Part shown: piece after piece, positions 1 to 64,000 of the stretch | Layout: every line of letters begins with the position of its first letter | Position numbering within the stretch: position 1 is the stretch's first letter | Assembly: GCA_025354385.1 (NCBI GenBank) | Contig: JANXMZ010000044.1 | Coordinates: 1,069 to 65,068 of the forward strand | Reading direction: 5' to 3' | Source: Bacteroidota bacterium | Lineage (GTDB): Bacteria; Bacteroidota; Bacteroidia; NS11-12g; UBA955 | Length of the DNA stretch: 64,000 nucleotides | The notes under the pieces: model-generated | Told to the model about the DNA's origin: nothing | What the model saw: only the letters and a program-made list of their open reading frames with translations | Database searches by the model: none | Program-made: the position numbers and the translations under genes

Positions 1-758
1 GCTTCGTGGTATTCTGGATAAGTCATCTTTTTATCCTTAACATCAAAAAATGGACGCTCATCCTTTAATAGGTTAAAACCATAATTGTGTTTTAAGTATT
101 CATTCAGATTTTTTATAGCCTGATTTTTGGCATCAGTTTCACAACCTTTTAAAGTAGAAAGGTAGCTGTTGCCAAGTGCAGTAGAACTTGTAGCAGTGTA
201 TACAATAGCAGTAATATTACTAGGTAAATCACCTTGAAAAGAAACCTCTCCTTTATCATTGGTTACTGTAAGTACAATTTTTAATGGGTAATAAGTAATT
301 TTTGTTTGGGTTTGATCGAGCGAAAAACTCAGTTCGAAAAACATAACACTCACTGTTCCTTTGGCACCTGTTGCTTTAGTATATCCTGGGATATTAATAG
401 AGCCTCTAACGCCATCTTCAGGAAATATGGTGGGTATGAAATTTTGATTAGAGAATTTACCTGAAGGTTTGCTTTCGCCCAACAATACTTTATTAGCCAT
501 TTTCTGACCTAAAGATTTTTTTTCGTAATCTTCTTTTTCTTTTGCTGCTGCATCTTTATTAGCCTGTACTTCGGCATTGGCTGCTTCTGTTTTTGCTTTA
601 TAATCGTATTCAATGATAACATCAAATTTCTTTTCTTTGGATATGATTTCTAGCGGTAACATCTCCACTTCAAAATCAATTTTGGTCTTGTCTGTTTTTT
701 GTGCCGAAGCTCCAAATGTTCCTGCAAATGCAAGTGTTAAGAGTAAAATATTTTTCAT
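1..758 (-). CDS. Hypothetical secreted protein (3' end runs off window start)
   Basis: Open frame on minus strand from ATG at 758..756 to the window edge. The N-terminus translates to MKNILLLTLAFAGTFGASAQ (signal peptide), followed by a K/E/A-rich low-complexity stretch. It is absent from the ORF track only because no stop lies within the window. Confidence 0.5.
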   Translation of the reverse strand, partial: MKNILLLTLAFAGTFGASAQKTDKTKIDFEVEMLPLEIISKEKKFDVIIEYDYKAKTEAANAEVQANKDAAAKEKEDYEKKSLGQKMANKVLLGESKPSGKFSNQNFIPTIFPEDGVRGSINIPGYTKATGAKGTVSVMFFELSFSLDQTQTKITYYPLKIVLTVTNDKGEVSFQGDLPSNITAIVYTATSSTALGNSYLSTLKGCETDAKNQAIKNLNEYLKHNYGFNLLKDERPFFDVKDKKMTYPEYHE

Positions 759-1109
759 GTTATATGGTTATTAATTTATTTAAAATATTATCCGAAATTA
801 AAACAAATTATTTAATTACCTTGTTCAAAGTGTAGATTCCATTTCAAGTTCATGATTTTCAATAAATTATAGGTTTTTTTATTTTTGACTTGGTCAATTT
901 ATTGCTTCATTTTGAATAAATTGATAGATGTAAGCCCACAAAATATTTAGGTGCTTGATAATCAAATACTCTCTATAACCTATAGTCAGATTTCTAACTT
1001 ACTGTTAAGTAGCTCCCACTTCTCATTCTCCCCTTGCCAACTGCCGTCATCCTGAGTTTAAATTTACATTGAGTAACCGAAGTGAAGGGTGCCAACTGCC
1101 AACTGCCCC

Positions 1110-1451
1110 TCAAATATTATTCGTCTTATACCCCAATCCTTGCAAAAAAGTCTTTACCTTTTGCACTTGGTCACCTTGTATTAATATCTCACCATCGGTA
1201 ATGCTACCGCCAGTGCCACAATGGTTCTTTATCTTTTTGGAAAGTGCTTCTTTATCGTCTTCTGTTCCAATAAATCCTTTAATAAGGGTCGCTTTCTTAC
1301 CACCTCTTTGTTTGGTTTCCAAACGAATCATGAGTTTCTGTTGCTGTGGAGGTAAGGTGGCTTGTTCTTCATTGTCATCGCTAAAATCAAAACCAGAATC
1401 GGTGCTATAAATCATGCCGCCATTGTCGCGTTTAATTTTCTTATTACTCAT
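1110..1451 (-). CDS. SUI1/YciH-family translation initiation factor
   Basis: The 113-aa translation carries the SUI1 hallmark (GGKKATLIKGF...KKIKNHCGTGGSI). It overlaps the next gene by 8 nt, so the true start may be the internal Met at about 1415. Confidence 0.8.
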   Translation of the reverse strand: MSNKKIKRDNGGMIYSTDSGFDFSDDNEEQATLPPQQQKLMIRLETKQRGGKKATLIKGFIGTEDDKEALSKKIKNHCGTGGSITDGEILIQGDQVQKVKTFLQGLGYKTNNI

Positions 1452-2340
1452 TGCTCAAAACTTTTAAACTTAAAGGTTCAATATTAATATTTATTTCTTT
1501 GCCTAACCATATAGGCTCACCATCGGCATGCACACTGCCTTCTTTTAGTCTTTCAATCTTAAAATCCGAGCCGCTAAATACCATGGTCTTATCGCTCAAA
1601 TGCAATTTGCCATTTAAAATACTTGATAAAATGCGAGGTAGTTCCAATGCATTGAATTTTTTTAAAACGACTAAATTCATAAGACCATCATCAGGCAAAG
1701 CACCCGAATGCACTTTTACATTGTTACCCCATTGGGTGGCATTGGCTATACTTATCATAAAGGCTTTACCTTGCCAAATAAGTTGCTCATTCTGAAATAT
1801 TTTATAAGCCTCGCTTTGATAGCCTAATTGTTTTAAGATGGTTTTAACATATCCTTGTAAACCGCGTTTCTTGTTGTTGGCAAATAAACTGCTAATATGA
1901 GCATCGAAACCTATGCCACCCACATTCACCATGCAATGGCGGTTAATCCAAATTGTATCAATCTCTTTTTCTTTAGCCAATAATAAGGTGGCAATAGCAC
2001 TTTCAGTTTTTAAAGGGATATTAAAGTGTCGTGCAAAACCATTGCCTGAGCCTAAAGGAATTATGCCTAAACAAATGCCTGTATTTACAAGGCGAGAAGC
2101 TACTTGGTTTATTGTGCCATCGCCTCCAGCAGCAACTACTAAATCAGCCTTTTCTTTGATTGCTTTTTCTGTTAATAAAACAACATCACTTGCTTTTTCT
2201 GTTGGCCATACCATCACCTCATATAAAGAATCTTTTAAGATATGTAGTATCAATTGTGGCAATTGTTTTACCTTTCTTCTTCCCGAAAAGGGATTGTAAA
2301 TAACAATCAGTTTAAGTTTTTCGGCCATTAAAAAGAACAA
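1444..2340 (-). CDS. YegS/BmrU-family lipid kinase (diacylglycerol kinase catalytic domain)
   Basis: Motifs VVAAGGDGTINQV and GIIPLGSGNGFARHF are typical of DAGK_cat lipid kinases. Confidence 0.8.
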   Translation of the reverse strand: MFFLMAEKLKLIVIYNPFSGRRKVKQLPQLILHILKDSLYEVMVWPTEKASDVVLLTEKAIKEKADLVVAAGGDGTINQVASRLVNTGICLGIIPLGSGNGFARHFNIPLKTESAIATLLLAKEKEIDTIWINRHCMVNVGGIGFDAHISSLFANNKKRGLQGYVKTILKQLGYQSEAYKIFQNEQLIWQGKAFMISIANATQWGNNVKVHSGALPDDGLMNLVVLKKFNALELPRILSSILNGKLHLSDKTMVFSGSDFKIERLKEGSVHADGEPIWLGKEININIEPLSLKVLSNE

Positions 2341-3018
2341 CTAGCGGTTAAAGGCGTATTGAATAATATTAGCACCCATTTTCAAAGCCTGTTGCCTTTT
2401 TTCTTCAGGGTCGTTGTACATAGATTGGTCTTCCCAACCATTTCCAAGATCACATTCGTAAGTAAAAAAACAAATAAGTTTACCTTCATAAAATAATCCA
2501 AAACCTTGGGCTGGTTTGCCTTCATGTTCATGTATTTTTGGAAGACCACTGTTAAATTGATAAGCTTGGTGATAAATTTCATGAGAAAAGGGCAATTCAA
2601 TAAAATCAAGTTCTGGAAATACTTTTTTCATTTGTGGAACTATAAAAGGTTTCAATCCATAATTGTCATCTATTAATAAAAAGCCGCCAGAAATTAGATA
2701 TTTTCTAAGATTCTCTGCCTCTGCATCACTGAAAATAACATTGCCATGACCTGTTAAATAAAGCCAAGGGTAATTAAATAACTCTGGAGAACCAATGTCA
2801 ATACTGACATCAGATGGGTCTATATTGGTTTTGATATTTTGATTGCAAAATCTCACCAGGTTAGGCAAGGCTGTCTTATTGGCATACCAGTCGCCACCAC
2901 CTTTGTATTTAACCTTGGCAATTTGAAAACCATAGTCTTTGGTAGCCGATGAAGCGAGCATCCAAATAACGAGTAAAGAGATAATTATTTTGCGTGGCAT
3001 GAATAAATAAAAGGGCAT
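2341..3018 (-). CDS. Hypothetical exported protein (possibly DUF4159-like)
   Basis: 225 aa with an N-terminal signal peptide. The family assignment comes only from a recalled motif resemblance, so it is weak. Confidence 0.4.
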   Translation of the reverse strand: MPFYLFMPRKIIISLLVIWMLASSATKDYGFQIAKVKYKGGGDWYANKTALPNLVRFCNQNIKTNIDPSDVSIDIGSPELFNYPWLYLTGHGNVIFSDAEAENLRKYLISGGFLLIDDNYGLKPFIVPQMKKVFPELDFIELPFSHEIYHQAYQFNSGLPKIHEHEGKPAQGFGLFYEGKLICFFTYECDLGNGWEDQSMYNDPEEKRQQALKMGANIIQYAFNR

Positions 3019-3049
3019 TACAATTTTAAAGATAATTTTATAAAATATT

Positions 3050-4015
3050 ATGTTTTATTTTGAAACATCACTCATGTACGACAAAAAGAATTTTAAGATA
3101 CTGTTTTTTGGCACGCCCGATTTTGCTGTTGAATCTTTAAAAGCCATTATAGAAAATGGTTTTAATGTTGTTGGAGTAGTTACAGCGCCTGATAAACCGG
3201 CTGGTCGTGGTTACGAATTGCAACAAAGTGCAGTAAAAAAATATGCTTTAGCACAAGGGCTTAATATTTTACAACCGCCCAATTTAAAGGCCGATGATTT
3301 CAATAATGCCATTAAAGTATTGCAGGCAGATTTACAAATCGTCATTGCTTTTCGCATGTTGCCAGAGAAAGTTTGGAGCATGCCACCCCTTGGGACTTTT
3401 AATCTGCATGCCAGTTATTTACCCAATTACAGGGGAGCGGCTCCTATCAATTGGGCGATTATCAATGGTGAAAAAGAAACGGGTGTTACCACATTTTTTC
3501 TCAAACACGAAATAGATACTGGTAGTATTTTATTACAAGAAACTACTCCAATTTTAGCAGAGGACAATGTAGGAACGCTCCATGATAAACTCATGCGGCA
3601 AGGTGCAGCATTGGTAATAAAATCATTGAATTTGATTTTGAATGGAGATTACAATTTAAAAGAACAGTTGAGTGGTGATTTTAAACATGCATCAAAAATT
3701 TTTACGGAACATTGTAAAATTAATTGGCAAAATAAGGCGGAGGAAGTGCATAATTTAGTGCGTGGCTTATCCCCTTTTCCAACGGCTTTTACCATTCTTC
3801 AGAATAAAAAATTAAAAATATTTGAGACCGAAATGACGGATATAGAAGCTTCTCAAATTGGGCTTGTAGAGATAATCGAAAAGGAACTGTTGATCAATTG
3901 TTCCGATAAAAAATTAAAATTGCTATCTGTGCAACCAGAAGGTAAAAAGAGAATGTCTATAGCTGATTTTCTTAACGGATTCAGAATTAATGAGCTAACG
4001 CTTGCTCAATCATAG
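3050..4015 (+). CDS. fmt: Methionyl-tRNA formyltransferase
   Basis: KILFFGTPDFAV at the N-terminus plus the formyltransferase core (HASLLP..RG) and the C-terminal domain. The true start may be the Met at 3074. Confidence 0.9.
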   Translation: MFYFETSLMYDKKNFKILFFGTPDFAVESLKAIIENGFNVVGVVTAPDKPAGRGYELQQSAVKKYALAQGLNILQPPNLKADDFNNAIKVLQADLQIVIAFRMLPEKVWSMPPLGTFNLHASYLPNYRGAAPINWAIINGEKETGVTTFFLKHEIDTGSILLQETTPILAEDNVGTLHDKLMRQGAALVIKSLNLILNGDYNLKEQLSGDFKHASKIFTEHCKINWQNKAEEVHNLVRGLSPFPTAFTILQNKKLKIFETEMTDIEASQIGLVEIIEKELLINCSDKKLKLLSVQPEGKKRMSIADFLNGFRINELTLAQS

Positions 4016-4490
4016 CAATAATTTCTGGGGTATACCAATATATGCCTTCAATTTTCGATTCAAGCACTTTCCCATTCTTGTCGTATAGGTAAGTAGTTGG
4101 GTATTTTTTTACGCCAAGGTCGGGTTTTAAATGTGTAGAAGAATGATAAAAATTTAAATTAGATTGAAATTTATCTTTGAATCGAATCATCAAATCTGTT
4201 GGTTCATCGCTAATCATTAACACTTCTAATTGGTTGCCAAATTTTTCTTTCAGTTTCAACAGTTCTGGCTGCTCTTTCACACAATCGCTGCACCATGTTT
4301 GAAAATAGGAGATGATAACGACTTTATTTTTCAAAGCTTTTTTTTCGAGTTTAATGCCCCCTAAATCAGTCAATTCAGTTTTCTTAAAAACATCGCCCAA
4401 TGGATTTTCCTTTTTCATTTTTTTAACAATAAAACCGGTAATTATAAATGCAAGAATAAGCGATACAATAATATTTATTTTAAGTTTCAC
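3987..4490 (-). CDS. TlpA-like thiol:disulfide oxidoreductase (thioredoxin fold, membrane-anchored)
   Basis: N-terminal TM helix, WCSDC active-site motif, 167 aa. Its 3' end overlaps fmt convergently by 29 nt. Confidence 0.7.
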   Translation of the reverse strand: MKLKINIIVSLILAFIITGFIVKKMKKENPLGDVFKKTELTDLGGIKLEKKALKNKVVIISYFQTWCSDCVKEQPELLKLKEKFGNQLEVLMISDEPTDLMIRFKDKFQSNLNFYHSSTHLKPDLGVKKYPTTYLYDKNGKVLESKIEGIYWYTPEIIAMIEQALAH

Positions 4491-4644
4491 GCTGCAAAGT
4501 TAAGTAAACTATACAATTTTTATGATGGATACTTTTTATAGAATTATAGTTAAAAAATTCGTTTATACACGACACTTGTTCATATTGACAATAAGCTAAT
4601 GTTAAGCTAATGACCCAATAATAGGCCGTCACAATCTTTGTAAT

Positions 4645-5478
4645 ATGGAAAGAAGGAAAATGGAAATTGCAGTCTTGTCAGATATTCATCTTGGAACATA
4701 TGGCTGCCATGCTCAGGAAGTACTAGCTTATCTCAATAGTATCAATCCTGGTATTTTGGTGCTCAATGGCGATATCATAGATATATGGCAATTCAGTAAA
4801 AGATATTGGCCTGCCTCGCACATGGCAGTACTGAATAAAATTTTAAAAATGGCTGCCAATGGTACCCAAGTGCATTACCTTACTGGCAATCATGATGAAT
4901 TATTGCGAAAGTTTTCCGATTTTTCTATGGGCAATTTGCACCTTTCCGATAAGCTGGTGCTCACTTTACAAGATAAGAAGGCCTGGTTTTTTCATGGAGA
5001 TATTTTTGATGTTACCATGAAACACAGCAAATGGTTGGCTAAATTGGGTGGCAAAGGATATGATTTATTAATTGTACTTAACCGTGCCATTAATTTTATG
5101 CTAACCAAAATGGGTAAAGAACGCATATCATTTTCAAAGAAAATTAAGAACTCTGTAAAAGAAGCCATTAAATTTATTTCAGATTTCGAACAAACGGCTA
5201 CCGATTTGGCCATTAGCAATGGTTACGATTATGTAATATGCGGACACATACATCAGCCAATTATTAAAGAATATTGGAACGATGAGGGCAGTGTTGTTTA
5301 TTTGAACAGTGGCGACTGGGTTGAGAATTTAACATGCTTGGAATACAATAAGGGTGAGTGGGAGTTGGTGCAGTTCGAAGCGTCTGCCTATAGTTTCGAA
5401 GCTAAAAAGGAAACCAAAGAACCCATTGCCATCAATTTTTTGGAAGAGTTGATTCTTCAAAAGAAAAAAATCATTTAA
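4645..5478 (+). CDS. UDP-2,3-diacylglucosamine diphosphatase-like metallophosphoesterase (LpxH family)
   Basis: Calcineurin-like motifs DIHLG, GDIID and GNHD. The likely start is MEIAV at 4660. Confidence 0.65.
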   Translation: MERRKMEIAVLSDIHLGTYGCHAQEVLAYLNSINPGILVLNGDIIDIWQFSKRYWPASHMAVLNKILKMAANGTQVHYLTGNHDELLRKFSDFSMGNLHLSDKLVLTLQDKKAWFFHGDIFDVTMKHSKWLAKLGGKGYDLLIVLNRAINFMLTKMGKERISFSKKIKNSVKEAIKFISDFEQTATDLAISNGYDYVICGHIHQPIIKEYWNDEGSVVYLNSGDWVENLTCLEYNKGEWELVQFEASAYSFEAKKETKEPIAINFLEELILQKKKII

Positions 5479-5597
5479 TTCATTAATCGCACATTTTATG
5501 TGTGTCTAATTTTAAAGTATCGCAACTATCTTTTTGTAAAAAATAGGAAGTAAAAAACGGATTCAGCAAAATTTCCATACCAACTGAATTAAAATTA

Positions 5598-7475
5598 TTA
5601 ATCTGCAAAAAATTTATTTTCAATCAAACTATTAATATAGATTTGATACTTGGCCTTTAGTTCTCTCTCAAGTTTTATTTGCAATTGTTTTTCAGCTTCT
5701 GTCATTATATACCTGGCATTTTTAATTGGCACATCTTTGGCTTGAACATGAAAATTATATTTATTATTGGGCATAATTTCTAAGCAGTAAGGGTACTGCA
5801 TGGTTTGTAAAATACCAACAGAATTATTAATAGTAGTGGCTGGTAAGGTATCTAACAAATGATGGCCAAAGCCAAATATTTTATTATTACAACCCGCAAA
5901 AGAGAGCAGGGTTGGCATTATATCACAATGTGAAACAGTCGCTGTGTCTATTTTACCTTGTTTAAAATATTTAGGAGAATATATTAGTAAGGGTATCTCA
6001 TATCTGCCACTAGGGCCATAAAAATAAGCATCTGTGCTATGAGAAGGATGATCGGCAGTAATGATAAAGATGGTATTGTTGAACCAAGTTTCCTTTTTGG
6101 CTTTTGCGAAAAATTGTGATAAAGCATAGTCAGTATATTCAACAGATTTGTGTATTGGCAAGGGGCCTCCTTTAAATGTTTGTTGGTAGGCTGTTGGAAT
6201 TTTATAAGGGTCGTGTGAGGTTAATGTAAACACTGTGCTGAAAAATGGTGTCTTGCGATGGCCCAACTGTTCTTCGAAATATTGAAGATAGGGTTCATCC
6301 CAAATACCCCAACTTCCATCATAATCACTTACTTTACTCGGATATTCATTTAATCCTACATAATCTATAGGACCATTAATTTTTAGGTAATTATCAAAGC
6401 CCATGGAACCATTATCTGCACCATAATAAAATGAACAATCGTACCCACGTTTATTCAAATAGTAATGAATGCCATGCAAAGTATTGTTCTGAAAATTACT
6501 GTTAATGAATGGTACCTCTAGTAAAGAAGGTAAAGATGTAAAAATTGCGGGAATGCTTTCCATGGAGGTTGTGCCACAACTGTAGGCATTGGTAAAAGAA
6601 ATACAATGAGGAGCCAAACTATCTAAAAAAGTGGTAAACCGCGGCTTTTTATTCAAAAATCCACAATAGTCTCTACCAAAACTTTCGAGAATAATCAGAA
6701 CAATATTAGGTTTCTCTTTGGGCTTAAAAGAAGGTGTAATGGTATGCACCGGATTATAAATTTTTATGACTTCCTCATCACTGAAATAGGTGATTTTTGA
6801 GAGCACCATGGTGTTATAAGAGGTTAATAATTGAGTAGGGGAGTTGATAGTGGCAGATACCCATTGGGCATCTACATAACGGGCGGCATCAAAACTTCTG
6901 ATGGGTTTTTTATAAAAACCACCTCTAGCACCCAAAAAAAGAAATCCAAGTGCAAGTATTGTTATGAGTCCAAAATAAAGTGAAGGATTAAATAGTTGTT
7001 TTTGTTTATGTTTAGGGTAAAAATATAAAATTATGAATATAAAAATGAGAAATATCATCAACATCCACCAATAGTTGATTAAGTATTTACCAATAGAGTT
7101 TGCTGGGTCGGCAACCATTGTAAAAAGTTCAATGCCACTTCTTCGGGTTTTTATTTGGTAAAACTCGGTGTCTATACAATTCATTAATAGTATAAAACCC
7201 AGGCCTACAACATAAGTAGTTTTAACTATCGTTTGAAAATAGCGGTGATTGGTAAATTTAAAAGGTAGCAGGCTCAATATATGAAACAAACTAAGGGCAT
7301 AAACCATGGCTTGAAAATCAAATAAAAGGCCAGTAAAAAAAACCAGTGGTAGGTCAGCAATTGGTGCATTTTTGAAATAATCGAACAGATAAATGATGAA
7401 AAAGGCTCTGCTTAATGATAAAATGAGCAAAGCAAAGAGGCATCTCTTTAACCATATTTTTAAATAATTGAACAA
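5598..7475 (-). CDS. LTA synthase-family membrane sulfatase/phosphoglycerol transferase
   Basis: 625 aa. The N-terminus is multi-TM and the C-terminus is an extracytoplasmic alkaline-phosphatase/sulfatase-like domain (CGTTS, DNGS motifs). Confidence 0.65.
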   Translation of the reverse strand: MFNYLKIWLKRCLFALLILSLSRAFFIIYLFDYFKNAPIADLPLVFFTGLLFDFQAMVYALSLFHILSLLPFKFTNHRYFQTIVKTTYVVGLGFILLMNCIDTEFYQIKTRRSGIELFTMVADPANSIGKYLINYWWMLMIFLIFIFIILYFYPKHKQKQLFNPSLYFGLITILALGFLFLGARGGFYKKPIRSFDAARYVDAQWVSATINSPTQLLTSYNTMVLSKITYFSDEEVIKIYNPVHTITPSFKPKEKPNIVLIILESFGRDYCGFLNKKPRFTTFLDSLAPHCISFTNAYSCGTTSMESIPAIFTSLPSLLEVPFINSNFQNNTLHGIHYYLNKRGYDCSFYYGADNGSMGFDNYLKINGPIDYVGLNEYPSKVSDYDGSWGIWDEPYLQYFEEQLGHRKTPFFSTVFTLTSHDPYKIPTAYQQTFKGGPLPIHKSVEYTDYALSQFFAKAKKETWFNNTIFIITADHPSHSTDAYFYGPSGRYEIPLLIYSPKYFKQGKIDTATVSHCDIMPTLLSFAGCNNKIFGFGHHLLDTLPATTINNSVGILQTMQYPYCLEIMPNNKYNFHVQAKDVPIKNARYIMTEAEKQLQIKLERELKAKYQIYINSLIENKFFAD

Positions 7476-7554
7476 TGTGTAGTCTTAATAGAAGGGCAAA
7501 AATGCACATCATAAGCCACATTATGAAAATAATTCGACTTTTTTTCAAACTATA

Positions 7555-7585
7555 TTTGCTAATATCAAAAAAAGTCCTACTTTTG
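7555..7585 (+). promoter_or_regulatory. Candidate Bacteroidota sigma-A promoter for the rpsL operon (-33 TTTG, 19-bp spacer, -7 TACTTTTG)
   Basis: TTTG at 7555-7558 and TAnnTTTG at 7578-7585, about 38 nt upstream of the rpsL ATG. Confidence 0.35.
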
Positions 7586-7623
7586 CAGTCCTTTTTACAA
7601 AAAAAGAAACTGTTTAATAAATT

Positions 7624-8043
7624 ATGCCAACCATCCAACAACTGGTAAGAAAGGGGCGACAAACCTTAAAATTAAAGAGCAAATCTCCTGCTCTTGATTC
7701 TTGTCCGCAAAGGCGCGGTGTTTGCACTCGTGTATACACTACCACCCCTAAGAAACCTAATTCAGCAATGCGTAAAGTAGCGCGTGTACGTTTAACCAAC
7801 GGTAAAGAAATTAATGCTTACATCCCAGGCGAAGGTCACAACCTTCAAGAGCACTCAATTGTATTGGTGCGTGGTGGTAGGGTCAAAGATTTACCAGGTG
7901 TTCGTTATCACATTGTACGCGGTGCTCTAGATACTGCGGGTGTGGAAGGTAGAAACCAAAGAAGAAGCAAATACGGTACCAAAAAACCAAAGGCAAAGGT
8001 AGCAGGCGCTCCGGATCCTAAGGCTAAAGGGAAAAAGAAATAA
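7624..8043 (+). CDS. rpsL: 30S ribosomal protein S12
   Basis: [12 protein letters not shown]...[11 protein letters not shown]. It has a basic C-terminal extension. Confidence 0.95.
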
Positions 8044-8049
8044 GAATCA

Positions 8050-8520
8050 ATGAGAAAAGCAAAAGCAAAAAAAAGAATTTTGTTACCTGACCCTAAGTTC
8101 AACGAAACATTAGTAACCCGTTTCGTTAATAACATGATGTGGGATGGTAAAAAAAGTGTAGCATTCGGTATTTTTTATGATGCTATTGATTTAGTTGAAA
8201 AGAAAATTTCAGACGAAGCTGGTATTGATACTTGGAAAAAAGCATTGAGCAATGTAATGCCAATGGTAGAAGTGAAAGCCCGAAGAGTGGGTGGAGCTAC
8301 TTTCCAAATACCAACAGAAATCGCACCTGAAAGAAGAGCGGCTATGGGAATGAAATGGTTAATTTCTTATTCTCGTAAACGCAACGAAAAATCAATGGCG
8401 GAAAAATTAGCAGCAGAAATTGTCGCAGCATCTAAAGGTGAAGGCGCAACTGTTAAGAAAAAAGATGATACTCACAAAATGGCAGAGTCTAACAAGGCAT
8501 TTGCTCACTTTAAAGCTTAA
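8050..8520 (+). CDS. rpsG: 30S ribosomal protein S7
   Basis: S7 sequence. It sits in the conserved position between rpsL and fusA. Confidence 0.95.
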   Translation: MRKAKAKKRILLPDPKFNETLVTRFVNNMMWDGKKSVAFGIFYDAIDLVEKKISDEAGIDTWKKALSNVMPMVEVKARRVGGATFQIPTEIAPERRAAMGMKWLISYSRKRNEKSMAEKLAAEIVAASKGEGATVKKKDDTHKMAESNKAFAHFKA

Positions 8521-8529
8521 GGAGAAAAA

Positions 8530-10641
8530 ATGTCACGCGATTTAAAATACACGAGAAACATAGGCATAGCTGCTCACATTGATGCTGGTAAAACCACCAC
8601 CACTGAGCGCATTCTATATTATGCCGGCGTTAACCATAAAATAGGTGAGGTGCACGATGGTGCTGCAACTATGGACTGGATGGCTCAAGAGCAAGAAAGA
8701 GGTATCACTATCACTTCTGCTGCCACCACAGTTTTTTGGAAATACAGAGATAACAATTATCACATCAATATCATTGACACCCCAGGTCACGTAGATTTTA
8801 CCGTTGAGGTAAATCGTTCATTGCGTGTATTGGATGGCTTAGTTTTCTTATTCAGTGCAGTTGATGGTGTTGAACCTCAATCTGAAACTAACTGGAGATT
8901 AGCTAATAACTACAATGTTGCAAGAATAGGTTTCGTTAACAAAATGGACCGTTCAGGTGCCGATTTCTTAAATGTTGTAAAACAAGTAAGATCAATGTTA
9001 GGCAGTAATGCTGTGCCTTTGCAATTGCCTATTGGAGCAGAAGATAATTTCACAGGTGTTGTTGATTTAATCAACTTCAGAGGAATGGTTTGGAACGAAG
9101 AAGACAAAGGAATGACTTATAAAGTAATTCCAATTCCCGAAGACATGGTTGAAGAAGCTACTGAGTGGAGAGAAAAATTACTAGAAGCGGTTTCAGATTA
9201 TGATGACAGATTAATGGAGAAATTCTTCGAAGATCCTAACTCAATTACTGAAAGAGAAATATTAGACGCCTTGAGAGCTGCTTGTTTGGATATGAAAATT
9301 GTACCTATGGTATGTGGTTCATCATTCAAAAACAAGGGTGTTCAAACCATGTTAGATTTGGTTATGGAATTAATGCCTAGCCCAATGGATAGAACAAGTG
9401 TTATAGGCACTAACCCTGACACAGGCGAACAAGTTGAGCGCAAACCAGATTACAAAGAACCGTTTACTGCATTAGCATTCAAAATCGCCACCGATCCTTT
9501 CGTAGGACGTTTAGCTTTCATGAGAGCATATGCTGGGAAGTTAGATGCAGGTTCTTATGTGTTAAATACAAGAAGCGGCAACAAAGAACGTATATCACGT
9601 ATCTTCCAAATGCATGCTAATAAGCAAAATCCAATTGAATTTTTAGGTGCTGGTGACATTGGAGCAGCAGTTGGTTTTAAAGATATTAAAACAGGCGATA
9701 CATTATGTGATGAAAAACATCCAATTGTATTAGAATCTATGGTTTTCCCTGAACCAGTTATCGGATTGGCAATTGAACCTAAAACGCAAGCCGATATGGA
9801 TAGATTAGGTATAGGTCTTGGTAAATTAGCCGAGGAAGATCCTACTTTCAGAGTTAAAACAGATGAAGAAACTGGTCAGACAATTATCTCAGGAATGGGT
9901 GAGTTGCACTTGGAAATCATTGTTGATAGATTGAAAAGAGAGTTTAAAGTTGAAGTGAATCAAGGTGCTCCTCAAGTGGCTTATAAAGAAGCAATTAAAG
10001 GTACTGTAAAACACAGAGAGACTTTCAAAAAGCAATCAGGTGGTAAAGGTAAATTTGCGGATATTCAATTCGAAATGGGTCCTGCAGATGAGTCATTCGT
10101 AGGCGAAGGATTACAATTTATAAATGATGTTGTGGGTGGTTCAATTCCAAAAGAGTTTGTACCTGCAGTTCAAAAGGGATTTGCACAAGCTATGAAGAAT
10201 GGTGTATTAGCTGGTTATGCAATTGATAGAATGAAAGTGAGATTATTTGATGGTTCATTTCACGCGGTTGACTCAGATTCACTATCATTCGAAATTTGTG
10301 CTAAAACAGCCTTTAGAGAAGCTGCCCCTAAAGCACAACCAATATTACTTGAACCAATCATGAAATTAGAGGTATTAACACCTGCAGATTACATGGGAGA
10401 TGTTCAGGGTGATTTGAATAGAAGAAGAGGTATGTTGGAAGGTATAGATGAAAGAGCAGGTTCTCAAGTAATCAAAGCTAAAGTGCCACTTTCTGAAATG
10501 TTCGGTTATGTAACAAGTTTACGTACCATCACATCCGGTAGAGCAACTTCAACAATGGAATTTGACCATTACGAAGAAGTACCACGTTCTATGGCTGAAG
10601 AAGTAATCAAAAAAGTAAAAGGTCAAAAAGCAAACGCATAA
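8530..10641 (+). CDS. fusA: Elongation factor G
   Basis: 703 aa. G-domain motifs [12 protein letters not shown] and DTPGHVDF are present. Confidence 0.95.
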
Positions 10642-10645
10642 TATA

Positions 10646-10954
10646 ATGGTAACACAGAAAATAAGAATCAAATTGCGTTCACACGATCATAATCTGATTG
10701 ACAAATCAGCAGAGAAGATTGTAAAATCTGTTAAAGCAACAGGTGCCGTAGTAAGCGGTCCTATTCCTTTGCCGACAAACAAAAAAATCTTCACTGTATT
10801 AAGATCGCCACACGTCAACAAAAAAGCGAGAGAACAATTCCAATTGTGCTCATACAAACGTCTTTTAGATATTCACAGTTCAACTGCAAAAACTGTAGAA
10901 GCGCTAATGAAATTAGAACTTCCAAGTGGTGTAGATGTTGAAATTAAAGTATAA
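10646..10954 (+). CDS. rpsJ: 30S ribosomal protein S10
   Basis: [14 protein letters not shown]...[15 protein letters not shown]. It follows fusA directly, with no tuf between. Confidence 0.95.
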
Positions 10955-10958
10955 CAGA

Positions 10959-11576
10959 ATGGTAGGAATAATAGGAAAAAAAATCGGAATGACTAGCATC
11001 ATTGATGCTAACGGAGCCAAAATTGCTTGTACAGTAATTCAGGCCCAGCCTAATGTTATCTCTCAAATAAAAACTGAAGAGAAAGAAGGTTATAATGCGC
11101 TTCAAATTTCTGGTATAGAAGTGAACGAAAAGCATTCTAACGCGCCGGCTATCGGACATTTTGCAAAAGCAAATTCAAAACCAATGTATTACTCTCATGA
11201 GTTCAGAGTTGATAAAGTTTCTGGAACTATTGGAGATAAAGTAGAGGTTACCATATTTGGCGAAGGTGATTTTGTAGACATCATCGGAACTACCAAAGGT
11301 AAAGGTTTTCAAGGTGTTGTAAGAAGACACGGTTTTGCGGGTGTTGGTCCTTCTACTCATGGACAACATGATAGAAAGAGAGCACCAGGTTCTGTAGGTT
11401 CATCTTCATATCCTTCAAAAGTATTTAAAGGTTTGAGAATGGCTGGTAGAATGGGTGGCAAAAGAATGAAGAGCATTAATTCAAAAATATTAAAAGTGGT
11501 ACCTGAGCAACATTTACTAATAGTAAAAGGTTCGGTTAGTGGTCACAATGGAGCAATAGTAGTTATAGAAAAATAA
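10959..11576 (+). CDS. rplC: 50S ribosomal protein L3
   Basis: MVGIIGKKIGMT start. The ORF-track start at 10935 overlaps rpsJ, so the internal ATG at 10959 was chosen. Confidence 0.9.
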   Translation: MVGIIGKKIGMTSIIDANGAKIACTVIQAQPNVISQIKTEEKEGYNALQISGIEVNEKHSNAPAIGHFAKANSKPMYYSHEFRVDKVSGTIGDKVEVTIFGEGDFVDIIGTTKGKGFQGVVRRHGFAGVGPSTHGQHDRKRAPGSVGSSSYPSKVFKGLRMAGRMGGKRMKSINSKILKVVPEQHLLIVKGSVSGHNGAIVVIEK

Positions 11577-11578
11577 AA

Positions 11579-12205
11579 ATGGAAATCAAAGTACTTTCTA
11601 CCAACGGCAGCGAAACAGGCAAAACAATAAGTTTACCATCAGAAATATTTGGTGTTACTCCTAACGATCATGCGATTTATTTAGATGTTAAACAATATCT
11701 AGCTAATCAAAGACAGGGTAACCACAAAACAAAAGTAAAAGCTGAAGTAAACTATAGTACCCGCAAAATTAAAAAGCAAAAGGGTACAGGCGGAGCTCGT
11801 GCAGGTAGTATAAAATCAGGTGTATTTGTAGGTGGAGGTAGAATACATGGTCCGCAACCAAGAGATTACAGTTTCAAGTTAAACAAGAAATTGAAAAGAG
11901 TTGCCCGTGTATCTGCATTGTCATACAAAGCATCAACCAATAAAATTATAGCTTTAGAAAGCTTAAATTTTGAAAAACCAAGCACAAAAATGTTCATTGA
12001 ATTAATGAATAATTTGAAAGTGAATAATGAACGCGTCTTGTTGGTTACTCCAGATAATAACTCAAATGTTTATTTGAGCGGAAGAAACCTTCAAAAAGCA
12101 AAAACACTTCCTGCTGCTGAATTAAATACTTATCAAATATTAAAAGCAAAAACTTTAGTATTGGTAGATGGATCCATAGAAGCTATAAAACAAACATTGA
12201 ATTAA
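11579..12205 (+). CDS. rplD: 50S ribosomal protein L4
   Basis: Position and sequence (KGTGGARAGSIKS). Confidence 0.9.
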   Translation: MEIKVLSTNGSETGKTISLPSEIFGVTPNDHAIYLDVKQYLANQRQGNHKTKVKAEVNYSTRKIKKQKGTGGARAGSIKSGVFVGGGRIHGPQPRDYSFKLNKKLKRVARVSALSYKASTNKIIALESLNFEKPSTKMFIELMNNLKVNNERVLLVTPDNNSNVYLSGRNLQKAKTLPAAELNTYQILKAKTLVLVDGSIEAIKQTLN

Positions 12206-12209
12206 GCGT

Positions 12210-12497
12210 ATGTCAGTATTAATAAAACCATTAATCACCGAAAAGTTAACCATGTTAACTGATAAAAGAAAGCAATACGGTTTCGTATGCCAACGATCAG
12301 CTACAAGGTTAGAAATTAAATCTGAAATCGAAAAGGTTTATGGTGTGGAAGTGGAATGGATAAACACCATGGTTGCAGCTCCTAAACGTAAAAGAAACAG
12401 ACGTACCGGACAAACCACAGGTAGAACAAACATTTATAAGAAAGCAATTTGTAAATTGAAAGAAGGTCAATCTATTGACTTTTACGAAAATATTTAA
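12210..12497 (+). CDS. rplW: 50S ribosomal protein L23
   Basis: Position and sequence. Confidence 0.9.
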
Positions 12498-12502
12498 AGA
12501 AA

Positions 12503-13339
12503 ATGCCAGTTAAAAGACTTAGACCGATAACGCCAGGCACTCGATTCAGAGTAGCTAATACATATGCAGAGCTTACTGCGTCAAAACCTGAAAAGAGTTT
12601 GACCGAAGCTTTAAGCAAATCTGGTGGAAGAAATAACCAAGGTAAAATGACCATGCGCTACATTGGTGGCGGTCACAAGAAAAAATACAGAATTGTAGAT
12701 TTTCGCAGAGATAAAGCAGGTGTTGCTGCCGAGGTTAAAACAGTAGAATACGATCCAAATCGTTCTGCATTTATTTCACTTGTTGAATATGCAGATGGTG
12801 AAAAACGTTACATCATTTGTCCAAACGGATTAAAAGTTGGAACCAAAATTAACTCTGGTGCAGGTGCTGCCCCTGATTTGGGAAATACATTACCATTGTC
12901 TGAAATACCTTTGGGTTCTATCATACACAACATCGAAATGGCTCCTGGTCAAGGTGGAAAAATCTGCAGAAGTGCTGGTTCATACGCTCAACTAGCTGCA
13001 AGAGATGGTAAGTATGTAGTAGTAAAATTACCAAGTGGTGAAACAAGAATGATACTTGGTACTTGTTCAGCTACCATTGGTTCAGTCTCTAATCCTGATC
13101 ACAGCCTTGAAGTAAAAGGTAAAGCAGGTAGAAGCAGATGGTTAGGCAGACGTCCTCGTACCCGTCCAGCAGCGATGAACCCTGTAGATCACCCGATGGG
13201 TGGTGGTGAGGGTCGTTCAAAAGGCGGACAACCAAGATCTCGTAATGGTATCTATTCTCAAGGTCAAAAAACCAGAGATACCAATAAGAGCTCGAATAAA
13301 TTAATCATAGAACGTAGAAAAGGTATAAGAAATAAATAA
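12503..13339 (+). CDS. rplB: 50S ribosomal protein L2
   Basis: 278 aa with the L2 hallmark [11 protein letters not shown]. Confidence 0.95.
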
Positions 13340-13605
13340 TGGCTAGATCACTAAAAAAAGGTCCCTTTATAGAATGGAAACTTGACGCAAAAGTTGCCAC
13401 TATGAACGAAACTAAAAAGAAATCGGTAATTAAAACCTGGAGCAGGAAATCAATGATTGCCCCAGATTTTGTTGGACACACATTTGCTGTGCACAACGGA
13501 AATAAATTCATACCTGTTTATGTAACAGAAAACATGGTAGGTCATAAACTGGGTGAATTTGCGCCAACCAGAACATTTAAAGGACATGGAGGTAATAGTA
13601 AATAA
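13339..13605 (+). CDS. rpsS: 30S ribosomal protein S19
   Basis: [12 protein letters not shown]...[28 protein letters not shown]. Confidence 0.95.
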
Positions 13606-13609
13606 TAGT

Positions 13610-13984
13610 ATGGAAGCAGTAGCAATATTAAGAAATTGTCCCTTATCACCTCAAAAAATGAGATTGGTAATTGATCAGATACGCGGTCAGAAAGTGGAGA
13701 GTGCTTTAAACATTCTTCAATTTAGTCAACGTAAATATTATGCAGTATATGTAGAGAAACTATTAAAGTCTGCTATCAGTAACTGGGAACAAAAAAATAA
13801 TGGTAGCAAAGCCGATGAGAATAACTTAGTTGTTTCATCAGTATTTGTAGACGGTGCTTTTGTAGCGAAAAGAATGAGAACAGCTCCTCAGGGCCGTGCT
13901 TATAGAATTAGAAAACGTTACAATCACATTACTATTAAAGTGGATAGTATTAATAACAAAGAAACACAATTAGCTGAAGCATAA
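13610..13984 (+). CDS. rplV: 50S ribosomal protein L22
   Basis: MEAVAILRNCPLSPQKMRLV start at 13610. The ORF-track extension to 13553 overlaps rpsS and was rejected. Confidence 0.9.
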   Translation: MEAVAILRNCPLSPQKMRLVIDQIRGQKVESALNILQFSQRKYYAVYVEKLLKSAISNWEQKNNGSKADENNLVVSSVFVDGAFVAKRMRTAPQGRAYRIRKRYNHITIKVDSINNKETQLAEA

Positions 13985-13987
13985 TTA

Positions 13988-14809
13988 ATGGGACAAAAAA
14001 TAAATCCGATAGCGCTTAGACTTGGTATCATCAGAGGATGGGAAAGTAATTGGTATGGTGGAAAACACTTCGCTGATAAATTAGTTGAAGACGAAAAAAT
14101 TCGCAAATACTTATTCGTTAGAATACCACGTGGTGGTATGTCTAAAATAGTCATCGAAAGAACCATCAAACGTATCATAATAACTATTCACACTGCAAAG
14201 CCAGGTATAGTAATTGGTAAAGGTGGAGCAGAGGTTGATAAGATTAAAGAGGAAATTAAGAAGATCACCAAAAAGGATGTTCAAATTAATATCTTCGAAA
14301 TTAAAAGACCAGAATTGGATGCTAAGTTGGTTGCAGAAACCATTTGCCAGCAAATTGAAGGTCGTGTTAGCTACAAAAGAGCCACTAAGCAAGCCTTGGC
14401 TAATACCATGAGAATGGGTGCCGCTGGTATCAAAGTTAGCATCTCAGGTAGATTGAATGGAGCAGAGATAGCACGTGCTGAAAAATATAAAGAAGGAAGA
14501 ACACCGTTACATACTTTGCGTTCTGATATTGACTACGCACTTGGCGAAGCACTTACAGTATATGGTAAAATTGGGGTAAAGGTTTGGATTTGCAGAGGTG
14601 AGATTTATGGTAAACGTGATTTATCTCTAAATGCAGGTTCAGATAGAGGTCCAAGACCAGAAGGTGGAAATGATAGAGGTGGCGATAGAAGAGGTAATAC
14701 CAGAGGCGGTAATGATAGAAGAAGAAGCGGTGGACCTAATGCTGGTGGTGGAGATAGAAGAGATAATAATGGCCCAAGAAGTGGTGGTAACGATAGAAGA
14801 AATAAATAA
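13988..14809 (+). CDS. rpsC: 30S ribosomal protein S3 with R/G/D/N-rich C-terminal extension
   Basis: [14 protein letters not shown] start with KH and S3-C domains. A tail of about 45 aa consists of GGNDRR-like repeats. Confidence 0.95.
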
Positions 14810-14820
14810 GGAAAATTGAC

Positions 14821-15240
14821 ATGTTAAGTCCAAAAAGAACCAAATTCAGAAAGCAACATAAAGGAAGAGTTAAGGGATTAGCTACTAGAGGGCATCGCCT
14901 TAGTTTCGGTACTTTCGGTTTAAAAAGTATGGAAGCATCCTGGATAACAGCCAGACAAATAGAAGCTGCGAGGGTAGCTTTGACCAGATTCATGAAAAGA
15001 GAAGGTCAGGTTTGGATCCGTATATTTCCAGATAAACCAATCACCAAAAAACCTGCAGAGGTACGTATGGGTAAAGGTAAGGGAGCACCAGAATATTGGG
15101 TGGCTATCGTAAAACCAGGAACCATTATGTTTGAAGTAACCGGTGTATCTTTAGCTATTGCAGAAGAAGGTATGGCGCTTGCAGCACAAAAATTACCAGT
15201 AGCAACTAAATTTGTAGTTAAACCTGATTATACAGAATAG
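14821..15240 (+). CDS. rplP: 50S ribosomal protein L16
   Basis: [16 protein letters not shown]. Confidence 0.95.
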
Positions 15241-15242
15241 AT

Positions 15243-15467
15243 ATGAAAGCCAGGGAAATAAAAGATCTTCCAACTAAGGAATTGGTGGAAAGATACAAAG
15301 AAGAAAAATTGAGACTTACTAAAGTTAAGTTTAACAATGCGGTTTCTAAAATAGAGCAACCACATAAAATTGCAGAATCACGTAAGGTAGTAGCAAGATT
15401 GCTAACAGAAATGAATTCACGCAGAATAGATAACGAATTAAAAGCAGCTGAAAAAAGCGAAAATTAA
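15243..15467 (+). CDS. rpmC: 50S ribosomal protein L29
   Basis: Position and sequence. Confidence 0.9.
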
Positions 15468-15469
15468 AA

Positions 15470-15730
15470 ATGGAATTAACCAGAAACGCAAGAAAAGAAA
15501 TCATTGGTCGTGTTAGCAGCAGTGCTATGAACAAGTCAATAGTTGTAGAATTAGAGACTAAAGTTAAACACCCGAAATATGGTAAATATTTCAAAAAGAC
15601 CAAGAAGTTTTATGCCCATGATGAAAAAAATGAGTGTAATCAGAATGATATTGTAAAGATTATGGAAACAAGACCATTGAGCAAATTGAAATGCTGGAGA
15701 CTTGTAGAAATTATAGAAAAAGCCAAATAA
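15470..15730 (+). CDS. rpsQ: 30S ribosomal protein S17
   Basis: Position and sequence. Confidence 0.9.
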
Positions 15731-15731
15731 A

Positions 15732-16100
15732 ATGATACAAACAGAAAGTCGTTTAAAAGTAGCAGATAACAGCGGTGCAAAAGAAGTACTTTGCATACGT
15801 GTATTGGGCGGAACAAAAAGACGTTACGCATCTGTAGGTGATAAAATAGTTGTTGCAATTAAAACAGCTTTGCCTTCAGGTGGTGTTAAAGCCGGTACCG
15901 TATCTAAAGCAGTTATAGTAAGAGTTAAAAAAGAAATCAGAAGACCTGATGGATCATATATCCGATTCGATGAGAATTCATGTGTGTTGTTGAACGCATC
16001 AGATGAGCCAAGAGGAACAAGGATTTTTGGACCAGTAGCCCGCGAATTGCGCGATAAACAATTCATGAAAATCGTTTCATTAGCCCCAGAAGTATTATAA
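15732..16100 (+). CDS. rplN: 50S ribosomal protein L14
   Basis: [19 protein letters not shown]. Confidence 0.95.
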
Positions 16101-16104
16101 TCAG

Positions 16105-16452
16105 ATGAAAACAAACAAAAATTCACATATCACTAACAAAATTCACATCAAGAAAGGAGATAGCGTTAAAATGATCTCTGGTAAAACAATTGATGGAAAA
16201 AATACTGGTACTGTATTGAGAGTATACCCTAAAACCTATAAAGCAATTGTTGAGGGGTTGAATTTAGTGTCTCGACATACAAAACCAAATGCAGCTTTCC
16301 CTAATGGAGGTATCATCAAAAAAGAAGCACCAATTCACATTTCGAATTTGATGGTTCTTGAAAAAGGTGCTTCTACAAGAGTTGGCAGAAAAGCAAATGA
16401 TAAAGGTAACTTACAAAGATTTTCAGTTAAAACTGGAGAGTTTATAAAATAA
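16105..16452 (+). CDS. rplX: 50S ribosomal protein L24
   Basis: KOW motif HIKKGDSVKMISGK. Confidence 0.9.
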   Translation: MKTNKNSHITNKIHIKKGDSVKMISGKTIDGKNTGTVLRVYPKTYKAIVEGLNLVSRHTKPNAAFPNGGIIKKEAPIHISNLMVLEKGASTRVGRKANDKGNLQRFSVKTGEFIK

Positions 16453-16463
16453 TAAAATAGAAA

Positions 16464-17015
16464 ATGTCGTATACAGCCAATTTAAGAAAGAAATATACTG
16501 ATGTAGTAATCCCTCACATGCAGGAGAAATTCGCCTATAAAAATGTGATGGAGATTCCTAAATTAGAAAAAATATGTCTGAATCAAGGTGTAGGTGTAGC
16601 AGTTAATGATAAAAAAATAATTGATGCAGCCGTAGATGAAATGACCCGTATTTCTGGTCAGAAAGCGCAAGCTACCATGTCTAAAAAAGCAATCAGTAAT
16701 TTTAAATTAAGAGAGAAAATGCCAATTGGAGCTAAAGTAACTCTTCGTTCAGATACTATGTATGAATTCCTTCACAGATTAATTTCAATCGCCATGCCAA
16801 GGGTGAGAGATTTCCAAGGTTTAGCAGTTAAAGGATTTGATGGAAGAGGTAATTATACCATGGGTATTACCGAGCAAATCATTTTTCCAGAAATTGACAT
16901 TGACAAAACAAACAGAATTTCAGGTATGGATATAACATTCGTTACCACTGCTAAAACAGATGAAGAATGTTTAGAATTATTAAGATCATTTGGTTTACCT
17001 TTCAAAAAGAACTAA
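16464..17015 (+). CDS. rplE: 50S ribosomal protein L5
   Basis: Position and sequence. Confidence 0.95.
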
Positions 17016-17024
17016 CAAAATAAA

Positions 17025-17294
17025 ATGGCAAGAGAAGCAATAAAAGCACGCGAACTCAAAAGAGAAAGAATGATCGCTAAATATGCTGATAGACGCAAAG
17101 CGTTGAAAGAAGCAGGCGATTTAATTGGGTTGCAAAAATTACCGCGCAGTTCATCTCCTGTTCGTTTACGCAACCGTTGTAAACTTACAGGCAAACCACG
17201 TGGTTATATCAGAATCTTTGGAATATGCAGAAATCAGTTCCGCGAACTGGCTTCGAATGGTAAAATTCCTGGCGTAACCAAAGCAAGCTGGTAA
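17025..17294 (+). CDS. rpsN: 30S ribosomal protein S14
   Basis: 89 aa, C-terminal [18 protein letters not shown]. Confidence 0.9.
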
Positions 17295-17372
17295 AATAGT
17301 ATTAGAATAAAAACAAGATAATTTACAATTGATTTCAATTTGTAAACATCAAAAAATAAAAAATAACAAAAA

Positions 17373-17771
17373 ATGACAGATCCAATAGCAGATTATCTAA
17401 CCCGTTTAAGAAACGCATTAGCTGCAAAACACAGAATAGTTGAAATTCCTGCTTCAAATGTAAAAAAGGCAATTACTAAAGTATTATTCGAAAAAGGCTA
17501 TATCCTCAACTATAAATTTGAAGAAACTGATAATAAACAAGGTGTTATTAAAGTAGCTTTAAAATATGATGCAGTAACTAAAATTCCTGCTATTAGAGAA
17601 ATTAAAAGAGTAAGTAAACCTGGTTTGCGCAAATACGCCCCGGCTGATAATCTTCCAAGAGTTATAAACGGCTTGGGTATTGCCATCATTTCTACTTCTC
17701 ATGGTGTAATCAGTGATAAAGAAGCAAGAACCTTGAACGTTGGTGGTGAGGTATTGTGCTTCGTTTCATAA
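17373..17771 (+). CDS. rpsH: 30S ribosomal protein S8
   Basis: [15 protein letters not shown]. Confidence 0.95.
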
Positions 17772-17790
17772 ATTTAAACAAAACAGAAAA

Positions 17791-18348
17791 ATGTCAAGAA
17801 TAGGAAAAGCTCCAATAAAAGTTCCAGCAGGTGTCGAGATCAAAATCTCTAACGATAATGTTGTTACCGTAAAAGGACCAAAAGGTGAACTTCATCAGGC
17901 CATTAAACCTGATTTTAAATTAGAATTGAACGAAGGTATTTTAACATTGGTTCGTCCTAATGAAGAAAAGCAAAATAAAGCGCTTCATGGATTGTACCGT
18001 TCTTTAATTAATAATAATGTTATTGGTGTTAAAGACGGACATACAACTAAGCAAGAATTGGTAGGGGTGGGTTACAAAGCATCTAACGTAGGTCAGATTT
18101 TGGATTTATCATTAGGGTTTTCACATAGAATTATGTTAGAAATTCCTCAAGAAGTAAAGTTAACCACGGTAACAGAAAAAGGTCAGAATCCAACCATCAT
18201 TATGGAAAGTGCCGATAAACAGTTATTAGGTCAATTGGCTGCCAAAATTAGAGGATTCCGCAAGCCTGAGCCATATAAAGGAAAAGGTATCAGATTCGCT
18301 GGTGAGCAATTAAGAAGAAAAGCAGGTAAATCAGCATCTAAAAAATAA
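17791..18348 (+). CDS. rplF: 50S ribosomal protein L6
   Basis: MSRIGKAPIKVP start at 17791. The ORF-track start at 17740 overlaps rpsH. Confidence 0.9.
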   Translation: MSRIGKAPIKVPAGVEIKISNDNVVTVKGPKGELHQAIKPDFKLELNEGILTLVRPNEEKQNKALHGLYRSLINNNVIGVKDGHTTKQELVGVGYKASNVGQILDLSLGFSHRIMLEIPQEVKLTTVTEKGQNPTIIMESADKQLLGQLAAKIRGFRKPEPYKGKGIRFAGEQLRRKAGKSASKK

Positions 18349-18360
18349 TCAAGCTAGAAA

Positions 18361-18714
18361 ATGAGCAACGTAAAAGAAAAAAGAAGATTAAAAATTAAAC
18401 GCAGAGTAGCAGGTGCAATTGTGACTTCAGCAACCCGCCCACGTTTAGTAGTTTTTCGCAGCAATAGTGAAATATATGCACAGATAGTTGATATTACTAA
18501 TAAAACCATCTGTTCTGCTTCCACTCGCGAAAAAGAAATAGCCGGTATAAAAGAAACCAAAACAGCGAAAGCTTCTTTGGTTGGTAAAAAAATTGCTGAG
18601 AAAGCAAAAGCCAACGGAATAGAAAGTGTAGTGTTTGATAGAAATGGCTTCTTGTATCACGGTAGAGTGAAAAGTTTAGCAGAAGGTGCCAGAGAAGGAG
18701 GACTTCAATTTTAA
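18361..18714 (+). CDS. rplR: 50S ribosomal protein L18
   Basis: Position and sequence. Confidence 0.9.
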
Positions 18715-18730
18715 TAATTAAAAGAAAATC

Positions 18731-19249
18731 ATGACAAATAGCAATATAAAACGCGTAAGACAATCTGAACTTGAACTAAAAGAAAAGGTTGTAGCAATTA
18801 ATCGCGTTGCAAAAGTTACAAAAGGTGGACGTACATTCAGTTTCACAGCTATTGTAGTAGTAGGTGATGGTAATGGTATTGTTGGTAACGGTTTAGGTAA
18901 AGCAGGTGAGGTAACCGATGCTATCACTAAGGCAATTGAAGACGCAAAGAAAAACCTTGTGAAAGTACCAGTTCTAAAAGGCACTATACCGCACGAGCAA
19001 TATGGAAAATTTGGTGGTGGCAATGTATTCATTAAGCCTGCATCAAGTGGAACAGGTGTTATTGCAGGTGGTGCAATGCGTGCTGTACTAGAAAGCGCAG
19101 GAATTCATGATGTATTGGCAAAATCTAAAGGTTCTTCCAATCCTCATAACGTGGTAAAAGCAACTTTGGATGCATTGTCCAAATTGAGAGATCCTTACAC
19201 CATCTCTAAACAAAGAAATATTAATTTAAAAAAGGTTTTTAACGGATAA
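18731..19249 (+). CDS. rpsE: 30S ribosomal protein S5
   Basis: [13 protein letters not shown] motif. Confidence 0.95.
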
Positions 19250-19254
19250 TCATT

Positions 19255-19434
19255 ATGGCCAAAATAAAAATAACCAAAACACGCAGTACTATTGGTCAAT
19301 CGGTAAGAGTTGAAAGAAATTTAGAAGCTCTCGGATTAAGAAAAATTAATAGTTCAAATGTGGTTGAAGAAACGCCACAAATAAAAGGTATATTAAGAAA
19401 AGTTAACCATTTAGTAAAAATAGAAAATATTTAA
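19255..19434 (+). CDS. rpmD: 50S ribosomal protein L30
   Basis: A 59-aa ORF (MAKIKITKTRSTIGQ...) that falls below the ORF-track length cutoff, found by eye between rpsE and rplO. Confidence 0.85.
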   Translation: MAKIKITKTRSTIGQSVRVERNLEALGLRKINSSNVVEETPQIKGILRKVNHLVKIENI

Positions 19435-19435
19435 C

Positions 19436-19888
19436 ATGGATTTAAGTTCACTAAAACCTGCAGAAGGTTCGATAAAGAGTTCAAAACGTATTGGTCGTGG
19501 CCAAGGTTCTGGTAAGGGTGGTACATCCACAAAAGGACACAAAGGTGCACAGAGCAGAAGCGGTTACTCACGTAAAAAAGGTTTTGAAGGCGGTCAGATG
19601 CCATTGCAAAGACGTATTCCTAAAGGAGGATTTAAAAACTTCAATAGAGTTGAATATGCTTCAATCAATCTGGATGTTTTACAAAATTTAGCAGATGAGC
19701 ACAAATTAACTGTCATCAACCACGAATCATTGGTAACTTACAATTTGGTTAACAAAAGAGAGGTATACAAAATTTTAGGTCGTGGCGAATTAAAAGCTAA
19801 ATTAGAAGTTCATGCTCACCGTTTTTCTGAAACTGCTAAAAAAGCAATAGAAGGCAACGGAGGAAGCGCTAACCTTTTAGGAAAATAA
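19436..19888 (+). CDS. rplO: 50S ribosomal protein L15
   Basis: Position and sequence (GRGQGSGKGGT). Confidence 0.9.
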   Translation: MDLSSLKPAEGSIKSSKRIGRGQGSGKGGTSTKGHKGAQSRSGYSRKKGFEGGQMPLQRRIPKGGFKNFNRVEYASINLDVLQNLADEHKLTVINHESLVTYNLVNKREVYKILGRGELKAKLEVHAHRFSETAKKAIEGNGGSANLLGK

Positions 19889-19894
19889 TAAAGA

Positions 19895-21253
19895 ATGAAG
19901 AAATTTATTCAAAAATTAAAAGAAATCTGGAGCATAGAAGAGTTGAGAAGTAAAATTCTAAACACTCTTCTTTTCTTGCTTATATACAGAATCGGAACCT
20001 TCATTATATTGCCAGGTATAGACGGCAGTACTTTGATGGGTGCTTTACAAAAGCAAACCGACGGTATATTGGGATTGGTAAATATTTTTGCTGGTGGTGC
20101 CTTTGGAAGAGGTGCTATCTTCGCATTAGGTATTATGCCTTACATCTCTGCTTCAATCGTTATTCAATTGTTGAGCATAGCAGTTCCGTATTTCCAAAGA
20201 ATACAAAAAGAAGGCGAAGAAGGCCGCAGAAAAATAAATCAGTATACAAGGGTTTTAACAATTGCTATTACAGCAGTACAAGCAGTTGGTTATTTATACA
20301 ATATTACTTCTAAGAGTGATAATTGGGAGGCCCTATTGTTCAAAACCAACCCTGCAATTATGTCTGAATGGATGTTTATGGTGGTTAACGTTTGTATGTT
20401 AGTAGCCGGTACCATGTTTACAATGTGGTTAGGAGAAAAAATTACTGACAAAGGTTTGGGCAATGGTATTTCACTTATTATCATGGTAGGTATTATAGAT
20501 AGATTGCCAGAAGCATTGGGTTTCGAATTAGATCAAAGATTCACAAAAGGTGGTTTACCGTTGTTTATTCTAGAGCTCATTTTCTGGTTAGTCGTAATTG
20601 TTTCAACTATTTTGCTAATTCAAGGTACTCGTAAAATTGCAGTGAATTATGCAAAGCGCGTAGAAGGTAACAGAATGTTAGGTGGAGCAAGACAGTACAT
20701 TCCGTTGAAAGTAAATGCCGCAGGTGTTATGCCAATTATTTTTGCTCAGGCTATTATGTTCTTACCTCCAACCATCGCACAGAATGTTGAGAATCCTGGA
20801 GCGTTTTTAAGATCATTGAGTGATTACGGGTCCTTTGGGTACAATGCTGTATTTGCAACTTTAATTATCGCCTTTACCTATTTTTATACAGCAATTACGG
20901 TTAATCCTAACCAAATGGCAGATGATATGAAAAAGAATGGAGGCTTTATTCCGGGAGTTAAACCTGGTAAAAGTACAGCCGACTATATAGACAACGTGAT
21001 GTCAAGAATTACTTTCCCTGGTTCATTGTTTTTAGCTGCTATCGCCATATTGCCTTCAATAGCAATGTTGTTTGGTATCAGTCAGAGCTTTGCACAATTC
21101 TACGGTGGCACTAGTTTGTTGATTATGGTAGGTGTGGTATTAGATACATTACAACAGATAGAGAGTTATTTATTGATGCGTCATTATGATGGATTAATGA
21201 AATCAGGCAGAATAAAAGGCAGATCAGGAGCGGTTTCAACACAATCAATTTGA
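19895..21253 (+). CDS. secY: Preprotein translocase subunit SecY
   Basis: 452 aa, multi-TM, conserved position after rplO. Confidence 0.95.
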   Translation: MKKFIQKLKEIWSIEELRSKILNTLLFLLIYRIGTFIILPGIDGSTLMGALQKQTDGILGLVNIFAGGAFGRGAIFALGIMPYISASIVIQLLSIAVPYFQRIQKEGEEGRRKINQYTRVLTIAITAVQAVGYLYNITSKSDNWEALLFKTNPAIMSEWMFMVVNVCMLVAGTMFTMWLGEKITDKGLGNGISLIIMVGIIDRLPEALGFELDQRFTKGGLPLFILELIFWLVVIVSTILLIQGTRKIAVNYAKRVEGNRMLGGARQYIPLKVNAAGVMPIIFAQAIMFLPPTIAQNVENPGAFLRSLSDYGSFGYNAVFATLIIAFTYFYTAITVNPNQMADDMKKNGGFIPGVKPGKSTADYIDNVMSRITFPGSLFLAAIAILPSIAMLFGISQSFAQFYGGTSLLIMVGVVLDTLQQIESYLLMRHYDGLMKSGRIKGRSGAVSTQSI

Positions 21254-21292
21254 TAATTCAAAAAAAACAATTAATTTTGCACCCCCGTAAAA

Positions 21293-21511
21293 ATGGCTAA
21301 ACAAAGTTCGATAAAACAAGATGGTATCATTGAGGAAGCTTTATCTAACGCTATGTTTAGAGTAAAATTAGCCAATGGTCACGAGATAATAGCCACAATT
21401 TCTGGTAAAATGAGGATGAATTATATCAGAATATTACCGGGAGACAAAGTACAAGTAGAAATGAGTCCGTACGATTTGACAAGAGGACGGATCGCTTATA
21501 GATATAAATAA
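21293..21511 (+). CDS. infA: Translation initiation factor IF-1
   Basis: 72 aa, S1-like OB fold. Confidence 0.9.
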
Positions 21512-21519
21512 TCAAAGAT

Positions 21520-21636
21520 ATGAAAGTTAGAACTTCAGTAAAAAAGCGCAGTGTAGACTGCAAATTAGTAAAACGCAAAGGCAAACTCTTTGTGATTTGC
21601 AAAAAGAACCCTAAATTTAAACAAAGACAAGGATAA
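21520..21636 (+). CDS. rpmJ: 50S ribosomal protein L36
   Basis: 38-aa [41 protein letters not shown] with Zn-ribbon Cys. It is below the ORF-track cutoff. Its stop overlaps the rpsM ATG. Confidence 0.85.
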
Positions 21637-22013
21637 TGGCAAGAATAGCAGGTATTGATTTACCCAAAAATAAAAGAGGTGTTATCGGTTTAACCTATAT
21701 ATTTGGAATAGGTGCTAGCAGAGCTGGTAGTATTTTAGATAAAGCCGAAATCAACCACGACAAAAAAGTGGCTGAGTGGAATGATGAGGAATTAACTTCC
21801 ATAAGAAATATCATTTCAAGTTCATTCAAAACTGAAGGTGAATTGCGTTCTGAAGTGCAATTAAACATCAAACGTTTAATGGATATCGGTTGCTATAGAG
21901 GTACTCGTCACCGTAAAGGTTTACCATTGCGCGGTCAAAGTACTAAAAATAATGCGCGTACTAGAAAAGGTAAACGTAAAACAGTTGCTAACAAGAAAAA
22001 AGTTACTAAATAA
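21636..22013 (+). CDS. rpsM: 30S ribosomal protein S13
   Basis: [10 protein letters not shown]. Confidence 0.95.
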
Positions 22014-22019
22014 TCAAAC

Positions 22020-22406
22020 ATGAGCACAGCTAAAAATACAAAGAAAAAGAAAGTTAAAGTTGACCCAATTGGTCAAGTTCATATAAGAGCATCTTTCAAT
22101 AATATTATAGTGTCTGTTACCAATACCAATGGTGAGGTTATTTCTTGGTCTTCTGCAGGTAAAATGGGATTCAAAGGTTCTAAAAAGAATACCCCTTATG
22201 CTGCACAATTAGCCAGTCAGGACTGCGGTAAAGTAGCTTTTGATTTGGGCTTAAGAAAAGTTGATGTTTTCGTTAAAGGTCCTGGTTCAGGCAGAGATTC
22301 AGCTATCAGAAATTTAGCAGCCATCGGTTTGGAAGTAATGTCTATCAATGACAATACACCTCTTCCTCACAATGGATGCAGACCACCTAAACGCAGACGT
22401 ATTTAA
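22020..22406 (+). CDS. rpsK: 30S ribosomal protein S11
   Basis: Position and sequence. Confidence 0.95.
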
Positions 22407-22424
22407 TCAAATAGAAAATAAAAA

Positions 22425-23030
22425 ATGGCAAGATATACAGGTCCTAAATCAAAAATTGCACGTAGATTCCGTGAGGCTATCTTTGGTCCGGATAAGGCTT
22501 TGGATAAAAAACCTTATGGTCCGGGAATGCATGGTAACTCTCGCAGAAGAGGCAAACAATCAGAGTATTCTATTCAGTTGGCAGAAAAGCAAAAAGCCAA
22601 ATATACATACGGTTTATTAGAACGTCAATTTGCAAAAACCTTTAAAGTTGCTGCTGCAAAGCGCGGTGTTACTGGTGAAAATTTATTGAAATTCTTGGAA
22701 TCAAGATTGGATAATGTAGTATACAGAATGGGCGTTTCTCCAACTCGTAGCGGAGCTCGTCAATTGGTGTTGCACAAACACATCTTGGTGAACGGAGAAA
22801 TCGTTAATATTCCTTCTTATCACCTAAAAGCCGGCGATAAAATAGCAGTGAGAGAGAAATCCAAATCAATGGAAGTAATTACTGGCTCTTTGAGCAGTGG
22901 TAGAAAACGTTTTGGTTGGATTGAGTGGAATGATAAGGAAATGGAAGGCGTTTTTGTAAACATGCCAGACAGAGCAGACATTCCTGAAAACATCAAAGAA
23001 CAATTGATCGTTGAATTGTATTCTAAATAA
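22425..23030 (+). CDS. rpsD: 30S ribosomal protein S4
   Basis: [15 protein letters not shown]. Confidence 0.95.
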
Positions 23031-23055
23031 TCATTAATTAAACAAAAAAAGTAAA

Positions 23056-24048
23056 ATGCCAATATTAGCTTTCCAAAAACCTGAAAGAGTAATTATGCAC
23101 AAAGACTCAGACTTTTATGGTCTGTTCGAATTTAGCCCTTTGGAAAAAGGGTATGGTATCACCATTGGAAATTCATTGCGCAGAATATTACTTTCTTCAT
23201 TAGAAGGATACGCTATCACATCGGTTAGAATTCAAGGTGTAGACCATGAGTTCTCAACCATCAAAGGTGTGGTAGAAGACGTAACCGAAATCGTATTAAA
23301 CTTAAAACAAGTTAGATTTAAAAAATTAGCTAAAACGGAGGATAACGAAAAAATATTTATCAGCATTAAAGGTAAAGAAGCCTTTACTGCAGGAGATATT
23401 TCTAGATATACCAACACTTTTGAAGTTTTAAATCCTGATTTAGTGATTTGCAACATGGAACCATTTGTAAATCTTGAATTAGAAATTACCATCGATAAAG
23501 GTAGAGGTTATGTTCAAGCCGACGAGAACAAACCAAAAGATGCTCAAATTGGTTTAATACCAATTGATGCTATCTATACGCCAATAAAAAATGTAAAATA
23601 TTCAGTGGAAGATTTCAGGGTTGAACAAAAAACCGATTATGAGAAATTAATTATTGAATTACAAACTGATGGATCTATTCATCCTGAAAATGCATTGAAA
23701 GAAGCTGCGAATATTTTAATTCAACACTTTATTCTATTCAGTGATGAGAATATTTTATTGGATAGCCAAGTTAAAAAACCAGCTCAAGAAGTTGATGAGA
23801 ACTACCTGCACATGCGCAAAATTCTTAAAACTAACTTAGCTGATTTGGATCTTTCCGTTAGAGCATACAATTGCTTGAAAGCGGCAGAAATTCGCACACT
23901 TGGTGAGTTGGTTAGTTTTGATATTGATGATTTATTGAAATTTAGAAATTTCGGTAAAAAATCATTGTCTGAGTTGGAAGAATTTGTTAGAGAAAAAGGA
24001 ATGAATTTCGGAATGGATGTATCTAAATACCACCTTGACGAAGATTAA
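23056..24048 (+). CDS. rpoA: DNA-directed RNA polymerase subunit alpha
   Basis: 330 aa with N-terminal dimerisation domain and C-terminal domain. Confidence 0.95.
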
Positions 24049-24059
24049 ATAATAGTATA

Positions 24060-24584
24060 ATGAGACACGGAAATAAAGTAAATAAATTAGGAAGAACCGC
24101 ATCGCATAGACGTGCGTTACTTGCCAACTTAACCATATCGTTGATAAAGCACAAGCGAGTAACTACTACAGTTGCTAAAGCAAAGGCATTACGTATGTAT
24201 GTAGAACCTATCATTACCAAATCTAAAAATGATACCATGCACTCTCGTAGAACTGTTTTCTCTTATTTAAGAGATAAAGACAGTATTAAAGAATTGTTTA
24301 GTACAGTAGCTGAAAAGGTTGCAAACCGCCCAGGAGGTTATACTAGAATTTTAAAGTTAGGTACTCGTATGGGTGATAATGCTGAAATGGCCATGATTGA
24401 ATTGGTAGATTTTAACGAATACACCGATGGTATTGGCAAAAAAGATACTACTGCAAAAACCAAAACCAGAAGAAGTAGAGGTGCTAAAGGAGCGAAAGCT
24501 ACAGAAGCTATTTCAGCTACTATAGTTGAGGAAACTCCTGCTGCTGAAGAATTATCTGCCCCAGAAGAAACTCCAGAAGCTTAA
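24060..24584 (+). CDS. rplQ: 50S ribosomal protein L17 with acidic/Ala-rich C-terminal extension
   Basis: [19 protein letters not shown] start; 174 aa. Confidence 0.9.
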
Positions 24585-24605
24585 TTGCTAATTAGACCAT
24601 ATTGA

Positions 24606-24636
24606 AACGCCCCATAAACATGGGGCGTTTTTTTTG
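24606..24636 (+). terminator. Rho-independent terminator ending the ribosomal/alpha operon
   Basis: The stem ACGCCCCA/TGGGGCGT is separated by a 6-nt loop and followed by a T9 run. Confidence 0.65.
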
Positions 24637-24670
24637 TGAATTAAATTTCTATTATATTTACAAGATATTT

Positions 24671-25402
24671 ATGGAAAACAAGAATTTGGGAATAGTTGCT
24701 ATATTATTATGTATTATCGCTGGTACATTAATATTGTCTAAAGCATGGGTAACTGGTAAGCAGCAAAATCAAACCATTTCTGTCACTGGTTCTGCACAAC
24801 AAGACTTTGTTTCAGATTTAATTGTTTGGAGTGGTTATTTTTCGAGAAATAATTCATCACTTCAAGAAGCCAATGCGCAATTGAAGGCCGATGCAGAAGT
24901 TATAAAAAAATATCTTTTAAAAAATGGCGTCAAAACAGAAGAAATTAAATTTTCCTCAATTAATATTCAAAAAACGTATAAGACCACTACCAATTCGGAT
25001 TATTCCAGAACAGAGGTATTTGATGGATATAATTTATCGCAAACTGTTACGGTTGAATCTAAAAAGGTAGACAAGTTAGAGTCACTTTCAAGAGAAGTAA
25101 CACAGCTCATTGACGAAGGCATAGAAGTAACATCGGAGACGCCTAGCTACCTGTACACCAAATTGGCTGATTTGAAGCACGTATTGATAGAAAATGCTAC
25201 CAAAGATGCTAGGTTAAGAGCTGATAAAGTGGCTATCAATGCTGGTGCAGCTTTAGATGATTTGAAAAAAGCTGATTTAGGAATTTTTCAGATTACTGGT
25301 CAAAATAGTACAGAGGATTATTCTTATGGTGGAGCATACAATACTTCTTCCAAAAATAAAACCATTAGCGTAACTGTTAAGTTGCAATTTGGTATCAATT
25401 AA
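24671..25402 (+). CDS. SIMPL (DUF541) domain protein
   Basis: N-terminal TM anchor and a periplasmic SIMPL-like domain. The start was chosen at MENKNL (24671), after the upstream terminator. Confidence 0.6.
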   Translation: MENKNLGIVAILLCIIAGTLILSKAWVTGKQQNQTISVTGSAQQDFVSDLIVWSGYFSRNNSSLQEANAQLKADAEVIKKYLLKNGVKTEEIKFSSINIQKTYKTTTNSDYSRTEVFDGYNLSQTVTVESKKVDKLESLSREVTQLIDEGIEVTSETPSYLYTKLADLKHVLIENATKDARLRADKVAINAGAALDDLKKADLGIFQITGQNSTEDYSYGGAYNTSSKNKTISVTVKLQFGIN

Positions 25403-25475
25403 TACGCATATAATTAATCCATTTTAATTACTGTAATCAATTAATAATGTGGATTTTTGCAGTATCGAAAAGGAT

Positions 25476-26645
25476 ATGAGCGAGAATTATAAAATGGTGG
25501 CCAAAACCATCTTCGGTTTTGAAGAGTTACTGGAAAATGAATTGAAAACTTTAGGCGCTTCTAATGTTGAGCGGGGCATGCGCATGGTGAGTTTCGAAGG
25601 CGATAAAGGTTTTATGTATAAAGTAAATTTAGCTGCACGCACCGCTATTAAAATTTTGAAACCTATTCATCAATTTGAAGCACTCAATGAATTTGAATTA
25701 TATGCAGGTATTCGGGAAATTAATTGGGAACAATACATGGGGGTGAATCAAACGTTAGCGATAGACTCGGCCGTATTCTCCGACTTTTTCACCCATTCTC
25801 TATATGTTTCTCAAAAAGTAAAAGATGCCATAGCTGATCAGTTTCGAGATAAATACCAAGAAAGGCCGAGTGTAGATTTGGAATCGCCCGACTTAAGAAT
25901 AAATATTCACATCCATCACAACAAGGTTTCTGTTGCTTTAGATAGTTCTGGAGAATCGTTGCACAAACGCGGTTATAGGCTAGCTACCAATGCAGCGCCA
26001 ATTAACGAGGTGTTGGCGGCAGGACTTGTAATTCTCTCTGGCTGGGATGGGCAGTGCGATTTTTTGGATCCAATGTGTGGCAGTGGTACTATTTTAGCCG
26101 AAGCTGCTATGATCGCTCATAATATTCCTGCCAATATTAACAGAAGAGAATTTGGCTTTGAACTTTGGAAAGATTGGGATGCGAATTTGTTTAATACCAT
26201 CAAAGAAAATTTATTAAAGAAAACAAAACCTTTTAACTACACAATAAAGGGCTTTGATATAGATGCCACCTCTGTAAGTAAGGCCAAGGAAAATATTCAC
26301 AATGCAAACTTGGATGAGTATATTCATATTTATCAGCAAGACTTTTTTAATTCTCAAAAGGAGAGCACCGGACCACTTCATATATTATTCAATCCTCCCT
26401 ACGATGAACGTATCAATATTGACACGGAGAATTTTTATAAGAGCATTGGCGATACGTTAAAGAAAAATTATCCAGGTACCAACGCCTGGTTTATAACAGC
26501 TAATTTGGATGCGCTAAAGTATGTTGGACTGAAAGCCTCGCGCAGAAAGGAAGTAGCCAATGGCGCTTTGGATGCCCGTTTAGTAAAGTATGAAATGTAT
26601 GAAGGTACGCGCAGGACTAATTTTAAAACTAAAGAATCAAACTGA
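25476..26645 (+). CDS. THUMP-domain class I SAM-dependent RNA methyltransferase (RlmL/COG0116-like)
   Basis: N-terminal THUMP-like region, GxGxG SAM motif (DPMCGSGT) and NPPY catalytic motif. Confidence 0.75.
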   Translation: MSENYKMVAKTIFGFEELLENELKTLGASNVERGMRMVSFEGDKGFMYKVNLAARTAIKILKPIHQFEALNEFELYAGIREINWEQYMGVNQTLAIDSAVFSDFFTHSLYVSQKVKDAIADQFRDKYQERPSVDLESPDLRINIHIHHNKVSVALDSSGESLHKRGYRLATNAAPINEVLAAGLVILSGWDGQCDFLDPMCGSGTILAEAAMIAHNIPANINRREFGFELWKDWDANLFNTIKENLLKKTKPFNYTIKGFDIDATSVSKAKENIHNANLDEYIHIYQQDFFNSQKESTGPLHILFNPPYDERINIDTENFYKSIGDTLKKNYPGTNAWFITANLDALKYVGLKASRRKEVANGALDARLVKYEMYEGTRRTNFKTKESN

Positions 26646-26652
26646 TTTATTT

Positions 26653-26678
26653 AGTCAATTTAGTTGACTACTCTTTTT
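26653..26678 (+). terminator. Weak AT-rich hairpin plus T-run between convergent genes
   Basis: The sequence TAGTCAATTTAGTTGACTA is followed by CTCTTTTT. It overlaps the lpxB stop. Confidence 0.3.
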
Positions 26679-27763
26679 GCGATGAGTTGAGCCGCTCTTT
26701 GTGAAGCACCAAAATCACCCACTTTTATTTTAAGGGCTTTGTAACTTGTAAGCATTTCTTTCCGACCATCACCTTCAACTATTTTGTTCAGTTCATCAAT
26801 CAGATTTTCCGTACTTAATTCTTCTTGAATTAATTCGGTTACTACTTTTTTATCCATAATTAAATTAACTAGAGAGATGTATGGAATTTTGATAACCATT
26901 TTTCCAATTTGATAACTTAAATTACTAAAGCGATAACAAACTACTTGAGGGCAGCCAATTAAAGCAGTTTCTAATGTAGCGGTTCCACTGCATACCAAAG
27001 CAGCATGGGCATTGGCCAGTACATCATATGTTTGATTTTTGATGATGCGAATGGGCGAATCTTTTAAATAGGATTGATAGGTGTCATCGTCAATGGCATG
27101 CGTGCCGGCTAAAATAAATTCGTAATCTTTAAAATGATTGACGACAGTAAGCATTGCAGGTAATACATATTTTAATTCAGCCAATCGGCTGCCGGGCAAT
27201 AAAGCTATGATTGGCTTGTTAATCGAATGGGCCATTTTAAAATTGGGACTAAAGTCATATTGGTGTATGGCATCACATATTGGATTTCCGATGTAATCTA
27301 CATTCATGCCAAAGCGTTTATAGAAAAGTGTTTCAAATGGAAGTATGGTATACATATACTTCACATCCCTTCTTATTTTATAAACTCTTCGGGTATTCCA
27401 TGCCCATACTTTTGGACTGATGTAATAATGGACTGGAATTTTATGTTGTGTTGCAAATTTGGCAATTTTTAAATTGAATCCTGGATAGTCAATCAGAATC
27501 AGAGCATCTGGCTTATTAGCCAATATATCCTGTTTACACTGTTTTATAAATCCCAATATTTTGCCCAAGTTTTTTAATACTTCTGTAATACCCATAAAAG
27601 CCCTTTCACGGTAATGGTTCACAAGAGTGCCACCTTCGGCTTGCATTAAATCGCCTCCCCAAAAACGGAAGTTAGCCTTCGGGTCTAAAACTTTTATGTT
27701 TTTCATCAGATTGGCCCCATGCAAATCGCCACTGGCTTCACCTGCTATTAGGTAATAGTTCAT
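26660..27763 (-). CDS. lpxB: Lipid-A-disaccharide synthase
   Basis: MNYYLIAGEASGDLHGANLM N-terminus; 367 aa. Confidence 0.9.
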   Translation of the reverse strand: MNYYLIAGEASGDLHGANLMKNIKVLDPKANFRFWGGDLMQAEGGTLVNHYRERAFMGITEVLKNLGKILGFIKQCKQDILANKPDALILIDYPGFNLKIAKFATQHKIPVHYYISPKVWAWNTRRVYKIRRDVKYMYTILPFETLFYKRFGMNVDYIGNPICDAIHQYDFSPNFKMAHSINKPIIALLPGSRLAELKYVLPAMLTVVNHFKDYEFILAGTHAIDDDTYQSYLKDSPIRIIKNQTYDVLANAHAALVCSGTATLETALIGCPQVVCYRFSNLSYQIGKMVIKIPYISLVNLIMDKKVVTELIQEELSTENLIDELNKIVEGDGRKEMLTSYKALKIKVGDFGASQRAAQLIAKRVVN

Positions 27764-27872
27764 TTTTATTAAGAACTACAAAGTAAGGTTAGTTTTGGTC
27801 AATATTTGAAATAAAGAAGAGAAAATAGGAGAAAAAAATCCTTATTTTTGCGCAACAATTAAAAAACGACAC

Positions 27873-29054
27873 ATGTCAAAAGAAGTATACATCGTATCAG
27901 CCGTTAGAACTGCAATGGGTTCATTTATGGGTTCACTATCTGGAATTCCAGCTACTAAACTTGGCGCGACTGCTATAAAAGGCGCTTTGGAAAAAGCTAA
28001 TTTAAAAGGTGAAGAAGTACAAGAGGTTTATTTTGGAAGCGTATTGCAAGCTGGTTTAGGTCAGGCACCAGCCCGTCAGGCTGCTATGTATGCCGGTTTA
28101 CCCAACACAGTTCAATGCACCACTATTAATAAAGTTTGTGCTAGTGGAATGAAATCTATTGCGTTAGGCGCCCAACAAATTATGACAGGTGTTGCGGATG
28201 TTGTAGTAGCAGGTGGAATGGAGAATATGAGTGCTGTGCCACATTATATGATGGGCAGCAGAACTGGTTATAAATATGGTAACTTTAACATGATAGACGG
28301 TTTGTCTAACGATGGATTAATGGATGCCTATAATCATCAAATGATGGGTTGGTGTTCCGACCTTTGTGCTACAGAATATAAAATTAGCAGAGAAGACCAG
28401 GATGCATTTGCCATTGATTCGTATAAAAAATCTGCTAAAGCATGGGCAGATGGTAAGTTCGATAATGAAATAGTGCCAGTGGAATTGGTAGATAAAAAAG
28501 GAAATATAACCTTGTTCAACCATGACGAAGAATACAAAAATGTATTTTTTGAAAAAATACCAGGGTTAAAACCAGCGTTCAATAAAGACGGAACCGCCAC
28601 CGCAGCTAATTCAAGCACTATGAATGATGGTGCAGCAGCAGTGGTGTTAATGAGCAAAGAAAAAATGGAGGCATTGGGATTAAAACCAATTGCTAAAATA
28701 AGAAGTTTTGCAGATGCAGAGCATGCTCCAGAGTGGTTTACAACTGCTCCTAGTAAAGCATTGCCGAAAGCTTTGTCTCAAGCTGGATTAACCATTGCTG
28801 ATATAGATAATTTTGAATTCAATGAAGCATTTGCTACAGTAGGTATTGTTAATACTCAGTTATTGAAAATTGATAGCAGTAAAGTAAATGTGAATGGTGG
28901 TGCTGTTGCTCTCGGTCATCCATTGGGGGCAAGTGGTGCACGCATTATTGTTACACTTATTAATGTATTGCAACAGAATGGAGGTAAAGTTGGTGCGGCA
29001 GCTATTTGTAATGGTGGTGGTGGTGCTAGTGCCATGGTGATTGAATTGGCATAA
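27873..29054 (+). CDS. Acetyl-CoA C-acetyltransferase (thiolase)
   Basis: VYIVSAVRTAMGSF start with active-site Cys regions; 393 aa. Confidence 0.9.
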   Translation: MSKEVYIVSAVRTAMGSFMGSLSGIPATKLGATAIKGALEKANLKGEEVQEVYFGSVLQAGLGQAPARQAAMYAGLPNTVQCTTINKVCASGMKSIALGAQQIMTGVADVVVAGGMENMSAVPHYMMGSRTGYKYGNFNMIDGLSNDGLMDAYNHQMMGWCSDLCATEYKISREDQDAFAIDSYKKSAKAWADGKFDNEIVPVELVDKKGNITLFNHDEEYKNVFFEKIPGLKPAFNKDGTATAANSSTMNDGAAAVVLMSKEKMEALGLKPIAKIRSFADAEHAPEWFTTAPSKALPKALSQAGLTIADIDNFEFNEAFATVGIVNTQLLKIDSSKVNVNGGAVALGHPLGASGARIIVTLINVLQQNGGKVGAAAICNGGGGASAMVIELA

Positions 29055-29083
29055 GCTAATTTAAAAGCCAATTGTTGTTTCTT

Positions 29084-30010
29084 CTATAATCCTATTAAAG
29101 TCTTATAAGTTTCATTAATCACTTTCGACATGCGGAAGAGGTCGAGGGTGGCCATGGTATCTGTTTCTTCGTGGTAATTTTTGTTGCGAAAGAATGAGGT
29201 ATCTGTAATCATTAAGGCGCTGATTCCAAAGTTCCAATAGTTCATGTGGTCGGATAAATCGATGCCTAATTCAGGAACACCTGTGAATTTTTTTGTTTTC
29301 ACACTTGCTCCACGATTGAATCTGCGAGAGAATTTACGTGCAAATTTGCCAGCTCCGAATTTCTTAACAAGGGTAATGTAGTTACCGCGTTTGCCATAAA
29401 AAAGCGTGAGTATTTTGATGGGGTATTCTTGAGAGTTTTTAGCATCGTTAAAGTACCCAATCATCTCCATCGAGATCATGCCATATACTTGCGTTTTGTT
29501 ATCTACTAGAGATTTAGCATGGAAATAAGAGCCCATGGAATGGGTGTCGAAATAGGGAGGTTCTTCTAAACTATAAGCTACCAATTCTATTCTGTTGTTG
29601 AGTGTTTTGCCTTTTAATAATCGGCCCAATTCTAAAATGGAAACCACACCACTGGCATTATCATCGGCCCCTTCTTGGTCGCCACACACATCATAATGCG
29701 CGCCCACTACTACGGTCTTTTTATTTTTAGAACCAAATACTGCAATGACATTTTTATAGGTCAAACCTTTAACAATAAATGCTTGGTAGTATACTGTATC
29801 GGCATAAGGTTTCCAATGCTTGTAGATATAAGCGGCAATTGAATCGAGTTGTTCTACTTTTAAGTGGTTGCGAAATTGTTTGGTCTTGGTAATGACCACC
29901 ATGTGCTGTCTTACAAGGGATGTATCGCTTTGGGCTGTGACCTTTGATAATGAAAGGCTACTTATTATGAATAGAAATATAAGTTGATTAATGGGTAGGG
30001 TTTTATGCAT
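29084..30010 (-). CDS. M28-family zinc aminopeptidase (secreted)
   Basis: Signal peptide, then GAHYDV...DDNASGVVSILE. Confidence 0.7.
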   Translation of the reverse strand: MHKTLPINQLIFLFIISSLSLSKVTAQSDTSLVRQHMVVITKTKQFRNHLKVEQLDSIAAYIYKHWKPYADTVYYQAFIVKGLTYKNVIAVFGSKNKKTVVVGAHYDVCGDQEGADDNASGVVSILELGRLLKGKTLNNRIELVAYSLEEPPYFDTHSMGSYFHAKSLVDNKTQVYGMISMEMIGYFNDAKNSQEYPIKILTLFYGKRGNYITLVKKFGAGKFARKFSRRFNRGASVKTKKFTGVPELGIDLSDHMNYWNFGISALMITDTSFFRNKNYHEETDTMATLDLFRMSKVINETYKTLIGL

Positions 30011-30048
30011 TATCTAGGAGAACGAATTTTGTAGAACTTTAGTATGTT

Positions 30049-31056
30049 TTAAAAAGTAATATCATTGAAACGGTAGTTCGGAATAAAAGAACGGAAACAA
30101 ACGAGCCTTCTTCGCATTATAAATTGTATTTGCAAAGTAATGGATTGATTGTTAAAGTTGGGATTTGGTATTTTAGTTAGATTGAATTCATAACCATAAC
30201 GCAATTGAAATTGATGAGTAGTAAATCCAATGGTACCTAATAAATAATTTCTTTCAGCATAAATAGAACGGTAATTATTGAATGAAAGTCCACCCATCCA
30301 ATGTCTACTTTTTATTTGCGTTCCAATATTGAATAGTTTAGTGCTTACTTGTGTGCTCAAAAGTGATTTTGCATAGAACTCATATTTTTTGTGTGAAAAA
30401 AATCGATACTGTAAATGAAAAGTAGACTGCATTGATTTTTTTACAACAGCGTTTTCAGTGAACGCCCAATTCGGACGGTTGATATTTTGAAATGCTGCAC
30501 CTGCTTCAAGAGTAGGTGTTTGTATTAAAATGCCCGAGCCTAATGTGAAATAAGCACTACTTCCTTTGTATGAAGAATTATTAAATACCCCATCGTAGTA
30601 GGTTGGATGAATACCTATGTCATCAGGACTTTGAAATAATAGAATCTTAGAAGCATCGAGTGATTTAGTTTCGAATCCAGGTTGAATGGCTGCTCGGATA
30701 CTTAACTTTCTATTGATGGGAAGGACATAGGAATAAATACCTTTTAATGCTCGCAGTTGAATTAATCCATTGCCTACAAATTGTTGTTCATAAATGAATC
30801 CCAAGCCTCCACCTAAATTCCAACTTTTCCAATCTAAACTTATGAGTTGTGCATTGGTTTTTTGAATATCATTTTGTGATGTATTTATGAATAATCGACC
30901 TTCTGAGCCATGTCGGTTGTTGCCATTGCCAGCAAAAGCGGGGTTAAAGGAGAGTGGTGAGGCCGTATTTACATGGAATAACATTTCCTGAGCATCCATT
31001 TTGGTGAATGTAAAAAATAAAATGGTTATTACTAAATGTCGTAACATCATACTCAA
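30049..31056 (-). CDS. T9SS membrane protein of the PorP/SprF family
   Basis: 335 aa. Signal peptide, an NPAFAG motif near the N-terminus, and beta-barrel-like composition. Confidence 0.65.
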   Translation of the reverse strand: MSMMLRHLVITILFFTFTKMDAQEMLFHVNTASPLSFNPAFAGNGNNRHGSEGRLFINTSQNDIQKTNAQLISLDWKSWNLGGGLGFIYEQQFVGNGLIQLRALKGIYSYVLPINRKLSIRAAIQPGFETKSLDASKILLFQSPDDIGIHPTYYDGVFNNSSYKGSSAYFTLGSGILIQTPTLEAGAAFQNINRPNWAFTENAVVKKSMQSTFHLQYRFFSHKKYEFYAKSLLSTQVSTKLFNIGTQIKSRHWMGGLSFNNYRSIYAERNYLLGTIGFTTHQFQLRYGYEFNLTKIPNPNFNNQSITLQIQFIMRRRLVCFRSFIPNYRFNDITF

Positions 31057-31196
31057 ATATATAAGTAAATTAGTAAATAGAAAAATGAGAGGCCTAAATG
31101 AATGTATTTGCCTTAGGTTTCATTTTTAGGTGCCCCAAAAAAACTTTAAGTTTGCAGACACAATAAAATTGGCACAATTTTGATTATAGTATAGAT

Positions 31197-32036
31197 ATGA
31201 GAACGAAAATGTATTTAACTGTGCTGTTGATTTTTTGCAAACTAAGTGGTTTGCATGCACAGGAATATCATCCACTATTAAAAAAATATTCGGATAGTTT
31301 GCGTTTTTCTAAAGTTGAAGCTTGGCGTATTCAATACAATGATTCTTTTAAAACTTTGCTGAAGACATTACTGGATGAGGAGAATGCTTTTAACTACAAT
31401 CTGGATTCTATTAAAAGCACCATTTCCGTTTTGGAATCGTCCGATAAAAAATTAAAAACTATTACTTGGGTAATTACCAACGATAGAGAGGAGTTTTCTA
31501 ATTTTGGTGTAGTTCTTTATAGAAAAAATGCGGGAGCAGAAACCAAGGTATTTTGGTTGCGCGATTACATTTCAAATAAATCCGATTCTCTTTACGAAGA
31601 CTTTGCAGCCGATTATTGGCCAGGTGCTTTGTATTACCAAATTTACCAATTCAAAAAAAAGAAAACAGATTGTTATTGTGTGCTGGGTTTGAATGGTAAG
31701 AGTAGTTTTATGAACCGCAAGGTGATTGATGTATTATGGATAGATAAGGAGGGGGAATTGCACATTGGAGCACCAGTGTTTTATCAATCGGAAAGCGATT
31801 ATACACCACAGTTCAGAGTTTTCTTTGATCATGCCGACCAGACCAGTATGGTGCTGCGTTTTGAGCCATTAAAAAGAATGATTACATTTTCTAATCTCGC
31901 ACCTTCAAATCCTCAAATGATTGGACAAAGGCAATACTATATTCCAGATGGCCGCGTTGATTTTTATATTCTCAATAAAAAAGGAAAGTGGATTAAGCAT
32001 GAGGGCTTAACCGAGTTTGATTTGATAGGGCAGTAA
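31197..32036 (+). CDS. Hypothetical secreted protein
   Basis: 279 aa with a signal peptide. No family was recognised. Confidence 0.45.
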   Translation: MRTKMYLTVLLIFCKLSGLHAQEYHPLLKKYSDSLRFSKVEAWRIQYNDSFKTLLKTLLDEENAFNYNLDSIKSTISVLESSDKKLKTITWVITNDREEFSNFGVVLYRKNAGAETKVFWLRDYISNKSDSLYEDFAADYWPGALYYQIYQFKKKKTDCYCVLGLNGKSSFMNRKVIDVLWIDKEGELHIGAPVFYQSESDYTPQFRVFFDHADQTSMVLRFEPLKRMITFSNLAPSNPQMIGQRQYYIPDGRVDFYILNKKGKWIKHEGLTEFDLIGQ

Positions 32037-32045
32037 TTGCACACT

Positions 32046-32182
32046 TCGGCTCCGCTCAGTGTTCGATGGGGCTCCGCTCAGTGTGCTACAGCTCCGCTTA
32101 GTGTGTGTGAAGAACAAGGCACCGCTCAGTACTTTTGGAGAGTGCGGCTGAGTTCAGTGCGTCTGAACAGTGCGGATGCTGC
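32046..32182. repeat. GC-rich array of direct and inverted copies of a GGCTCCGCTCAGTG-like unit
   Basis: Direct copies of CCGCTCAGTG sit at 32051, 32073, 32093 and 32121. Degenerate inverted copies (CAGTGCGG) and a GTTCAG/CTGAAC hairpin lie at 32141-32174. Confidence 0.7.
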
Positions 32183-32245
32183 CAAGTGTAAGTAAATTTT
32201 TGTAATTGTCGGATTACAAAATTAAGCTTAATGTGATTGTAATTA

Positions 32246-32305
32246 AAAGTACCATAACCGCAAGTACCCTGAACGTAAGTGCCCTGATTCCAAGTACCCA
32301 GAGCT
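32246..32305. repeat. 15-bp tandem repeat x4 (AAGTACCC-N7)
   Basis: The four units are aagtaccataaccgc, aagtaccctgaacgt, aagtgccctgattcc and aagtacccagagctt. Confidence 0.7.
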
Positions 32306-32321
32306 TAGACGAAGGATACTT

Positions 32322-32981
32322 CTACCCGTTTGCTTTCTTATGGTCAGCTAAGAACTTCGCTAAACCAATATCGGTCAGTGGGTGGTTCAATAAGCCCATA
32401 ATCGCATCTAAGGGACAAGTAACCACATGTGCGCCACACTCTGCTGCTTTTACAATGTGCAATGGATTGCGAATGGAAGCCGCTAAAATTTGTGTATCGA
32501 AATCTTGAATAGCGTAGATGTCTGAAATTTGAGAAATCAAATCCATACCGTCCCAGCTAATATCGTCTAAGCGACCGATAAATGGTGATAGGTAAGTAGC
32601 ACCTGCTTTTGCTGCAAGTATAGCTTGGCCAGCAGAGAATACCAAAGTGCAATTGGTTCTAATGCCATTGGCTGTAAACCAAGAAATGGCTTTGATACCG
32701 TCTTTAATCATTGGCACTTTAACAACGATATTAGAATCGATAGCGGCTAATTTTTTACCTTCTTCTACCATGCCTGCAAAATCGGTTGAAATAACTTCGG
32801 CACTTACATCACCTTTGCCCACTATGTCGCAAATGTCTTTGTAGTGCTTCATTACGTTCTCAGCACCTGTAATGCCTTCTTTAGCCATCAATGATGGGTT
32901 CGTCGTTACACCGTCAAGAATACCGAATTCTTTGGCTTCTTTAATCTGTGCAAGATTAGCTGTATCAATAAAAAATTTCAT
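32322..32981 (-). CDS. Fructose-6-phosphate aldolase / transaldolase-like (Tal-FsaA family)
   Basis: [31 protein letters not shown]. The ORF-track N-terminal extension to 33020 was rejected. Confidence 0.85.
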
Positions 32982-33115
32982 TGCTACAAAAGTACAGCGC
33001 GCAACTGGGAGAGTAGCCACAAGTTTTTAACAAAAAACCCGTAGGCATCCTTCGTCCGATAACAATCGGACAGGCTCAAGATAAAAGTTTGCAGTTTGCT
33101 TATAAGCAACATTGC

Positions 33116-34801
33116 TTAGTGAACGTCTCTTGTTAATTTTTTAATCATAGGGCTAATAATAATAAGCAAAATACCAGCACCTAATGATATATAGCCTATC
33201 AATTGATAACCTTCGGTATAAAGGTTTAATTTTTCTAAATTGGTTAAGTCGCCCGAAGAACCATTGGAAGCCATTTCAGCACCTATTATTCCCGCGCCAT
33301 ATTGGCCATAAGCACTGGCTAAAAACCAAGTGCCCATCATCATACCCACCATTCGCTTAGGCGATAATTTTGTTATCATCGATAAGCCAATTGGAGAAAG
33401 ACAAAGTTCCCCCAATGTAATCACTAAATAGGCTAAACAAAAAATTAATAACGGTGTTTTGCCATCGGCATCTGCAAAATTTTTACTGATATAAAAAGTT
33501 AAAAACCCTAGTCCTAAAAAAACAAAACCTAATCCAAATTTAACAACTGTATTTGGTTCCATTTTTCTTTTCGCCAACCATACCCATAGTAAACCAATGA
33601 GTGGACTGAAAAGGACAACCCAAAGAGCATTAATGGAATTGTTAACAGAGGTCATGTTTAAACCATTACTTCTAACATTACCTACTGCAAAGAAATTTAA
33701 AGAGCCACCACCTTGTTCGAAAAACGACCAAAATAAAACAGAAAAGATGATGAGTATAACTGCAGCTAACATTTTGCCAAATTCTTCTTTTGCTAATTTT
33801 ATTAAGGAGGCAACTAGATAAATTAAGATTACTGCTGCCAAACTAATCATAAAAATGTCTGAGAACTGAACCATGTTAGGTTGTAATGTGCCATTTGCTT
33901 CAACTTGTCCTAATAAAAAACTTAAATCAACTTCGAATGGAAAATAAATTAATAAAAAGAAAAATGGAATAAAGAGCAATGTGGCAGTCATTGTTAACCA
34001 TCCCCTTTTTATACCAAAAATAGGAGCATTGAATTTTTCTTCATCTTGTGTTTTTCCAATTGGCCCAAGTGTCTTTTGAGTAAATGCAAATAAGCCCAAG
34101 CCACTTAACATACATACACCTGCTAAGGCAAAGCCGAGCGACCAACTTACCGAGGTTCCGATATAGGCAATTGTTAAACCACTTAGCAATGCACCAATAT
34201 TAATCCCAGCGTAAAATAAGCCATAGCCAGCATCTCTTCTTGGGTCGTCTGGACGGTATAAGTCACCAATCATTGTAGAAATATTTGGTTTGAAAAAACC
34301 GTTGCCAACAATTAAAATACTAACGCCTAAATAAAAAGTTAAACTGCCAGGTATGGCCATTAAGAAAGTTCCTGCCACCATTAATAAGCCACCCCAAAAG
34401 ATGGATTTTCTAAAGCCAAATAATTTGTCAGCAAATAATCCACCAATAAAGGCCATGGCATAAATAAAAGCTTGAATAAGCCCATAACGTTTATTTGAAA
34501 TTACTTCCGCTTCGTCACGGTTACTTTGTGGTGAGGTTTCAATATAATAGCGGGGATGAGATGGAGTTAACTCTTCTTTATTTTCGTTATAGAAAGTCGT
34601 TTTCTTTATTGCTAATGCATCCTCTGTTAATGGTTTGTAATTAACTGAAAGTATAAGGTGCGAAATGTATAAACCTAGTAAGGCTCTCATTCCATAAAAG
34701 CAAAATCGCTCCCACATTTCTACTAAAAACAGAATCCAAAGTTGTTTAGGATAGGTGCCTTTAAATCCTTGTATCGATTCAAGTGTATACTCTTTTTGCA
34801 T
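33116..34801 (-). CDS. POT/PTR2-family di-/tripeptide:H+ symporter
   Basis: 561 aa, multi-TM, ExxERFxYYG signature (EMWERFCFYGMRALL). Confidence 0.85.
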   Translation of the reverse strand: MQKEYTLESIQGFKGTYPKQLWILFLVEMWERFCFYGMRALLGLYISHLILSVNYKPLTEDALAIKKTTFYNENKEELTPSHPRYYIETSPQSNRDEAEVISNKRYGLIQAFIYAMAFIGGLFADKLFGFRKSIFWGGLLMVAGTFLMAIPGSLTFYLGVSILIVGNGFFKPNISTMIGDLYRPDDPRRDAGYGLFYAGINIGALLSGLTIAYIGTSVSWSLGFALAGVCMLSGLGLFAFTQKTLGPIGKTQDEEKFNAPIFGIKRGWLTMTATLLFIPFFFLLIYFPFEVDLSFLLGQVEANGTLQPNMVQFSDIFMISLAAVILIYLVASLIKLAKEEFGKMLAAVILIIFSVLFWSFFEQGGGSLNFFAVGNVRSNGLNMTSVNNSINALWVVLFSPLIGLLWVWLAKRKMEPNTVVKFGLGFVFLGLGFLTFYISKNFADADGKTPLLIFCLAYLVITLGELCLSPIGLSMITKLSPKRMVGMMMGTWFLASAYGQYGAGIIGAEMASNGSSGDLTNLEKLNLYTEGYQLIGYISLGAGILLIIISPMIKKLTRDVH

Positions 34802-34871
34802 AGAGACAATATTAAATAAAAAAAGCCTTGTAAAAAAATTACAAGGCTTTTTGAAATATGTTAAATTGATT

Positions 34872-36671
34872 TTATTTTACACCGTGCATACGTTTTATTA
34901 ACCATCTATACATTGAAAGTAATAGAATTGCCGCAGATCCACTTAGTACGATAAATACACAAAAGAAAATAAATAGATTGTTAATCTCTATTCCTAAAAA
35001 TGATGGAATTTTTGCACCTGCTTCCGCGGGTGCTTCACCTGCACCAGGAGGTATTAGTGCAGATAAGGTTCCTGCAAATTTATTTGCAACAGCATTTGCA
35101 AGGAACCAAGTTCCCATTAACAATGAGGACAAGCGTAAAGGGGCTAATTTGCTTACCATACTTAAACCAATTGGGGATAAACAAAGTTCTCCCATTGTAT
35201 GAACAATATATAACGCGAATAACCAGAACATTGCAATTTTAGTTTGAGAGTCAACACCATGCACTGCATAGGCAATTATCACATAGCCTATTGCAACTAA
35301 TGAAAGCCCCATAACCATTTTAATTGGTGATGATGGTTCCATATTTACTTTTGCTAATTTACCCCATAATACAGTGAAAACAGGGGCAAGCAAAATAATG
35401 GCAAGTGGGTTAATCGACTGAAACCATGAAGCTGGAAACTCAATCATGTTAAAGTCATTTAAATGCCCAGTAAATGTTAATGCAACCAAGATAACTATTA
35501 TTATAACTTGTAAAGTTAAAATGAGTGATTTGCTCCACTCAAAAAACCAACCAAATGCTTTCATTAAGAAATAGAATAGAATTGAACCAATAGCTAGTAC
35601 AAAATATTTACTAATATTAATACTTACAGCTCTGTCAACTTGAGCATCTGCAAATAAAGTTAAGGATGCTCCTGCTTGTTCAAAACACGCCCAAAAGAAA
35701 ATAACAAAAAATGCTAATATGAAAATTACAATGATTCGCTCTCTTTCATCTTTTGTTAGTGTCTTATTACTCAATAAAAGTATTGGCATAATTACTATTG
35801 ATGCATAAATTAAATATGCTATAATATCAATATTTGCAATTGTATTTGCGATTGTGCCTTCTAAAGCCACTTCCGATGCCCCAAAGATAGCTGTTACAAT
35901 AAATTTAAAATTTAAGAGTCCGAAAATGAAAACAATTGAACCTATAATAACCCCATAAGTTTTTAAATCCATTTTAGCTTTAGGCATTCCAATAGGAGTC
36001 CCATCCGGGCCCTTTAAATGTTTGTTTTTTAATAATTCAAAGGATATGGTACTTAGGATCATCCCAATTGCCGCTGCTAAAAATCCCCAACGGTAATCAT
36101 GGATACTACCTCCAATTGGTTGTGCTAAAGTTCCGCAAATAAGTGGTGAGAAAAACGCACCCATATTGATCCCCATGTAGAAAATTGTAAATGCACCATC
36201 TACACGAGAGTCATTTTTTGGATATAATTGACCTACCATGGTAGAAATATTTGGTTTAAAAAAACCATTTCCAACAATTAATAAGGTCAATCCCGCCCAC
36301 ATAAAGGTTATTGCCGATGGGCTTTGGACTCCATCTGTAACGGCACTTCCGCTCATGAATAATAAGAACTGACCTAAAGCCATTAGTAGTCCACCAACTA
36401 AAATGCTTCTTCTGTTTCCCCAAAATTTATCAGCAATATAACCACCAAGCAATGGGGTTAAATAGACTAAGCCAGTAAAACTTCCAAAAATATTTGAAGC
36501 AGTTGCTCCACTCATGAATAGGGCTTTTGTCATGAATAAAACGAAGATTGCTCTCATTCCATAATAACTGAACCTTTCCCACATTTCAGTAAAAAACAGC
36601 AGGTATAATCCTCTTGGGTGCCCTTTATCCGAGGCATTTACTTTGTTCTGATCTTCTACAATTACATCCAT
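34872..36671 (-). CDS. POT/PTR2-family peptide transporter (second paralogue)
   Basis: 599 aa; EMWERFSYYGMRAIF. Confidence 0.85.
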   Translation of the reverse strand: MDVIVEDQNKVNASDKGHPRGLYLLFFTEMWERFSYYGMRAIFVLFMTKALFMSGATASNIFGSFTGLVYLTPLLGGYIADKFWGNRRSILVGGLLMALGQFLLFMSGSAVTDGVQSPSAITFMWAGLTLLIVGNGFFKPNISTMVGQLYPKNDSRVDGAFTIFYMGINMGAFFSPLICGTLAQPIGGSIHDYRWGFLAAAIGMILSTISFELLKNKHLKGPDGTPIGMPKAKMDLKTYGVIIGSIVFIFGLLNFKFIVTAIFGASEVALEGTIANTIANIDIIAYLIYASIVIMPILLLSNKTLTKDERERIIVIFILAFFVIFFWACFEQAGASLTLFADAQVDRAVSINISKYFVLAIGSILFYFLMKAFGWFFEWSKSLILTLQVIIIVILVALTFTGHLNDFNMIEFPASWFQSINPLAIILLAPVFTVLWGKLAKVNMEPSSPIKMVMGLSLVAIGYVIIAYAVHGVDSQTKIAMFWLFALYIVHTMGELCLSPIGLSMVSKLAPLRLSSLLMGTWFLANAVANKFAGTLSALIPPGAGEAPAEAGAKIPSFLGIEINNLFIFFCVFIVLSGSAAILLLSMYRWLIKRMHGVK

Positions 36672-36736
36672 AAATTTATTATTTTTTAATATTAATAGGC
36701 AATAATATCCATTTTTATTTACAAATCAATTCACTC

Positions 36737-38947
36737 CTATAAATTCTTTTCGAAGTAGGAACTGATTTTACTGAATAAATGCAATCTGATTTTACCTCCT
36801 CTAATACCATGATTGGTGTTTGGATAGTATGCGGCATCGTAAGGAATATTTTTCTCGTTCATGGTTCTTACCATTTCAACAGCGTTCTGAAAATGGACAT
36901 TGTCATCGGCTGTACCATGTATCAGCAGGTAATTACCTTTTATTTTTTCAACATGGTTAATTGGTGAATTCAAATCGTAGCCATCTGCATTCTCTTGAGG
37001 GGTTCGCATGTAACGCTCTGTATAAATATTGTCATAATAACGCCAGTTGGTAACCGGTGCTACTGCCACTGCGGTTTTAAAATAATCGGCCCCTAGCGTA
37101 ATGCAATTGCTGGCCATAAAACCACCATAGCTCCAACCAAAAATGCCAATTCTGTTTTTGTTAATGTAGGCTTTAGATCCAAAATATTTTGCGGCTTCAA
37201 TATAGTCCATTGTTTCGTATTTGCCCAATTGTAGGTAGGTCATTTTTTTGAATTCCTCACCTCGTCCACCACTACCGCGATTGTCAATAGAAATAATGAT
37301 GTAGCCTTTAGCTGCCATGTATTGGTACCATAAATAATTGGCCCCGGCCCATTGGTTTTTGACGGTTTGGTAGCCTGGTCCGCCATACACAAAAAAGATA
37401 ACAGGGTATTGTTTGGTGCTGTCAAAATTGGGTGGTAGTATGCGCCAATAGTCAAGTCTCACGTTTTCTGTAGACATAAAGCTGCCAAAATCTACCTTGC
37501 CCAAATTTAGGTTCATTAACTTTGTATTTAAGGCCTCATTGTTTTCTAAACTGCGGACCACTTTACCTTCCAAATTCTTGATAACAGTTATAGGAGGGGC
37601 GGTAAGGGTAGAGTAATTATCAGTAAAATAACTGTAGTTAGAGGTAAAGCTAATGGTGTGCCAGCCCGGCTCTGTCGTAATTTGCAGTATCTCTTTGGTG
37701 CCGAGGTCTACCGAATACAATTGCCTTTCGCTAGGCTTGTTCATCCCAGTTGTAAAGTAGGCTTTGCCGTTGTGAATGCCGAGGTATTGATCAATGTCCC
37801 AAGCACCAGTTGTAACGGCCACATCTTTGTTGTTTTTAATTAAATTATTATGGTCTGCCAGAGTATAAGAAACATCTTCCATTTTATACCACAATTGGTT
37901 GTAACCCTTTTTCTCGGATAAATAATACATGGCATTGCCGGCTCCTTCTTTTCTATCCAAACTATTAATGTTTAAATCATTTACCTCAACATAATACTTG
38001 TTGTCTTCTGTATAAAATAGGTTGCAAGCGCCTTTTTCAACATCGGCCAACAATACTTCTAATTTATTTTGGTGCCTGTTCAGTCTCTGAATGCTCAATC
38101 TGTTTTCATTTACCCAACAAATGCGTGGTAAATATTGATCGTTCTCCGAACCTGTTATGCATTTAACAGATTTCTTTTTAGCCACCTTATAAATGTATAC
38201 ATCTACAACACTATTGGGTTGGCCAGCCTTAGGGTATTTCCATGTTTCGCGGGTGGGGTATAATGGTCCGTAAATATCCATCCCAAATTCGGGTACCTTG
38301 CTTTCATCAAACCGGTAATAGGCCAAGTGTTGCCCGTCGGGGCTCCATTCAAAGCCTTTGCTCATGCTAAATTCTTCTTCATAAACCCAATCTACACCGC
38401 CATTAATGATGGCATTTTTTTTACCATCTTTGGTAACTTGTATATCCTTATTTTTTGCAAGGTCGTAGTAATATAAATTATTGTCACTTACATAAGCAAC
38501 CTTGGTGCCATCTGGACTTAAAGTAGCATACATGATTTTTTGATTGGAAATCTGGGTCAGTTTATTAGAAACAATGTCATAAAGATAGGAATTGCTTTTA
38601 CCACTGTGGCGATACACCTGCTCAAAGCCATTGGTAATAACCACTTTCTTTTCATTAGTACTAAACGTGAAACCTTCTATGCCTATAGGCTTTCCGTCTA
38701 CTAAAATTTTATCTGTAGAAAATAGGCTCGTTATTTTATTGCCTGTGGCGATGTCGTAACGGTTGCATGATAGTGATTTATCAGCATTTTGGTCGAGCTT
38801 ACAATAGCTAATTCCATCGGCCATGCTTTGAAAGCCTTGAACAGATTTTGGGGAGTATTCTCTGCTGTTCCAAATGTTTTCGAGGGTGAGTTGAGCATTA
38901 ACTTGTAAGGAGACCGCAAACAAGAGAAGGATAAATAATTGCTTCAT
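36737..38947 (-). CDS. S9B dipeptidyl-peptidase IV-like serine peptidase
   Basis: 736 aa. Signal peptide, N-terminal beta-propeller, and C-terminal alpha/beta hydrolase with GWSYGG. Confidence 0.85.
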   Translation of the reverse strand: MKQLFILLLFAVSLQVNAQLTLENIWNSREYSPKSVQGFQSMADGISYCKLDQNADKSLSCNRYDIATGNKITSLFSTDKILVDGKPIGIEGFTFSTNEKKVVITNGFEQVYRHSGKSNSYLYDIVSNKLTQISNQKIMYATLSPDGTKVAYVSDNNLYYYDLAKNKDIQVTKDGKKNAIINGGVDWVYEEEFSMSKGFEWSPDGQHLAYYRFDESKVPEFGMDIYGPLYPTRETWKYPKAGQPNSVVDVYIYKVAKKKSVKCITGSENDQYLPRICWVNENRLSIQRLNRHQNKLEVLLADVEKGACNLFYTEDNKYYVEVNDLNINSLDRKEGAGNAMYYLSEKKGYNQLWYKMEDVSYTLADHNNLIKNNKDVAVTTGAWDIDQYLGIHNGKAYFTTGMNKPSERQLYSVDLGTKEILQITTEPGWHTISFTSNYSYFTDNYSTLTAPPITVIKNLEGKVVRSLENNEALNTKLMNLNLGKVDFGSFMSTENVRLDYWRILPPNFDSTKQYPVIFFVYGGPGYQTVKNQWAGANYLWYQYMAAKGYIIISIDNRGSGGRGEEFKKMTYLQLGKYETMDYIEAAKYFGSKAYINKNRIGIFGWSYGGFMASNCITLGADYFKTAVAVAPVTNWRYYDNIYTERYMRTPQENADGYDLNSPINHVEKIKGNYLLIHGTADDNVHFQNAVEMVRTMNEKNIPYDAAYYPNTNHGIRGGKIRLHLFSKISSYFEKNL

Positions 38948-39039
38948 GGTTGAATATATAAACCACGAAAATAGTAGAAAAAAGAGAGGTACAAAAATTA
39001 GTTAGATAAACGGGGTGGCAGGAATAAGGTTTGGGTATA

Positions 39040-39880
39040 TTTTACCACATAAGTTAGATAGGTTTTTTTCTTTTTGATTTTTGGAATTATACTCACTATA
39101 GGGATATATCAAAAGCTTTACTCTTTCCGAATGTATTTAAGTGAACATAAGTTTTTTTTGCTATGCAAAAAAATGGGTAGCTCTGGCTTTTGTAGCTAAC
39201 GATTTTAGTGAGTTAATTAATTGCTAGGGCTATTTATGTTAAAGCACTTAGGAAATGTGTTTAATGTTCAGCTAAGTGAGTGTAGTATTCATTCACTAAA
39301 GTTTTTTGTCCTTCGTGGAATAAATTTTTTACATTGAAATTTAATAGTAATCCACGTGGTATTTTGAGAAGTTTCATATAGCTCAATACTTGCGCTTCAT
39401 GGATTGGAGCAAACTCCTCAATTGATTTAATTTCAACAACCATACATCTTTCAACTAAGAAGTCACATCTAACATTAGATTCTAATATATTGCCCTTATA
39501 AGTTACAGGTATTACAAATTCAGATTCAAAATTGATTTTTCGAATTCCTAACTCGTGAATTAAAGATTGATGATAAATACTCTCTAGCAGTCCAGGCCCA
39601 AGTGTCTTATGCACCTCTATTGCAGCAGCATTAAATTGATAGGTTAAGTCTTTTAAGTACGCCTTGGTGATTTTCATATTTTCAAATTTTAGTTTCATCA
39701 AAAATGCAAAATGTATTTTAAAAGTCAAAAAAATATATTCTTCAATCTTTTTTACAAAGTAAAAAAGAACTTATGTTGACTTAGATAAACTGAATCGGAG
39801 CAACAAAATTTTGATTTGATATGGAAATTTATTGGTCATATCAAACTAAAAATAATACTTATCTAACTTATGTGGTAAAA
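39040..39880. mobile_element. Cassette bounded by perfect 21-bp inverted repeats, carrying a GxxExxY gene (IVS-like or MITE-like)
   Basis: TTTTACCACATAAGTTAGATA at 39040-39060 and its exact reverse complement at 39860-39880. TTAGATAAAC direct repeats sit at 39002 and 39781. Confidence 0.4.
39261..39677 (-). CDS. GxxExxY protein (PD-(D/E)XK nuclease-like superfamily)
   Basis: GPGLLESIY plus D...VVEIK motifs. The start was chosen at MKITKAY. The ORF-track start at 39728 adds 17 aa. Confidence 0.8.
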   Translation of the reverse strand: MKITKAYLKDLTYQFNAAAIEVHKTLGPGLLESIYHQSLIHELGIRKINFESEFVIPVTYKGNILESNVRCDFLVERCMVVEIKSIEEFAPIHEAQVLSYMKLLKIPRGLLLNFNVKNLFHEGQKTLVNEYYTHLAEH

Positions 39881-41943
39881 GTGTCTTTGTTAGTGTATGT
39901 CTGCGGTGCTTCACATACCTTGTCTTTGCAAGGGTAGATAAGGGCTTCGCCCATGTATTGTTTGCCTTCGAAGAGTGGTATAACAGTGTCCTTACCCGCA
40001 AAGCCAAACAGGGCATTCGGGGTTTTGTAATGTTGTTTAAGTGGCAGTGTGTTTCTTAAATTTTCATCAGCTGCTAAAATAATTTGATGGGTGCCTTCCT
40101 CTTTGAGTAATTGCAAAGCCGCCCAATGACTGTACCAAGGTGCACTTTTTTGTATGCTTGGTGTTAATGCATTGAGCATGGTTTCGGCAAAAACAAACCA
40201 ATCGGTATGATAAAAATAGAATGATAAGCGCCAAAGATTATGTGCCATGATACTATTGCCACTGCTAATTACATCATCGTTTACATCGTATTTAGGTGTG
40301 ATTAGAGTTTCGCTAGCATTAGCATTGAATTCAAAGAAACCATTTTTCTTGTTGTAGAAATTGGCTACAGTGTATTCGCAAATTTCCTTAGCTTTTAATA
40401 AATGGGCTTCGTTAAAAGTTGCCTGATAAGTGGTGATTAATCCATCAATCAAAGTAGCATAATCTTCTAAGAAAGCATCAATCTTTACCTGTCTATTTTT
40501 GCTGGTGCGTTTCAGTCCTTCAAAAGAATAATAAGTACTTGTAATGGTGTTTGCTAAAGCATTAGCTTGTGTTGCAAAGCTCGGTTCATCTAGCCACAAC
40601 GCGGCTTCGGCCAAGGCTTTTAACATAAGGTTATTCCAACTGCAAATGCATTTATCGTCTAAGCCAGGGGCAATTCTTTTTGAGCGAAAGGTTTTTAATT
40701 TTTCAAGTCCTACTGCAATCAAAGTTGTTAATTTTTGTTCATCATTATTGAGTTGTTGTGCTGCATTATCGATGGTATCAATGGCATATAAAATATTGCG
40801 GTTGTGCTCCCAATTGCCAGTGGGAATACACTGGTAATAGCGACAGAAATCACCCGCAGTATCGCCTAATACGTTGGTTAATTCTTCGTAGGTGTAAGTG
40901 TAATATAAACCTTCTATACCCTCGCTATCGGCATCATAAGCAGAGTAAAATAAACCATTCTCTGCTTTCATTTCGGTATTGCAAAAGGCTAAAGTATCGA
41001 GTGCTATTTTTTTGTAAAATAGATTTTGAGAAATAGCATAGGCATAGCTATACAAACTAATCAATTGGGCATTGTCATATAACATTTTTTCGAAGTGAGG
41101 AGCAAACCATCTTTTGTCTACCGAGTAGCGCGCAAAGCCCCCTGCCACTGGATCGTAGATACCGCCTAATGCCATCTGTTTTAAAGTAAACAAACCCATA
41201 TCGGTAGCACTTTGATTGTTTTTTAATTCCCCATATTGTAACAAGTAACGGTAGTTCGAAGGCATGGGGAATTTAGGTGCGCGGTTCGGTCCACCATAAA
41301 CCGTGTCGTATTGTGCTTCGAATACTTTTAATATTACATCACCTATTTTTTCATTCGAGGCAGTAGTGTTTAATGCAGGTGCTAAGCTCATGTTGGCAAT
41401 GCCCTGACTTAATTTCTTAGCATAGTCAATAGCAGTTTGTGGTTCCTTTTGCCACAAACCATGCAGGTTCAAAAGGAGTTCTTGCCACTGGGCTTTGGGG
41501 GCATAAGTCATGGCATGCAAGGGGCGCTTGTCGGGCAAAGTAAATGCATTCAAAGGCCAGCCGCCATTGCCATTTACTAGTTGACAAGCATCCATGTATA
41601 TTTGATCCACATCGGGCAATTCTTCTCTATCTATTTTTATACAAACAAAATGTTCATTCATAATAGCTGCTGTGGCCTCATCTTCGAAACATTCGTGGGC
41701 CATCACATGGCACCAATGACAAGCGCTGTAACCAATGCTTACAATCATCAATTTATTTTCTCTGCGCGCTTTTTCAAAAGCCTCTTCTCCCCACTCATAC
41801 CAGTCGACTGGGTTATAGGCATGCTGTACCAAATAGGGGCTTAAAGAATTAATTAAGCGATTTGTTTTTTTGTATGAATTTTCCAAAATAGATTTGTAGC
41901 TTGTGGTGAGTAATAATGGTCGCGCAAAAATAAACAATACCAC
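39868..41943 (-). CDS. Thioredoxin-domain protein YyaL/DUF255 (N-acylglucosamine 2-epimerase-like fold)
   Basis: [16 protein letters not shown]...[12 protein letters not shown]; 691 aa. Confidence 0.85.
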
Positions 41944-41960
41944 GATAGAAGTTAGAGCAG

Positions 41961-44072
41961 ATGAGAGAAAAAATAAATTTTATTAAACAACAAACCCAGC
42001 TATCAGAACGCGCTATACAAGCAGTTGTTAAGTTGAACGAAGAAGGTGCCACTGTGGCTTTTATAGCCCGTTATAGAAAAGATGCAACCGAGAATATGGA
42101 TGAGCTAGGGGTGTTGGATGTTATAAAATATGAAACGTATTACAATGATTTAATCAAACGCAAAGAATTTATTTTAGAAAGCATACTGGGGCAAGATAAA
42201 TTAACGCCTGAGTTGAAACAAAAAATAGAAACTTGTATGGACAAAGATGTGTTGGAAGATTTGTATTTGCCCTACAAGCAACGCAAGAAAACCAGAGCTG
42301 ATATTGCCCGTGAAAAAGGATTGGAGCCCTTAGCAAAAATAATTTTAGCGCAAAGAGAATCGGATGTTGAATATGCGGCACAGCGCTATGTAAATGCAAA
42401 AGTGAATGATGTTGATGAAGCCATACAAGGTGCTATGGACATTGTAGCGCAATGGATTGCAGATGATGCCGATACCCGCAGTCTATTGAGACAGCGATTC
42501 GAACAACATGCTTTTATAGAAACCAAAGTGGGCAAGGGTAAAGAAAAAGATGGCGAGAAATACAAAGACTATTTTAAATATTCTGAGAAAGCGGCCAATG
42601 CGCCATCACATCGTATCATGGCCATTATGCGAGCGACTGATGAAGGGATACTGAAATTGAATATAACGCCCGATGAGGATAGAACTTTAGAAGCCATCGA
42701 TTATAAATGGATCAAGCGCGGCAGTGCCACTGAGAATTATATGTTGGATATTACGAAGGATGCCTACAAAAGATTGTTGCAACCTTCGATAGAAAATGAA
42801 TTAAAACAAAAATTATTCGAAAAAGCAGAGGCTGATGCCATCAAAATATTTGCCGATAATTTGCAGCAATTGTTGTTGTCGTCTCCCTATGGTAACAAAC
42901 GCATTCTCTCTATCGATCCAGGCATTCGCACAGGTTGTAAAACGGTTTGTTTAAATGAGAATGGCAATTTGTTACACCACACTGTTTTATTTTTTAATAC
43001 CAACGATGAGCGCAATAGATCGGCCAAGCAGATACAAGAGTTGATGCACACATATAAACTAGAAGGCATAGCAGTGGGCAATGGCACAGCGGGTAGAGAT
43101 ACCGCAGATTTTATAAAAGGCTTAGGGTTAGATGCACCAGTTTTTTTAGTAAACGAAGATGGAGCTTCCGTCTATTCAGTTTCGGAAATTGCACGCAAAG
43201 AATTTCCCGACCATGATGTAACAGTGAAGGGCGCGGTGAGCATAGGCAGAAGGTTGATGGATCCATTAGCAGAGTTGGTGAAGATAGATGCCAAGAGCAT
43301 GGGTGTTGGGCAATATCAGCACGATGTGAACCAAACAAAATTGAAACAAGCCTTGGACGAAACGGTAGAAATTTGTGTGAACCGAGTGGGCGTAAATTTA
43401 AACACTGCAGGCGAAGAACTGTTGAAACATGTATCGGGATTGGGGCCGGTACTCGCTAAAAATATCATAGAACACCGAAACAAAAATGGGGAGTTTAAAT
43501 CGCGCGATGAATTAAAGAAAGTGGTGCGTTTGGGCGATAAAGCATTCGAACAATCGGCAGGGTTTTTAAGAGTGCCTGCGGGTAAAAATCCTTTGGATAG
43601 GAGTGGCGTTCACCCCGAGCAATATGCCAATGTGAAAAAGATGGCGGCTATGGCAGGCGTGGTGGTAGATGATTTAATTGGCAATGCGAACTTGATTAAG
43701 AAAGTTTCAGAGTTAACAGATATAAAAACACAGATGGGTGAATTTACCTTTAAAGATATTTTAAAAGAGTTAGAAAAGCCAGGCTTAGATCCAAGGGTGC
43801 CATTGAGTGAAGATGTATTTGATGCGGGTATAAGAAAAATGGAAGATTTGCAAGTGGGCATGACCATTAAAGGCATAGTGGCGAACATCACCAACTTCGG
43901 TGCTTTCATTGATATAGGCATTAAGCAGAGTGGTTTATTGCACATTTCCGAAATGGCCAATCATTTTATTAAGAGTCCTTCCGAAGTGGTAAAGCTAAAT
44001 CAACAACTCACTTTGAAAGTAAAAGAAATTGATTTCGAAAGGCAGCGCATTGCATTGACTTTGAAGTTTTAA
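41961..44072 (+). CDS. tex: Transcription accessory protein Tex (YqgF/HhH/S1 domains)
   Basis: 703 aa; N-terminal FIARYRK and a C-terminal S1 domain. Confidence 0.9.
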
Positions 44073-44087
44073 ATTAAATAAAAAAAG

Positions 44088-44558
44088 GTTGACAAAAAAC
44101 ATACCAATTGGTATGTTTTTAGAATTGTTTCAATATTTCCATTTTCTATTTTTATGTTTCACCTCTACCCCTTAGGGGTAGTATTTCTGTAACCGCGGGT
44201 CGCAGACCCTCGTCAAATATCAAATCGTGTCAATTTGTTTGGCGATTTTTTTGCTGTTCCCTCGCAAAAAAAATGACAAACACAATAAGCTAGAATACGA
44301 TAAATGAAATTGACTTTGAAAGAGCCTATAGCTTTGACTTTAAAATTTAAGTGTTTTGTTACTGTTTGAAAAAACAGACCATTCGGTATGTTATTAGAAT
44401 TGTTTCAATATTTCCATTTTCTATTTTTATATTTCACCTCTACCCCTTAGGGGTAGCATATCTGTCACCGCGGGTCGTAGACCCTCGTCAAATATCAAAT
44501 CCCGCCAAATAGTTTCGAGATTTTTTTGCGGTTCCCTTGCAAAAAAATGACAAACAAT
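44088..44558. repeat. Two tandem copies of a ~190-bp unit (about 88% identical) with conserved GC hairpins
   Basis: Copy A spans 44088-44283 and copy B 44369-44558. Both contain CTACCCCTTAGGGGTAG and GGGTCG(C/T)AGACCC. Confidence 0.75.
44094..44120. terminator. Bidirectional intrinsic terminator after tex
   Basis: AAAAAACATACCAATTGGTATGTTTTT is a perfect palindrome flanked by A and T runs. Confidence 0.6.
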
Positions 44559-45034
44559 TAGTTTTCATCAGGTGGTAATGGCATGTCTGGCGGGTATACT
44601 ATCTCCTTTCGCACTGGAACATTGTAATAGCCATTGTTATCGAAGGCTTTTTTTCTTAATTCCTTGTACTCGTATAGGCCACACTCAAACACTTCAACCA
44701 CAATAGTCTCGAATTTTTCTTTAGGCACATATCGAATACCACAATCGAAATAAAGTCGCAAAGTATCATGATTAAAAGAATAGACAAATGGGTCCAATCC
44801 CCTCACCGCATCAATGGTGTCCAAACTTTTAGTTAGTCTCTTTTTGTTTTTAGTAATAGTTGATAATTGATGGTCGCCAGTAACGCCCCAGTTAATTGTA
44901 TTGATATAGATTTTTTCACCCTTACTAGATACCAGTTCTCTTGAAATGACATCTTCAGTAATTTTAGGAAAGCATCCTGAAATAAGTGTAATTAGGATTG
45001 TTGCACTTATGCTGCAAAGAATTTTTAATCTCAT
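44558..45034 (-). CDS. Hypothetical lipoprotein
   Basis: Lipobox LISGC; 158 aa. Confidence 0.5.
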   Translation of the reverse strand: MRLKILCSISATILITLISGCFPKITEDVISRELVSSKGEKIYINTINWGVTGDHQLSTITKNKKRLTKSLDTIDAVRGLDPFVYSFNHDTLRLYFDCGIRYVPKEKFETIVVEVFECGLYEYKELRKKAFDNNGYYNVPVRKEIVYPPDMPLPPDEN

Positions 45035-45036
45035 AA

Positions 45037-45678
45037 TTAATGCGTCTTAAAATACTGCATATACTTCAAGCCCCTCGCACAGTAATCGGCATCGTACGTG
45101 CGCGGTCCGCCAATAGCAGGATGTGGCATGCCTGTGTTATGGATGTGAAAAGCATCCTTGTATTTCTCTTTTTTAAGGTATGGCCCATAGGTCATTTCAA
45201 TCCATTTGGTGCCATAGTAAACAGCATCTTCACCACGAATATCTTTCACCTTAATATCTAATAACAAGCACTTGTAACCCATGAGTTGAAAAGGTCCCCA
45301 ACTGCTGGCCAAATTCTTAAGTGCGTCATCATTAGCGTCTACCAACATGGCTTGCGTTACATGTTCATAATTTTCGAGGGTGCCGAACTTTACCATTTTT
45401 AATTTATCGTAAACATGAGGTTCTAATCGTTGGTCGAATACTTTTCTTCCGCCACATTCCAACATGCATAATGCCTTTAAATAATCAGGAGATAAATCAA
45501 ATAGTGCAGCGCAACTATCAATGTCCGACCCGTAATTTTTGCTTACCATTTCTAGGCCGCTTTTATGGTCTTCTACGTTGATATTTTTCTTTTGAAGGTA
45601 AGGAATTAAATATACCAAAACTGCTGTGGCGGTTGCTAAAATAAGAAACAGTATAAATAGGCCTTTCAGGTTTTTCAT
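45037..45678 (-). CDS. Hypothetical membrane-anchored protein, possibly lysozyme/N-acetylmuramidase-like
   Basis: N-terminal TM helix. The GPFQLMGY motif is reminiscent of muramidase/transglycosylase families, but the assignment is weak. Confidence 0.35.
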   Translation of the reverse strand: MKNLKGLFILFLILATATAVLVYLIPYLQKKNINVEDHKSGLEMVSKNYGSDIDSCAALFDLSPDYLKALCMLECGGRKVFDQRLEPHVYDKLKMVKFGTLENYEHVTQAMLVDANDDALKNLASSWGPFQLMGYKCLLLDIKVKDIRGEDAVYYGTKWIEMTYGPYLKKEKYKDAFHIHNTGMPHPAIGGPRTYDADYCARGLKYMQYFKTH

Positions 45679-45753
45679 TTACAAAATACGAAAGTAAATT
45701 AAACGAAGTGAATAGGCAAGAGTTGTAAAATGGCTTTGAGCTGCATGTGTAAT

Positions 45754-47121
45754 TTAATTTTTATTTAATTCTATCTTCTCATCACCTTTTTGATAAGGCA
45801 TATAAGTAATAATAAACTGCAACATCTCATCGGTGGTTCGCATACTAGCACCTCCATGGTCATTGCGCTCACCTATTAATCGTGGAGGAGTGAAGGGATT
45901 GTTAGGATTGTTTTTGGTATTGTCAAATTCAGATTCTACCCGAATAATACTGCCTTTTGGAATCTTAATAGGGTTGGTAAATGTATAAAAATATTGCCAT
46001 CTGAATTGCCATTTTGGAATGCTAATCAAACGAATCGTATCGCCATTGGGTTTCAATGCATAGGCTTTAAATTGAGTGCCTATTAAATGCATGTGTGGGT
46101 TAATTGTAAGGATAGAAATATCGTTGTAAATGGTGATTTCTGTGGTGTGTTTTGAAATGGTATTAGGTTGAATTTGCAACGGGGGAACAATAGGTGCAAT
46201 ACCGTTAGTGCCTAGCATAATCTCGTAGGTTGGTCGCTCTGGCTTTTTATTAGCAAAATAGACATACAGTTTAGAACTATCCATCATTTGTTTTCTGCTT
46301 GGACCATAATGTATATCATTGGCTACAAAAGTGCCATTTACACTCAGTAAAAAGCCGCCAATACCTTCGGGATATTTTACACCAAAACTGCTTGGTAAAT
46401 AATTAAACGCTGAATGCACACGCTCTGGTTTATTGCCATTGGCATTTAGTAATTTCAAAGCATCAAATTCAGATTCAAAATTAGGGTCGTTGGTTTCTAT
46501 TATTCGTTTGCCATCAAAAGGATTTGTGTGTCCATCATACAACAATAAATGGCCGTTAGCATGGTGCACAATGTTTGGCTGTCCTGCCATAAATTCAACT
46601 GCTTTTACATATTGCGGCTTTTTTAATTGGTAAGGAATTTTAATGATATAAAAACGGTCTGAATTATCATTTAAAATTTGAACAGGTGGTACTGGTATAA
46701 TTAAATCGGGCGTTCCCAAAACAGAAATTTTTGCATTATATACGGGTGGTTTTAAATCGGTGGTATCTCCTGGTGCTTTACCATTCTTAAACCAATCTTG
46801 TATTAATTGAATCTCATTTTCATTCAGTGTTTTTTCATTGATAAAATGCGTGTAGTTTTTGTCAGCAGGCCATGGTGGCATGTAATGGGTACGCGTTACA
46901 AAAGCAATCATTTTAGCGCGCTGTGCAACATCGCTGTAGGTTAAAAATGTGAAAGGCGCACCTCCATTTTGACTATGGCAAGGGGTACAATTTTTGTAAA
47001 TAATGGGGGCAATGTTTTTAGAAAAAGTAATGTCTTTTTTTGAACATGAATAAAAACCAAAGCTAATCATGCTCAATAAAGCAACCCACAGGTTCGGTTT
47101 CGCTAATCTCAATGGTTTCAT
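45754..47121 (-). CDS. Lipoprotein with N-terminal haem-binding CxxCH (cytochrome c-like) domain and C-terminal His/Met-rich domain
   Basis: Lipobox FYSC, CTPCH at aa 45-49 followed by HYMPPW, and HH / HxH / Met clusters downstream. Confidence 0.55.
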   Translation of the reverse strand: MKPLRLAKPNLWVALLSMISFGFYSCSKKDITFSKNIAPIIYKNCTPCHSQNGGAPFTFLTYSDVAQRAKMIAFVTRTHYMPPWPADKNYTHFINEKTLNENEIQLIQDWFKNGKAPGDTTDLKPPVYNAKISVLGTPDLIIPVPPVQILNDNSDRFYIIKIPYQLKKPQYVKAVEFMAGQPNIVHHANGHLLLYDGHTNPFDGKRIIETNDPNFESEFDALKLLNANGNKPERVHSAFNYLPSSFGVKYPEGIGGFLLSVNGTFVANDIHYGPSRKQMMDSSKLYVYFANKKPERPTYEIMLGTNGIAPIVPPLQIQPNTISKHTTEITIYNDISILTINPHMHLIGTQFKAYALKPNGDTIRLISIPKWQFRWQYFYTFTNPIKIPKGSIIRVESEFDNTKNNPNNPFTPPRLIGERNDHGGASMRTTDEMLQFIITYMPYQKGDEKIELNKN

Positions 47122-47623
47122 GATTAAGCAACGAAATTAAGGCATTCTCAATATAATTAATACTCGCATTTGGTTTAAATGAACCAAGACTCTCAAAACG
47201 GTCATCAATTTTGCCTGAATACAATTGTTTAAAGTCCTTAGAAAGGATAATTACTTGAGGTGTAACTTTTGCTCCAAAAGATTTGGCATAAAAACCTTGT
47301 AGATCCATGATAACGTTTTTATAAGGAATAGAATCGTAGTCACAAAAATCCAGAATGTTTTTTTCAGTTATTGGTCCGGAAAAGACATAATAGAAATTAA
47401 ATTTATCATTAAATTTTGTAAATATTGTTTTTAAACTTCCTTGATATTTTTGACAAATAGGGCATTCGGTATTCAGAAAATAGATGACTGCCGTTTTGTT
47501 GAACACAATGTCATTCGCAAAATATTTAGAGTGAATTATTGGTGGTTTTTTAGGCAGCTGTTGACAACTTAAAAGAAATAAAAAACACCAAAATAAATAC
47601 TTCCCTTGTTTCATTTTTATCAA
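47063..47623 (-). CDS. Thioredoxin-fold redoxin lipoprotein (CPIC active site)
   Basis: Lipobox LLSC, TECPICQKY; 186 aa. Confidence 0.6.
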   Translation of the reverse strand: MIKMKQGKYLFWCFLFLLSCQQLPKKPPIIHSKYFANDIVFNKTAVIYFLNTECPICQKYQGSLKTIFTKFNDKFNFYYVFSGPITEKNILDFCDYDSIPYKNVIMDLQGFYAKSFGAKVTPQVIILSKDFKQLYSGKIDDRFESLGSFKPNASINYIENALISLLNHETIEISETEPVGCFIEHD

Positions 47624-47700
47624 GGCGAAGATAAGTAATCACAGGGAATTTAAAAGAACGATTAAACCTTTTGGCACGATGTTAGTCTTATAAGAGAAAA

Positions 47701-48261
47701 TTGCAAAACACCGAAGCACTAAACGACCATGAATTGATGTTGGCATTTGTTAAAGAACAAAAGCCTGAATATTTATTTAGGGTTATTATGGGTCGATATA
47801 AACAGAAAGTTTATTGGCAAATAAGACGCATCCTTATTAGCCATGAAGATGCCGACGAAGTTTGCCAAATTGTATTTATTAAATTGTGGCAGAATGCAGG
47901 CTCTTTTCAATTCAATAGTGCTTTGAGCAGTTTTATATACCGCATGGCTTATAACGAAAGCATGACTTTTCTAAAACAAAAAAGCAGGTTTCAATCCTTT
48001 GATGAAATGTTGGATGCCGATGGACATTATGAGCAAATGATAGAACAAGGGGCTGGAATGGATGGCGACCAAATAGCAGCGGAATTACAGAAGGCATTAT
48101 TAACTTTGCCCGAAAAACAAAGATTGGTATTTAATTATAAGTATTTTGAAGAATTGCAATACAATGAAATTAGCGAAATAACAGGCACCTCAATTGGTGC
48201 GCTCAAGAGTAATTATCATTTTGCAGTAGAAAAAATTAAAAAATATTTTAACCTCGATTAA
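47701..48261 (+). CDS. ECF-subfamily RNA polymerase sigma-70 factor
   Basis: Sigma region 2 (FIKLWQNAGSF...YRMAYNESMTFLK) and region 4 (QYNEISEITGTSIGALKS). Confidence 0.8.
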   Translation: MQNTEALNDHELMLAFVKEQKPEYLFRVIMGRYKQKVYWQIRRILISHEDADEVCQIVFIKLWQNAGSFQFNSALSSFIYRMAYNESMTFLKQKSRFQSFDEMLDADGHYEQMIEQGAGMDGDQIAAELQKALLTLPEKQRLVFNYKYFEELQYNEISEITGTSIGALKSNYHFAVEKIKKYFNLD

Positions 48262-48289
48262 ACCTTTACACATTTAAATAGTCATACCA

Positions 48290-48742
48290 ATGGAAGGCAT
48301 GGAAAAAGAATCTTTACACGAACAATTTAAACACAATGGATTCAAAGTACCCGAAAATTACTTTGAAGCGTTGGAGGAACGTGTAATAAAACATCTTCCG
48401 AAAGAAGATAAGCGAAGGGCTTTGCCAAAGTGGAAGCATTGGAGCATTGCTGCTTCTCTCTTCATTGCTGCGGGTTTAGGTGCCTTTTATTTTATGAGTA
48501 GGAAGGATGAGGTAATAGATATTGCAACGGCCAGCATTAGTACTTCAGAATTGGAAGAGTATGAAAATAATGTTGAAGTTAGTGATGATGAATTAGCAGA
48601 TATTGTTTCACTGCAATTGATAGACAGTTTATACCAAACCAGGGTGATTTCTGCAAAAAGTAAGAGTCGTGAGCATCAAAAGGAAATCGAAAGTATTGAA
48701 GAAGAATACTCGCCTTTGGACGATGTAGAAATAGAAATTTAA
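48290..48742 (+). CDS. Putative anti-sigma factor (single-pass membrane protein)
   Basis: 150 aa with a central TM helix, immediately downstream of the ECF sigma gene. Confidence 0.5.
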   Translation: MEGMEKESLHEQFKHNGFKVPENYFEALEERVIKHLPKEDKRRALPKWKHWSIAASLFIAAGLGAFYFMSRKDEVIDIATASISTSELEEYENNVEVSDDELADIVSLQLIDSLYQTRVISAKSKSREHQKEIESIEEEYSPLDDVEIEI

Positions 48743-48761
48743 ACAACCAATAACCAAATAT

Positions 48762-49259
48762 ATGAATAAGCAAATAATAACATTCGCCATTGGATTATGC
48801 CTTTTAATGGGCGCTCAAGGGGCATGCGCACAAGGCCGTGGGGGCACTAAGAACAAGGTAGAAAAGGAAGCTAAAATAAATGAATTGAGAGTGGCTTATT
48901 TTAACGATAAATTAGCGCTTACCGATGCAGAACAAAAAGCATTTTGGCCTTTGTACGATGAGTATAAAAGCAAAGACAAAGCACTGCGCGATTCATTCCA
49001 AAGAAAATACAAAAGAAATGAAGTAGTATTTATGGATGATAAAAAATCAGAAGAATATCTAAATGCTTTACTCAAATTAAAAGACGATGAGAATGCTTTG
49101 TACAGAGAGTATATAGGTAAATTTAAAAAGGTACTACCTGTCAAAAAAGTAGCCATGTTGCCAACTTTGGAAAAGGAATTTAAAAAGGAAATCTTACAAA
49201 AGATGATGCAACATAAGAGGGATGGCAATCAAAATCCACCGCCACCATCAGATGAATAA
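48762..49259 (+). CDS. Periplasmic Spy/CpxP-like stress protein
   Basis: Signal peptide plus LTDAEQKAFWPLYDEY-type motifs and a charged C-terminal tail. Confidence 0.5.
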   Translation: MNKQIITFAIGLCLLMGAQGACAQGRGGTKNKVEKEAKINELRVAYFNDKLALTDAEQKAFWPLYDEYKSKDKALRDSFQRKYKRNEVVFMDDKKSEEYLNALLKLKDDENALYREYIGKFKKVLPVKKVAMLPTLEKEFKKEILQKMMQHKRDGNQNPPPPSDE

Positions 49260-49285
49260 TGTGCGAAATATTCTCTATTAAAAAT

Positions 49286-49320
49286 AAAAAATGCCTAGCT
49301 AGTTGCTGGGCATTTTTTAT
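49286..49320. terminator. Bidirectional intrinsic terminator between convergent genes
   Basis: AAAAAATGCCTAGC / GCTGGGCATTTTTT stem with a TAGTT loop, flanked by A and T tracts. Confidence 0.6.
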
Positions 49321-49337
49321 TGAAAGACATTAAGTTT

Positions 49338-52001
49338 TTATTCTACTGTGATTAATTGAGAATATAAGCCATTAACCAGCACAAGATACAAACCAGGTCG
49401 CGCATTTATTAATTCCGCTTCCATATTTAACCGTCCTAAACCGGTATCCATGTTCCAAATACTTTTGCCATTCAAGTCAAATATTTGCATTTGCTCAATG
49501 CCATTAGAAAACGTCACTGTAAAACAACCCTTGTTAGGATTAGGATATACATTAAGTGAATTTGGTTTTGACTGAAAAGTAGTTTGAAAAGATGAATTTT
49601 TAGGTTCGGTAATAAAATGCCAAGCGCTAGAATCAATGCCATTAAAAGCGGTATTCATAGAGTCTGTAATTAAGTCGGGCTTTAGCCAAACAGATATGCG
49701 TTTATTGTGACCAAAATCGCTGTCAATATCGAAGGTTATATTACTTCCAGTTATTGTAGTTCTTGGTCCATTCAATTCAATAGAATCTTTGAATACATTG
49801 TTCTCGAATACCAATAGGCTTCCTTTTTTACCCAGTGAAATGTTGCGGTCGAAATCTATGCTTAAGCTACTATTTACCAAAATGTTTTTGGCGTTGTTGG
49901 CTGGTGTTAATTTAATGGCTGTTGGCAAACTAATGGTTTTAAAATACCAATCACCAAATACTACAGGATTAATAGCAATGCCATTCTCGTTGATCAAACA
50001 AGCATCTAACTCTATTACTATCGTCGCATTGTATGCAAAATTAGAGGAAGGATGTATGGTGATAATATTTCCACTGATGCCAACATTGCTATCCGTTACA
50101 GAAAATTTCTCTTTGAATAAACTGTTCTCCCAAATGGTAATTTGTCCGCTACCCGCTTTGATGTTTTCAGAAAATTCAAGTTGTGGTGAAAAATTAACCG
50201 CCACATTTTTACTGAGAGTAACTGGAATATAAGTGGTAATTTTAGGTTGAGAAACAGAGGTGGAAAAATACCAAAGTGACGAGTCTTGAACTTTACTTAA
50301 ATTATCTGATGAATCTCTGAAACCTTGGGCAAATATTTTAACCGCTATCCTTGAATTGATGTTGAAGGACTGGTGCTGAATAGTAACACTGTCATTGTGA
50401 ATTTTAACATTTACGCTAGGAATTAAAATGGTTTGGAACAGGGCATTGTTTTGGTAAATTTCTATCTTGCCAGATTTGGCTATAACAGCTTCATCAAAAA
50501 TAATTTTAAGTGGGTTGACTAGATTGACTGATACATCATTTTTTGCTGGTACCAGTGTTTTTATCTTTGGAGGATTTGTTTCGTAGGTACACGAATAAAT
50601 GTAAGAATTCTTTTCAATGGTGCCGTATGAAGTAAGGTTTTTATTCTTAAACGCTGCGTAGGTGTTGGGGTAAAAAACACAACGGAAAACGGAGTTGTTA
50701 TTTGGAGCATCTCCATCCTTTTGTCTGTCCGCTCCATTAGAGGGGTTTTTGTATTCCCAAACAGTCTTTTTATTAGCGTTTATTTCAAAAAAACGACCCT
50801 GAACACCACTGCAAATTAAAGTGTTACCATTCGGTAACCTTTGGGTACCTGAAATAATTTGTGAGTAAAAACGGGTTGGAATAGAATCCTTATAAATCCA
50901 ACTTTGTTTTGAAGGTCCAAAGGGAAGCGTGGTATTATAAGAACCATTTGGATAAATTGGCGTTGAAATGATGTCTATAGAAGAGTATGCAGTATCTCGC
51001 TCCCACCCATTGTTAAATAAAATTATACTGCCAGAGTCTTTAAATCCACCAGGAATCCAAGTGGCATTGTGTTGTCTAAATAGCTTTCTGTCTTGAGGAG
51101 TTCCTTGGTTGTAAGCTTGAGGATTGCCCCAACGGTATAAAAAATCGCCTCCTTTTCCATATTTACCACCACTATGAGATTTGGCTTGGGCCTTTGAAGT
51201 GCCGTGGTCTATCACCCATATTTCTGAAATATTATGACAACTCATTACTATTTGATCCAAGCTCGGATTATAGTCGATACCATTCATGTGAATCCAATCG
51301 TGGGTCTTTAAATTAAGTGCGTAATTAATATTCAATAAACCAGGGTTTAAACTGACATTGCCAAAATTAGGTTTAGTAGAATCTTGGTCTTGCACTATAT
51401 GATCAAATAAATTCCATTGCCATACAATATCCGCGCTATCTTTACCTCTAGGTTTCAATTCTATTAATCGTTCGCCCCATAAGTCATTTTGACCATTGCC
51501 AAAGTTCACCGCATTTCTGCCCAAGGCCATAGCGCTTGTTTTTGAAATTGAATGCCAAGTCATTACCATAACATTGCCATTAGGCATTGGATGTATATCG
51601 TGGTGTTGACAAAGTGAATCTGTGAAAATTACATAACTCCAAACTACTTTTCCATCCCAATCTAATTCTTCTATAACACCACCTCTTCCACCAGCACCTC
51701 CAAAGGTAGTGTCGGAATAAGTCCCAGTTTTTAATAAATGTCCATTGGCTAATAAATAGACAGATAAGCCAGGTGTATATTGGCTATACCATGTATGAAC
51801 CTTCTGCCCACATTTATTAATTAGGAAAGTGGTATCTGAACCTAAAGGTGTAAATAAAACATATCCGTCTTCCATCCCTCCACTTAAGTGTTTGGTAAGA
51901 CCAACAGTTTTCTGTTGAGCAAATACTTCATTGCTAAAGATGCTTAAAAATATTAAAAGAATGAAGATGTTTAATATAGGAAGATTCTTTGCGAAGCTCA
52001 T
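49338..52001 (-). CDS. Arylsulfotransferase (ASST)-like beta-propeller protein with Ig-like repeats and T9SS type A sorting domain
   Basis: 887 aa. Signal peptide, motifs HHDIHPMPNGN and DWIHMNGIDYN, and C-terminal VYPNPNKG...GLYLV. Confidence 0.65.
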   Translation of the reverse strand: MSFAKNLPILNIFILLIFLSIFSNEVFAQQKTVGLTKHLSGGMEDGYVLFTPLGSDTTFLINKCGQKVHTWYSQYTPGLSVYLLANGHLLKTGTYSDTTFGGAGGRGGVIEELDWDGKVVWSYVIFTDSLCQHHDIHPMPNGNVMVMTWHSISKTSAMALGRNAVNFGNGQNDLWGERLIELKPRGKDSADIVWQWNLFDHIVQDQDSTKPNFGNVSLNPGLLNINYALNLKTHDWIHMNGIDYNPSLDQIVMSCHNISEIWVIDHGTSKAQAKSHSGGKYGKGGDFLYRWGNPQAYNQGTPQDRKLFRQHNATWIPGGFKDSGSIILFNNGWERDTAYSSIDIISTPIYPNGSYNTTLPFGPSKQSWIYKDSIPTRFYSQIISGTQRLPNGNTLICSGVQGRFFEINANKKTVWEYKNPSNGADRQKDGDAPNNNSVFRCVFYPNTYAAFKNKNLTSYGTIEKNSYIYSCTYETNPPKIKTLVPAKNDVSVNLVNPLKIIFDEAVIAKSGKIEIYQNNALFQTILIPSVNVKIHNDSVTIQHQSFNINSRIAVKIFAQGFRDSSDNLSKVQDSSLWYFSTSVSQPKITTYIPVTLSKNVAVNFSPQLEFSENIKAGSGQITIWENSLFKEKFSVTDSNVGISGNIITIHPSSNFAYNATIVIELDACLINENGIAINPVVFGDWYFKTISLPTAIKLTPANNAKNILVNSSLSIDFDRNISLGKKGSLLVFENNVFKDSIELNGPRTTITGSNITFDIDSDFGHNKRISVWLKPDLITDSMNTAFNGIDSSAWHFITEPKNSSFQTTFQSKPNSLNVYPNPNKGCFTVTFSNGIEQMQIFDLNGKSIWNMDTGLGRLNMEAELINARPGLYLVLVNGLYSQLITVE

Positions 52002-52026
52002 TAAGGTTTTTGAATAAGAAGAAGGG

Positions 52027-54690
52027 CTATTCTAATAATAAATTAACAGCATTGTGGCCATTGACTAATAGTACATAATGTCCTTTTGCAAATTGATTTA
52101 ATTTTATCTGATATTGTTTCTCGTTTAAAACATCAAAACTAATTTCAATTTGTTTACCAGTGCCATCAAACAATTGCAAAGTTTCAATTTTCTCGGTGGA
52201 CATTAGAACAAATAAACCATTATTTGGATTTGGGTACACGGCAAAGTTCTTATTGGTGTTAAGGGCATTAACTCTGCTATTATTGTTTTTCAGCGTAGTA
52301 AAAGTCCAACTTGAGGAGTCGATGGCACTGCAATATGAGCCAAAGGTATCTACTAATAAATTAGCGTCTAATTCTATGGCCACTCTCGCACCTTCTAGCA
52401 AATCAGAGTTTAGATCGAAACTGATACTATTGCCAGAAATCATTGTGCGAGGACCATTTAAACTAATGGCATCCACAGGGAATCCATCTTCATAAACAAT
52501 TAGATTGCCATTATTGCCGATCTTAATTGGGCGATCGTATTCTATAATAAGGGTAGGATTTAAAACGACATCTATCAATTTATTGGAAGGCGTTAGTTGA
52601 ACGATTTTTGGTGTAGATCGGGTTGTAAATATCCAAGCACCTTTTGTGATAGGGGTATTGTAGACACCGATGGAATTCTTAAAGCTAGCGTCCAGTTCAA
52701 TAGCAATGGAGGCATCCAACGCAAATGGTGTTGATGGTGTCACTGTAATAATTTTACCATTTATAATAATATTGTTGCTAGTAATAGGAATACTTTCTTT
52801 CAATACGTTGTTTTCATAAATTCTCAAACCTCCGGTACTTCCTTTGAACACACTGTCCCTGAAAAATAGTTTTAGTAATCGGGTAGCTTCAATATCAGCG
52901 GAAAGGTGTTTTGGCATCACTGAATCCAGATTCAGGCTAGGTACGACTGTGTAAAAATGCCATGCACTTGAATCAATTACTTTACTAAGATTGTTAGATG
53001 AATCTCTGAAGCCGCTAGCAGGCACCAAAATAGAAATTCTAGAATTAATGGCAAATGCATTTTTCTGCTTCAGGGTTATTAAATTATTGTTTACAACAAC
53101 GCTTGGGCTATCTATTGGCAAAGTTTCTAGGAGTATATTGTTCTGAAATATTTGAATAAGGCCCTTTTTCTTTAGAACAGTTTCATCAAAAGTAAATGAT
53201 ATAGTTGGTTTTGCAACTACAGAAGTTGCGTTGTTGGCAGGACTTAATGCAACCAATTTAGGGGGAACATTTTCGTAGTTACAAGAATAGACATAAGAAC
53301 TTTTTTCAACAGTGCCATAAGGAGACAAATTTCTGTTTTTAAAACCTGGAAAAGTATTAGGATAAAAGGTGCAACGGAAAACATTGTTGTTTCTAGGAAA
53401 ATCACCATCGGTTTGAATATTAATATTATTAATAGGCATGCGGTATTCCCACACAATTTTTTTCTGCGATGTTACTTCAAAAAAGCGACCTTGTATACCA
53501 CTGCAAATAAGTGTATTGCCATTGGCTAATCTTTGACAGCCAGAAATAATTTGTGAAAAGAAATTAGTGGGTACAGAATCCTTGTATTGCCAAGTCAAAG
53601 TATTTGGTAAATAGGGTAAATTAGGATTGTATTTGTTCCCTGCTAAAAGTGGTGTTTTAATCACATCTATGGTAGAGTAAGAAGTATCTCTGCCCCAACC
53701 ATTATTGAATAACATAATGCAGCCTGAATCTTTTAATCCATTAGGAATCCAATGAGCATTGTGCTGACGAAATAGTTTGCGCTTTAACGGACCACCTTGG
53801 TCATACGCTTCTGGGTTACCCCAACGGTACAAAAGATCGCCACCTTTATTGGCATTTCCACCGGAATGAGTTTTGGCCTGGGCTGTAGATGTACTGTGAT
53901 CGACAATCCAAATTTCGCTTAAATTATGACAGCTAATAACAATCTGGTCCAAATTTGCATTGTAATCAATTCCATTGGCGTGTATCCAATCATAAGTTTG
54001 AAGGTCATGTGCATAATTAATATTCACAAGTTGTGGATTGGAACTCACCTGTCCATAGGTAGGTAAAGTATTATTCTTATTTTGAATAACGTGATCGAAT
54101 AAATCCCATTGCCATACAATTTCAGCGCTGTCAATACCTATGGGCTTAAGTTCTATTAGACGTTCGCCCCACAGTTGATCCGAAGAGAAGTAGGCAGAGT
54201 CTCTGCCTAGTGCTATTGCCTTGGCTTTTGAGATAGCATGCCAAGTTAAAACCAAAATATTTCCATTTGGCATAGGTTTAATATCGTGGTGCTGACAAAG
54301 AGAATCATTGAATATTTTATAACTCCAAACCAAATTATTATCCCAATCAAATTCTTCTATTAATCCACCTCTACCACCCGCTAATTTAAAGGAGGTGTCA
54401 GTATATGTTTCGGCTCTTAATAGGTGTCCATTCGGTTTAATATACATTGCCAAACCTGGGCTGTAAGCACTGGCCCATTGATGAACTTTTTTGCCACACC
54501 TGTCTAGCAAATAAGTGGTATCAACTTTTATAGGACTAAATAAGACATAACCATTTTCCTGGGTGCCTTTAAGGTGCTTTAATAAACCAACTGTTTTGGA
54601 TTGAGAGAATGAGTTAAACGTTAGCGAGATAGAGAGAATGAGTAATAATGTTAATTTCATAAAAGGATTCAGATAGAAATTTAGATTCAT
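52027..54690 (-). CDS. ASST-like T9SS cargo, tandem paralogue of the previous gene
   Basis: Also 887 aa, with the same architecture and motifs (HHDIKPMPNGN, DWIHANGIDYN) and a T9SS type A C-terminal domain. Confidence 0.65.
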   Translation of the reverse strand: MNLNFYLNPFMKLTLLLILSISLTFNSFSQSKTVGLLKHLKGTQENGYVLFSPIKVDTTYLLDRCGKKVHQWASAYSPGLAMYIKPNGHLLRAETYTDTSFKLAGGRGGLIEEFDWDNNLVWSYKIFNDSLCQHHDIKPMPNGNILVLTWHAISKAKAIALGRDSAYFSSDQLWGERLIELKPIGIDSAEIVWQWDLFDHVIQNKNNTLPTYGQVSSNPQLVNINYAHDLQTYDWIHANGIDYNANLDQIVISCHNLSEIWIVDHSTSTAQAKTHSGGNANKGGDLLYRWGNPEAYDQGGPLKRKLFRQHNAHWIPNGLKDSGCIMLFNNGWGRDTSYSTIDVIKTPLLAGNKYNPNLPYLPNTLTWQYKDSVPTNFFSQIISGCQRLANGNTLICSGIQGRFFEVTSQKKIVWEYRMPINNINIQTDGDFPRNNNVFRCTFYPNTFPGFKNRNLSPYGTVEKSSYVYSCNYENVPPKLVALSPANNATSVVAKPTISFTFDETVLKKKGLIQIFQNNILLETLPIDSPSVVVNNNLITLKQKNAFAINSRISILVPASGFRDSSNNLSKVIDSSAWHFYTVVPSLNLDSVMPKHLSADIEATRLLKLFFRDSVFKGSTGGLRIYENNVLKESIPITSNNIIINGKIITVTPSTPFALDASIAIELDASFKNSIGVYNTPITKGAWIFTTRSTPKIVQLTPSNKLIDVVLNPTLIIEYDRPIKIGNNGNLIVYEDGFPVDAISLNGPRTMISGNSISFDLNSDLLEGARVAIELDANLLVDTFGSYCSAIDSSSWTFTTLKNNNSRVNALNTNKNFAVYPNPNNGLFVLMSTEKIETLQLFDGTGKQIEISFDVLNEKQYQIKLNQFAKGHYVLLVNGHNAVNLLLE

Positions 54691-54828
54691 GTGGGATTAT
54701 TAGTGTATAGGCAAATGTACCCGAAAAAATATTTGTTTTAAAGAATTGTAAAATAAAAATGACGGTATTTTTACAAAGCAATTATCCTCAGTCAAAGAAT
54801 GTTGATGAAGATGACTTGTGCAATTATA

Positions 54829-55902
54829 TCAATACTTTAGCAATTCCGCCACAAAGAGATAGTCGGTAAGCTCAGGCGCCATGTTTATATATTGTTGATT
54901 AATAATTTGGAGTTGTAAATTTTGCTCAAAATAAGCTAAATTGGATTCATTTTCTTCCCTAAATACAGAACAAGTGATGTAATATATTTTTCCGCCACTT
55001 TTTAAGTTTCGGAGAGCGTTTTTAAAAATGATTCTTTGCAAGCCAGCATAATAATTTATCTTGTGCAACTCCGTACCCGTAATGTTTTCGGGTGTTCGAC
55101 CCCACGTGCCACTGCCAGAGCAGGGAACATCTGCAACAATAACATCGTATTTTGTATTCAACTGAAAAGGAGAATTCAAATCGCTCAGTTCAATATGTGG
55201 TTCTTTTAGTCCACTATTCTTAAATCGTACTTTAAGGTTTTCTAAAATACTAAAACGGGCATCCGAACAAGTGAGTTTAAACTTGTTTTTGAATTTATTT
55301 CGAAGAAAAAGGGCTTTTCCTCCTGCTCCACTGCAACAATCCCATACCTCATCATATTCTTTAATATGTATTTTATCTGCAGCTTCTTGCGAAGACCTGT
55401 CCATAATCCATGCCCAACCATTTTCTGTAATATCATTGCATTTTGCGTTGGTAGGCACTTGGATGCAGGCTTTATTTATTCTCTCGAATGGAATTCCATT
55501 TATTTCAAGTGCATTGTATACATTTTGTTCCTGTCCCTCTACCAAAGCAAGGTATACAGGCTTTTGTTCTAATAAACTTTTTAGGTAGGCATCCTTATCA
55601 ATGGCATCCGAGATTAATTCAAAACTTGGGAAAATTTCTTTGGCTTCAATTTGACTTAAAATATTCTCAGATTGTTGAAGACCTAATAATATATTGTTTT
55701 CGATTGTACCGTTTTGCGCAACATATCCCAAACGGAAATAGGCATAACAAGCCTGTCTGTATATTTTCCGATCCCTACTTCCCCAATTGCGGTGAAGCTT
55801 GCACTGTTCAGTAAAATAAGCAGCGAAGGGCTTTTCCTTATTGTAATTGCGAATCAGCTCTGAAGCGATACCCAATTGAAAAGGTTTGATTATTGTCTCC
55901 AA
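54829..55902 (-). CDS. NOL1/NOP2/Sun (RsmB/RsmF-like) RNA m5C methyltransferase
   Basis: DVPCSGSGTWGR (motif IV with catalytic Cys) and SAM-binding DCCSGAGGK. Confidence 0.8.
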   Translation of the reverse strand: METIIKPFQLGIASELIRNYNKEKPFAAYFTEQCKLHRNWGSRDRKIYRQACYAYFRLGYVAQNGTIENNILLGLQQSENILSQIEAKEIFPSFELISDAIDKDAYLKSLLEQKPVYLALVEGQEQNVYNALEINGIPFERINKACIQVPTNAKCNDITENGWAWIMDRSSQEAADKIHIKEYDEVWDCCSGAGGKALFLRNKFKNKFKLTCSDARFSILENLKVRFKNSGLKEPHIELSDLNSPFQLNTKYDVIVADVPCSGSGTWGRTPENITGTELHKINYYAGLQRIIFKNALRNLKSGGKIYYITCSVFREENESNLAYFEQNLQLQIINQQYINMAPELTDYLFVAELLKY

Positions 55903-57026
55903 TAAGCTTTATATAAATTGTAATTATCAAAATAGAACAAATTGGTACCGGCATTCTCAATCAAATTTCCCCTCTGAACAAATTTATAAGTAGTATGCAC
56001 CATTCTAAAGTTTTTATCAATAATAAATTTGTAGAACTGATTATCGAAAGCCATCAATGCACTTCCAAAAAACATCAACTGATCATAGCCAACAAAGGTA
56101 TAACGTTGAGGGTCTCCACCATATTTATTTCTAAATATTCGCCGCATTTTTTTATAAGTAGAATCATTGGATGGAACACTGTAAGAATCGTAAAAATAAA
56201 CACCATTGAACACATTGTAATTGGTGCGGTCTACATCTAGCCAATCTGCAGAACCAGCCACTACCCATTTGTTCTTTCCTGTGTTGTCTAGTGCAGAACC
56301 TGCCGCAGAACCATTTTTTGAAGTGTAATAAATTAATAGAGAATCTTTACCATTCCACTCTGTACTGGGCGTTTTTAATTTACCATCTATAATATTACAT
56401 TTTTTACCAGATACCAATTCATAACCTTTCTTAAAGTTTCTAGCAGCGAATGGTTTAAGTATTTTATCGGAATTTTCTACAACCAATACCTGAAAATTTT
56501 GAAATGCCAATGCGGCATGTTGCCCAATGTAAAAATATTCAAGACTGTCTGGCGGTACACAATTAATTAATGGAAAACTACCACCTGTTTTATTTGGAAA
56601 GTAACGCAAGGGACTTACCAGAGGAATATTGTAAACCGAACAAAATTTTTCAGCTTCTACCAATTCATAATCATAAACAGGACCGATGAGTAAATCTATT
56701 TTTTGCATTTCAGGATTGGATAATAATCTGATGACCTCCAAGCTATCCATTCGTGTGTCATAAACGGTCAGTTTCATGTTTAGACCTTGTTTTTTTAGGT
56801 CTTCAATGGCCATTTCAACACCCTCGTAATAATCGGCCATCTTATCGCGCACTCTATATTTATCGGGCATGTCTAAGCAAAATGGCAACATTAAAACCAC
56901 CTTGTATTCTTTCTGAAAAACAGGGGTGTCATCTTTTGGAATAATGACGCCTTGAGTTTTCAAACGAGTAAAACCCGACAAGCCAAAAAACAAAATTGCA
57001 ATACAAAGGCGATTGATTATTCCCAT
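55890..57026 (-). CDS. Hypothetical exported protein, possibly periplasmic-binding-protein type 1-like
   Basis: Signal peptide. Weak resemblance to the Leu/Ile/Val-binding fold. Confidence 0.3.
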
Positions 57027-58543
57027 TCTATTGTTGCTGGTGGTTTTGAACTAATGTCGTAAACAACCCGGTTGATTCCTTTTACCTGATTGATTATTTT
57101 ATTGCTAATTTCAGCTAGTATTTCATGAGGAATATGAACCCAGTCTGCAGTCATACCATCCACAGAGGTAACTGCTCTTAGGCATATTACATTTTCATAA
57201 GTTCGCTCATCCCCCATAACCCCCACACTTTTGACTGGCAGGAAAATAGCGCCTGCTTGCCAAATTTTGTCGTACCAACCTCTTTCTCTTAGAGTGCTTA
57301 AGAACAAGGCATCTGCTTGCTGCAGAATATGAACTTTTTGAGGGGTAATATCATCAATGATGCGAATTGCCAATCCCGGTCCTGGGAAAGGATGTCTGCC
57401 CAGAATATCTTTTGGAATATTAAGCGCAGCACCTACTTTTCTAACTTCATCTTTAAATAAACTTCTCAATGGTTCTACTATTTTCAATTGCATTTTTTCA
57501 GGCAATCCACCAACATTATGATGCGATTTGATAGTGGCGGAAGGACCTTTTACCGAAACGGATTCTATGACATCCGGGTATATGGTTCCTTGGGCCAACC
57601 AACGTGCACCTTCAATTTTTTTAGACTCCTGCTCAAATACTTCTACAAATACTCTGCCAATGGCTTTTCTTTTCAATTCTGGATCTTGAATGCCCGCCAA
57701 TGCTGTGTAAAATTGCCCCGTAGCATTCACACCAATAACGTTTAAATCCATTTGTTTGTAGGCTTCTAATACCTGTTCGAATTCATTCAAGCGCAACAAG
57801 CCATTATCAATAAAAATACAATATAAATTTTTGCCTATAGCTTTGTGTAATAATCCAGCTGCAACACTGCTATCTACGCCACCAGAAAGTCCTAATATTA
57901 CTTTGTCATCACCAATTTTTTGTATTAGTTCATCAACAGTTGAATGAATGAAATTATCAGGGTTCCAATCTTGAGTGCATCCACTTATTTTTACGACAAA
58001 ATTCTTTAATAATTGAGCGCCTTCCGAGCTATGAGTAACCTCAGGATGGAACTGAATACAATAAGTATTTGAATCTTTTATCTCAAAGGCTGCGAATGGA
58101 ATTGAATCGGTAGAAGCGATTAATTCTGCATTGGTTGGCAGGTCGGTAATGGTGTCGCCATGACTCATCCAAACTTGTGTAGGAAAATTCATATCTTCAA
58201 ATAACCTACTATCCTTAGCCTTATTCAGCATAGCACGTCCGTATTCGCGGTGATTGCTGGCTACCACATTACCACCGCCTTTTTGAGCGTAGTATTGAGC
58301 GCCATAGCAGACAGCGAGGATTGGTAATTGTTTTTCAAATTGCATTAAATCAATTTGAGGAGCCTGTTCATCTCTTACCGAAGCTGGACTGCCCGAAAGA
58401 ATAATACCTTTGATATTTGGCGTTATCTCTGGAATATGGTTGTAGGGGTGGATTTCGCAATACACATTTAATTCGCGCACCCTACGTGCAATCAATTGTG
58501 TGTATTGTGACCCAAAATCAAGGATTAAAATTTGTTCCTGCAT
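57017..58543 (-). CDS. guaA: GMP synthase (glutamine-hydrolysing)
   Basis: [18 protein letters not shown]-terminus, SGGVDSSV, and C-terminal PPATIEWE. The start was chosen at MQEQ (58543). Confidence 0.9.
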
Positions 58544-58650
58544 GCTTAAATTGAAGTTGCAAAAATAAGGGTTTAAAGCCAAAAAATTACTCGAATTTAG
58601 ACCCTTATTAAAAGAAATTAGGGAGCCTTGATTCCACCATAACGATTATC

Positions 58651-61236
58651 TTACCGCATTAATCTCACGCTGGTTTCATGGTGCTCCAAAACACCATTGT
58701 AAGGTGTAAGCGCAATTTTACAAATGTATACTCCATCAGGGCAAAGCTGCGACATATATGTTCCATCCCAACCTTGAGTTATATCATCCGATTCGAATAA
58801 TAACGCCCCCCATTGATTATATATTTGCATTTTGTAATAACTTATAAATAGGCTAGAGAAAGGGGTATAGGTATCATTGATCTTGTTTTCATCAGGTGAA
58901 AATGCATTGGGTAAGTAAAAGAAAAATTTATGGTAAGTTGTAATACTAAAAGAATCGCTGCAATTATCGGCCGTGGTGGCCCATAAAGTGAATTTATTTT
59001 TACCCGAATCAAGATAATTTAAACTTGGATTTTTTTCATAACTGGTTCTACCTTTTCCAAGGTCCCAATAAAATTTTACGGCATTGTCAGTCGAATAATT
59101 ATTGAACTGTACTTTTTTATTACCTCCGTTTAAGGAACTTACATCAGTAATGGTAAACACGGCTTTGGGTTTGTCTTTTACAATGATTGTTCTGTGTTTA
59201 GTAATAGAATCTATGCAACCATTTTGTGCCTTTACAATTAGTTTTACATTGTACTTCGCGGGTTCTTGATAATAATGATGTGGATTTTTTTCTGAGGAAT
59301 AATAACCATCTCCTAAATCCCACCAATAAAAAGAAATTTTGCCTTGCGCGAATATAGATTGATTGTTAAAAATGACACTGTCAGGAAAACAGGGGGAGTT
59401 GACGTCAAATGCTGCCACAGGACCTGGTTTTACAGTAAAGGATTTTTGAATACTATCACTGCAATTGTTTTGGGTAGTGACCTTTAGTTTAACATCGTAA
59501 GTGCCCGCATTGGCATATTGTTTCATTGCAAGAGTGTCTGATAAATGTGTGCCATCGCCAAAAGTCCAATCCGATTTTTTTCTCACGTCATCATCTATAA
59601 AACTTACATCTTTAAAATTAAATTGATTATTCTTGAGACAAAGAGATGTGTCGGAAAAACTAAAATTAGCAACAACATAAGGGTTATGAATTTGAATGGT
59701 ATCCGAACTGCTGCATGAATTGGTGTCTTTTACTTTTAAAATATAAATGCCTTTCTTATGTGCGTAAATTGTTTTAGCGGTACTTTTATTGCTCCACAAG
59801 TATTCAGCATAATTTTCAGCAGTCGATAATTGGAGATTGAAGGCGTTGCAAAAACTCGTATCTCTCCCTATGTAGGGTTTGATATTCATGATATCAACCT
59901 TGACATAAGCGAACGAAACAACTTTTTTGAAGTAATAAAATAACCACACTTTGTAAGCCCCGGGTTTTTTATAAATATGCCCCACATTGGTAATCTGCGT
60001 TGAACTGTTCAATGCCCCAGAGGAAGGGTCCCCAAAATACCATTTTACAGAATCTAAATCGTTGGTATTAGAAAGCGTAAAAGTAGTGGTATCATTCAAA
60101 CAATTGTGTTTTACGGAAATTATTTTTTTGTTGAAAATGGAAGTATTAAAGTTGGGTAAACCCAAAATGCAATTTTTGCCACCAAGGTAAACAGCATTTC
60201 TTTTCAAACGCGACAATGCTCCGAGAGAATCTGGAGCCTCTATAGATTGAAGATAGTTACTATTGCTAACAGCAATATAAATTTTTCCGTTGGGTCCTAA
60301 TTGCAGTGCTCCTAAATCATTGCTAAAATTACTATCTAAAGTATATTTCGAGTTCAGAAATTGGCTTTTGGTGGTGGATTTGGCGGAATACTGATAAATC
60401 TTTTTTGTGTTAAATTCACTGATGTAAAGGTACTTGCTTTGAGCGGAAAACTCCAAGCCATAAGCCTTGTCATTATGGAAAGTCCATACATTGCTTACTC
60501 GGCCTGTGCCTGAATTGAAATCGGCAATTACAGATGAATCAAGTGTATAATTAACATAAGCTAATTTACGGCCATCTGGGGAGAACTTCATGTATCCTAA
60601 TGATGTGGAGTAGGTGCCATTGATTTTTACGCCTGTTTTACTTCTTACAGGTTTTGCTAAAACACCATAACCAGTAACTCTATAGGCAAATAGAGTATCT
60701 GTATCGAATTTGTGAACCATCAGCCAAAAATCAATACCATTGGCGTGTTTAACTGCGGTTATTTTTTCACAAGCCGGTGTTACTAGTTTTTTGTTTTTGT
60801 TCCAAAATACGACATCGCCTTTCCCATAATTATAACTCATATTAACTTCGGAATAGGTAATGCCCTCTTTGCCACCAATCTTATCGGAAGTGAAAATATA
60901 AAAACTATTAAAAGTAAAGGGTTTGGGTACTATTAAAACAGACTGTGTGCTGCTTGAATTTCCTTTTAAATTATTACCGTTGGGCATTAAATTGTGAGTG
61001 CTGTCCCAAACACTTACCCCATCTGTATAAAATAAAAGCCGGCCACTAGGCGTGCTGTAACTCGAACAGCCTTCAGAAGCATTCATTTTACCATTGATAA
61101 TGGCAACCGGATTACCTGATTTAAAATCAAGACCTGCATTTGCCCCAAAATACCAAACATTCGCTTCTTTTTGAGCGTTGCCTATCTGATATACAAACAA
61201 AATAGAAATGGAAATAAGTATAATTCTTCTTACCAC
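58651..61236 (-). CDS. Large PKD-repeat surface protein with gliding-motility-associated C-terminal domain (T9SS type B cargo)
   Basis: 861 aa with a signal peptide. The C-terminus LPNAFSPDENKINDTY...QIYNQWGALLF matches the type B CTD. Confidence 0.7.
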   Translation of the reverse strand: MVRRIILISISILFVYQIGNAQKEANVWYFGANAGLDFKSGNPVAIINGKMNASEGCSSYSTPSGRLLFYTDGVSVWDSTHNLMPNGNNLKGNSSSTQSVLIVPKPFTFNSFYIFTSDKIGGKEGITYSEVNMSYNYGKGDVVFWNKNKKLVTPACEKITAVKHANGIDFWLMVHKFDTDTLFAYRVTGYGVLAKPVRSKTGVKINGTYSTSLGYMKFSPDGRKLAYVNYTLDSSVIADFNSGTGRVSNVWTFHNDKAYGLEFSAQSKYLYISEFNTKKIYQYSAKSTTKSQFLNSKYTLDSNFSNDLGALQLGPNGKIYIAVSNSNYLQSIEAPDSLGALSRLKRNAVYLGGKNCILGLPNFNTSIFNKKIISVKHNCLNDTTTFTLSNTNDLDSVKWYFGDPSSGALNSSTQITNVGHIYKKPGAYKVWLFYYFKKVVSFAYVKVDIMNIKPYIGRDTSFCNAFNLQLSTAENYAEYLWSNKSTAKTIYAHKKGIYILKVKDTNSCSSSDTIQIHNPYVVANFSFSDTSLCLKNNQFNFKDVSFIDDDVRKKSDWTFGDGTHLSDTLAMKQYANAGTYDVKLKVTTQNNCSDSIQKSFTVKPGPVAAFDVNSPCFPDSVIFNNQSIFAQGKISFYWWDLGDGYYSSEKNPHHYYQEPAKYNVKLIVKAQNGCIDSITKHRTIIVKDKPKAVFTITDVSSLNGGNKKVQFNNYSTDNAVKFYWDLGKGRTSYEKNPSLNYLDSGKNKFTLWATTADNCSDSFSITTYHKFFFYLPNAFSPDENKINDTYTPFSSLFISYYKMQIYNQWGALLFESDDITQGWDGTYMSQLCPDGVYICKIALTPYNGVLEHHETSVRLMR

Positions 61237-61411
61237 TTGGCCTTAATTAACTCACGAATATAACCGATGTGCAAAAATAAACAAGGGTTAATTCTAATAA
61301 TGCTATAAGCGGTTGAAATATAAGTATTTAGACTTAGTGACTAAAAGGCAACAAAAATCAATTTTCAAGTGAAAGATTAGTGTTTTTTTTAGTGAATTCA
61401 AACCATGTAAA

Positions 61412-62047
61412 TTACTTTAATTTTAGATTTAATTTCTTCAAAAGATCTAAGGCAAGTGGGTTCTCTTTAATAATTTCATCAAGTTGCTCTTTTTGCGTAT
61501 AGGCCTTGGTTTGTTGAATAACAGTATTATCTTCGGTAATCACTAGGGTAATTTCTCTATTTCCAAAATAATCTCTTAGGAATCTTTGCCACTCAATTTT
61601 TATGGGTTCAATCAAATTAATATTTGATTTATGCATCGCCACATTAACATCGTAAATATTGATTTTCAAATTGAACATTTTAACAAGTGCACTTGTAGAG
61701 GGTGGCACTGTTGCGGCAAAGGCATGGATAGCGGCTTTCAAATTTTGATCGTTGAATTCCACTTTTGTAGTTGGTTCTGATACTATATTCGAGTTTTGTA
61801 CGGAGGCTTCTTTAGTGGCTTCTATTTTCTCTAACACATTGGCATCCGACTGTTCAATAATTTCTGCAATGCCGATTTGAACAGCAGGAGGGGGTACAAC
61901 CAATTGTCCTTTTAATGGAATTTTAGGAAGGCTAAAATTTGAATCTGCTAATGGAATAATTTTGGCTACTATTGGTTCTTTAACAGCAGCAGTATTGTTC
62001 TTGTTTTGAGCAATCTTTTTTTCTATATACTCATCACTTTTTTTTTT
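61412..62047 (-). CDS. dnaX: DNA polymerase III tau-specific C-terminal region (domains IV-V), in the -1 frame relative to upstream dnaX
   Basis: The frame is open from the A10 run (62047-62038) down to the stop at 61412. A TGA lies immediately upstream of the A-run in this frame. Confidence 0.6.
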   Translation of the reverse strand, partial: KKKSDEYIEKKIAQNKNNTAAVKEPIVAKIIPLADSNFSLPKIPLKGQLVVPPPAVQIGIAEIIEQSDANVLEKIEATKEASVQNSNIVSEPTTKVEFNDQNLKAAIHAFAATVPPSTSALVKMFNLKINIYDVNVAMHKSNINLIEPIKIEWQRFLRDYFGNREITLVITEDNTVIQQTKAYTQKEQLDEIIKENPLALDLLKKLNLKLK

Positions 62048-63159
62048 AATTCATCCAGCGTAGTGGCTGAATTTAACATGTTTTTAATGTGACAGAGTTT
62101 CAAAAGGGCTAACTCCACATGCAAGCGTTGATTGCGACTATTCTTGTATTCGAGGTCGAATTGATTATTGATATTGAGTGCATTTAAAAGAAATGTGATA
62201 TTGGTGTTTTTACTTTGTTCGTTGTATTTTGCTTTGTGAATTTCGCCTACATCTAACAAATGCGCGGTAGCACTGTCTTTACACACCATCAAGTTTCTGA
62301 AATGTTCATTGAGGCCATTCAAGAACAATTGCCCATCAAACCCCCTTTCTAATATCTGGTCAAAATAATTGAGCACATCGCTCACATTTTGGTTCACAAT
62401 GGCATCCGTAACTTTAAAATAATAATCCTTATCTAATAAGTTCAGATTGTCTACCACTTTTTGATAAGTAATATCGCCATTGCAAAAACTTACCATCTGG
62501 TCGAACATGGAGAGGGCATCGCGCAAGCCTCCATCAGCTTTTTCTGCAATTACATGAAGGGCTTCGTCTTCGGCTTTAATATTCTCCTTAACAACAATAG
62601 TTTTCAAATGGGCCACCATGTCTTTTACTTGAATACGTTTGAAATTAAATATTTGACAACGCGATAAAATGGTAGGTAATACCTTGTGTTTTTCTGTGGT
62701 TGCTAATATGAAAATAGCGTATCTAGGAGGCTCTTCTAATGTTTTCAAGAACGCATTGAAAGCCGCAGAACTCAACATGTGTACCTCATCTATGATATAA
62801 ATTTTATAGGTACCAACTTGAGGTGGTATTCGCACCTGGTCGTTTAGGTTTCTTATATCATCTACAGAGTTATTACTGGCGGCATCGAGCTCAAAAATAT
62901 TAAAAGCATAATCCTGTTCTGGTCCGTCATTGTCTTTTTGATTAATAACCTTGGCAAGTATTCGAGCACAAGTGGTTTTGCCCACCCCCCTTGGACCAGT
63001 AAATAAAAATGCTTGCGCTAAATGGTTGCTATTAATTTCATTCAGTAGAGTATCAGTAATGTGTTTCTGCCCAACAACATCATCAAATATTGAAGGTCTA
63101 TATTTTCGGGCAGATACAATAAAATTTTCCACAGATATAACAACTAAAAAGGAATGCAA
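62023..63159 (-). CDS. dnaX: DNA polymerase III subunit gamma/tau, in-frame gamma-length product (domains I-III)
   Basis: ENFIVSARKYRP...GPRGVGKTTCARI (Walker A). The frame ends VMSI* four codons after the A10 run. The real start may be the GTG at 63132. Confidence 0.85.
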   Translation of the reverse strand: MHSFLVVISVENFIVSARKYRPSIFDDVVGQKHITDTLLNEINSNHLAQAFLFTGPRGVGKTTCARILAKVINQKDNDGPEQDYAFNIFELDAASNNSVDDIRNLNDQVRIPPQVGTYKIYIIDEVHMLSSAAFNAFLKTLEEPPRYAIFILATTEKHKVLPTILSRCQIFNFKRIQVKDMVAHLKTIVVKENIKAEDEALHVIAEKADGGLRDALSMFDQMVSFCNGDITYQKVVDNLNLLDKDYYFKVTDAIVNQNVSDVLNYFDQILERGFDGQLFLNGLNEHFRNLMVCKDSATAHLLDVGEIHKAKYNEQSKNTNITFLLNALNINNQFDLEYKNSRNQRLHVELALLKLCHIKNMLNSATTLDELKKKVMSI

Positions 63160-63350
63160 AAGTAGTGTTTTTTGAATTCTAATTCTGAATCGGTAAACAA
63201 AAAGATCTTTTTTTCATGAGCAAAATCATTTCCTTGAATTACAGACATTAATTTACTAGAAATGAACTTGATAAAAGAAATAAAATGACTTGTTAAGTGT
63301 GCTAACCGATTAAAAAACAGACAAAATTTCAAATTGTTGGGTCTTTTTTG

Positions 63351-63358
63351 TAAATTTG
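63351..63358 (+). promoter_or_regulatory. Candidate -7 element TAAATTTG upstream of pckA
   Basis: Matches TAnnTTTG 30 nt upstream of the ATG. No well-placed -33 TTTG. Confidence 0.25.
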
Positions 63359-63387
63359 CACCCTTTAAAAAGTAAAAATTAGAAACA

Positions 63388-64000
63388 ATGAATAATCAAG
63401 AAATTTTATCAGGGGTTATTGCCAATGCTGCCAATGCTTTTATTAACTTAAGTACAGATGAACTGGTGCAAAAAGCAATTGAAAGAAACGAAGGTGTAAT
63501 TACAGACAATGGTGCCTTAGCTGCAGATACTGGCGAATTCACTGGACGTTCTCCAAAAGATAAGTTTACCGTTTGTGATGAAAAAACTGAAAACACAGTT
63601 TGGTGGGGCGATGTTAATTTCAAATTTGAACCATCAAAATTCGACGCCTTATTAACAAAAGTGTTGAATCACTACCAAGGCAAGGATTTATTTGTAAGAG
63701 ATGCCTATGCCTGTGCCGATCCTCAATATCAACTAAATATTAAAGTTGTTACCGAAACGGCTTACCAGAATTTATTTGCTAAAAATTTATTCTTACGTCC
63801 GGAAAATAACAACGAAACACCAACAGAATGGTTGATTCTTGCTGCTCCTTCTTTTAGCGCGATAGCTGCAGAAGATGGAACCCGTCAGCACAATTTCTCT
63901 ATCATTAATTTTACAAGAAAAATTATTTTAATAGGTGGTTCAGGTTATACTGGGGAAATTAAAAAAGGAATATTCACTGTTCTTAATTATATTTTACCAC
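63388..64000 (+). CDS. pckA: Phosphoenolpyruvate carboxykinase (ATP), 5' part
   Basis: MNNQEILSGV...TGRSPKDKF. Open to the window end, so it is absent from the ORF track. Confidence 0.85.
   Translation, partial: MNNQEILSGVIANAANAFINLSTDELVQKAIERNEGVITDNGALAADTGEFTGRSPKDKFTVCDEKTENTVWWGDVNFKFEPSKFDALLTKVLNHYQGKDLFVRDAYACADPQYQLNIKVVTETAYQNLFAKNLFLRPENNNETPTEWLILAAPSFSAIAAEDGTRQHNFSIINFTRKIILIGGSGYTGEIKKGIFTVLNYILP

Follow-up and report, generated by a model that had tools for sequence, protein, structure and literature searches.

In the REP/REPIN–RAYT systems (PMC3116915, PMC3337134), one small nuclease-type gene lies between inverted copies of a short repeat, cargo-less inverted doublets occupy intergenic regions, inheritance is mostly vertical with occasional movement, and the repeat sequence co-varies with the protein. 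The GxxExxY locus described here, in a window of 64 kb (the whole stretch of DNA that was analysed), resembles these systems in each respect, with the cargo-less doublets present in relatives and none in the window. By comparison, RAYTs belong to the HUH/Y1 (IS200/IS605-like) transposases and use hairpin ssDNA as their substrate, whereas the protein here is of the predicted PD-(D/E)XK type; REP sequences are GTAG-headed palindromes, whereas the repeats here are arrays of 9–10-bp direct iterons; and REPINs reach hundreds of copies per genome, whereas the cargo-less copies here look rare, with one region per Flavobacterium locus. Insertion sequences (IS) and MITEs share with the locus terminal inverted repeats, presence/absence polymorphism, occurrence in both orientations and gene-less derivatives. 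The locus differs from them in that no transposase of the DDE, HUH, serine or tyrosine family was found in the cassette with Pfam and NCBIfam, in the lack of a target-site duplication and in its very low copy number. Its ends (29–145 bp with internal iterons) are nearer to those of Tn7 or Mu than to those of IS, and, whereas MITEs are multicopy elements without coding capacity, it holds an intact ORF and has just two arms in 64 kb.

Free-standing homing endonuclease genes (phage seg/mob; the PD-(D/E)XK enzyme I-Ssp6803I) are also lone nuclease ORFs between housekeeping genes, occur sporadically among close relatives and can be expressed by host read-through. Normally they are not bounded by inverted iteron arrays, whereas the predicted nuclease gene here is. 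The pdif modules of Acinetobacter (PMC6449649) resemble the locus as small gene modules with inverted recombination sites that turn up in varied contexts and orientations and encode no classical transposase of their own; the pdif sites themselves are plasmid-borne 28-bp XerC/XerD sites, whereas the arms here are chromosomal, have another layout and vary with the cargo protein. The 23S rRNA intervening sequences (IVSs) with an internal ORF in Coxiella and Leptospira are likewise short selfish inserts with one small ORF between complementary ends, and the Coxiella ORF encodes S23p, a different protein from GxxExxY (PMC4990558). The present cassette differs in lying between protein-coding genes rather than in a 23S rRNA helix (25 or 45), and in showing no sign of selection for RNA pairing. 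S23p presumably belongs to family PF05635 and not to PF13366, and IVSs are not a topic in the literature found that names GxxExxY.

The sequence TTTTACCACATAAGTTAGATA at 39040–39060 (+) is matched by its exact reverse complement at 39860–39880. With up to three mismatches allowed, the window still contains no other match to it, and 100 shuffled windows gave none (0 expected by chance), which bears out the perfect 21-bp inverted pair of the sequence-only reading. Together with a second, nested pair (39134–39159/39762–39787; 26 nt, 88%), it makes up the top two inverted repeats in a whole-window scan for arms up to 1.5 kb apart. The arms prove far longer than the 21 nt first assigned to them: the match can be followed over 33 nt (88%), and 39033–39178 aligns in full to the reverse complement of 39740–39886, giving homologous arms of ~145 nt. 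Terminal inverted repeats of the MITE kind are thus present (21/21, 33 nt at 88%, within the ~145-nt arms).

Each arm is a unit composed of Box A, a variable middle and Box B. The upstream end unit (39740–39886, –) has the same sense as the gene (nhmmer E 8.5e-29, with a profile built from nine unit copies), and the downstream end unit (39033–39178, +) is inverted relative to it (nhmmer E 2.5e-27, and alignment to the other unit). The same profile search found no unit elsewhere in the 64-kb window. Each unit has two pairs of 9–10-bp direct iterons with the core ATAAGT; the first pair makes up Box A, the invariant tip TTTTACCACATAAGTnnGATAAG, and the second precedes an A/T hairpin (Box B). Left Box A (39040–39060, +) and right Box A (39860–39880, –) are the perfect 21-mer, the latter reading as two tandem 9-nt iterons, CACATAAGT and TAGATAAGT, with TAAG cores 9 nt apart. 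Right Box B (39746–39790, –) consists of the iterons TATCTAAGT and CAACATAAGT followed by the hairpin TCTTTTTTAC AAA GTAAAAAAGA (39746–39768), and left Box B (39134–39173, +) of TATTTAAGT and GAACATAAGT followed by TTTTTTGC TAT GCAAAAAA (39154–39172). The spacing of the iteron cores is 9–10 nt here and 8–10 nt in other clades.

Nine unit copies from four loci share an invariant Box A and an invariant Box B, and differ in the middle; the 21-bp perfect repeat is Box A, the invariant tip of a ~145-bp unit. RNAalifold on the nine units supported the 8-bp A/T hairpin of Box B alone, in which one G-C pair is changed to A-U in three of the nine copies, and gave no sign of a conserved structure in the middle. 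Rfam, run on the window, on the cassette and on ten related loci, matched neither the arms nor the mini-elements described below. By analogy with transposon ends, the iteron arrays are predicted to be protein-binding sites at both ends.

The GxxExxY gene (39261–39677, –) encodes 138 aa from an ATG at 39677, the mechanical ORF start being a TTG at 39728, and matches PF13366 (PDDEXK_3; E 1.8e-37, 128.7 bits against a cut-off of 22) and TIGR04256 (E 1.5e-38, 131.8 bits against a cut-off of 35), passing both curated cut-offs. It is the sole substantial ORF between the arms, as had been claimed, and the only one in the cassette with a Pfam or NCBIfam match. The mechanical listing also gives a 41-aa ORF at 39074–39199 (+) between the arms. 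GxxExxY genes are annotated in many bacterial genomes, frequently in several copies, and at least 8000 homologues were scored here. Their function has been given as 'Unknown' (PMC3424549).

The motif that names the family reads G29-L-L-E32-S-I-Y35 within GPGLLESIY and is invariant in 20 aligned homologues. The PD-(D/E)XK catalytic residues E32, D72, E82 and K84 are intact, and E32, D72 and E82-I-K84 are likewise invariant in the 20 homologues. In the structure model, these residues sit on helix H32–45 and on strands E70–75 and E79–84, in a predicted Cas4/restriction-endonuclease-like fold with the alpha-beta-beta-beta-alpha-beta order of restriction endonucleases. Alignment and model together indicate that the protein is probably a PD-(D/E)XK nuclease. 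A PDB sequence search returned no close relative with a solved structure, and PADLOC and PHROGs gave weak Cas4-domain similarity only and no defence-system assignment. Upstream of the ATG, a leader (39678–39745, –; …CATTTTGCATTTTTGATGAAACTAAAAT…) is conserved in L003, L007 and L046 (L numbers denote related loci) and is also kept in the gene-less L026. The leader looks promoter-like and may serve as the promoter of the gene; a sigma-70 promoter/terminator scan was uninformative, with fewer promoter-like sites than in shuffles.

At this site, the host genes are a thioredoxin-domain protein (YyaL/DUF255; 39868–41943, –; PF03190, E 1.9e-64) and dipeptidyl peptidase IV (DPP-IV; 36737–38947, –; PF00930, E 1.9e-88 and PF00326, E 1.2e-55). 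The right arm overlaps the YyaL end as the sequence-only reading noted, covering the TAA stop (39868–39870), but it takes in three codons (F-T-T) plus one base, not four codons; the left arm lies 93–113 nt upstream of the DPP-IV start (38947). YyaL ends in …FTT* in the window and in L026. The L046 protein keeps the FTT codons and reads on to …FTTPRSRFDANKKQS, and in L025, which has neither cassette nor Box A, it ends in …YSVENN. Comparison of these endings suggests that the insertion replaced the last YyaL codons, with Box A now supplying F-T-T-stop. In L026, the YyaL 3' end is duplicated, with synonymous differences.

Among close relatives, the cassette occupies the YyaL|DPP-IV site in the window and L046, and an enoyl-CoA-hydratase|GH3 (ECH|GH3) site in L003, L007 and L012. 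The cassette at this other locus has 85–86% protein identity and occurs in both orientations: the flanks of the ECH|GH3 loci are orthologous and the gene orientation is opposite. In L012 and L003, the ECH-side unit is orthologous over its full length and the gene between is flipped; the L003 cassette has a 29-nt inverted repeat (97%). Three relatives differ at the YyaL|DPP-IV site: the cassette of L046 comes with 1+2 units, in L026 there are four units and no GxxExxY gene, and L025 lacks the cassette, with DPP-IV directly after YyaL across a 200-nt spacer. The L025 site is not cleanly empty, since 155 nt are replaced by another small inverted repeat. A solo unit with the 21-mer stands at a third locus, in another MAG (L002), and solo, tandem or same-sense units are seen in L002, L007, L026 and L046. 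By eye, a 245-aa ORF beside the L002 solo unit looks panB-like.

An exact scan for the 21-mer in 185,579 species genomes gave one match, and a Box A pattern scan of metagenome contigs gave one true locus, L012. Twelve further matches to the pattern in these contigs represent a single unrelated high-GC gut-bacterial locus, and another is due to chance. The window and L003/L007 have no genes in common beyond the cassette for a divergence comparison, so horizontal and vertical histories are inseparable by divergence.

More distant GxxExxY genes show a comparable organization. Those of Flavobacterium, Bacteroides, Bernardetia, Sphingomonas and Treponema have compact inverted-repeat flanks, and those of Prevotella and a Fusobacteria bacterium have direct, not inverted, flanking repeats. 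A flank-repeat score of at least 16 was reached by 9 of 15 GxxExxY genes versus 0 of 48 control ORFs (Fisher p = 2e-7), all controls being from a single genome and one clade contributing three of the nine genes. No flanking repeat was present at the GxxExxY genes of L028, L041, L022 and L024; L028 and the contig of the window were recovered from one sample. Repeat type and protein clade go together, across phyla too, and the repeat sequences of the clades differ radically (TAAG, CACAGAG, CGCGAAG, ACACGGATT). Three loci on viral contigs encode 39–41% homologues with no flanking repeats and phage genomes gave no matches; there is thus no sign of a phage link.

GxxExxY ORFs are wedged between housekeeping genes at sufE|DUF59, fabD|fabG, radA and its neighbour, and YyaL|DPP-IV. 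In the Flavobacterium suf operon, a 29-nt iteron inverted repeat lies flush with the GxxExxY ORF; the SufE|DUF59 site is filled in L030–32 and empty in L034–38, with only 6 nt between SufE and the next gene in the clean empty site of L034. Arms and gene are jointly present or jointly absent in this operon, the empty sites having neither. Presence or absence at the conserved SufE|DUF59 and YyaL|DPP-IV sites follows the homing-type pattern. In addition, cargo-less inverted-repeat mini-elements with the same iterons are found in the Flavobacterium bla|sufS spacer (eight loci) and at 7011–7128 of L025.

On balance, we lean towards the reading that 39033–39886 is a discrete cassette that has been inserted, lost and inverted in the course of its history, namely a small inverted-repeat-bounded mobile element. 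The sequence-only reading had likewise proposed a mobile cassette, and held that a single syntenic locus in all relatives, a lack of empty sites and a 21-mer recurring nowhere else would speak against it. None of these applies, which supports the mobile half of that proposal: the cassette lies at YyaL|DPP-IV or ECH|GH3 and in both orientations, L025 is without it and L026 has units alone, and the 21-mer recurs with the solo unit in the other MAG. Its description as MITE-like and non-autonomous holds in part, in that cargo-less mini-elements with the same iterons exist in relatives, but the cassette itself carries a gene, shows no target-site duplication and has one copy in 64 kb, with no further unit. 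No target-site duplication was seen at any junction examined (window, L003, and Flavobacterium filled versus empty sites). No identical copies were seen at two sites of one genome, and recent transposition is therefore not demonstrated; the pattern could reflect old insertions together with deletions, inversions and homologous exchange between strains.

As for how such a cassette would move, the nuclease is the only element-encoded candidate for binding the iteron arrays at the ends, and we infer that it is the mobilising enzyme. The element would move when its DNA is cut or recombined at the conserved ACCACA tip or close to it, whether it is excised and inserted anew or copied, in the manner of homing, into related inverted-repeat mini-elements. 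The cassette would flip when its inverted arms recombine, and tandem duplication would let the unit copy number drift. To our knowledge, small PD-(D/E)XK nucleases are not known as lone transposases.

Taken across the relatives, the data suggest that the widespread GxxExxY gene family moves in the form of small mobile elements of a type not described before. More tentatively, it is possible that GxxExxY proteins are the dedicated enzymes of unrecognised minimal mobile cassettes across several phyla, each composed of a PD-(D/E)XK gene and inverted, clade-specific 8–10-bp iteron arrays ending in an ACCAC/TCAC-type tip. The cargo-less doublets would then be non-autonomous derivatives, and the system would be a PD-(D/E)XK counterpart of RAYT/REPIN and possibly also the agent of ORF-bearing rRNA-gene inserts. 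In the present analysis, GxxExxY genes occur as discrete, repeat-bounded, insertion-polymorphic cassettes whose end repeats co-vary with the protein, which gives the family a concrete candidate role as a selfish nuclease that has recognition arrays of its own. Such a role, if true, would add a new enzyme class to the few proteins that drive small bacterial mobile elements, and would account for one source of operon interruption and of C-terminal remodelling of host genes. Clade-specific iteron recognition might also yield compact sequence-specific nucleases for use.

The cargo-less doublets in the Flavobacterium bla|sufS spacer and in L025 also fit another order of events, in which the inverted-repeat units are pre-existing intergenic elements that evolve independently (REPIN-/MITE-like hairpin doublets) and a free-standing homing-endonuclease-type GxxExxY gene inserted in their centre, the arms being a split target and not the element's own ends. 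A symmetric target would take the gene in either orientation, as with the orthologous ECH-side units of L012 and L003 and the flipped gene between, and L026 has units without a gene. We nevertheless regard this as rather unlikely: in the suf operon of Flavobacterium, arms and gene come and go together, the sequence examined has few units that are not next to a GxxExxY gene (none elsewhere in the window), and the co-variation of repeat type with protein clade across phyla fits joint transfer.

The repeats might instead act at the RNA level, as an IVS-like or fold-back module, with mobility secondary. The arms would pair in a read-through transcript, and an RNase III cut would free the GxxExxY mRNA, or the stem would sequester the start of a nuclease gene that might be toxic (hok-type fold-back inhibition). 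The minus strand encodes YyaL, GxxExxY and DPP-IV alike, which allows one transcript to include both arms, and the RNA fold prediction called for by the sequence-only reading does pair the Box A arms in both the MFE and the centroid fold (z = –3.99). Within-cassette complementarity is high, at 21/21 in the window and 28/29 in L003, where the lone mismatch is G:U on the sense strand, and the upstream arm of compact cassettes, a purine-rich stretch (GAGGA, AAGG), lies directly next to the ATG, the downstream arm being its complement. By comparison, 30 arm mismatches divide near the chance split into 4 G:U on sense RNA, 8 G:U on antisense and 18 non-wobble, and this lack of G:U bias gives an RNA-stem role no support. 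Furthermore, in L031 and L032 the left arm of the Flavobacterium repeat has decayed and the right arm shows no compensating change, the direct repeats of the Prevotella and Fusobacteria copies are unable to form a stem, solo, tandem and same-sense units exist (L002, L007, L026, L046), 9–10-nt helically phased iterons have no use in an RNase III substrate, and no Rfam family matches. The earlier suggestion of an excised-RNA module with an RNase III stem is thus not upheld, and a primary RNA-level role is unlikely. No rRNA or other Rfam family was found in the 64-kb window, the cassette lying between two protein-coding genes.

In a host-controlled invertible or Xer-type module, the arms would be sites for a chromosomal site-specific recombinase, as in Acinetobacter pdif or the invertible regions of Bacteroides, and the nuclease gene would be passive cargo. 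The ACTTATGT core in the arms appears loosely similar to the TTATGT of XerD arms, and both cassette orientations occur between the same flanks. The modular behaviour across contexts also recalls dif modules (PMC6449649). This explanation is improbable in view of the arms, which by eye are direct iteron arrays without the 11-6-11 palindromic dif layout, and of the absence of a linked recombinase gene in any locus. Moreover, the repeats of the clades differ radically and yet track the cargo protein, which is unexpected if a conserved host recombinase is the reader. A last reading gives the repeats no wider meaning and puts them down to chance or to an inverted copy of the YyaL 3' end made locally; as the right arm overlaps the YyaL stop, the left arm could be imagined to be a copy of host sequence. 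The probability of this reading is negligible and the duplication is rejected, as Box A adjoins unrelated genes in other organisms (L002, L003, L007, L012), the L025 YyaL has a different end and no Box A, and none of the 100 shuffles held even one 21-mer match.

The direct repeat TTAGATAAAC, placed symmetrically about the two ends in the sequence-only reading, does occur at 39002 and 39781, though its copies are not placed alike: the first lies 38 nt beyond the left arm, on its outer side, and the other, ~70 nt inside the right arm, is merely one of the Box B iterons. Alone, a 10-mer repeat within ~900 AT-rich bases is not significant. The outer copy is part of an iteron-like fragment, ATTAGTTAGATAAAC (38997–39011, +), with 12 nt at 92% to 39049–39060; it is possibly the vestige of an older Box A, a weak match that could be chance. 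The corresponding stretch reads GTCTAACAAA in L026.

The only GxxExxY gene in the window (39261–39677, minus strand) is the sole real gene between the two arms of the cassette (39033–39886) and encodes a bona fide member of TIGR04256/PF13366. Matches of its product to PF13366 (PDDEXK_3; E = 1.8e-37) and to the NCBIfam model TIGR04256 'GxxExxY protein' (E = 1.5e-38) confirmed the single minus-strand GxxExxY/PD-(D/E)XK-like ORF that a sequence-only reading had placed there. Residues G29, E32, Y35, D72, E82 and K84 are invariant across 20 homologues (57–87% identical), and the AlphaFold model of the protein (pLDDT 88.7) contains a restriction-endonuclease-like core; a sequence search returned no closely related solved structure. 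The function of the family is given as unknown in PMC3424549. On one side, the right arm holds the TAA stop of the thioredoxin-domain/YyaL gene (39868–41943, minus strand) and its last three codons (F-T-T), so that the overlap with the stop proposed earlier stands, with three whole codons and one base of a fourth involved. On the other side, the left arm lies ~100 nt upstream of the DPP-IV gene (36737–38947, minus strand). The latter is followed by two tandem PTR2/MFS peptide-transporter genes (window 34872–36671 and downstream; L001:7478–11033), and these genes together form a peptide-uptake cluster with the cassette at its upstream edge.

The 21-mer TTTTACCACATAAGTTAGATA at 39040–39060 (plus strand) has its exact reverse complement at 39860–39880. 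As the sequence-only reading had stated, this inverted pair is perfect; the 21-mer has no further match in the 64-kb window (36% G+C) with up to 3 mismatches allowed, and 100 dinucleotide-preserving shuffles of the window gave 0 matches. A direct repeat, TTAGATAAAC, is indeed present at 39002 and 39781, but its supposed symmetric placement did not hold, and this 10-mer pair is by itself without significance. With a repeat finder, the outer inverted pair grows to 33 nt (88%) and a nested inverted pair appears at 39134–39159 and 39762–39787 (26 nt, 88%); the inverted repeats of the two arms rank as the best two in a whole-window scan. Furthermore, alignment of 38990–39265 with the reverse complement of 39675–39930 reveals homology over ~145 nt, and the cassette arms are ~145-bp units rather than 21-mers. 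Nine unit copies from four loci share two invariant blocks, Box A (TTTTACCACATAAGTnnGATAAG) and Box B (TTAAGTGAACATAAGTT(C)TTTTTTGCnnnGCAAAAAA), separated by a freely varying middle. Box A is composed of the tandem 9-mers CACATAAGT and TAGATAAGT, and Box B of two more iterons spaced 10 nt apart, after which comes an 8-bp A/T hairpin; the sole G-C pair of this hairpin is changed to A-U in 3 unit copies. The orientation never varies: a unit running from Box A to Box B comes first, then the leader, the gene and the 3' region, and last an inverted unit running from Box B to Box A. A unit-profile search of the window returned the two arms and nothing else.

The same unit architecture surrounds proteins 85–86% identical to that of the window on the JGI contigs L003 and L007 and on contig L012, where an enoyl-CoA hydratase gene and a GH3/beta-lactamase gene flank the cassette. 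The outer inverted repeat of L003 is 29 nt long (97%), and L007 carries additional tandem and same-sense units. The flanks of the three contigs are orthologous, and, relative to the hydratase gene, the GxxExxY gene runs in the same direction in L003 and in the opposite one in L012 and L007. At the window's own site, the cassette of a closer relative, L046 (protein 96% identical), has a single unit upstream and a tandem pair downstream, and L026 (YyaL 88% identical) has four units (+,+,–,–) and the conserved leader, with the GxxExxY gene absent. In L025 (YyaL 85% identical), DPP-IV follows YyaL by 200 nt and the cassette is absent, although this is not a clean empty site because a different inverted-repeat element of 118 nt (L025:7011–7128) occupies the spacer. 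YyaL ends in …YSVENN* in cassette-free L025 versus …FTT*; insertion therefore remodelled the YyaL end, with Box A providing the stop codon. The exact 21-mer has one match in the genome collection, in L002, a different Bacteroidota MAG, as a complete solo unit adjoining a 245-aa ORF (putatively panB-like by eye) and with no trace of a GxxExxY gene found. Thus, on each point at which the proposal of a mobile cassette could have failed, the opposite was found: other loci, a cassette-free site and the 21-mer elsewhere. The cassette behaves as a discrete, movable DNA module.

Two minor observations concern these sequences. In L026, ~38 nt from the 3' coding end of YyaL occur in two copies (2911–2950 and 3110–3147) between units 1 and 2; the reading frame is kept in each, and most differences between them fall at third codon positions, which suggests recombination of diverged alleles rather than in-situ duplication. 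In addition, TTACCACATAAGTGGGATAAG, found in twelve metagenome contigs (L008–L011, L013–L019 and L021; several labelled human gut), was rejected as a chance likeness of Box A, all twelve representing one high-GC intergenic locus with no surrounding unit.

The repeat-bounded architecture is a family-wide property of GxxExxY genes, with exceptions. In Flavobacterium (L030–32; 62% identity to the window protein), the gene lies between sufE and a DUF59 gene, with a 29-nt inverted repeat (90%) that consists of three CATnTAAG iterons and directly abuts the ORF. Clean empty sites occur in Flavobacterium with 89–94% identical SufE, in which the suf-operon genes are 6–65 nt apart and arms and gene are both absent. 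Iteron clusters of the same type lie on both sides of the gene in the MAG contig L033 (67%), where it precedes a DEAD-box helicase gene and has a cut 59-aa ORF as upstream neighbour. A 30-nt inverted repeat of CACAGAGGA iterons is found in Bacteroides finegoldii (L039; 43%), between radA and its neighbour; ACACAGAG iterons in Bernardetia (L040; 42%), between adenine deaminase and mannose-1-phosphate guanylyltransferase genes; an inverted 11-mer, ACACGGATTCG, in Treponema (L042; 38%), between a hypothetical and a Fic-family gene; and a 25–27-nt inverted repeat of CGCGAAG iterons in Sphingomonas (L043; 36%), inside fabD|fabG. Direct repeats of 37 nt and 52 nt flank the genes of Prevotella (L044; 31%), between hypothetical genes, and a Fusobacteria bacterium (L045; 37%), between ATP-binding-protein and metal-dependent hydrolase genes. 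By a simple ungapped score with a threshold of ≥16, flanking repeats mark 9 of 15 GxxExxY genes and 0 of 48 window ORFs that served as controls (maximum score 13; Fisher p = 2e-7), the controls coming from one genome and 3 of the 9 positives from one clade. The repeat type tracks the protein clade: TAAG repeats go with proteins 59–87% identical, CACAGAG repeats with the mutually best Bacteroides and Bernardetia proteins (56%), and ACACGGATT repeats with the mutually best Treponema and Fusobacteria bacterium proteins (49%), across phyla. No flanking repeats were found at the genes of L028, L041 and the viral-contig homologues.

In Sphingomonas parapaucimobilis, the cassette (L043:525–990) splits the normally contiguous fabD–fabG pair, and its annotated C-terminus may be partly repeat-encoded, since the downstream arm falls within the 3' end of the ORF as annotated. 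The L028 gene (L028:125–541; 63% identical), a second GxxExxY gene yielded by the sequencing run behind the window contig (SRR23617210), is packed tightly among other genes, without detected flanking repeats, and may belong to the same organism as a paralogue or to a different one.

We favour the arms as putative protein-binding DNA ends. The 30 mismatches in nine arm pairs (4 G:U in the sense, 8 G:U in the antisense and 18 non-wobble) occur in chance proportion, decay of the Flavobacterium left arm is uncompensated in the right arm, direct-repeat, solo, tandem and same-sense arrangements occur, and the arms consist of helically phased iterons. All four points speak against a minority alternative, an RNA role in RNase III processing or in fold-back control of a toxic gene, although the YyaL, GxxExxY and DPP-IV genes lie on one strand and the arms pair in the predicted fold. 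The excised-RNA/RNase III stem offered by the sequence-only reading is not supported.

The cassette thus combines conserved iteron ends with insertion, absence, gene-loss and inversion polymorphism and with family-wide co-variation of repeat and protein. A protein presumably binds the iterons, and the element encodes no candidate for it other than the nuclease; a cut at the conserved ACCACA tip, or close to it, would drive movement or homing, and arm–arm recombination would flip the cassette. A recurrent junction is seen in L003 (6715–6744), L007 (6633–6665) and L046 (640–712): Box A is truncated (TTTACCACA), with the break exactly between ACCACA and TAAGT, and CC(G/T)C(G/A)AA follows, then a fresh Box A or TAAGT half. 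This break may mark the cleavage or joining point. Against mobility, copy number is low, no target-site duplication was found and recent transposition was not directly seen; we know of no lone PD-(D/E)XK transposase. The nearest analogue in logic is REPIN–RAYT, from which the cassette differs in enzyme class and repeat design. Similarities extend to free-standing homing endonuclease genes, to TIR elements and MITEs, and to pdif modules; the likeness to ORF-bearing rRNA intervening sequences is one of outline only. Defining features of IS elements, MITEs, RAYT systems and rRNA intervening sequences are missing from the cassette. We rate it as a small inverted-repeat-bounded selfish element with an unusual enzyme, one that assigns a testable role to a large protein family whose function is listed as unknown.

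Two further sets of inverted repeats look like gene-less versions of such an element. The 118-nt element in the L025 spacer is bounded by inverted tandem 9-mers (CACAAAAGC), with ACACAAAAGCCACAAAAG and CTTTTGTGCCTTTTGTGT at its ends. In all 8 Flavobacterium loci, the beta-lactamase|sufS spacer holds an inverted iteron doublet of 65–150 nt with no cargo (for example, L030:645–720, L035:60–195 and L034:60–160), of the TAAG type in 7 loci and of the ACCACAAAAG type in L034. In Flavobacterium genomes having the suf cassette, the doublet shares its TAAG type; the spacer represents either a hotspot of insertion or the site of an old element that evolves quickly. A AAGTCACAAAAG motif similar to the repeats of the L025 element adjoins the L002 solo unit (7061–7100). 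Separately, a Flavo-1 RNA (RF01705, 73 bits), unrelated to the iteron elements, lies at L034:1482–1554 between sufS and the next gene of the suf cluster, with a weak match at L030:2007–2093.

What the first reader, a model, noticed from the sequence alone, without database searches (positions are those of the whole stretch)
45754..49259. Divergent ECF sigma / anti-sigma / Spy-like module next to an operon for a CPxC redoxin lipoprotein and a CxxCH haem plus His/Met-rich (copper-monooxygenase-like) lipoprotein
**The proteins.** The 455-aa protein has a lipobox, a single CxxCH haem-binding motif followed by HYMPPW (a planctomycete-type cytochrome c-like module), and then HH (aa 186-187), HxH (343-345) and downstream Met residues. 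Their spacing recalls the CuH/CuM sites of type II copper monooxygenases (PHM/DBM).

**Arrangement.** It is co-transcribed with, and overlaps by 59 nt, a thioredoxin-fold CPIC lipoprotein. The pair is divergently transcribed, 77 bp away, from an ECF sigma, anti-sigma and Spy/CpxP-like trio.

**Inference.** This looks like an envelope redox or metal-handling module under extracytoplasmic sigma control. The proposed function is an inference.
Basis: inference. Interest (0 to 1): 0.55.

Follow-up and report, generated by a model that had tools for sequence, protein, structure and literature searches.

The report
Bacterial haem-linked PHM-type copper monooxygenase pair
A Bacteroidota lipoprotein joins a c-type haem domain to the two-copper fold of the animal enzymes that make amidated peptide hormones and noradrenaline; it works with a thioredoxin-like partner, belongs to a very large bacterial family I found no study of, and is probably not controlled by the neighbouring ECF sigma factor.

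Summary
All five ORFs, the motifs, the 59-nt overlap and the 77-bp divergent gap are real.

- **455-aa protein:** the predicted structure matches only PHM and dopamine β-hydroxylase at significant level (Foldseek E 1e-10 to 1e-8). A profile alignment to rat PHM puts all six copper ligands on residues conserved at ≥97% across 389 relatives: H186/H187/H271 = CuH and H343/H345/M433 = CuM. CxxCH and MPPW are about 100% conserved.
- **Substrate:** PHM's peptide-carboxylate binders (R240, Y318) are absent, so the substrate is probably not a glycine-extended peptide.
- **CPIC partner:** it belongs to the PRX_like1/PrxL family, which has an invariant Cys-Pro and a distant C-terminal Gly-Cys. It is adjacent in 50 of 75 informative loci and fused to the enzyme in more than 2,000 proteins from several phyla.
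- **Family size:** about 16,500 clusters at 50% identity, named only by domain. I found no literature on it.
- **ECF link (weak):** the trio is adjacent in only 12 of 80 loci. Conserved ECF-type promoters precede the sigma and anti-sigma genes, none faces the operon, and the operon has a housekeeping-type −7 box.
- **Labels that failed testing:** "Spy/CpxP-like" and "planctomycete-type cytochrome".

Best model: electrons pass from the PrxL dithiol to the haem, then to CuH and CuM, where O2 is activated.

The parts
45754..47121 (-). 455-aa lipoprotein with three parts: signal peptide and lipobox (Cys26), an N-terminal mono-haem c domain (about aa 30-120), and a two-domain PHM/DBM-type β-sandwich copper domain (about aa 135-445).
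   Evidence: ORF and an independent gene call. Pfam Cu2_monoox_C scores 23.9 bits against a cutoff of 23. AF2 model has pLDDT 81. The top 30 Foldseek hits are PHM or DBH, E 7.6e-11 to 6e-8. hhalign to PHM gives E 6e-5.
46975..46989 (-). Haem c attachment motif C45-T-P-C48-H49.
   Evidence: Invariant in A1. Present in 100% of aligned residues among 389 relatives.
46870..46881 (-). M81-P-P-W84. M81 is the candidate distal (sixth) haem ligand.
   Evidence: About 100% conserved. The ligand role is inferred.
46561..46566 (-). H186-H187, two of the three CuH ligands, equivalent to PHM H107/H108.
   Evidence: hhalign aligns VHH with VHH. At least 97% conserved.
46309..46311 (-). H271, the third CuH ligand, equivalent to PHM H172 (HYG motif).
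46087..46095 (-). H343-M-H345, the CuM histidines, equivalent to PHM H242/H244 (HxHxxG).
   Evidence: 147/148 and 118/119 conserved.
45823..45831 (-). D431-E432-M433. M433 is the CuM methionine, equivalent to PHM M314 in its DEM motif.
   Evidence: 128/130 and 79/79. The nearby M427 is not conserved.
47063..47623 (-). PRX_like1/PrxL-type thioredoxin-fold lipoprotein. It is 186 aa from the TTG start, or 183 aa from ATG 47614. It overlaps the 455-aa gene by 59 nt.
   Evidence: Profile A2 matches 2ywi (7e-26), 2cvb (5e-24) and 3u5r (5e-18). Adjacent on the same strand in 50/75 loci and present in 63/80. Fused to the enzyme in P0122, P0260, P0228 and P0234 and in more than 2,000 further proteins.
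47453..47464 (-). C54-P55-I-C57. The Cys54-Pro55 pair is invariant; the second Cys is replaceable (Ser, Ala or Val in relatives and in the fusions).
47081..47086 (-). G180-C181, the invariant C-terminal Gly-Cys and the likely redox partner of Cys54.
   Evidence: Invariant in A2. Also present as GCxIK in 2ywi and 2cvb. The pairing is inferred from Caulobacter PrxL, where two distant Cys form a disulfide.
47626..47633 (-). TATCTTCG, a one-mismatch version of the Bacteroidota housekeeping −7 box (TAnnTTTG), 12-19 nt upstream of the Trx ATG. It is the candidate promoter of the Trx/monooxygenase operon.
   Evidence: An exact TAnnTTTG lies at the equivalent place in L001, L003, L004, L007, L009, L014 and L006. 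Its function is inferred.
47663..47687 (+). ECF-type promoter P1 (TAAACC-N16-GTC), 13 nt upstream of the conserved TTG start of the sigma gene. It is presumably autoregulatory.
   Evidence: Conserved in 12 of 12 trio loci despite a variable spacer sequence. The strict motif occurs only 3 times in both strands of the 64-kb window.
47701..48261 (+). ECF sigma factor (186 aa).
   Evidence: Sigma70_r2 at 45.5 bits and r4_2 at 48.6 bits; TIGR02937 at 89.4 bits against a cutoff of 42.9.
48259..48283 (+). Second ECF-type promoter P2 (TAAACC-N16-GTC). It starts on the sigma stop codon and precedes the anti-sigma and helical-protein genes.
   Evidence: Conserved at the same place in 11 of 11 loci that include this junction.
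48290..48742 (+). 150-aa single-pass membrane protein, the putative anti-sigma factor. It has a conserved cytoplasmic GFKVPxxYFExFE motif, one TM helix and an acidic periplasmic tail.
   Evidence: Alignment A4. No Pfam or NCBIfam domain. The role is inferred from position.
48762..49259 (+). 165-aa secreted all-helical protein of a small uncharacterised family. It is not demonstrably Spy/CpxP. Its weak best structural resemblance is to CnrX, but it lacks conserved metal ligands.
45037..45678 (-). 213-aa membrane-anchored protein with weak lysozyme/muramidase-like similarity. It is a probable third gene of the operon in this clade.
   Evidence: It directly follows the haem-copper gene in 12 loci, including loci without the ECF trio. 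The Muramidase match is sub-threshold and found in 5 of 12 orthologues.

Best explanation
The core unit is a two-gene periplasmic redox enzyme system. In other phyla the same unit is a single fused protein.

**Components.** The 455-aa lipoprotein is a non-coupled binuclear copper monooxygenase of the PHM/DBM type. An electron-entry domain, a mono-haem c cytochrome, is built onto its N-terminus. The upstream, translationally overlapping gene encodes a PRX_like1/PrxL-type thioredoxin-fold lipoprotein whose invariant Cys54 and Cys181 form a redox-active dithiol.

**Proposed electron path.** Cytoplasmic thioredoxin passes electrons to a DsbD/CcdA/ScsB-type membrane transporter, then to the PrxL-like dithiol, then to the haem c, then to CuH (H186, H187, H271). 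From there they reach CuM (H343, H345, M433), where O2 is activated and a C-H bond of a so far unknown periplasmic substrate is hydroxylated. In this scheme the haem and the thiol protein replace the ascorbate used by the animal enzymes. The substrate is unlikely to be a glycine-extended peptide.

**The neighbouring trio.** The ECF sigma, anti-sigma and helical-protein genes form a separate, self-regulating module. It lies next to the pair only in one Bacteroidota clade.

**Shown.** The fold, the complete conserved ligand sets, the haem motif, the export signals, and the pair linkage and fusion.

**Inferred.** Actual haem and copper occupancy, monooxygenase chemistry, the direction of electron flow, and the role of the partner.
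For: **PHM/DBM fold**
- The top 30 PDB matches are PHM or DBH with probability 1.0 over about 330 columns. The next matches are about 1,000-fold weaker, and they are jelly-roll capsid proteins.
- Pfam Cu2_monoox_C is at or above threshold in the window protein and in many relatives. The N-terminal Cu2_monooxygen domain is above threshold in P0214.

**Copper ligands**
- hhalign to rat PHM, whose sequence was verified as 100% identical to 4e4z_A, places all six ligands on family-invariant residues.
- Those residues are ≥97% conserved across close relatives, distant representatives and fused forms.

**Haem**
- CxxCH and MPPW are about 100% conserved.
- Both proteins have Sec/lipoprotein signals, which is compatible with periplasmic haem c attachment.

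**Partner**
- Present in 63 of 80 loci and adjacent on the same strand in 50 of 75.
- Natural fusions have the order PrxL-haem-Cu, with at least 2,052 hits in Armatimonadota, Planctomycetia, Deltaproteobacteria and Cytophagales.
- Its profile matches PRX_like1 structures over the full length, including the GCxI(K/E) motif. The PRX_like1 motifs published in PMC3514251 match 2ywi.
- Caulobacter PrxL has two distant Cys that form a disulfide. [quoted passage not shown]

**Stoichiometry (established PHM mechanism)**
- One turnover needs two electrons, which is what one dithiol supplies.
Against: - No biochemical data exist. Haem and copper binding are inferred from sequence and a predicted fold.
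- Sequence similarity to PHM is remote: the hhalign probability is only 65%, and a profile search of PDB sequences found nothing.
- Electron transfer from a thiol to a haem c is unusual, since it couples a two-electron donor to a one-electron acceptor.
- 12 of 75 informative loci show no PrxL-like gene within 6 kb.
- No CcdA/DsbD-type gene lies next to either the fused or the unfused forms.
- The haem could equally be reduced by respiratory c-type cytochromes.
Confidence: 0.45

Rival explanations
1. The enzyme is the same (a haem c plus PHM-type dicopper monooxygenase), but the haem is reduced by the respiratory or periplasmic c-type cytochrome pool. The PrxL-like lipoprotein is then a maturation factor. 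It would either keep the apo-protein's CxxCH cysteines reduced for haem attachment (ResA/CcmG logic) or deliver or reduce copper for the two sites (Sco/TlpA logic).
For: - ResA, StoA and other envelope thiol-disulfide reductases are the next-best structural relatives of the partner, at E about 1e-10.
- Thioredoxin-fold proteins commonly act in cytochrome c and cuproenzyme maturation (established knowledge of ResA/CcmG and Sco/TlpA).
- About a sixth of the loci lack an adjacent partner, which fits a helper better than an obligatory subunit.
Against: - The second Cys of the CxxC motif, essential for ResA/CcmG-type dithiol reduction, is not conserved. It is Ser, Ala or Val in many partners and in the fusions.
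- No Sco-type CxxxC...His copper site is present.
- A permanent 1:1 fusion in more than 2,000 proteins across phyla is more typical of a catalytic electron-transfer module than of an assembly factor.
- The partner matches PRX_like1 far better than ResA (E 1e-26 against 1e-10).
Confidence: 0.25
2. The system is a thiol oxidase or O2-reducing (detoxifying) system rather than a substrate hydroxylase. Electrons would flow from client thiols to the PrxL Cys pair, then to the haem c, then to the coppers and finally to O2. This is analogous to QSOX, in which a thioredoxin domain is fused to a sulfhydryl oxidase. The outcome would be disulfide formation or removal of O2 or peroxide in the envelope.
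For: - The domain order thioredoxin-fold, haem, then Cu in the fusions mirrors QSOX-type relay architecture (established knowledge).
- The positions equivalent to PHM's substrate-binding residues are not conserved across the family. That is expected if no specific small substrate is bound.
Against: - The CuM His2Met site and the whole PHM catalytic core are conserved at ≥97%. This suggests retention of PHM-type O2 activation for C-H chemistry.
- Subfamily-specific conservation of the pocket residues (N341, Q435 and I437 are invariant within the close clade) suggests defined, diversified substrates.
- Caulobacter PrxL is kept reduced in vivo by a reductive pathway.
Confidence: 0.12
3. The pair is an envelope-stress or metal-handling module whose transcription is driven by the divergent ECF sigma factor, with the anti-sigma and a Spy-like chaperone as the sensing and output parts.
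For: - The divergent arrangement is conserved in 12 loci of the closest relatives.
- The sigma gene's ECF promoter and the operon's −7 box lie back to back, so their activities could influence one another.
Against: - The trio is absent from 68 of 80 related loci, including relatives of 57-64% identity (L006, L011-13, L015).
- Both conserved ECF-type motifs point away from the operon, and none faces it.
- The operon has a housekeeping-type −7 box.
- The Spy/CpxP assignment failed.
- The copper ligands correspond to catalytic sites, not to metal-trafficking motifs.
Confidence: 0.1
4. The protein is a catalytically inert relic. It keeps a PHM-like double β-sandwich that serves as a binding or structural module (as in the related PNGase F and carbohydrate-binding jelly rolls), attached to an ordinary electron-transfer cytochrome c.
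For: - PHM shares its clan and double jelly-roll fold with non-redox proteins (PMC8812541).
- The Pfam score of the window protein is only marginal.
Against: All six metal ligands are conserved at ≥97% over about 16,000 sequence clusters and several architectures. That is not expected without selection for metal binding.
Confidence: 0.04

Closest known systems
Peptidylglycine α-hydroxylating monooxygenase (PHM, catalytic core of PAM; PDB 1PHM, 3MLL, 4E4Z)
   Same: - Two-domain β-sandwich (double jelly-roll) fold; it is the top structural match.
- CuH His3 and CuM His2Met ligand sets lie in the same order and within the same local motifs: VHH, HYG, HxHxxG and DEM.
   Different: - This protein is bacterial and a lipoprotein, with an N-terminal c-type haem domain.
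- It has none of PHM's disulfides. The only conserved Cys residues are the lipobox Cys and the CxxCH pair.
- The carboxylate-binding residues R240 and Y318 are replaced by N341 and I437.
- Sequence identity is about 13%.
- It has a dedicated thioredoxin-fold partner or fusion, and ascorbate is unlikely to be the reductant.
Dopamine β-hydroxylase / tyramine β-monooxygenase / MOXD1 (PDB 4ZEL)
   Same: - The same catalytic fold and ligands, with Foldseek E 2.9e-9.
- These enzymes also carry an extra N-terminal domain (DOMON) in front of the copper core. From general knowledge, DOMON binds haem b in other proteins, so the accessory redox or ligand module sits in an analogous position.
   Different: - The accessory domain here is a covalent haem c cytochrome, not DOMON.
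- There is no dimerisation domain.
- It is prokaryotic and periplasmic.
PRX_like1 / PrxL thioredoxin-fold proteins (CDD cd02969; Caulobacter PrxL; PDB 2YWI, 2CVB, 3U5R)
   Same: - The window's partner matches these over its full length, E 7e-26 to 5e-18.
- It shares the invariant Cys-Pro, the cis-Pro and the C-terminal GCxI(K/E) motif.
- PrxL is periplasmic, has two distant redox-active Cys, is reduced by ScsB and is not a peroxidase.
   Different: - No client or function is known for PrxL.
- Here the protein is a lipoprotein, genetically coupled or fused to a haem-copper enzyme.
- The window copy additionally has a canonical second Cys (CPIC), which many relatives lack.
Haem-domain electron delivery to copper monooxygenases (cellobiose dehydrogenase cytochrome domain or CYBDOM proteins reducing LPMOs)
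   Same: It may work the same way: a haem domain passes single electrons to a mononuclear Cu site that activates O2. This comparison rests on established knowledge; see also PMC11725913, listed.
   Different: - Those systems use haem b, unrelated folds and a histidine-brace Cu site, and the redox partners are separate proteins.
- Here a haem c is fused to a PHM-type dicopper core.
CnrH/CnrY/CnrX-type three-component ECF modules (ECF sigma, small single-pass anti-sigma, periplasmic helical sensor of the CpxP/CnrX fold)
   Same: - Same gene content and layout: an ECF sigma, a 150-aa single-TM protein and a secreted helical protein.
- CnrX is the best compact structural match of the third protein, with probability 0.85 and TM 0.58.
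   Different: - The match is not significant (E 0.63).
- No conserved His, Met or Cys metal ligands are present.
- The anti-sigma candidate has no recognisable anti-sigma domain.
- The inducing signal is unknown.

Membership tests
Copper type II ascorbate-dependent monooxygenases (PHM/DBM/TBM; Pfam PF01082 + PF03712) | Two consecutive β-sandwich domains with the PHM fold | tested here: met
   AF2 model has pLDDT 81. The top 30 Foldseek PDB hits are all PHM or DBH, E 7.6e-11 to 6e-8, over about 330 aligned columns.
Copper type II ascorbate-dependent monooxygenases (PHM/DBM/TBM; Pfam PF01082 + PF03712) | CuH site with three His (PHM H107, H108, H172) | tested here: met
   H186, H187 and H271 align to them. 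They are invariant in A1 and ≥97% conserved in 389 relatives.
Copper type II ascorbate-dependent monooxygenases (PHM/DBM/TBM; Pfam PF01082 + PF03712) | CuM site with two His and one Met (PHM H242, H244, M314) | tested here: met
   H343, H345 and M433 align to them and are ≥98% conserved.
Copper type II ascorbate-dependent monooxygenases (PHM/DBM/TBM; Pfam PF01082 + PF03712) | Pfam C-terminal domain model (PF03712) at or above the gathering score | tested here: met
   23.9 bits against a cutoff of 23, which is marginal. The match is clearer in relatives, at 26.9-33.8 bits, and precomputed PF03712 hits are present in most homologues.
Copper type II ascorbate-dependent monooxygenases (PHM/DBM/TBM; Pfam PF01082 + PF03712) | Pfam N-terminal domain model (PF01082) at or above the gathering score | tested here: not met
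   No hit at E ≤ 0.1 in the window protein. Among family members only P0214 reaches it, at 34.1 bits against a cutoff of 30.
Copper type II ascorbate-dependent monooxygenases (PHM/DBM/TBM; Pfam PF01082 + PF03712) | PHM-specific binding of the peptide C-terminal carboxylate (R240, Y318, N316) | tested here: not met
   These positions align with N341, I437 and Q435. The positions vary between subfamilies.
Copper type II ascorbate-dependent monooxygenases (PHM/DBM/TBM; Pfam PF01082 + PF03712) | Binds two Cu, uses ascorbate and hydroxylates a C-H bond with O2 | not testable with these tools
   This needs metal analysis and enzymology. Ascorbate use is doubtful in a bacterial periplasm.
c-type cytochromes | CxxCH haem attachment motif in an exported protein, plus a distal ligand | tested here: met
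   C45xxC48H49 and M81 are about 100% conserved, and a lipoprotein signal is present. M81 as the ligand is inferred.
c-type cytochromes | A curated cytochrome c domain model at or above threshold | tested here: not met
   Haem_bd scores 22.3 against a cutoff of 27, and Cytochrome_CBB3 scores 15.8 against 27. A relative, P0126, reaches Cytochrome_CBB3 at 34.1 bits.
Planctomycete cytochrome c (PSCyt) modules | Match to the PSCyt Pfam models | tested here: not met
   No PSCyt family appears among the Pfam hits at E ≤ 0.1.
PRX_like1 / PrxL (cd02969) | Thioredoxin fold with a conserved Cys at the first CxxC position, lacking the peroxiredoxin catalytic triad, plus a distant second Cys | tested here: met
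   C54-P55, cis-Pro122 and G180-C181 are invariant. There are full-length matches to 2ywi, 2cvb and 3u5r. 2ywi carries the PRX_like1 motifs listed in PMC3514251. The CDD model itself could not be run.
PRX_like1 / PrxL (cd02969) | Kept reduced by a DsbD-family transporter (ScsB, DsbD or CcdA) | not testable with these tools
   This is known only for Caulobacter PrxL. No such gene is adjacent here.
ECF (group 4) sigma factors | σ2 and σ4 domains only, matching the ECF superfamily model | tested here: met
   Sigma70_r2 at 45.5 bits, r4_2 at 48.6 bits, and TIGR02937 at 89.4 bits against a cutoff of 42.9.
ECF (group 4) sigma factors | Autoregulatory promoter of the AAC...CGTC type, and a co-transcribed anti-sigma factor | tested here: inconclusive
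   The motif TAAAC(C/T)-N15-17-GTC is conserved upstream of the sigma gene in 12/12 loci and upstream of the next gene in 11/11. The downstream 150-aa TM protein has no known anti-sigma domain. Promoter activity was not tested.
Spy/CpxP (LTXXQ) periplasmic chaperones | Match to the LTXXQ model or to the Spy/CpxP sequence or fold | tested here: not met
   LTXXQ scores 15.6 bits against a cutoff of 24.3 and matches 2 of 10 orthologues. hhalign against Spy gives probability 0.16%. No Foldseek hit has E < 0.3.

The most novel reading that the evidence does not exclude
This gene pair would represent a very large bacterial branch of the PHM/DBH copper monooxygenases, about 16,000 sequence clusters, that I found no description of. 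Instead of ascorbate, it would use a built-in haem c and a PrxL-type dithiol protein fed by the DsbD/CcdA/ScsB pathway. That would wire cytoplasmic reducing power to O2-dependent C-H hydroxylation in the cell envelope or, in the T9SS-secreted forms, outside the cell. The same model would supply the missing function of PrxL and point to a bacterial origin of the animal neuropeptide and catecholamine enzymes.
Probability: 0.3. Interest if true: 0.8.

Novelty: new variant of a known kind. Interest (0 to 1): 0.62.

Why it matters
**A family treated as eukaryotic.** PHM, DBH and TBM are textbook copper enzymes studied almost only in animals. A recent structural survey describes PHM as the eukaryotic branch of its clan (PMC8812541). 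Here the same catalytic core, with every copper ligand intact, defines a very large bacterial family. It has about 16,500 clusters at 50% identity and is present in more than 580 GTDB species representatives. Public sources name it only 'cytochrome c', 'redoxin' or 'hypothetical'.

**A possible answer to the reductant question.** The fused haem c and the coupled or fused PrxL-type thiol protein suggest how such an enzyme could be reduced where there is no ascorbate.

**A candidate client for PrxL.** PrxL's redox function has been undefined since 2012, and this pairing makes the question directly testable.

**Wider uses.** The T9SS-secreted, PKD/Ig-decorated relatives suggest extracellular oxidative chemistry in Bacteroidota that may be worth screening, for example on polymers. 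The family is also an obvious outgroup for asking where the animal amidating and catecholamine enzymes came from.

Tried and rejected
**Searches that found nothing**
- Sequence searches of PDB with the protein and with its family profile found nothing. The relationship to PHM shows up only through the Pfam HMM, hhalign and fold comparison.
- Six literature searches for a bacterial haem-linked PHM-like enzyme gave nothing relevant. Searches were badly designed, because generic terms swamped them.
- Rfam over the whole window gave no hits.

- Model coordinates are not exposed, so the metal-site geometry and the haem-Cu distance could not be measured.

**Hypotheses tested and dropped**
- An ECF promoter facing the operon: none found.
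- The third ECF-motif hit at 63568(−), upstream of a dnaX-like gene: judged a chance match.
- Spy/CpxP identity of the 165-aa protein: rejected.
- CnrX-like metal sensing by that protein: no conserved His, Met or Cys.
- M427 as the CuM methionine: not conserved.

**Context analyses that gave no lead**
- Conserved functional neighbours other than the Trx-like gene turned out to be lineage-specific synteny: MutS, a histidine kinase, acyltransferases, DPP-IV, BrkB and a cytoplasmic GNAT-looking protein.
- The context of fused forms showed no conserved neighbours and no CcdA/DsbD. The contig for a T9SS-type member was too short to use.

Full report

- 455-aa protein: 45754-47121 (−)
- 186-aa thioredoxin-fold protein: 47063-47623 (−), overlapping the 455-aa gene by 59 nt
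- ECF sigma factor: 47701-48261 (+)
- 150-aa protein: 48290-48742 (+)
- 165-aa protein: 48762-49259 (+)

A public gene call on an identical contig reproduces the 455-aa gene and the 59-nt overlap. It starts the Trx-like gene at the ATG three codons downstream, giving 183 aa. The 77-bp gap is exact for the two TTG starts. The TTG start of the sigma gene is conserved in all related loci, as is the peptide sequence upstream of the caller's later ATG. The lipobox, CxxCH, HYMPPW, HH and HxH motifs are present and invariant among homologues.

**2. What the 455-aa protein is**

*Fold and family.* Pfam gives a marginal but above-threshold match to the C-terminal domain of copper type II ascorbate-dependent monooxygenases, at 23.9 bits against a cutoff of 23. 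The haem-domain matches are sub-threshold. Most homologues carry the same precomputed Pfam hit. An AlphaFold model built on 24 homologues (pLDDT 81, pTM 0.73) shows a helical N-terminal domain followed by two β-sandwich domains. In a Foldseek search of the PDB, the first 30 hits are all peptidylglycine α-hydroxylating monooxygenase (PHM) or human dopamine β-hydroxylase. Their E-values run from 7.6e-11 to 6e-8 at probability 1.0 over about 330 columns. After them the E-value jumps about a thousandfold to viral double jelly-roll capsid proteins. Those are the known distant structural relatives of PHM (PMC8812541).

*Copper ligands.* Model coordinates are not exposed, so I tested ligand equivalence by alignment. 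I then aligned it to the family profile. hhalign gave E 6e-5 over 243 columns, and every PHM copper ligand fell on an invariant family residue.

| Site | PHM ligand(s) | This protein | Shared motif |
|---|---|---|---|
| CuH | H107/H108 | H186/H187 | VHH |
| CuH | H172 | H271 | HYG |
| CuM | H242/H244 | H343/H345 | HxHxxG |
| CuM | M314 | M433 | DEM |

*Substrate site.* The PHM residues that hold the peptide's terminal carboxylate are not conserved. R240 aligns with N341 and Y318 with I437.

*Conservation across the wider family.* I checked 389 proteins: 120 close homologues, 150 cluster representatives and 119 fused forms.
- CxxCH and MPPW are about 100% conserved.
- The six copper ligands are ≥97% conserved.
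- M427 is not conserved.
- The pocket positions (341, 435, 437) differ between subfamilies.

I therefore regard the fold and the metal-site assignment as well supported. Metal occupancy and chemistry remain inferred.

**3. Size and diversity of the family**

An exhaustive profile search of 1.84 billion cluster representatives found 16,470 clusters at E ≤ 1e-3, 9,730 at ≤ 1e-10 and 2,522 at ≤ 1e-30. More than 581 GTDB species representatives encode a relative. The 80 best are all Bacteroidota MAGs. The architectures found were:
- the lipoprotein form seen in the window
- forms with T9SS sorting tails and PKD/Ig domains
- a tandem duplication of the whole unit with EF-hands
- forms with TPR tails

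Public sources name these proteins only by domain or as hypothetical. Several literature searches found no description of a bacterial haem-linked PHM-type enzyme.

**4. The partner**

*Linkage.* Clustering every neighbouring ORF in the 80 loci shows one widely conserved partner, the thioredoxin-fold protein. It is present in 63 loci and adjacent on the same strand in 50 of 75 informative loci. Other neighbours are lineage-specific.

*Conserved residues.* The partner is not a canonical CxxC protein family-wide. Cys54-Pro55, the cis-Pro, and a C-terminal Gly180-Cys181 are invariant. The second Cys of CPIC is often Ser, Ala or Val.

*Family assignment.* Its profile matches three structural-genomics proteins over the full length: 2ywi at 7e-26, 2cvb at 5e-24 and 3u5r at 5e-18. 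These scores are far better than those for ResA or StoA. 2ywi carries the PRX_like1 motifs tabulated in PMC3514251. The one studied member of this group, Caulobacter PrxL (cd02969), has these properties (PMC3322552):
- it is periplasmic
- it has two distant cysteines that form a disulfide
- it is kept reduced by the DsbD-family transporter ScsB
- it has no peroxidase activity

*Fusions.* Natural fusions with the order PrxL-like, haem c, PHM-like are abundant, with at least 2,052 hits in Armatimonadota, Planctomycetia, Deltaproteobacteria and Cytophagales. They keep Cys-Pro and Gly-Cys but not the second Cys. This Rosetta-stone evidence makes the two window genes one functional unit.

**5. The ECF module**

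*Components.* The sigma factor is a clear ECF. The 150-aa protein is a conserved single-pass membrane protein with no known anti-sigma domain. The 165-aa protein belongs to a small family in which every member is annotated as hypothetical. It fails the LTXXQ model. It shows 0.16% hhalign probability against verified Spy. It has no significant fold match, and its best compact resemblance is to the ECF-linked sensor CnrX, but it lacks conserved metal ligands.

*Promoters.* Phylogenetic footprinting reveals TAAAC(C/T)-N15-17-GTC 13 nt upstream of the sigma TTG in 12 of 12 loci. A second copy starts on the sigma stop codon in 11 of 11 loci that include that junction. The strict motif occurs only three times in both strands of the 64-kb window. 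No copy faces the Trx/monooxygenase operon. That operon has a Bacteroidota housekeeping-type −7 box (TAnnTTTG) in most trio loci and a one-mismatch version in the window.

*Distribution.* The trio is adjacent in only 12 of 80 loci and is missing from equally close relatives. I conclude that the trio is a separate, self-regulating module. Its juxtaposition with the pair is clade-specific, and direct ECF control of the pair is unlikely, though not excluded.

**6. Mechanism**

The best-supported reading is a periplasmic PHM-type dicopper monooxygenase. Its electrons enter through the fused haem c and, most likely, come from the PrxL-type dithiol, which is itself fed by a DsbD/CcdA/ScsB-type pathway. 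One dithiol supplies the two electrons that a PHM-type turnover needs.

- **Shown:** the fold, the ligand sets, the haem motif, export, and the linkage and fusion.
- **Inferred:** cofactor occupancy, hydroxylase chemistry, the direction of electron flow, and the equivalence of C54/C181 with the Caulobacter PrxL cysteines.

The rivals, with my confidence in each:
- the partner is a maturation factor and the haem is reduced by respiratory cytochromes (0.25)
- a QSOX-like thiol oxidase or O2 reductase (0.12)
- an inert structural relic (0.04)

The substrate is unknown. The only clade-specific hint is a downstream membrane-anchored protein with weak lysozyme/muramidase-like similarity. It follows the enzyme gene in 12 loci.

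**7. Comparison, novelty and verdict**

The protein meets the structural and ligand criteria of the PHM/DBM family. It does not meet the Pfam N-terminal model or the PHM substrate-binding features, and it adds a haem c domain and a thiol partner that no characterised member has. It is therefore a new variant of a known kind: a bacterial, haem- and thiol-linked PHM-type enzyme. Database domain hits already hint at it, but I found no study of it.

I score interest at 0.62. It also gives a concrete, testable client for PrxL and a possible answer to how such enzymes are reduced without ascorbate. Against that, all function is still inferred, and the ECF part of the original idea does not hold.

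Noticed in passing
window 49338-52001 (-): An 887-aa protein with an arylsulfotransferase-like β-propeller, three Big_5 Ig-like domains and a T9SS C-terminal sorting domain. It lies beside the ECF trio here and also in L001 and L016.
   Followed up: partly
window 45037-45678 (-) and 44558-45034 (-): A 213-aa membrane-anchored protein with only sub-threshold N-acetylmuramidase similarity (5 of 12 orthologues). It directly follows the haem-copper gene in 12 loci, including loci that lack the ECF trio, so it is a better-conserved operon member than the trio. It is followed by a 158-aa lipoprotein with no family match.
   Followed up: partly
window 48259-48283 (+): A second ECF-type promoter motif starts on the sigma gene's stop codon, just before the anti-sigma gene. 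It is conserved in 11 of 11 related loci. This suggests separate ECF-dependent transcription of the anti-sigma and helical-protein genes on short-leader mRNAs.
   Followed up: yes
window 63545-63568 (-): The third strict match to the ECF promoter motif (TAAACTTATCTTTTGGAGAACGTC) lies about 400 nt upstream of a dnaX-like gene (62023-63159, −). It is probably a chance match.
   Followed up: partly
L017, L020, L033-L035, L068, L079 (upstream of the match at about 6001): In another clade, two tandem PrxL-like paralogues precede the haem-copper gene, and a 373-aa cytoplasmic, GNAT-looking protein of unknown function follows it (15 loci). In L018, L030, L038 and L053 a 721-aa protein with no Pfam match sits between two PrxL-like genes.
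   Followed up: partly
P0177, P0147, P0169, P0214, P0126, P0234 (family members): Family members with T9SS sorting tails, PKD/Ig domains, EF-hands, TPR tails, or a tandem duplication of the whole haem-copper unit. Haem c proteins exported by T9SS would suggest extracellular oxidative chemistry.
   Followed up: partly
L003, L004, L007, L009 (intergenic region between the sigma and Trx-like genes): In loci where the divergent gap is only 12-32 bp, the operon's −7 box (TAnnTTTG) and the reverse complement of the sigma promoter's −10 element (GACG) overlap back to back. The two promoters could therefore interfere with each other.
   Followed up: no
window 1-64000: No Rfam family reaches its gathering score anywhere in the 64-kb window. 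A Tex-like S1-domain protein lies at 41961-44072 (+) (identified by eye from its sequence, not run against a family library).
   Followed up: no

Follow-up and report, generated by a model that had tools for sequence, protein, structure and literature searches.

An A10 run at the gamma/tau boundary of dnaX in an uncultured Bacteroidia lineage, with tau most likely made by transcriptional slippage

The window, a 64-kb stretch (64,000 nucleotides) of a Bacteroidia metagenome-assembled contig, appears to carry a working dnaX that contains a programmed recoding site, at which tau is most likely obtained through RNA-polymerase slippage on a run of ten A (a probability of roughly 0.6). Read normally, the DNA would give gamma, the clamp-loader subunit with domains I-III, ending in ...ELKKKVMSI, and the essential tau would need the sequence after the run to be read one base earlier. 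In the proposed mechanism, RNA polymerase would slip on the dT10:rA10 hybrid and leave mRNAs of mixed run length. Transcripts with A11 (also A8 and A14) would be translated into a 573-aa tau (...ELKKK-SDEYIE...), those with A10 would reach a stop after four more codons and give gamma, and those with A9 or A12 would meet a TGA directly after the run and give a gamma-length product. We infer both the timing of the frame change, during transcription, and the tau:gamma ratio. The arrangement itself, with gamma in frame and tau reached by a shift or an extra A, inverse to E. coli and similar to Thermus, had been proposed from the letters of the window (the original prediction), and is now supported by comparative data. 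Between a ribosomal and a transcriptional event, which the original prediction did not choose, the comparison points rather to transcription.

The minus-strand sequence at the junction reads CTG GAT GAA TTA AAA AAA AAA GTG ATG AGT ATA TAG, confirming that dnaX stops four codons past the A10 run (Table 1). The gamma ORF matches the NCBIfam model TIGR02397 (dnaX_nterm) with an E-value of 1.3e-119 (399.6 bits vs. a cutoff of 250) and positions 1-373 of the 614 positions of NCBIfam PRK14971. Pfam searches identified DNA_pol3_delta2, DNAX_ATPase_lid and DNA_pol3_gamma3 in the ORF, the last of which ends at residue 360. The N-terminal AAA+ clamp-loader module of the DnaX family, with domains I-III, is present. 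The length of 378 aa given at first came from a mechanical ORF starting at TTG 63159. The homologues, whose N termini read MENF..., all begin MENFIVSARKYRP, which corresponds to GTG 63132, and thus gamma has 369 aa and the fused tau 573 aa.

The run is located three codons past the end of domain III. The -1 frame, which reads ...SHYAG*IKKKSDEY... across the run, is closed just upstream by a TGA, as had been noticed, and the frame change is thus confined to the A10 run. Joining the tau part to the gamma part takes one additional A (or the loss of two) in the mRNA, or a -1 ribosomal shift. Both non-tau frames have near stops, after four codons in the 0 frame and at once in the +1 frame, and both are kept in relatives. 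The +1-frame stop is retained near the run in every clade relative, though the downstream sequence differs (AAG TGA, AAT TTC TGA, AAC TGA). An A run of at least 9 with near stops in the non-tau frames is the sequence arrangement of Thermus-type transcriptional slippage. The A10 run is the sole A/T run of at least 9 in the window, which contains 12 runs of 8. An order-0 model predicts about one 10-mer run per window, so that its mere existence carries no significance, whereas its position and conservation do. Such runs of at least 9 are nearly absent from 82 kb of clade loci, with 2 besides the dnaX site.

Table 1. Features of the recoded dnaX in the window.
Feature	Coordinates	Strand	Details
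dnaX 0-frame ORF (gamma)	62023..63132	(-)	369 aa, AAA+ domains I-III; GTG 63132 to TAG 62025-62023
+1-frame TGA right after the run	62034..62036	(-)	AAG TGA
0-frame stop TAG	62023..62025	(-)	four codons (VMSI) downstream of the A10 run
A10 slippery run (T10 on the + strand)	62038..62047	(-)	TTA AAA AAA AAA G, codons 362-365
TGA closing the -1 (tau) frame	62051..62053	(-)	two codons upstream of the run; GGA TGA ATT
Tau-specific coding region, -1 frame	61412..62038	(-)	208 codons + TAA (61414-61412); PRK14971 match, colinearity, substitution pattern
Predicted disordered tau linker	61769..62038	(-)	tau-specific residues 1 to ~90; AlphaFold2 pLDDT 37-55
Folded C-terminal domain of tau (predicted)	61424..61756	(-)	residues ~95-205; KH-like alpha/beta topology H-H-E-E-H-E-H-H

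Past the run, 208 sense codons follow in the -1 frame before its stop (SDEYIEKKIAQN...KLNLKLK), close to the ~205 counted originally. The C-terminal third of PRK14971, the DnaX model for Bacteroidota (positions 466-613 of 614), is matched by this tau-specific ORF with an E-value of 5.5e-9; a Pfam search with the same ORF gave no match, the NCBIfam full-length model being the only one matched. The fused protein is colinear end to end with unsplit Bacteroidota tau, which share [DE][LIV]KKK at the junction, showing that the tau C-terminal region is homologous to and colinear with that of full-length tau. The AlphaFold2 model of the tau part, run on an alignment of trimmed database proteins, predicts a disordered linker followed by one KH-like folded domain. 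A linker and tau C-terminal domains had been anticipated, but the label of domains IV-V says too much, as two domains are not recognisable there. The linker contains a conserved LAD.NFxLPKIP motif in the alignment.

The first possible start codon (ATG, GTG or TTG) is distant from the run, with none for 45 codons in the window and none for 25-110 codons in relatives. Nevertheless, substitutions in the first 40 codons after the run fall almost all at third positions. Loci L081 and L095 differ after the run at 1, 0 and 20 first, second and third codon positions, respectively; 20 codon changes are synonymous and none is non-synonymous. Purifying selection ahead of any start codon indicates that the tau frame is translated from the run onward. 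Together with the colinearity and the PRK14971 match, it supports the fused tau, for which about 575 aa had been estimated. The same data bear on the reading in which a gamma-only subunit and a free C-terminal protein are translated from two separate genes, or in which the gene is a decaying pseudogene; both are highly improbable. Gene callers do annotate an independent ORF (88-186 aa) behind dnaX, recorded in some cases as Pfam DUF8439. However, the called starts differ in position between loci, the codons preceding the first possible start are under purifying selection and include the conserved motifs SDEY and LAD.NFxLPKIP, and the -1 frame of the window opens exactly at the run. Decay is excluded by conservation down to 66% identity.

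The split is conserved throughout the clade. About 50 protein clusters from independent assemblies, at 66-100% identity, all have ~369 aa and the same ending (...KKKVMSI*), in which L[DE]E[LI]KKK is followed by 4-6 residues and the stop. Exactly ten A and the same split are found in all 14 distinct clade DNA sequences, although synonymous changes occur in the codons on either side, so the orthologue comparison proposed earlier shows both the split and the run conserved. The clade assemblies were from NCBI, ENA, JGI and Logan, and the closest relatives were taken from contigs encoding close homologues and not from the contig scan with the gamma protein. Six of the 14 sequences were found via the C-terminal protein, so the run played no part in their selection; scanning metagenomes with the C-terminal alignment yielded six loci. 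All 42 Lys codons at the run are AAA, vs. 75% elsewhere in the same genes, a comparison uncorrected for shared ancestry. The position and direction of the shift are conserved in the 14 clade sequences and in 21 species loci of other Bacteroidota families. In the window, the tau C-terminus is in the -1 ORF and the poly-A tract exactly at the ORF junction.

This conservation leaves almost no room for a homopolymer-length error of sequencing or assembly, which would conceal an A11 run and an ordinary, unbroken tau gene in the actual genome, as considered in the original prediction. Homopolymers are error-prone, and A9 versions of A10 genes do occur in some assemblies (L099, L023 and the 365-aa cluster members P0137 and P0138). 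However, the same A10 and frame relation recurs across independent assemblies, in the ~50 protein clusters as well as the 14 DNA sequences, and isolate genomes of Flavobacterium and Chryseobacterium share the A10 split. Full-length (fused) DnaX homologues were found only at 51% identity or below; a collection of 5.8 billion proteins contains none above 51% and no assembled A11 variant. The rest of the 64-kb window has no homopolymer-broken gene. Phase variation of the DNA, in which replication slippage between A10 and A11 would give subpopulations with or without tau, is likewise very unlikely. Poly-A tracts are hypermutable, and the occasional A9 assemblies would fit, but essentially all assemblies have A10 as their consensus, with no A11 consensus above 51% identity. 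Moreover, tau is probably needed in every cell for coupling the polymerase to the clamp loader, as established in E. coli.

A more serious competitor to slippage is programmed -1 ribosomal frameshifting on A_AAA_AAA, as in E. coli dnaX but with the product roles swapped; we consider it possible but unlikely. The heptamer is in the correct phase (TT[A AAA AAA] AAA G), as is trivial for any A10. Indeed every phase of the run contains A_AAA_AAA, so that on formal grounds the ribosome could always shift by -1 here, again with KKK-S as the main junction peptide. A shorter run occurs in two variants, each known from a single contig, L097 (TTAATAAAAAAAG, A7) and L098 (GAAAAAAAAG, A8), which retain the in-phase heptamer and the split. 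Slippage on these runs would be expected to be weak, and they may be assembly errors or a sign of ribosomal frameshifting. Atkins et al. 2016 frame the reversed dnaX in terms of ribosomal frameshifting, with E. coli-like stimulators in Chlorobium phaeobacteroides (PMC5009743).

Against ribosomal frameshifting, neither a 3' stem-loop nor a 5' Shine-Dalgarno (SD)-like element is conserved in the 14 sequences. Over the region from -60 to +90, RNAalifold found 0 conserved pairs. Folded by itself, the sequence of the window scores better than its shuffles (z = -3.3) and has a hairpin immediately 5' of the A10. This hairpin was rejected as a stimulator, since 53% of cells pair, equal to the shuffles, and it is unconserved. 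As read off the alignment, only 6 of the 14 sequences have an SD-like GAGG ahead of the run, the window not among them, and the preceding codons are variable (GAT, GAC, GAG or GAA, then GAA). Bacteroidota make little use of pairing between SD and anti-SD, making a 5' stimulator of the E. coli type less likely. Furthermore, the run length under selection is 10 and not 7, near stops are kept in both alternative frames of the unsplit relatives, and three loci (L010, L023 and L099) have tau in the +1 frame, out of reach for a -1 shift. These +1-frame loci, of which L099 belongs to the window's own clade, could be homopolymer miscalls. Transcriptional slippage is favoured by the lack of a conserved RNA structure or SD-like element flanking the run and, among the loci listed in the survey below, by a run length that is kept whichever frame holds tau. 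It is also favoured by the early stops of the listed unsplit genes in both other frames, as in Thermus (PMC1088944). RNA-polymerase slippage has been measured with E. coli and Thermus sequences, and slippage on 9-mers may be suppressed in AT-rich organisms (Baranov et al., PMC1088944).

The survey comprised 80 Bacteroidota species loci among the matches listed in the contig scan with the gamma protein, none above 66% identity. A run of A9-A12 is located at the gamma/tau boundary in 73 of these 80 listed loci, with A10 in 62. Tau is in the 0 frame in 50 of the 73 listed run-bearing loci, in the -1 frame in 21 and in the +1 frame in 2. In the 50 unsplit genes listed, stops come after a median of 1 codon past the run in the -1 frame (8 for random positions) and of 4 codons in the +1 frame (10 for random positions), unusually early in both. 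Cross-species P values are inflated, because the tests ignore shared ancestry. Split A10 dnaX also occurs in isolate genomes of Flavobacterium and Chryseobacterium. There are about even odds that the A10 tract is an ancestral RNA-polymerase slippage device of nearly all Bacteroidota dnaX, in which the tau frame has flipped repeatedly and near-neutrally while the run was kept at ten, and that the clade obtains its essential tau only via transcriptional infidelity, probably as a minority product. If so, replisome assembly would tolerate large shifts in the tau:gamma ratio. This phylum-wide picture and the toggling of frames were not found in the literature on reversed dnaX, though the concept behind the slippage-device reading was anticipated by Atkins et al. 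2016 (PMC5009743).

An essential subunit of the replisome here probably depends on non-standard decoding. Annotations should merge the 369-aa gamma/tau gene with the hypothetical ORF downstream (DUF8439 in some relatives) into one recoded dnaX; genomes of the window type seem tau-less because the two halves are annotated separately. Flavobacterium johnsoniae and Chryseobacterium are cultured and have the same architecture, making the mechanism and the tau:gamma ratio measurable.

The reversed two-ORF organisation of dnaX was already published in 2013; the window extends it to one more lineage without introducing a new principle. Antonov et al. 2013 (NAR 41:6514, PMC3711429; cited in PMC5009743) predicted it in Bacteroidetes, Chlorobi and Verrucomicrobia, with Flavobacterium johnsoniae, F. 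psychrophilum and Cytophaga hutchinsonii among the species. Their junctions have poly-A tracts of 7-10 A (A10 in 9 of 12 poly-A cases), and transcriptional realignment was proposed in a purely computational description (PMC3711429). The window resembles these cases in having gamma in the 0 frame, the tau C-terminus in the -1 ORF and poly-A at the junction, and its evidence is, likewise, computational; our literature search turned up no experiment on a reversed dnaX. It differs in belonging to another, uncultured Bacteroidia lineage, known from metagenome-assembled contigs, with clade flanks GA[AGTC] [TCA]TA A9 GTGATGA and a run starting at codon 362, compared with ~354 in Flavobacterium.

E. 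coli dnaX uses the heptamer A_AAA_AAG, depends on two stimulators, an SD-like element on the 5' side and a hairpin on the 3' side, and makes gamma by its -1 shift. Shared with the window are the gene, the boundary after domain III, a Lys-rich slippery site and two products with a common N terminus. In the window, however, the shift makes tau, the site is a 10-mer and not a heptamer, and the stimulators are absent or unconserved. The dnaX of Thermus thermophilus has an A9 run with tau templated in frame, on which slippage makes gamma (Larsen et al. 2000; PMC1088944, PMC5009743). This slippage gives mRNAs in all three phases and needs no stimulatory structure (PMC1088944, PMC5009743). Both systems have an A run at the gamma/tau boundary and close stops in the non-tau frames, whereas in the window the templated A10 specifies gamma, and tau would require slippage. 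The Thermus-like arrangement is that of most unsplit Bacteroidota dnaX (50 of the 80 loci listed). In mxiE of Shigella flexneri, the longer product likewise needs transcriptional slippage, there on a T run (PMC1088944). In both, two overlapping ORFs would be fused only in transcripts with an added non-templated nucleotide, giving a longer functional protein. The mxiE product is unrelated to DnaX and activates transcription; its gene has no essential role in replication and lacks conservation across a phylum.

The junction of dnaX on the minus strand of the window reads ...CTG GAT GAA TTA AAA AAA AAA GTG ATG AGT ATA TAG. This reading bears out the original prediction of a gene split at an A10 run, with the short product gamma in frame and the C-terminal part of full-length tau in the -1 frame (frames are counted relative to the gamma ORF). 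The -1 ORF has 208 sense codons, begins SDEYIEKKIAQN and ends KLNLKLK. Mechanical ORF calling places the start at TTG 63159 and yields the 378 aa originally predicted; the homologues all start with MENFIVSARKYRP, equivalent to GTG 63132 in the window, and gamma is thus revised to 369 aa and fused tau to 573 aa. No other A/T run of at least 9 occurs in the window, and such runs are nearly missing from the rest of the 82 kb of clade loci.

Features of the split dnaX in the window and A runs of loci with tau in the +1 frame
Locus	Feature	Position	Strand	Basis
Window	A run, 10 bases	62047-62038	minus	direct reading
Window	0-frame stop TAG	62025-62023	minus	direct reading
Window	TGA closing the -1 frame, two codons 5' of the run	62053-62051	minus	translation
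Window	TAA ending the -1 ORF	61414-61412	minus	translation
Window	+1-frame stop (AAG TGA), immediately 3' of the run	62036-62034	minus	direct reading
L010	A10, tau in +1 frame	~4062-4071
L023	A9, tau in +1 frame	~1513-1521
L099 (window's own clade)	A9, tau in +1 frame	2586-2594

The product of the gene directly downstream of dnaX (58651-61236, minus strand) is a PKD-repeat protein of 861 aa bearing a CHU_C type IX secretion signal. The closest relatives (L085 and L086) have the same neighbour, indicating conserved local synteny. Elsewhere in the window, two tandem minus-strand ORFs (49338-52001 and 52027-54690) of exactly 887 aa each are 53% identical; both carry an arylsulfotransferase-like domain, Big_5 Ig-like repeats and a T9SS Por_Secre_tail sorting domain, suggesting that a secreted enzyme was duplicated in tandem. 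An A8 on the plus strand (7335-7342) adjoins the minus-strand ORFs 5598-7475 and 7354-7662. A 102-aa ORF without Pfam match stops 12 nt from this run, which itself falls where a sulfatase/LtaS-like ORF in another frame has its start region; a wrongly called start, a small ORF with no relation to its neighbour or a further frameshift may explain this.

The upstream dnaX ORF clearly encodes the N-terminal module of DnaX (TIGR02397, E = 1.3e-119), with Pfam matches to DNA_pol3_delta2, the lid of the ATPase and domain III (to residue 360). The run begins in codon 362, and its Lys codons (363-365) directly follow domain III. The tau-specific downstream ORF has no Pfam match and matches the last quarter of PRK14971, the Bacteroidota full-length DnaX model (466-613 of 614, E = 5.5e-9). 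With one A added, the fused protein is colinear over its whole length with unsplit homologues, which share [DE][LIV]KKK at the junction. For the tau-specific part (208 residues), AlphaFold2 predicts ~90 disordered residues followed by a compact alpha/beta domain (95-205, pLDDT 80-89), which supports a linker plus one tau C-terminal domain; of the tau C-terminal domains originally predicted behind the linker, a second does not appear in the model. Foldseek gave no significant match, and the only match from a PDB profile search was weak (tau of Thermus aquaticus, 4iqj_M, E = 0.11). The folded domain is a likely counterpart of tau domain V. Precomputed Pfam assigns PF28557 (DUF8439) to small ORFs downstream of split dnaX in L087/L088 (4233-4688) and L089 (4194-4688), and this family seems to represent the tau C-terminus of split dnaX genes; a local Pfam search with the window's own tau ORF yielded no match, to DUF8439 or otherwise.

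A search of fused tau against 5.8 billion proteins, with NCBI, ENA, JGI and Logan assemblies represented among the matches, returned ~50 protein clusters at 66-100% identity. All are ~369 aa, cover only 64% of the query and close with L[DE]E[LI]KKK, 4-6 further residues and a stop codon; no match to full-length DnaX (562-638 aa) exceeds 51% identity. The window's exact protein is also found in NCBI and Logan, there on contigs of up to 75 kb. Structure of the gene was compared in 14 distinct clade DNA sequences (the window, L081, L083, L084, L087, L089, L090, L002 and L091-L096). L091-L096 were retrieved via the C-terminal protein, so the run played no part in choosing them. The run is exactly A10 in 14/14, and every sequence has a 0-frame stop 3-6 codons after it, a +1-frame TGA within 2 codons and a -1 ORF of 200-242 codons. 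The codons beside the run show synonymous variation (GAA/GAG/GAT/GAC; TTA/CTA/ATA); its three Lys codons are AAA throughout, compared with 75% AAA for Lys elsewhere in the same genes. The ~50 clusters and 14 DNA sequences from several assembly sources rule out a homopolymer sequencing error, the alternative raised originally.

Possible tau-frame start codons (ATG, GTG or TTG) first appear 45 codons past the run in the window and 25-110 codons past it in relatives. Pairwise comparisons within the clade showed that the first 40 tau-frame codons after the run evolve like coding sequence. Counted by codon position (1/2/3), L081 and L095 differ at 1/0/20 sites (20 synonymous and 0 non-synonymous codon changes), L081 and L094 at 4/2/18, and L084 and L091 at 3/6/16. 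Coding-type evolution upstream of any tau-frame start codon rules out both an independently initiated downstream gene and a dnaX pseudogene. Together with the colinearity of the fusion with unsplit tau, it upholds the predicted recoding at the run into a -1 tau frame, and programmed recoding of some kind is very probable (roughly 95%).

Among 80 Bacteroidota species loci from the matches listed in a genome-contig scan, an A9-A12 run lies at the gamma/tau boundary (codons ~345-387) in 73, of which 62 have precisely A10. Frame 0 encodes tau in 50, with A9-A11, mostly A10, the +1 frame in two (L010 and L023), and the -1 frame, as in the window, in 21. The last include Flavobacterium, Chryseobacterium, Myroides, Wenyingzhuangia, Chryseolinea, Marinoscillum, Roseivirga and Sunxiuqinia. 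In the 50 frame-0 loci, the -1 frame stops a median of 1 codon past the run (8 at random positions in the same genes) and the +1 frame a median of 4 (10 at random positions). In L024 and L071 the run is A12 and tau lies in the -1 frame; these two, the +1 loci and the shorter-run variants L097 and L098 may be either real or homopolymer miscalls. The boundary has no A run of at least 6 in L058, L067, L074 and L075, and only A6-A7 in L013, L047 and L066. In L001, the nearest unsplit relative, and split L002, A10 starts in the same codon 362 (TTA/ATA), and the junctions differ only in the phase of the downstream sequence; the length of the run is thus kept whatever the tau frame. There is an even chance that nearly all Bacteroidota dnaX genes have an A10 slippage site, the tau frame toggling between lineages. 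L002 also has a second A9 run (4259-4267) inside the tau linker (...SERKKKPEE...), ~170 nt 3' of its A10 site.

No conserved RNA structure was found beside the run (0 pairs across clade sequences). The window itself folds a hairpin immediately 5' of the run (z = -3.3); across relatives only 53% of its cells pair, no better than shuffles. An SD-like GAGG is present in 6/14 clade sequences and absent from the window. Tau could be made by -1 ribosomal frameshifting, since A_AAA_AAA is in phase within any A10 and the single-contig variants L097 (A7) and L098 (A8) are still split. However, RNA-polymerase slippage fits better, because the fixed element is a 10-mer rather than a heptamer, stimulators are missing, both non-tau frames have stops and +1 arrangements occasionally occur. 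From these sequence features, slippage is probably the main route to tau; the two mechanisms are not mutually exclusive.

The split dnaX is real, conserved and was correctly interpreted originally, and it is not new. Antonov et al. 2013 (PMC3711429), who reported only split genes, described 17 in 12 genera, nine with A10 (including Flavobacterium johnsoniae, F. psychrophilum, Cytophaga hutchinsonii, several Chlorobi and Coraliomargarita), aligned the sites to the A9 run of Thermus and suggested transcriptional realignment as the mechanism; Atkins et al. 2016 (PMC5009743) restate this result. Thus, the window is a further member of a class described computationally, likewise split and from a different, uncultured Bacteroidia lineage (a MAG). 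For annotation, the two dnaX ORFs are to be joined; scientifically, the gene is one more example and part of a phylum-wide picture of A10 and frame toggling. No experimental test of a reversed dnaX was found in the literature. In Thermus thermophilus, slippage makes gamma (PMC1088944), and its dnaX has the same arrangement as the 50 unsplit Bacteroidota loci, with stops near the run in both other frames.
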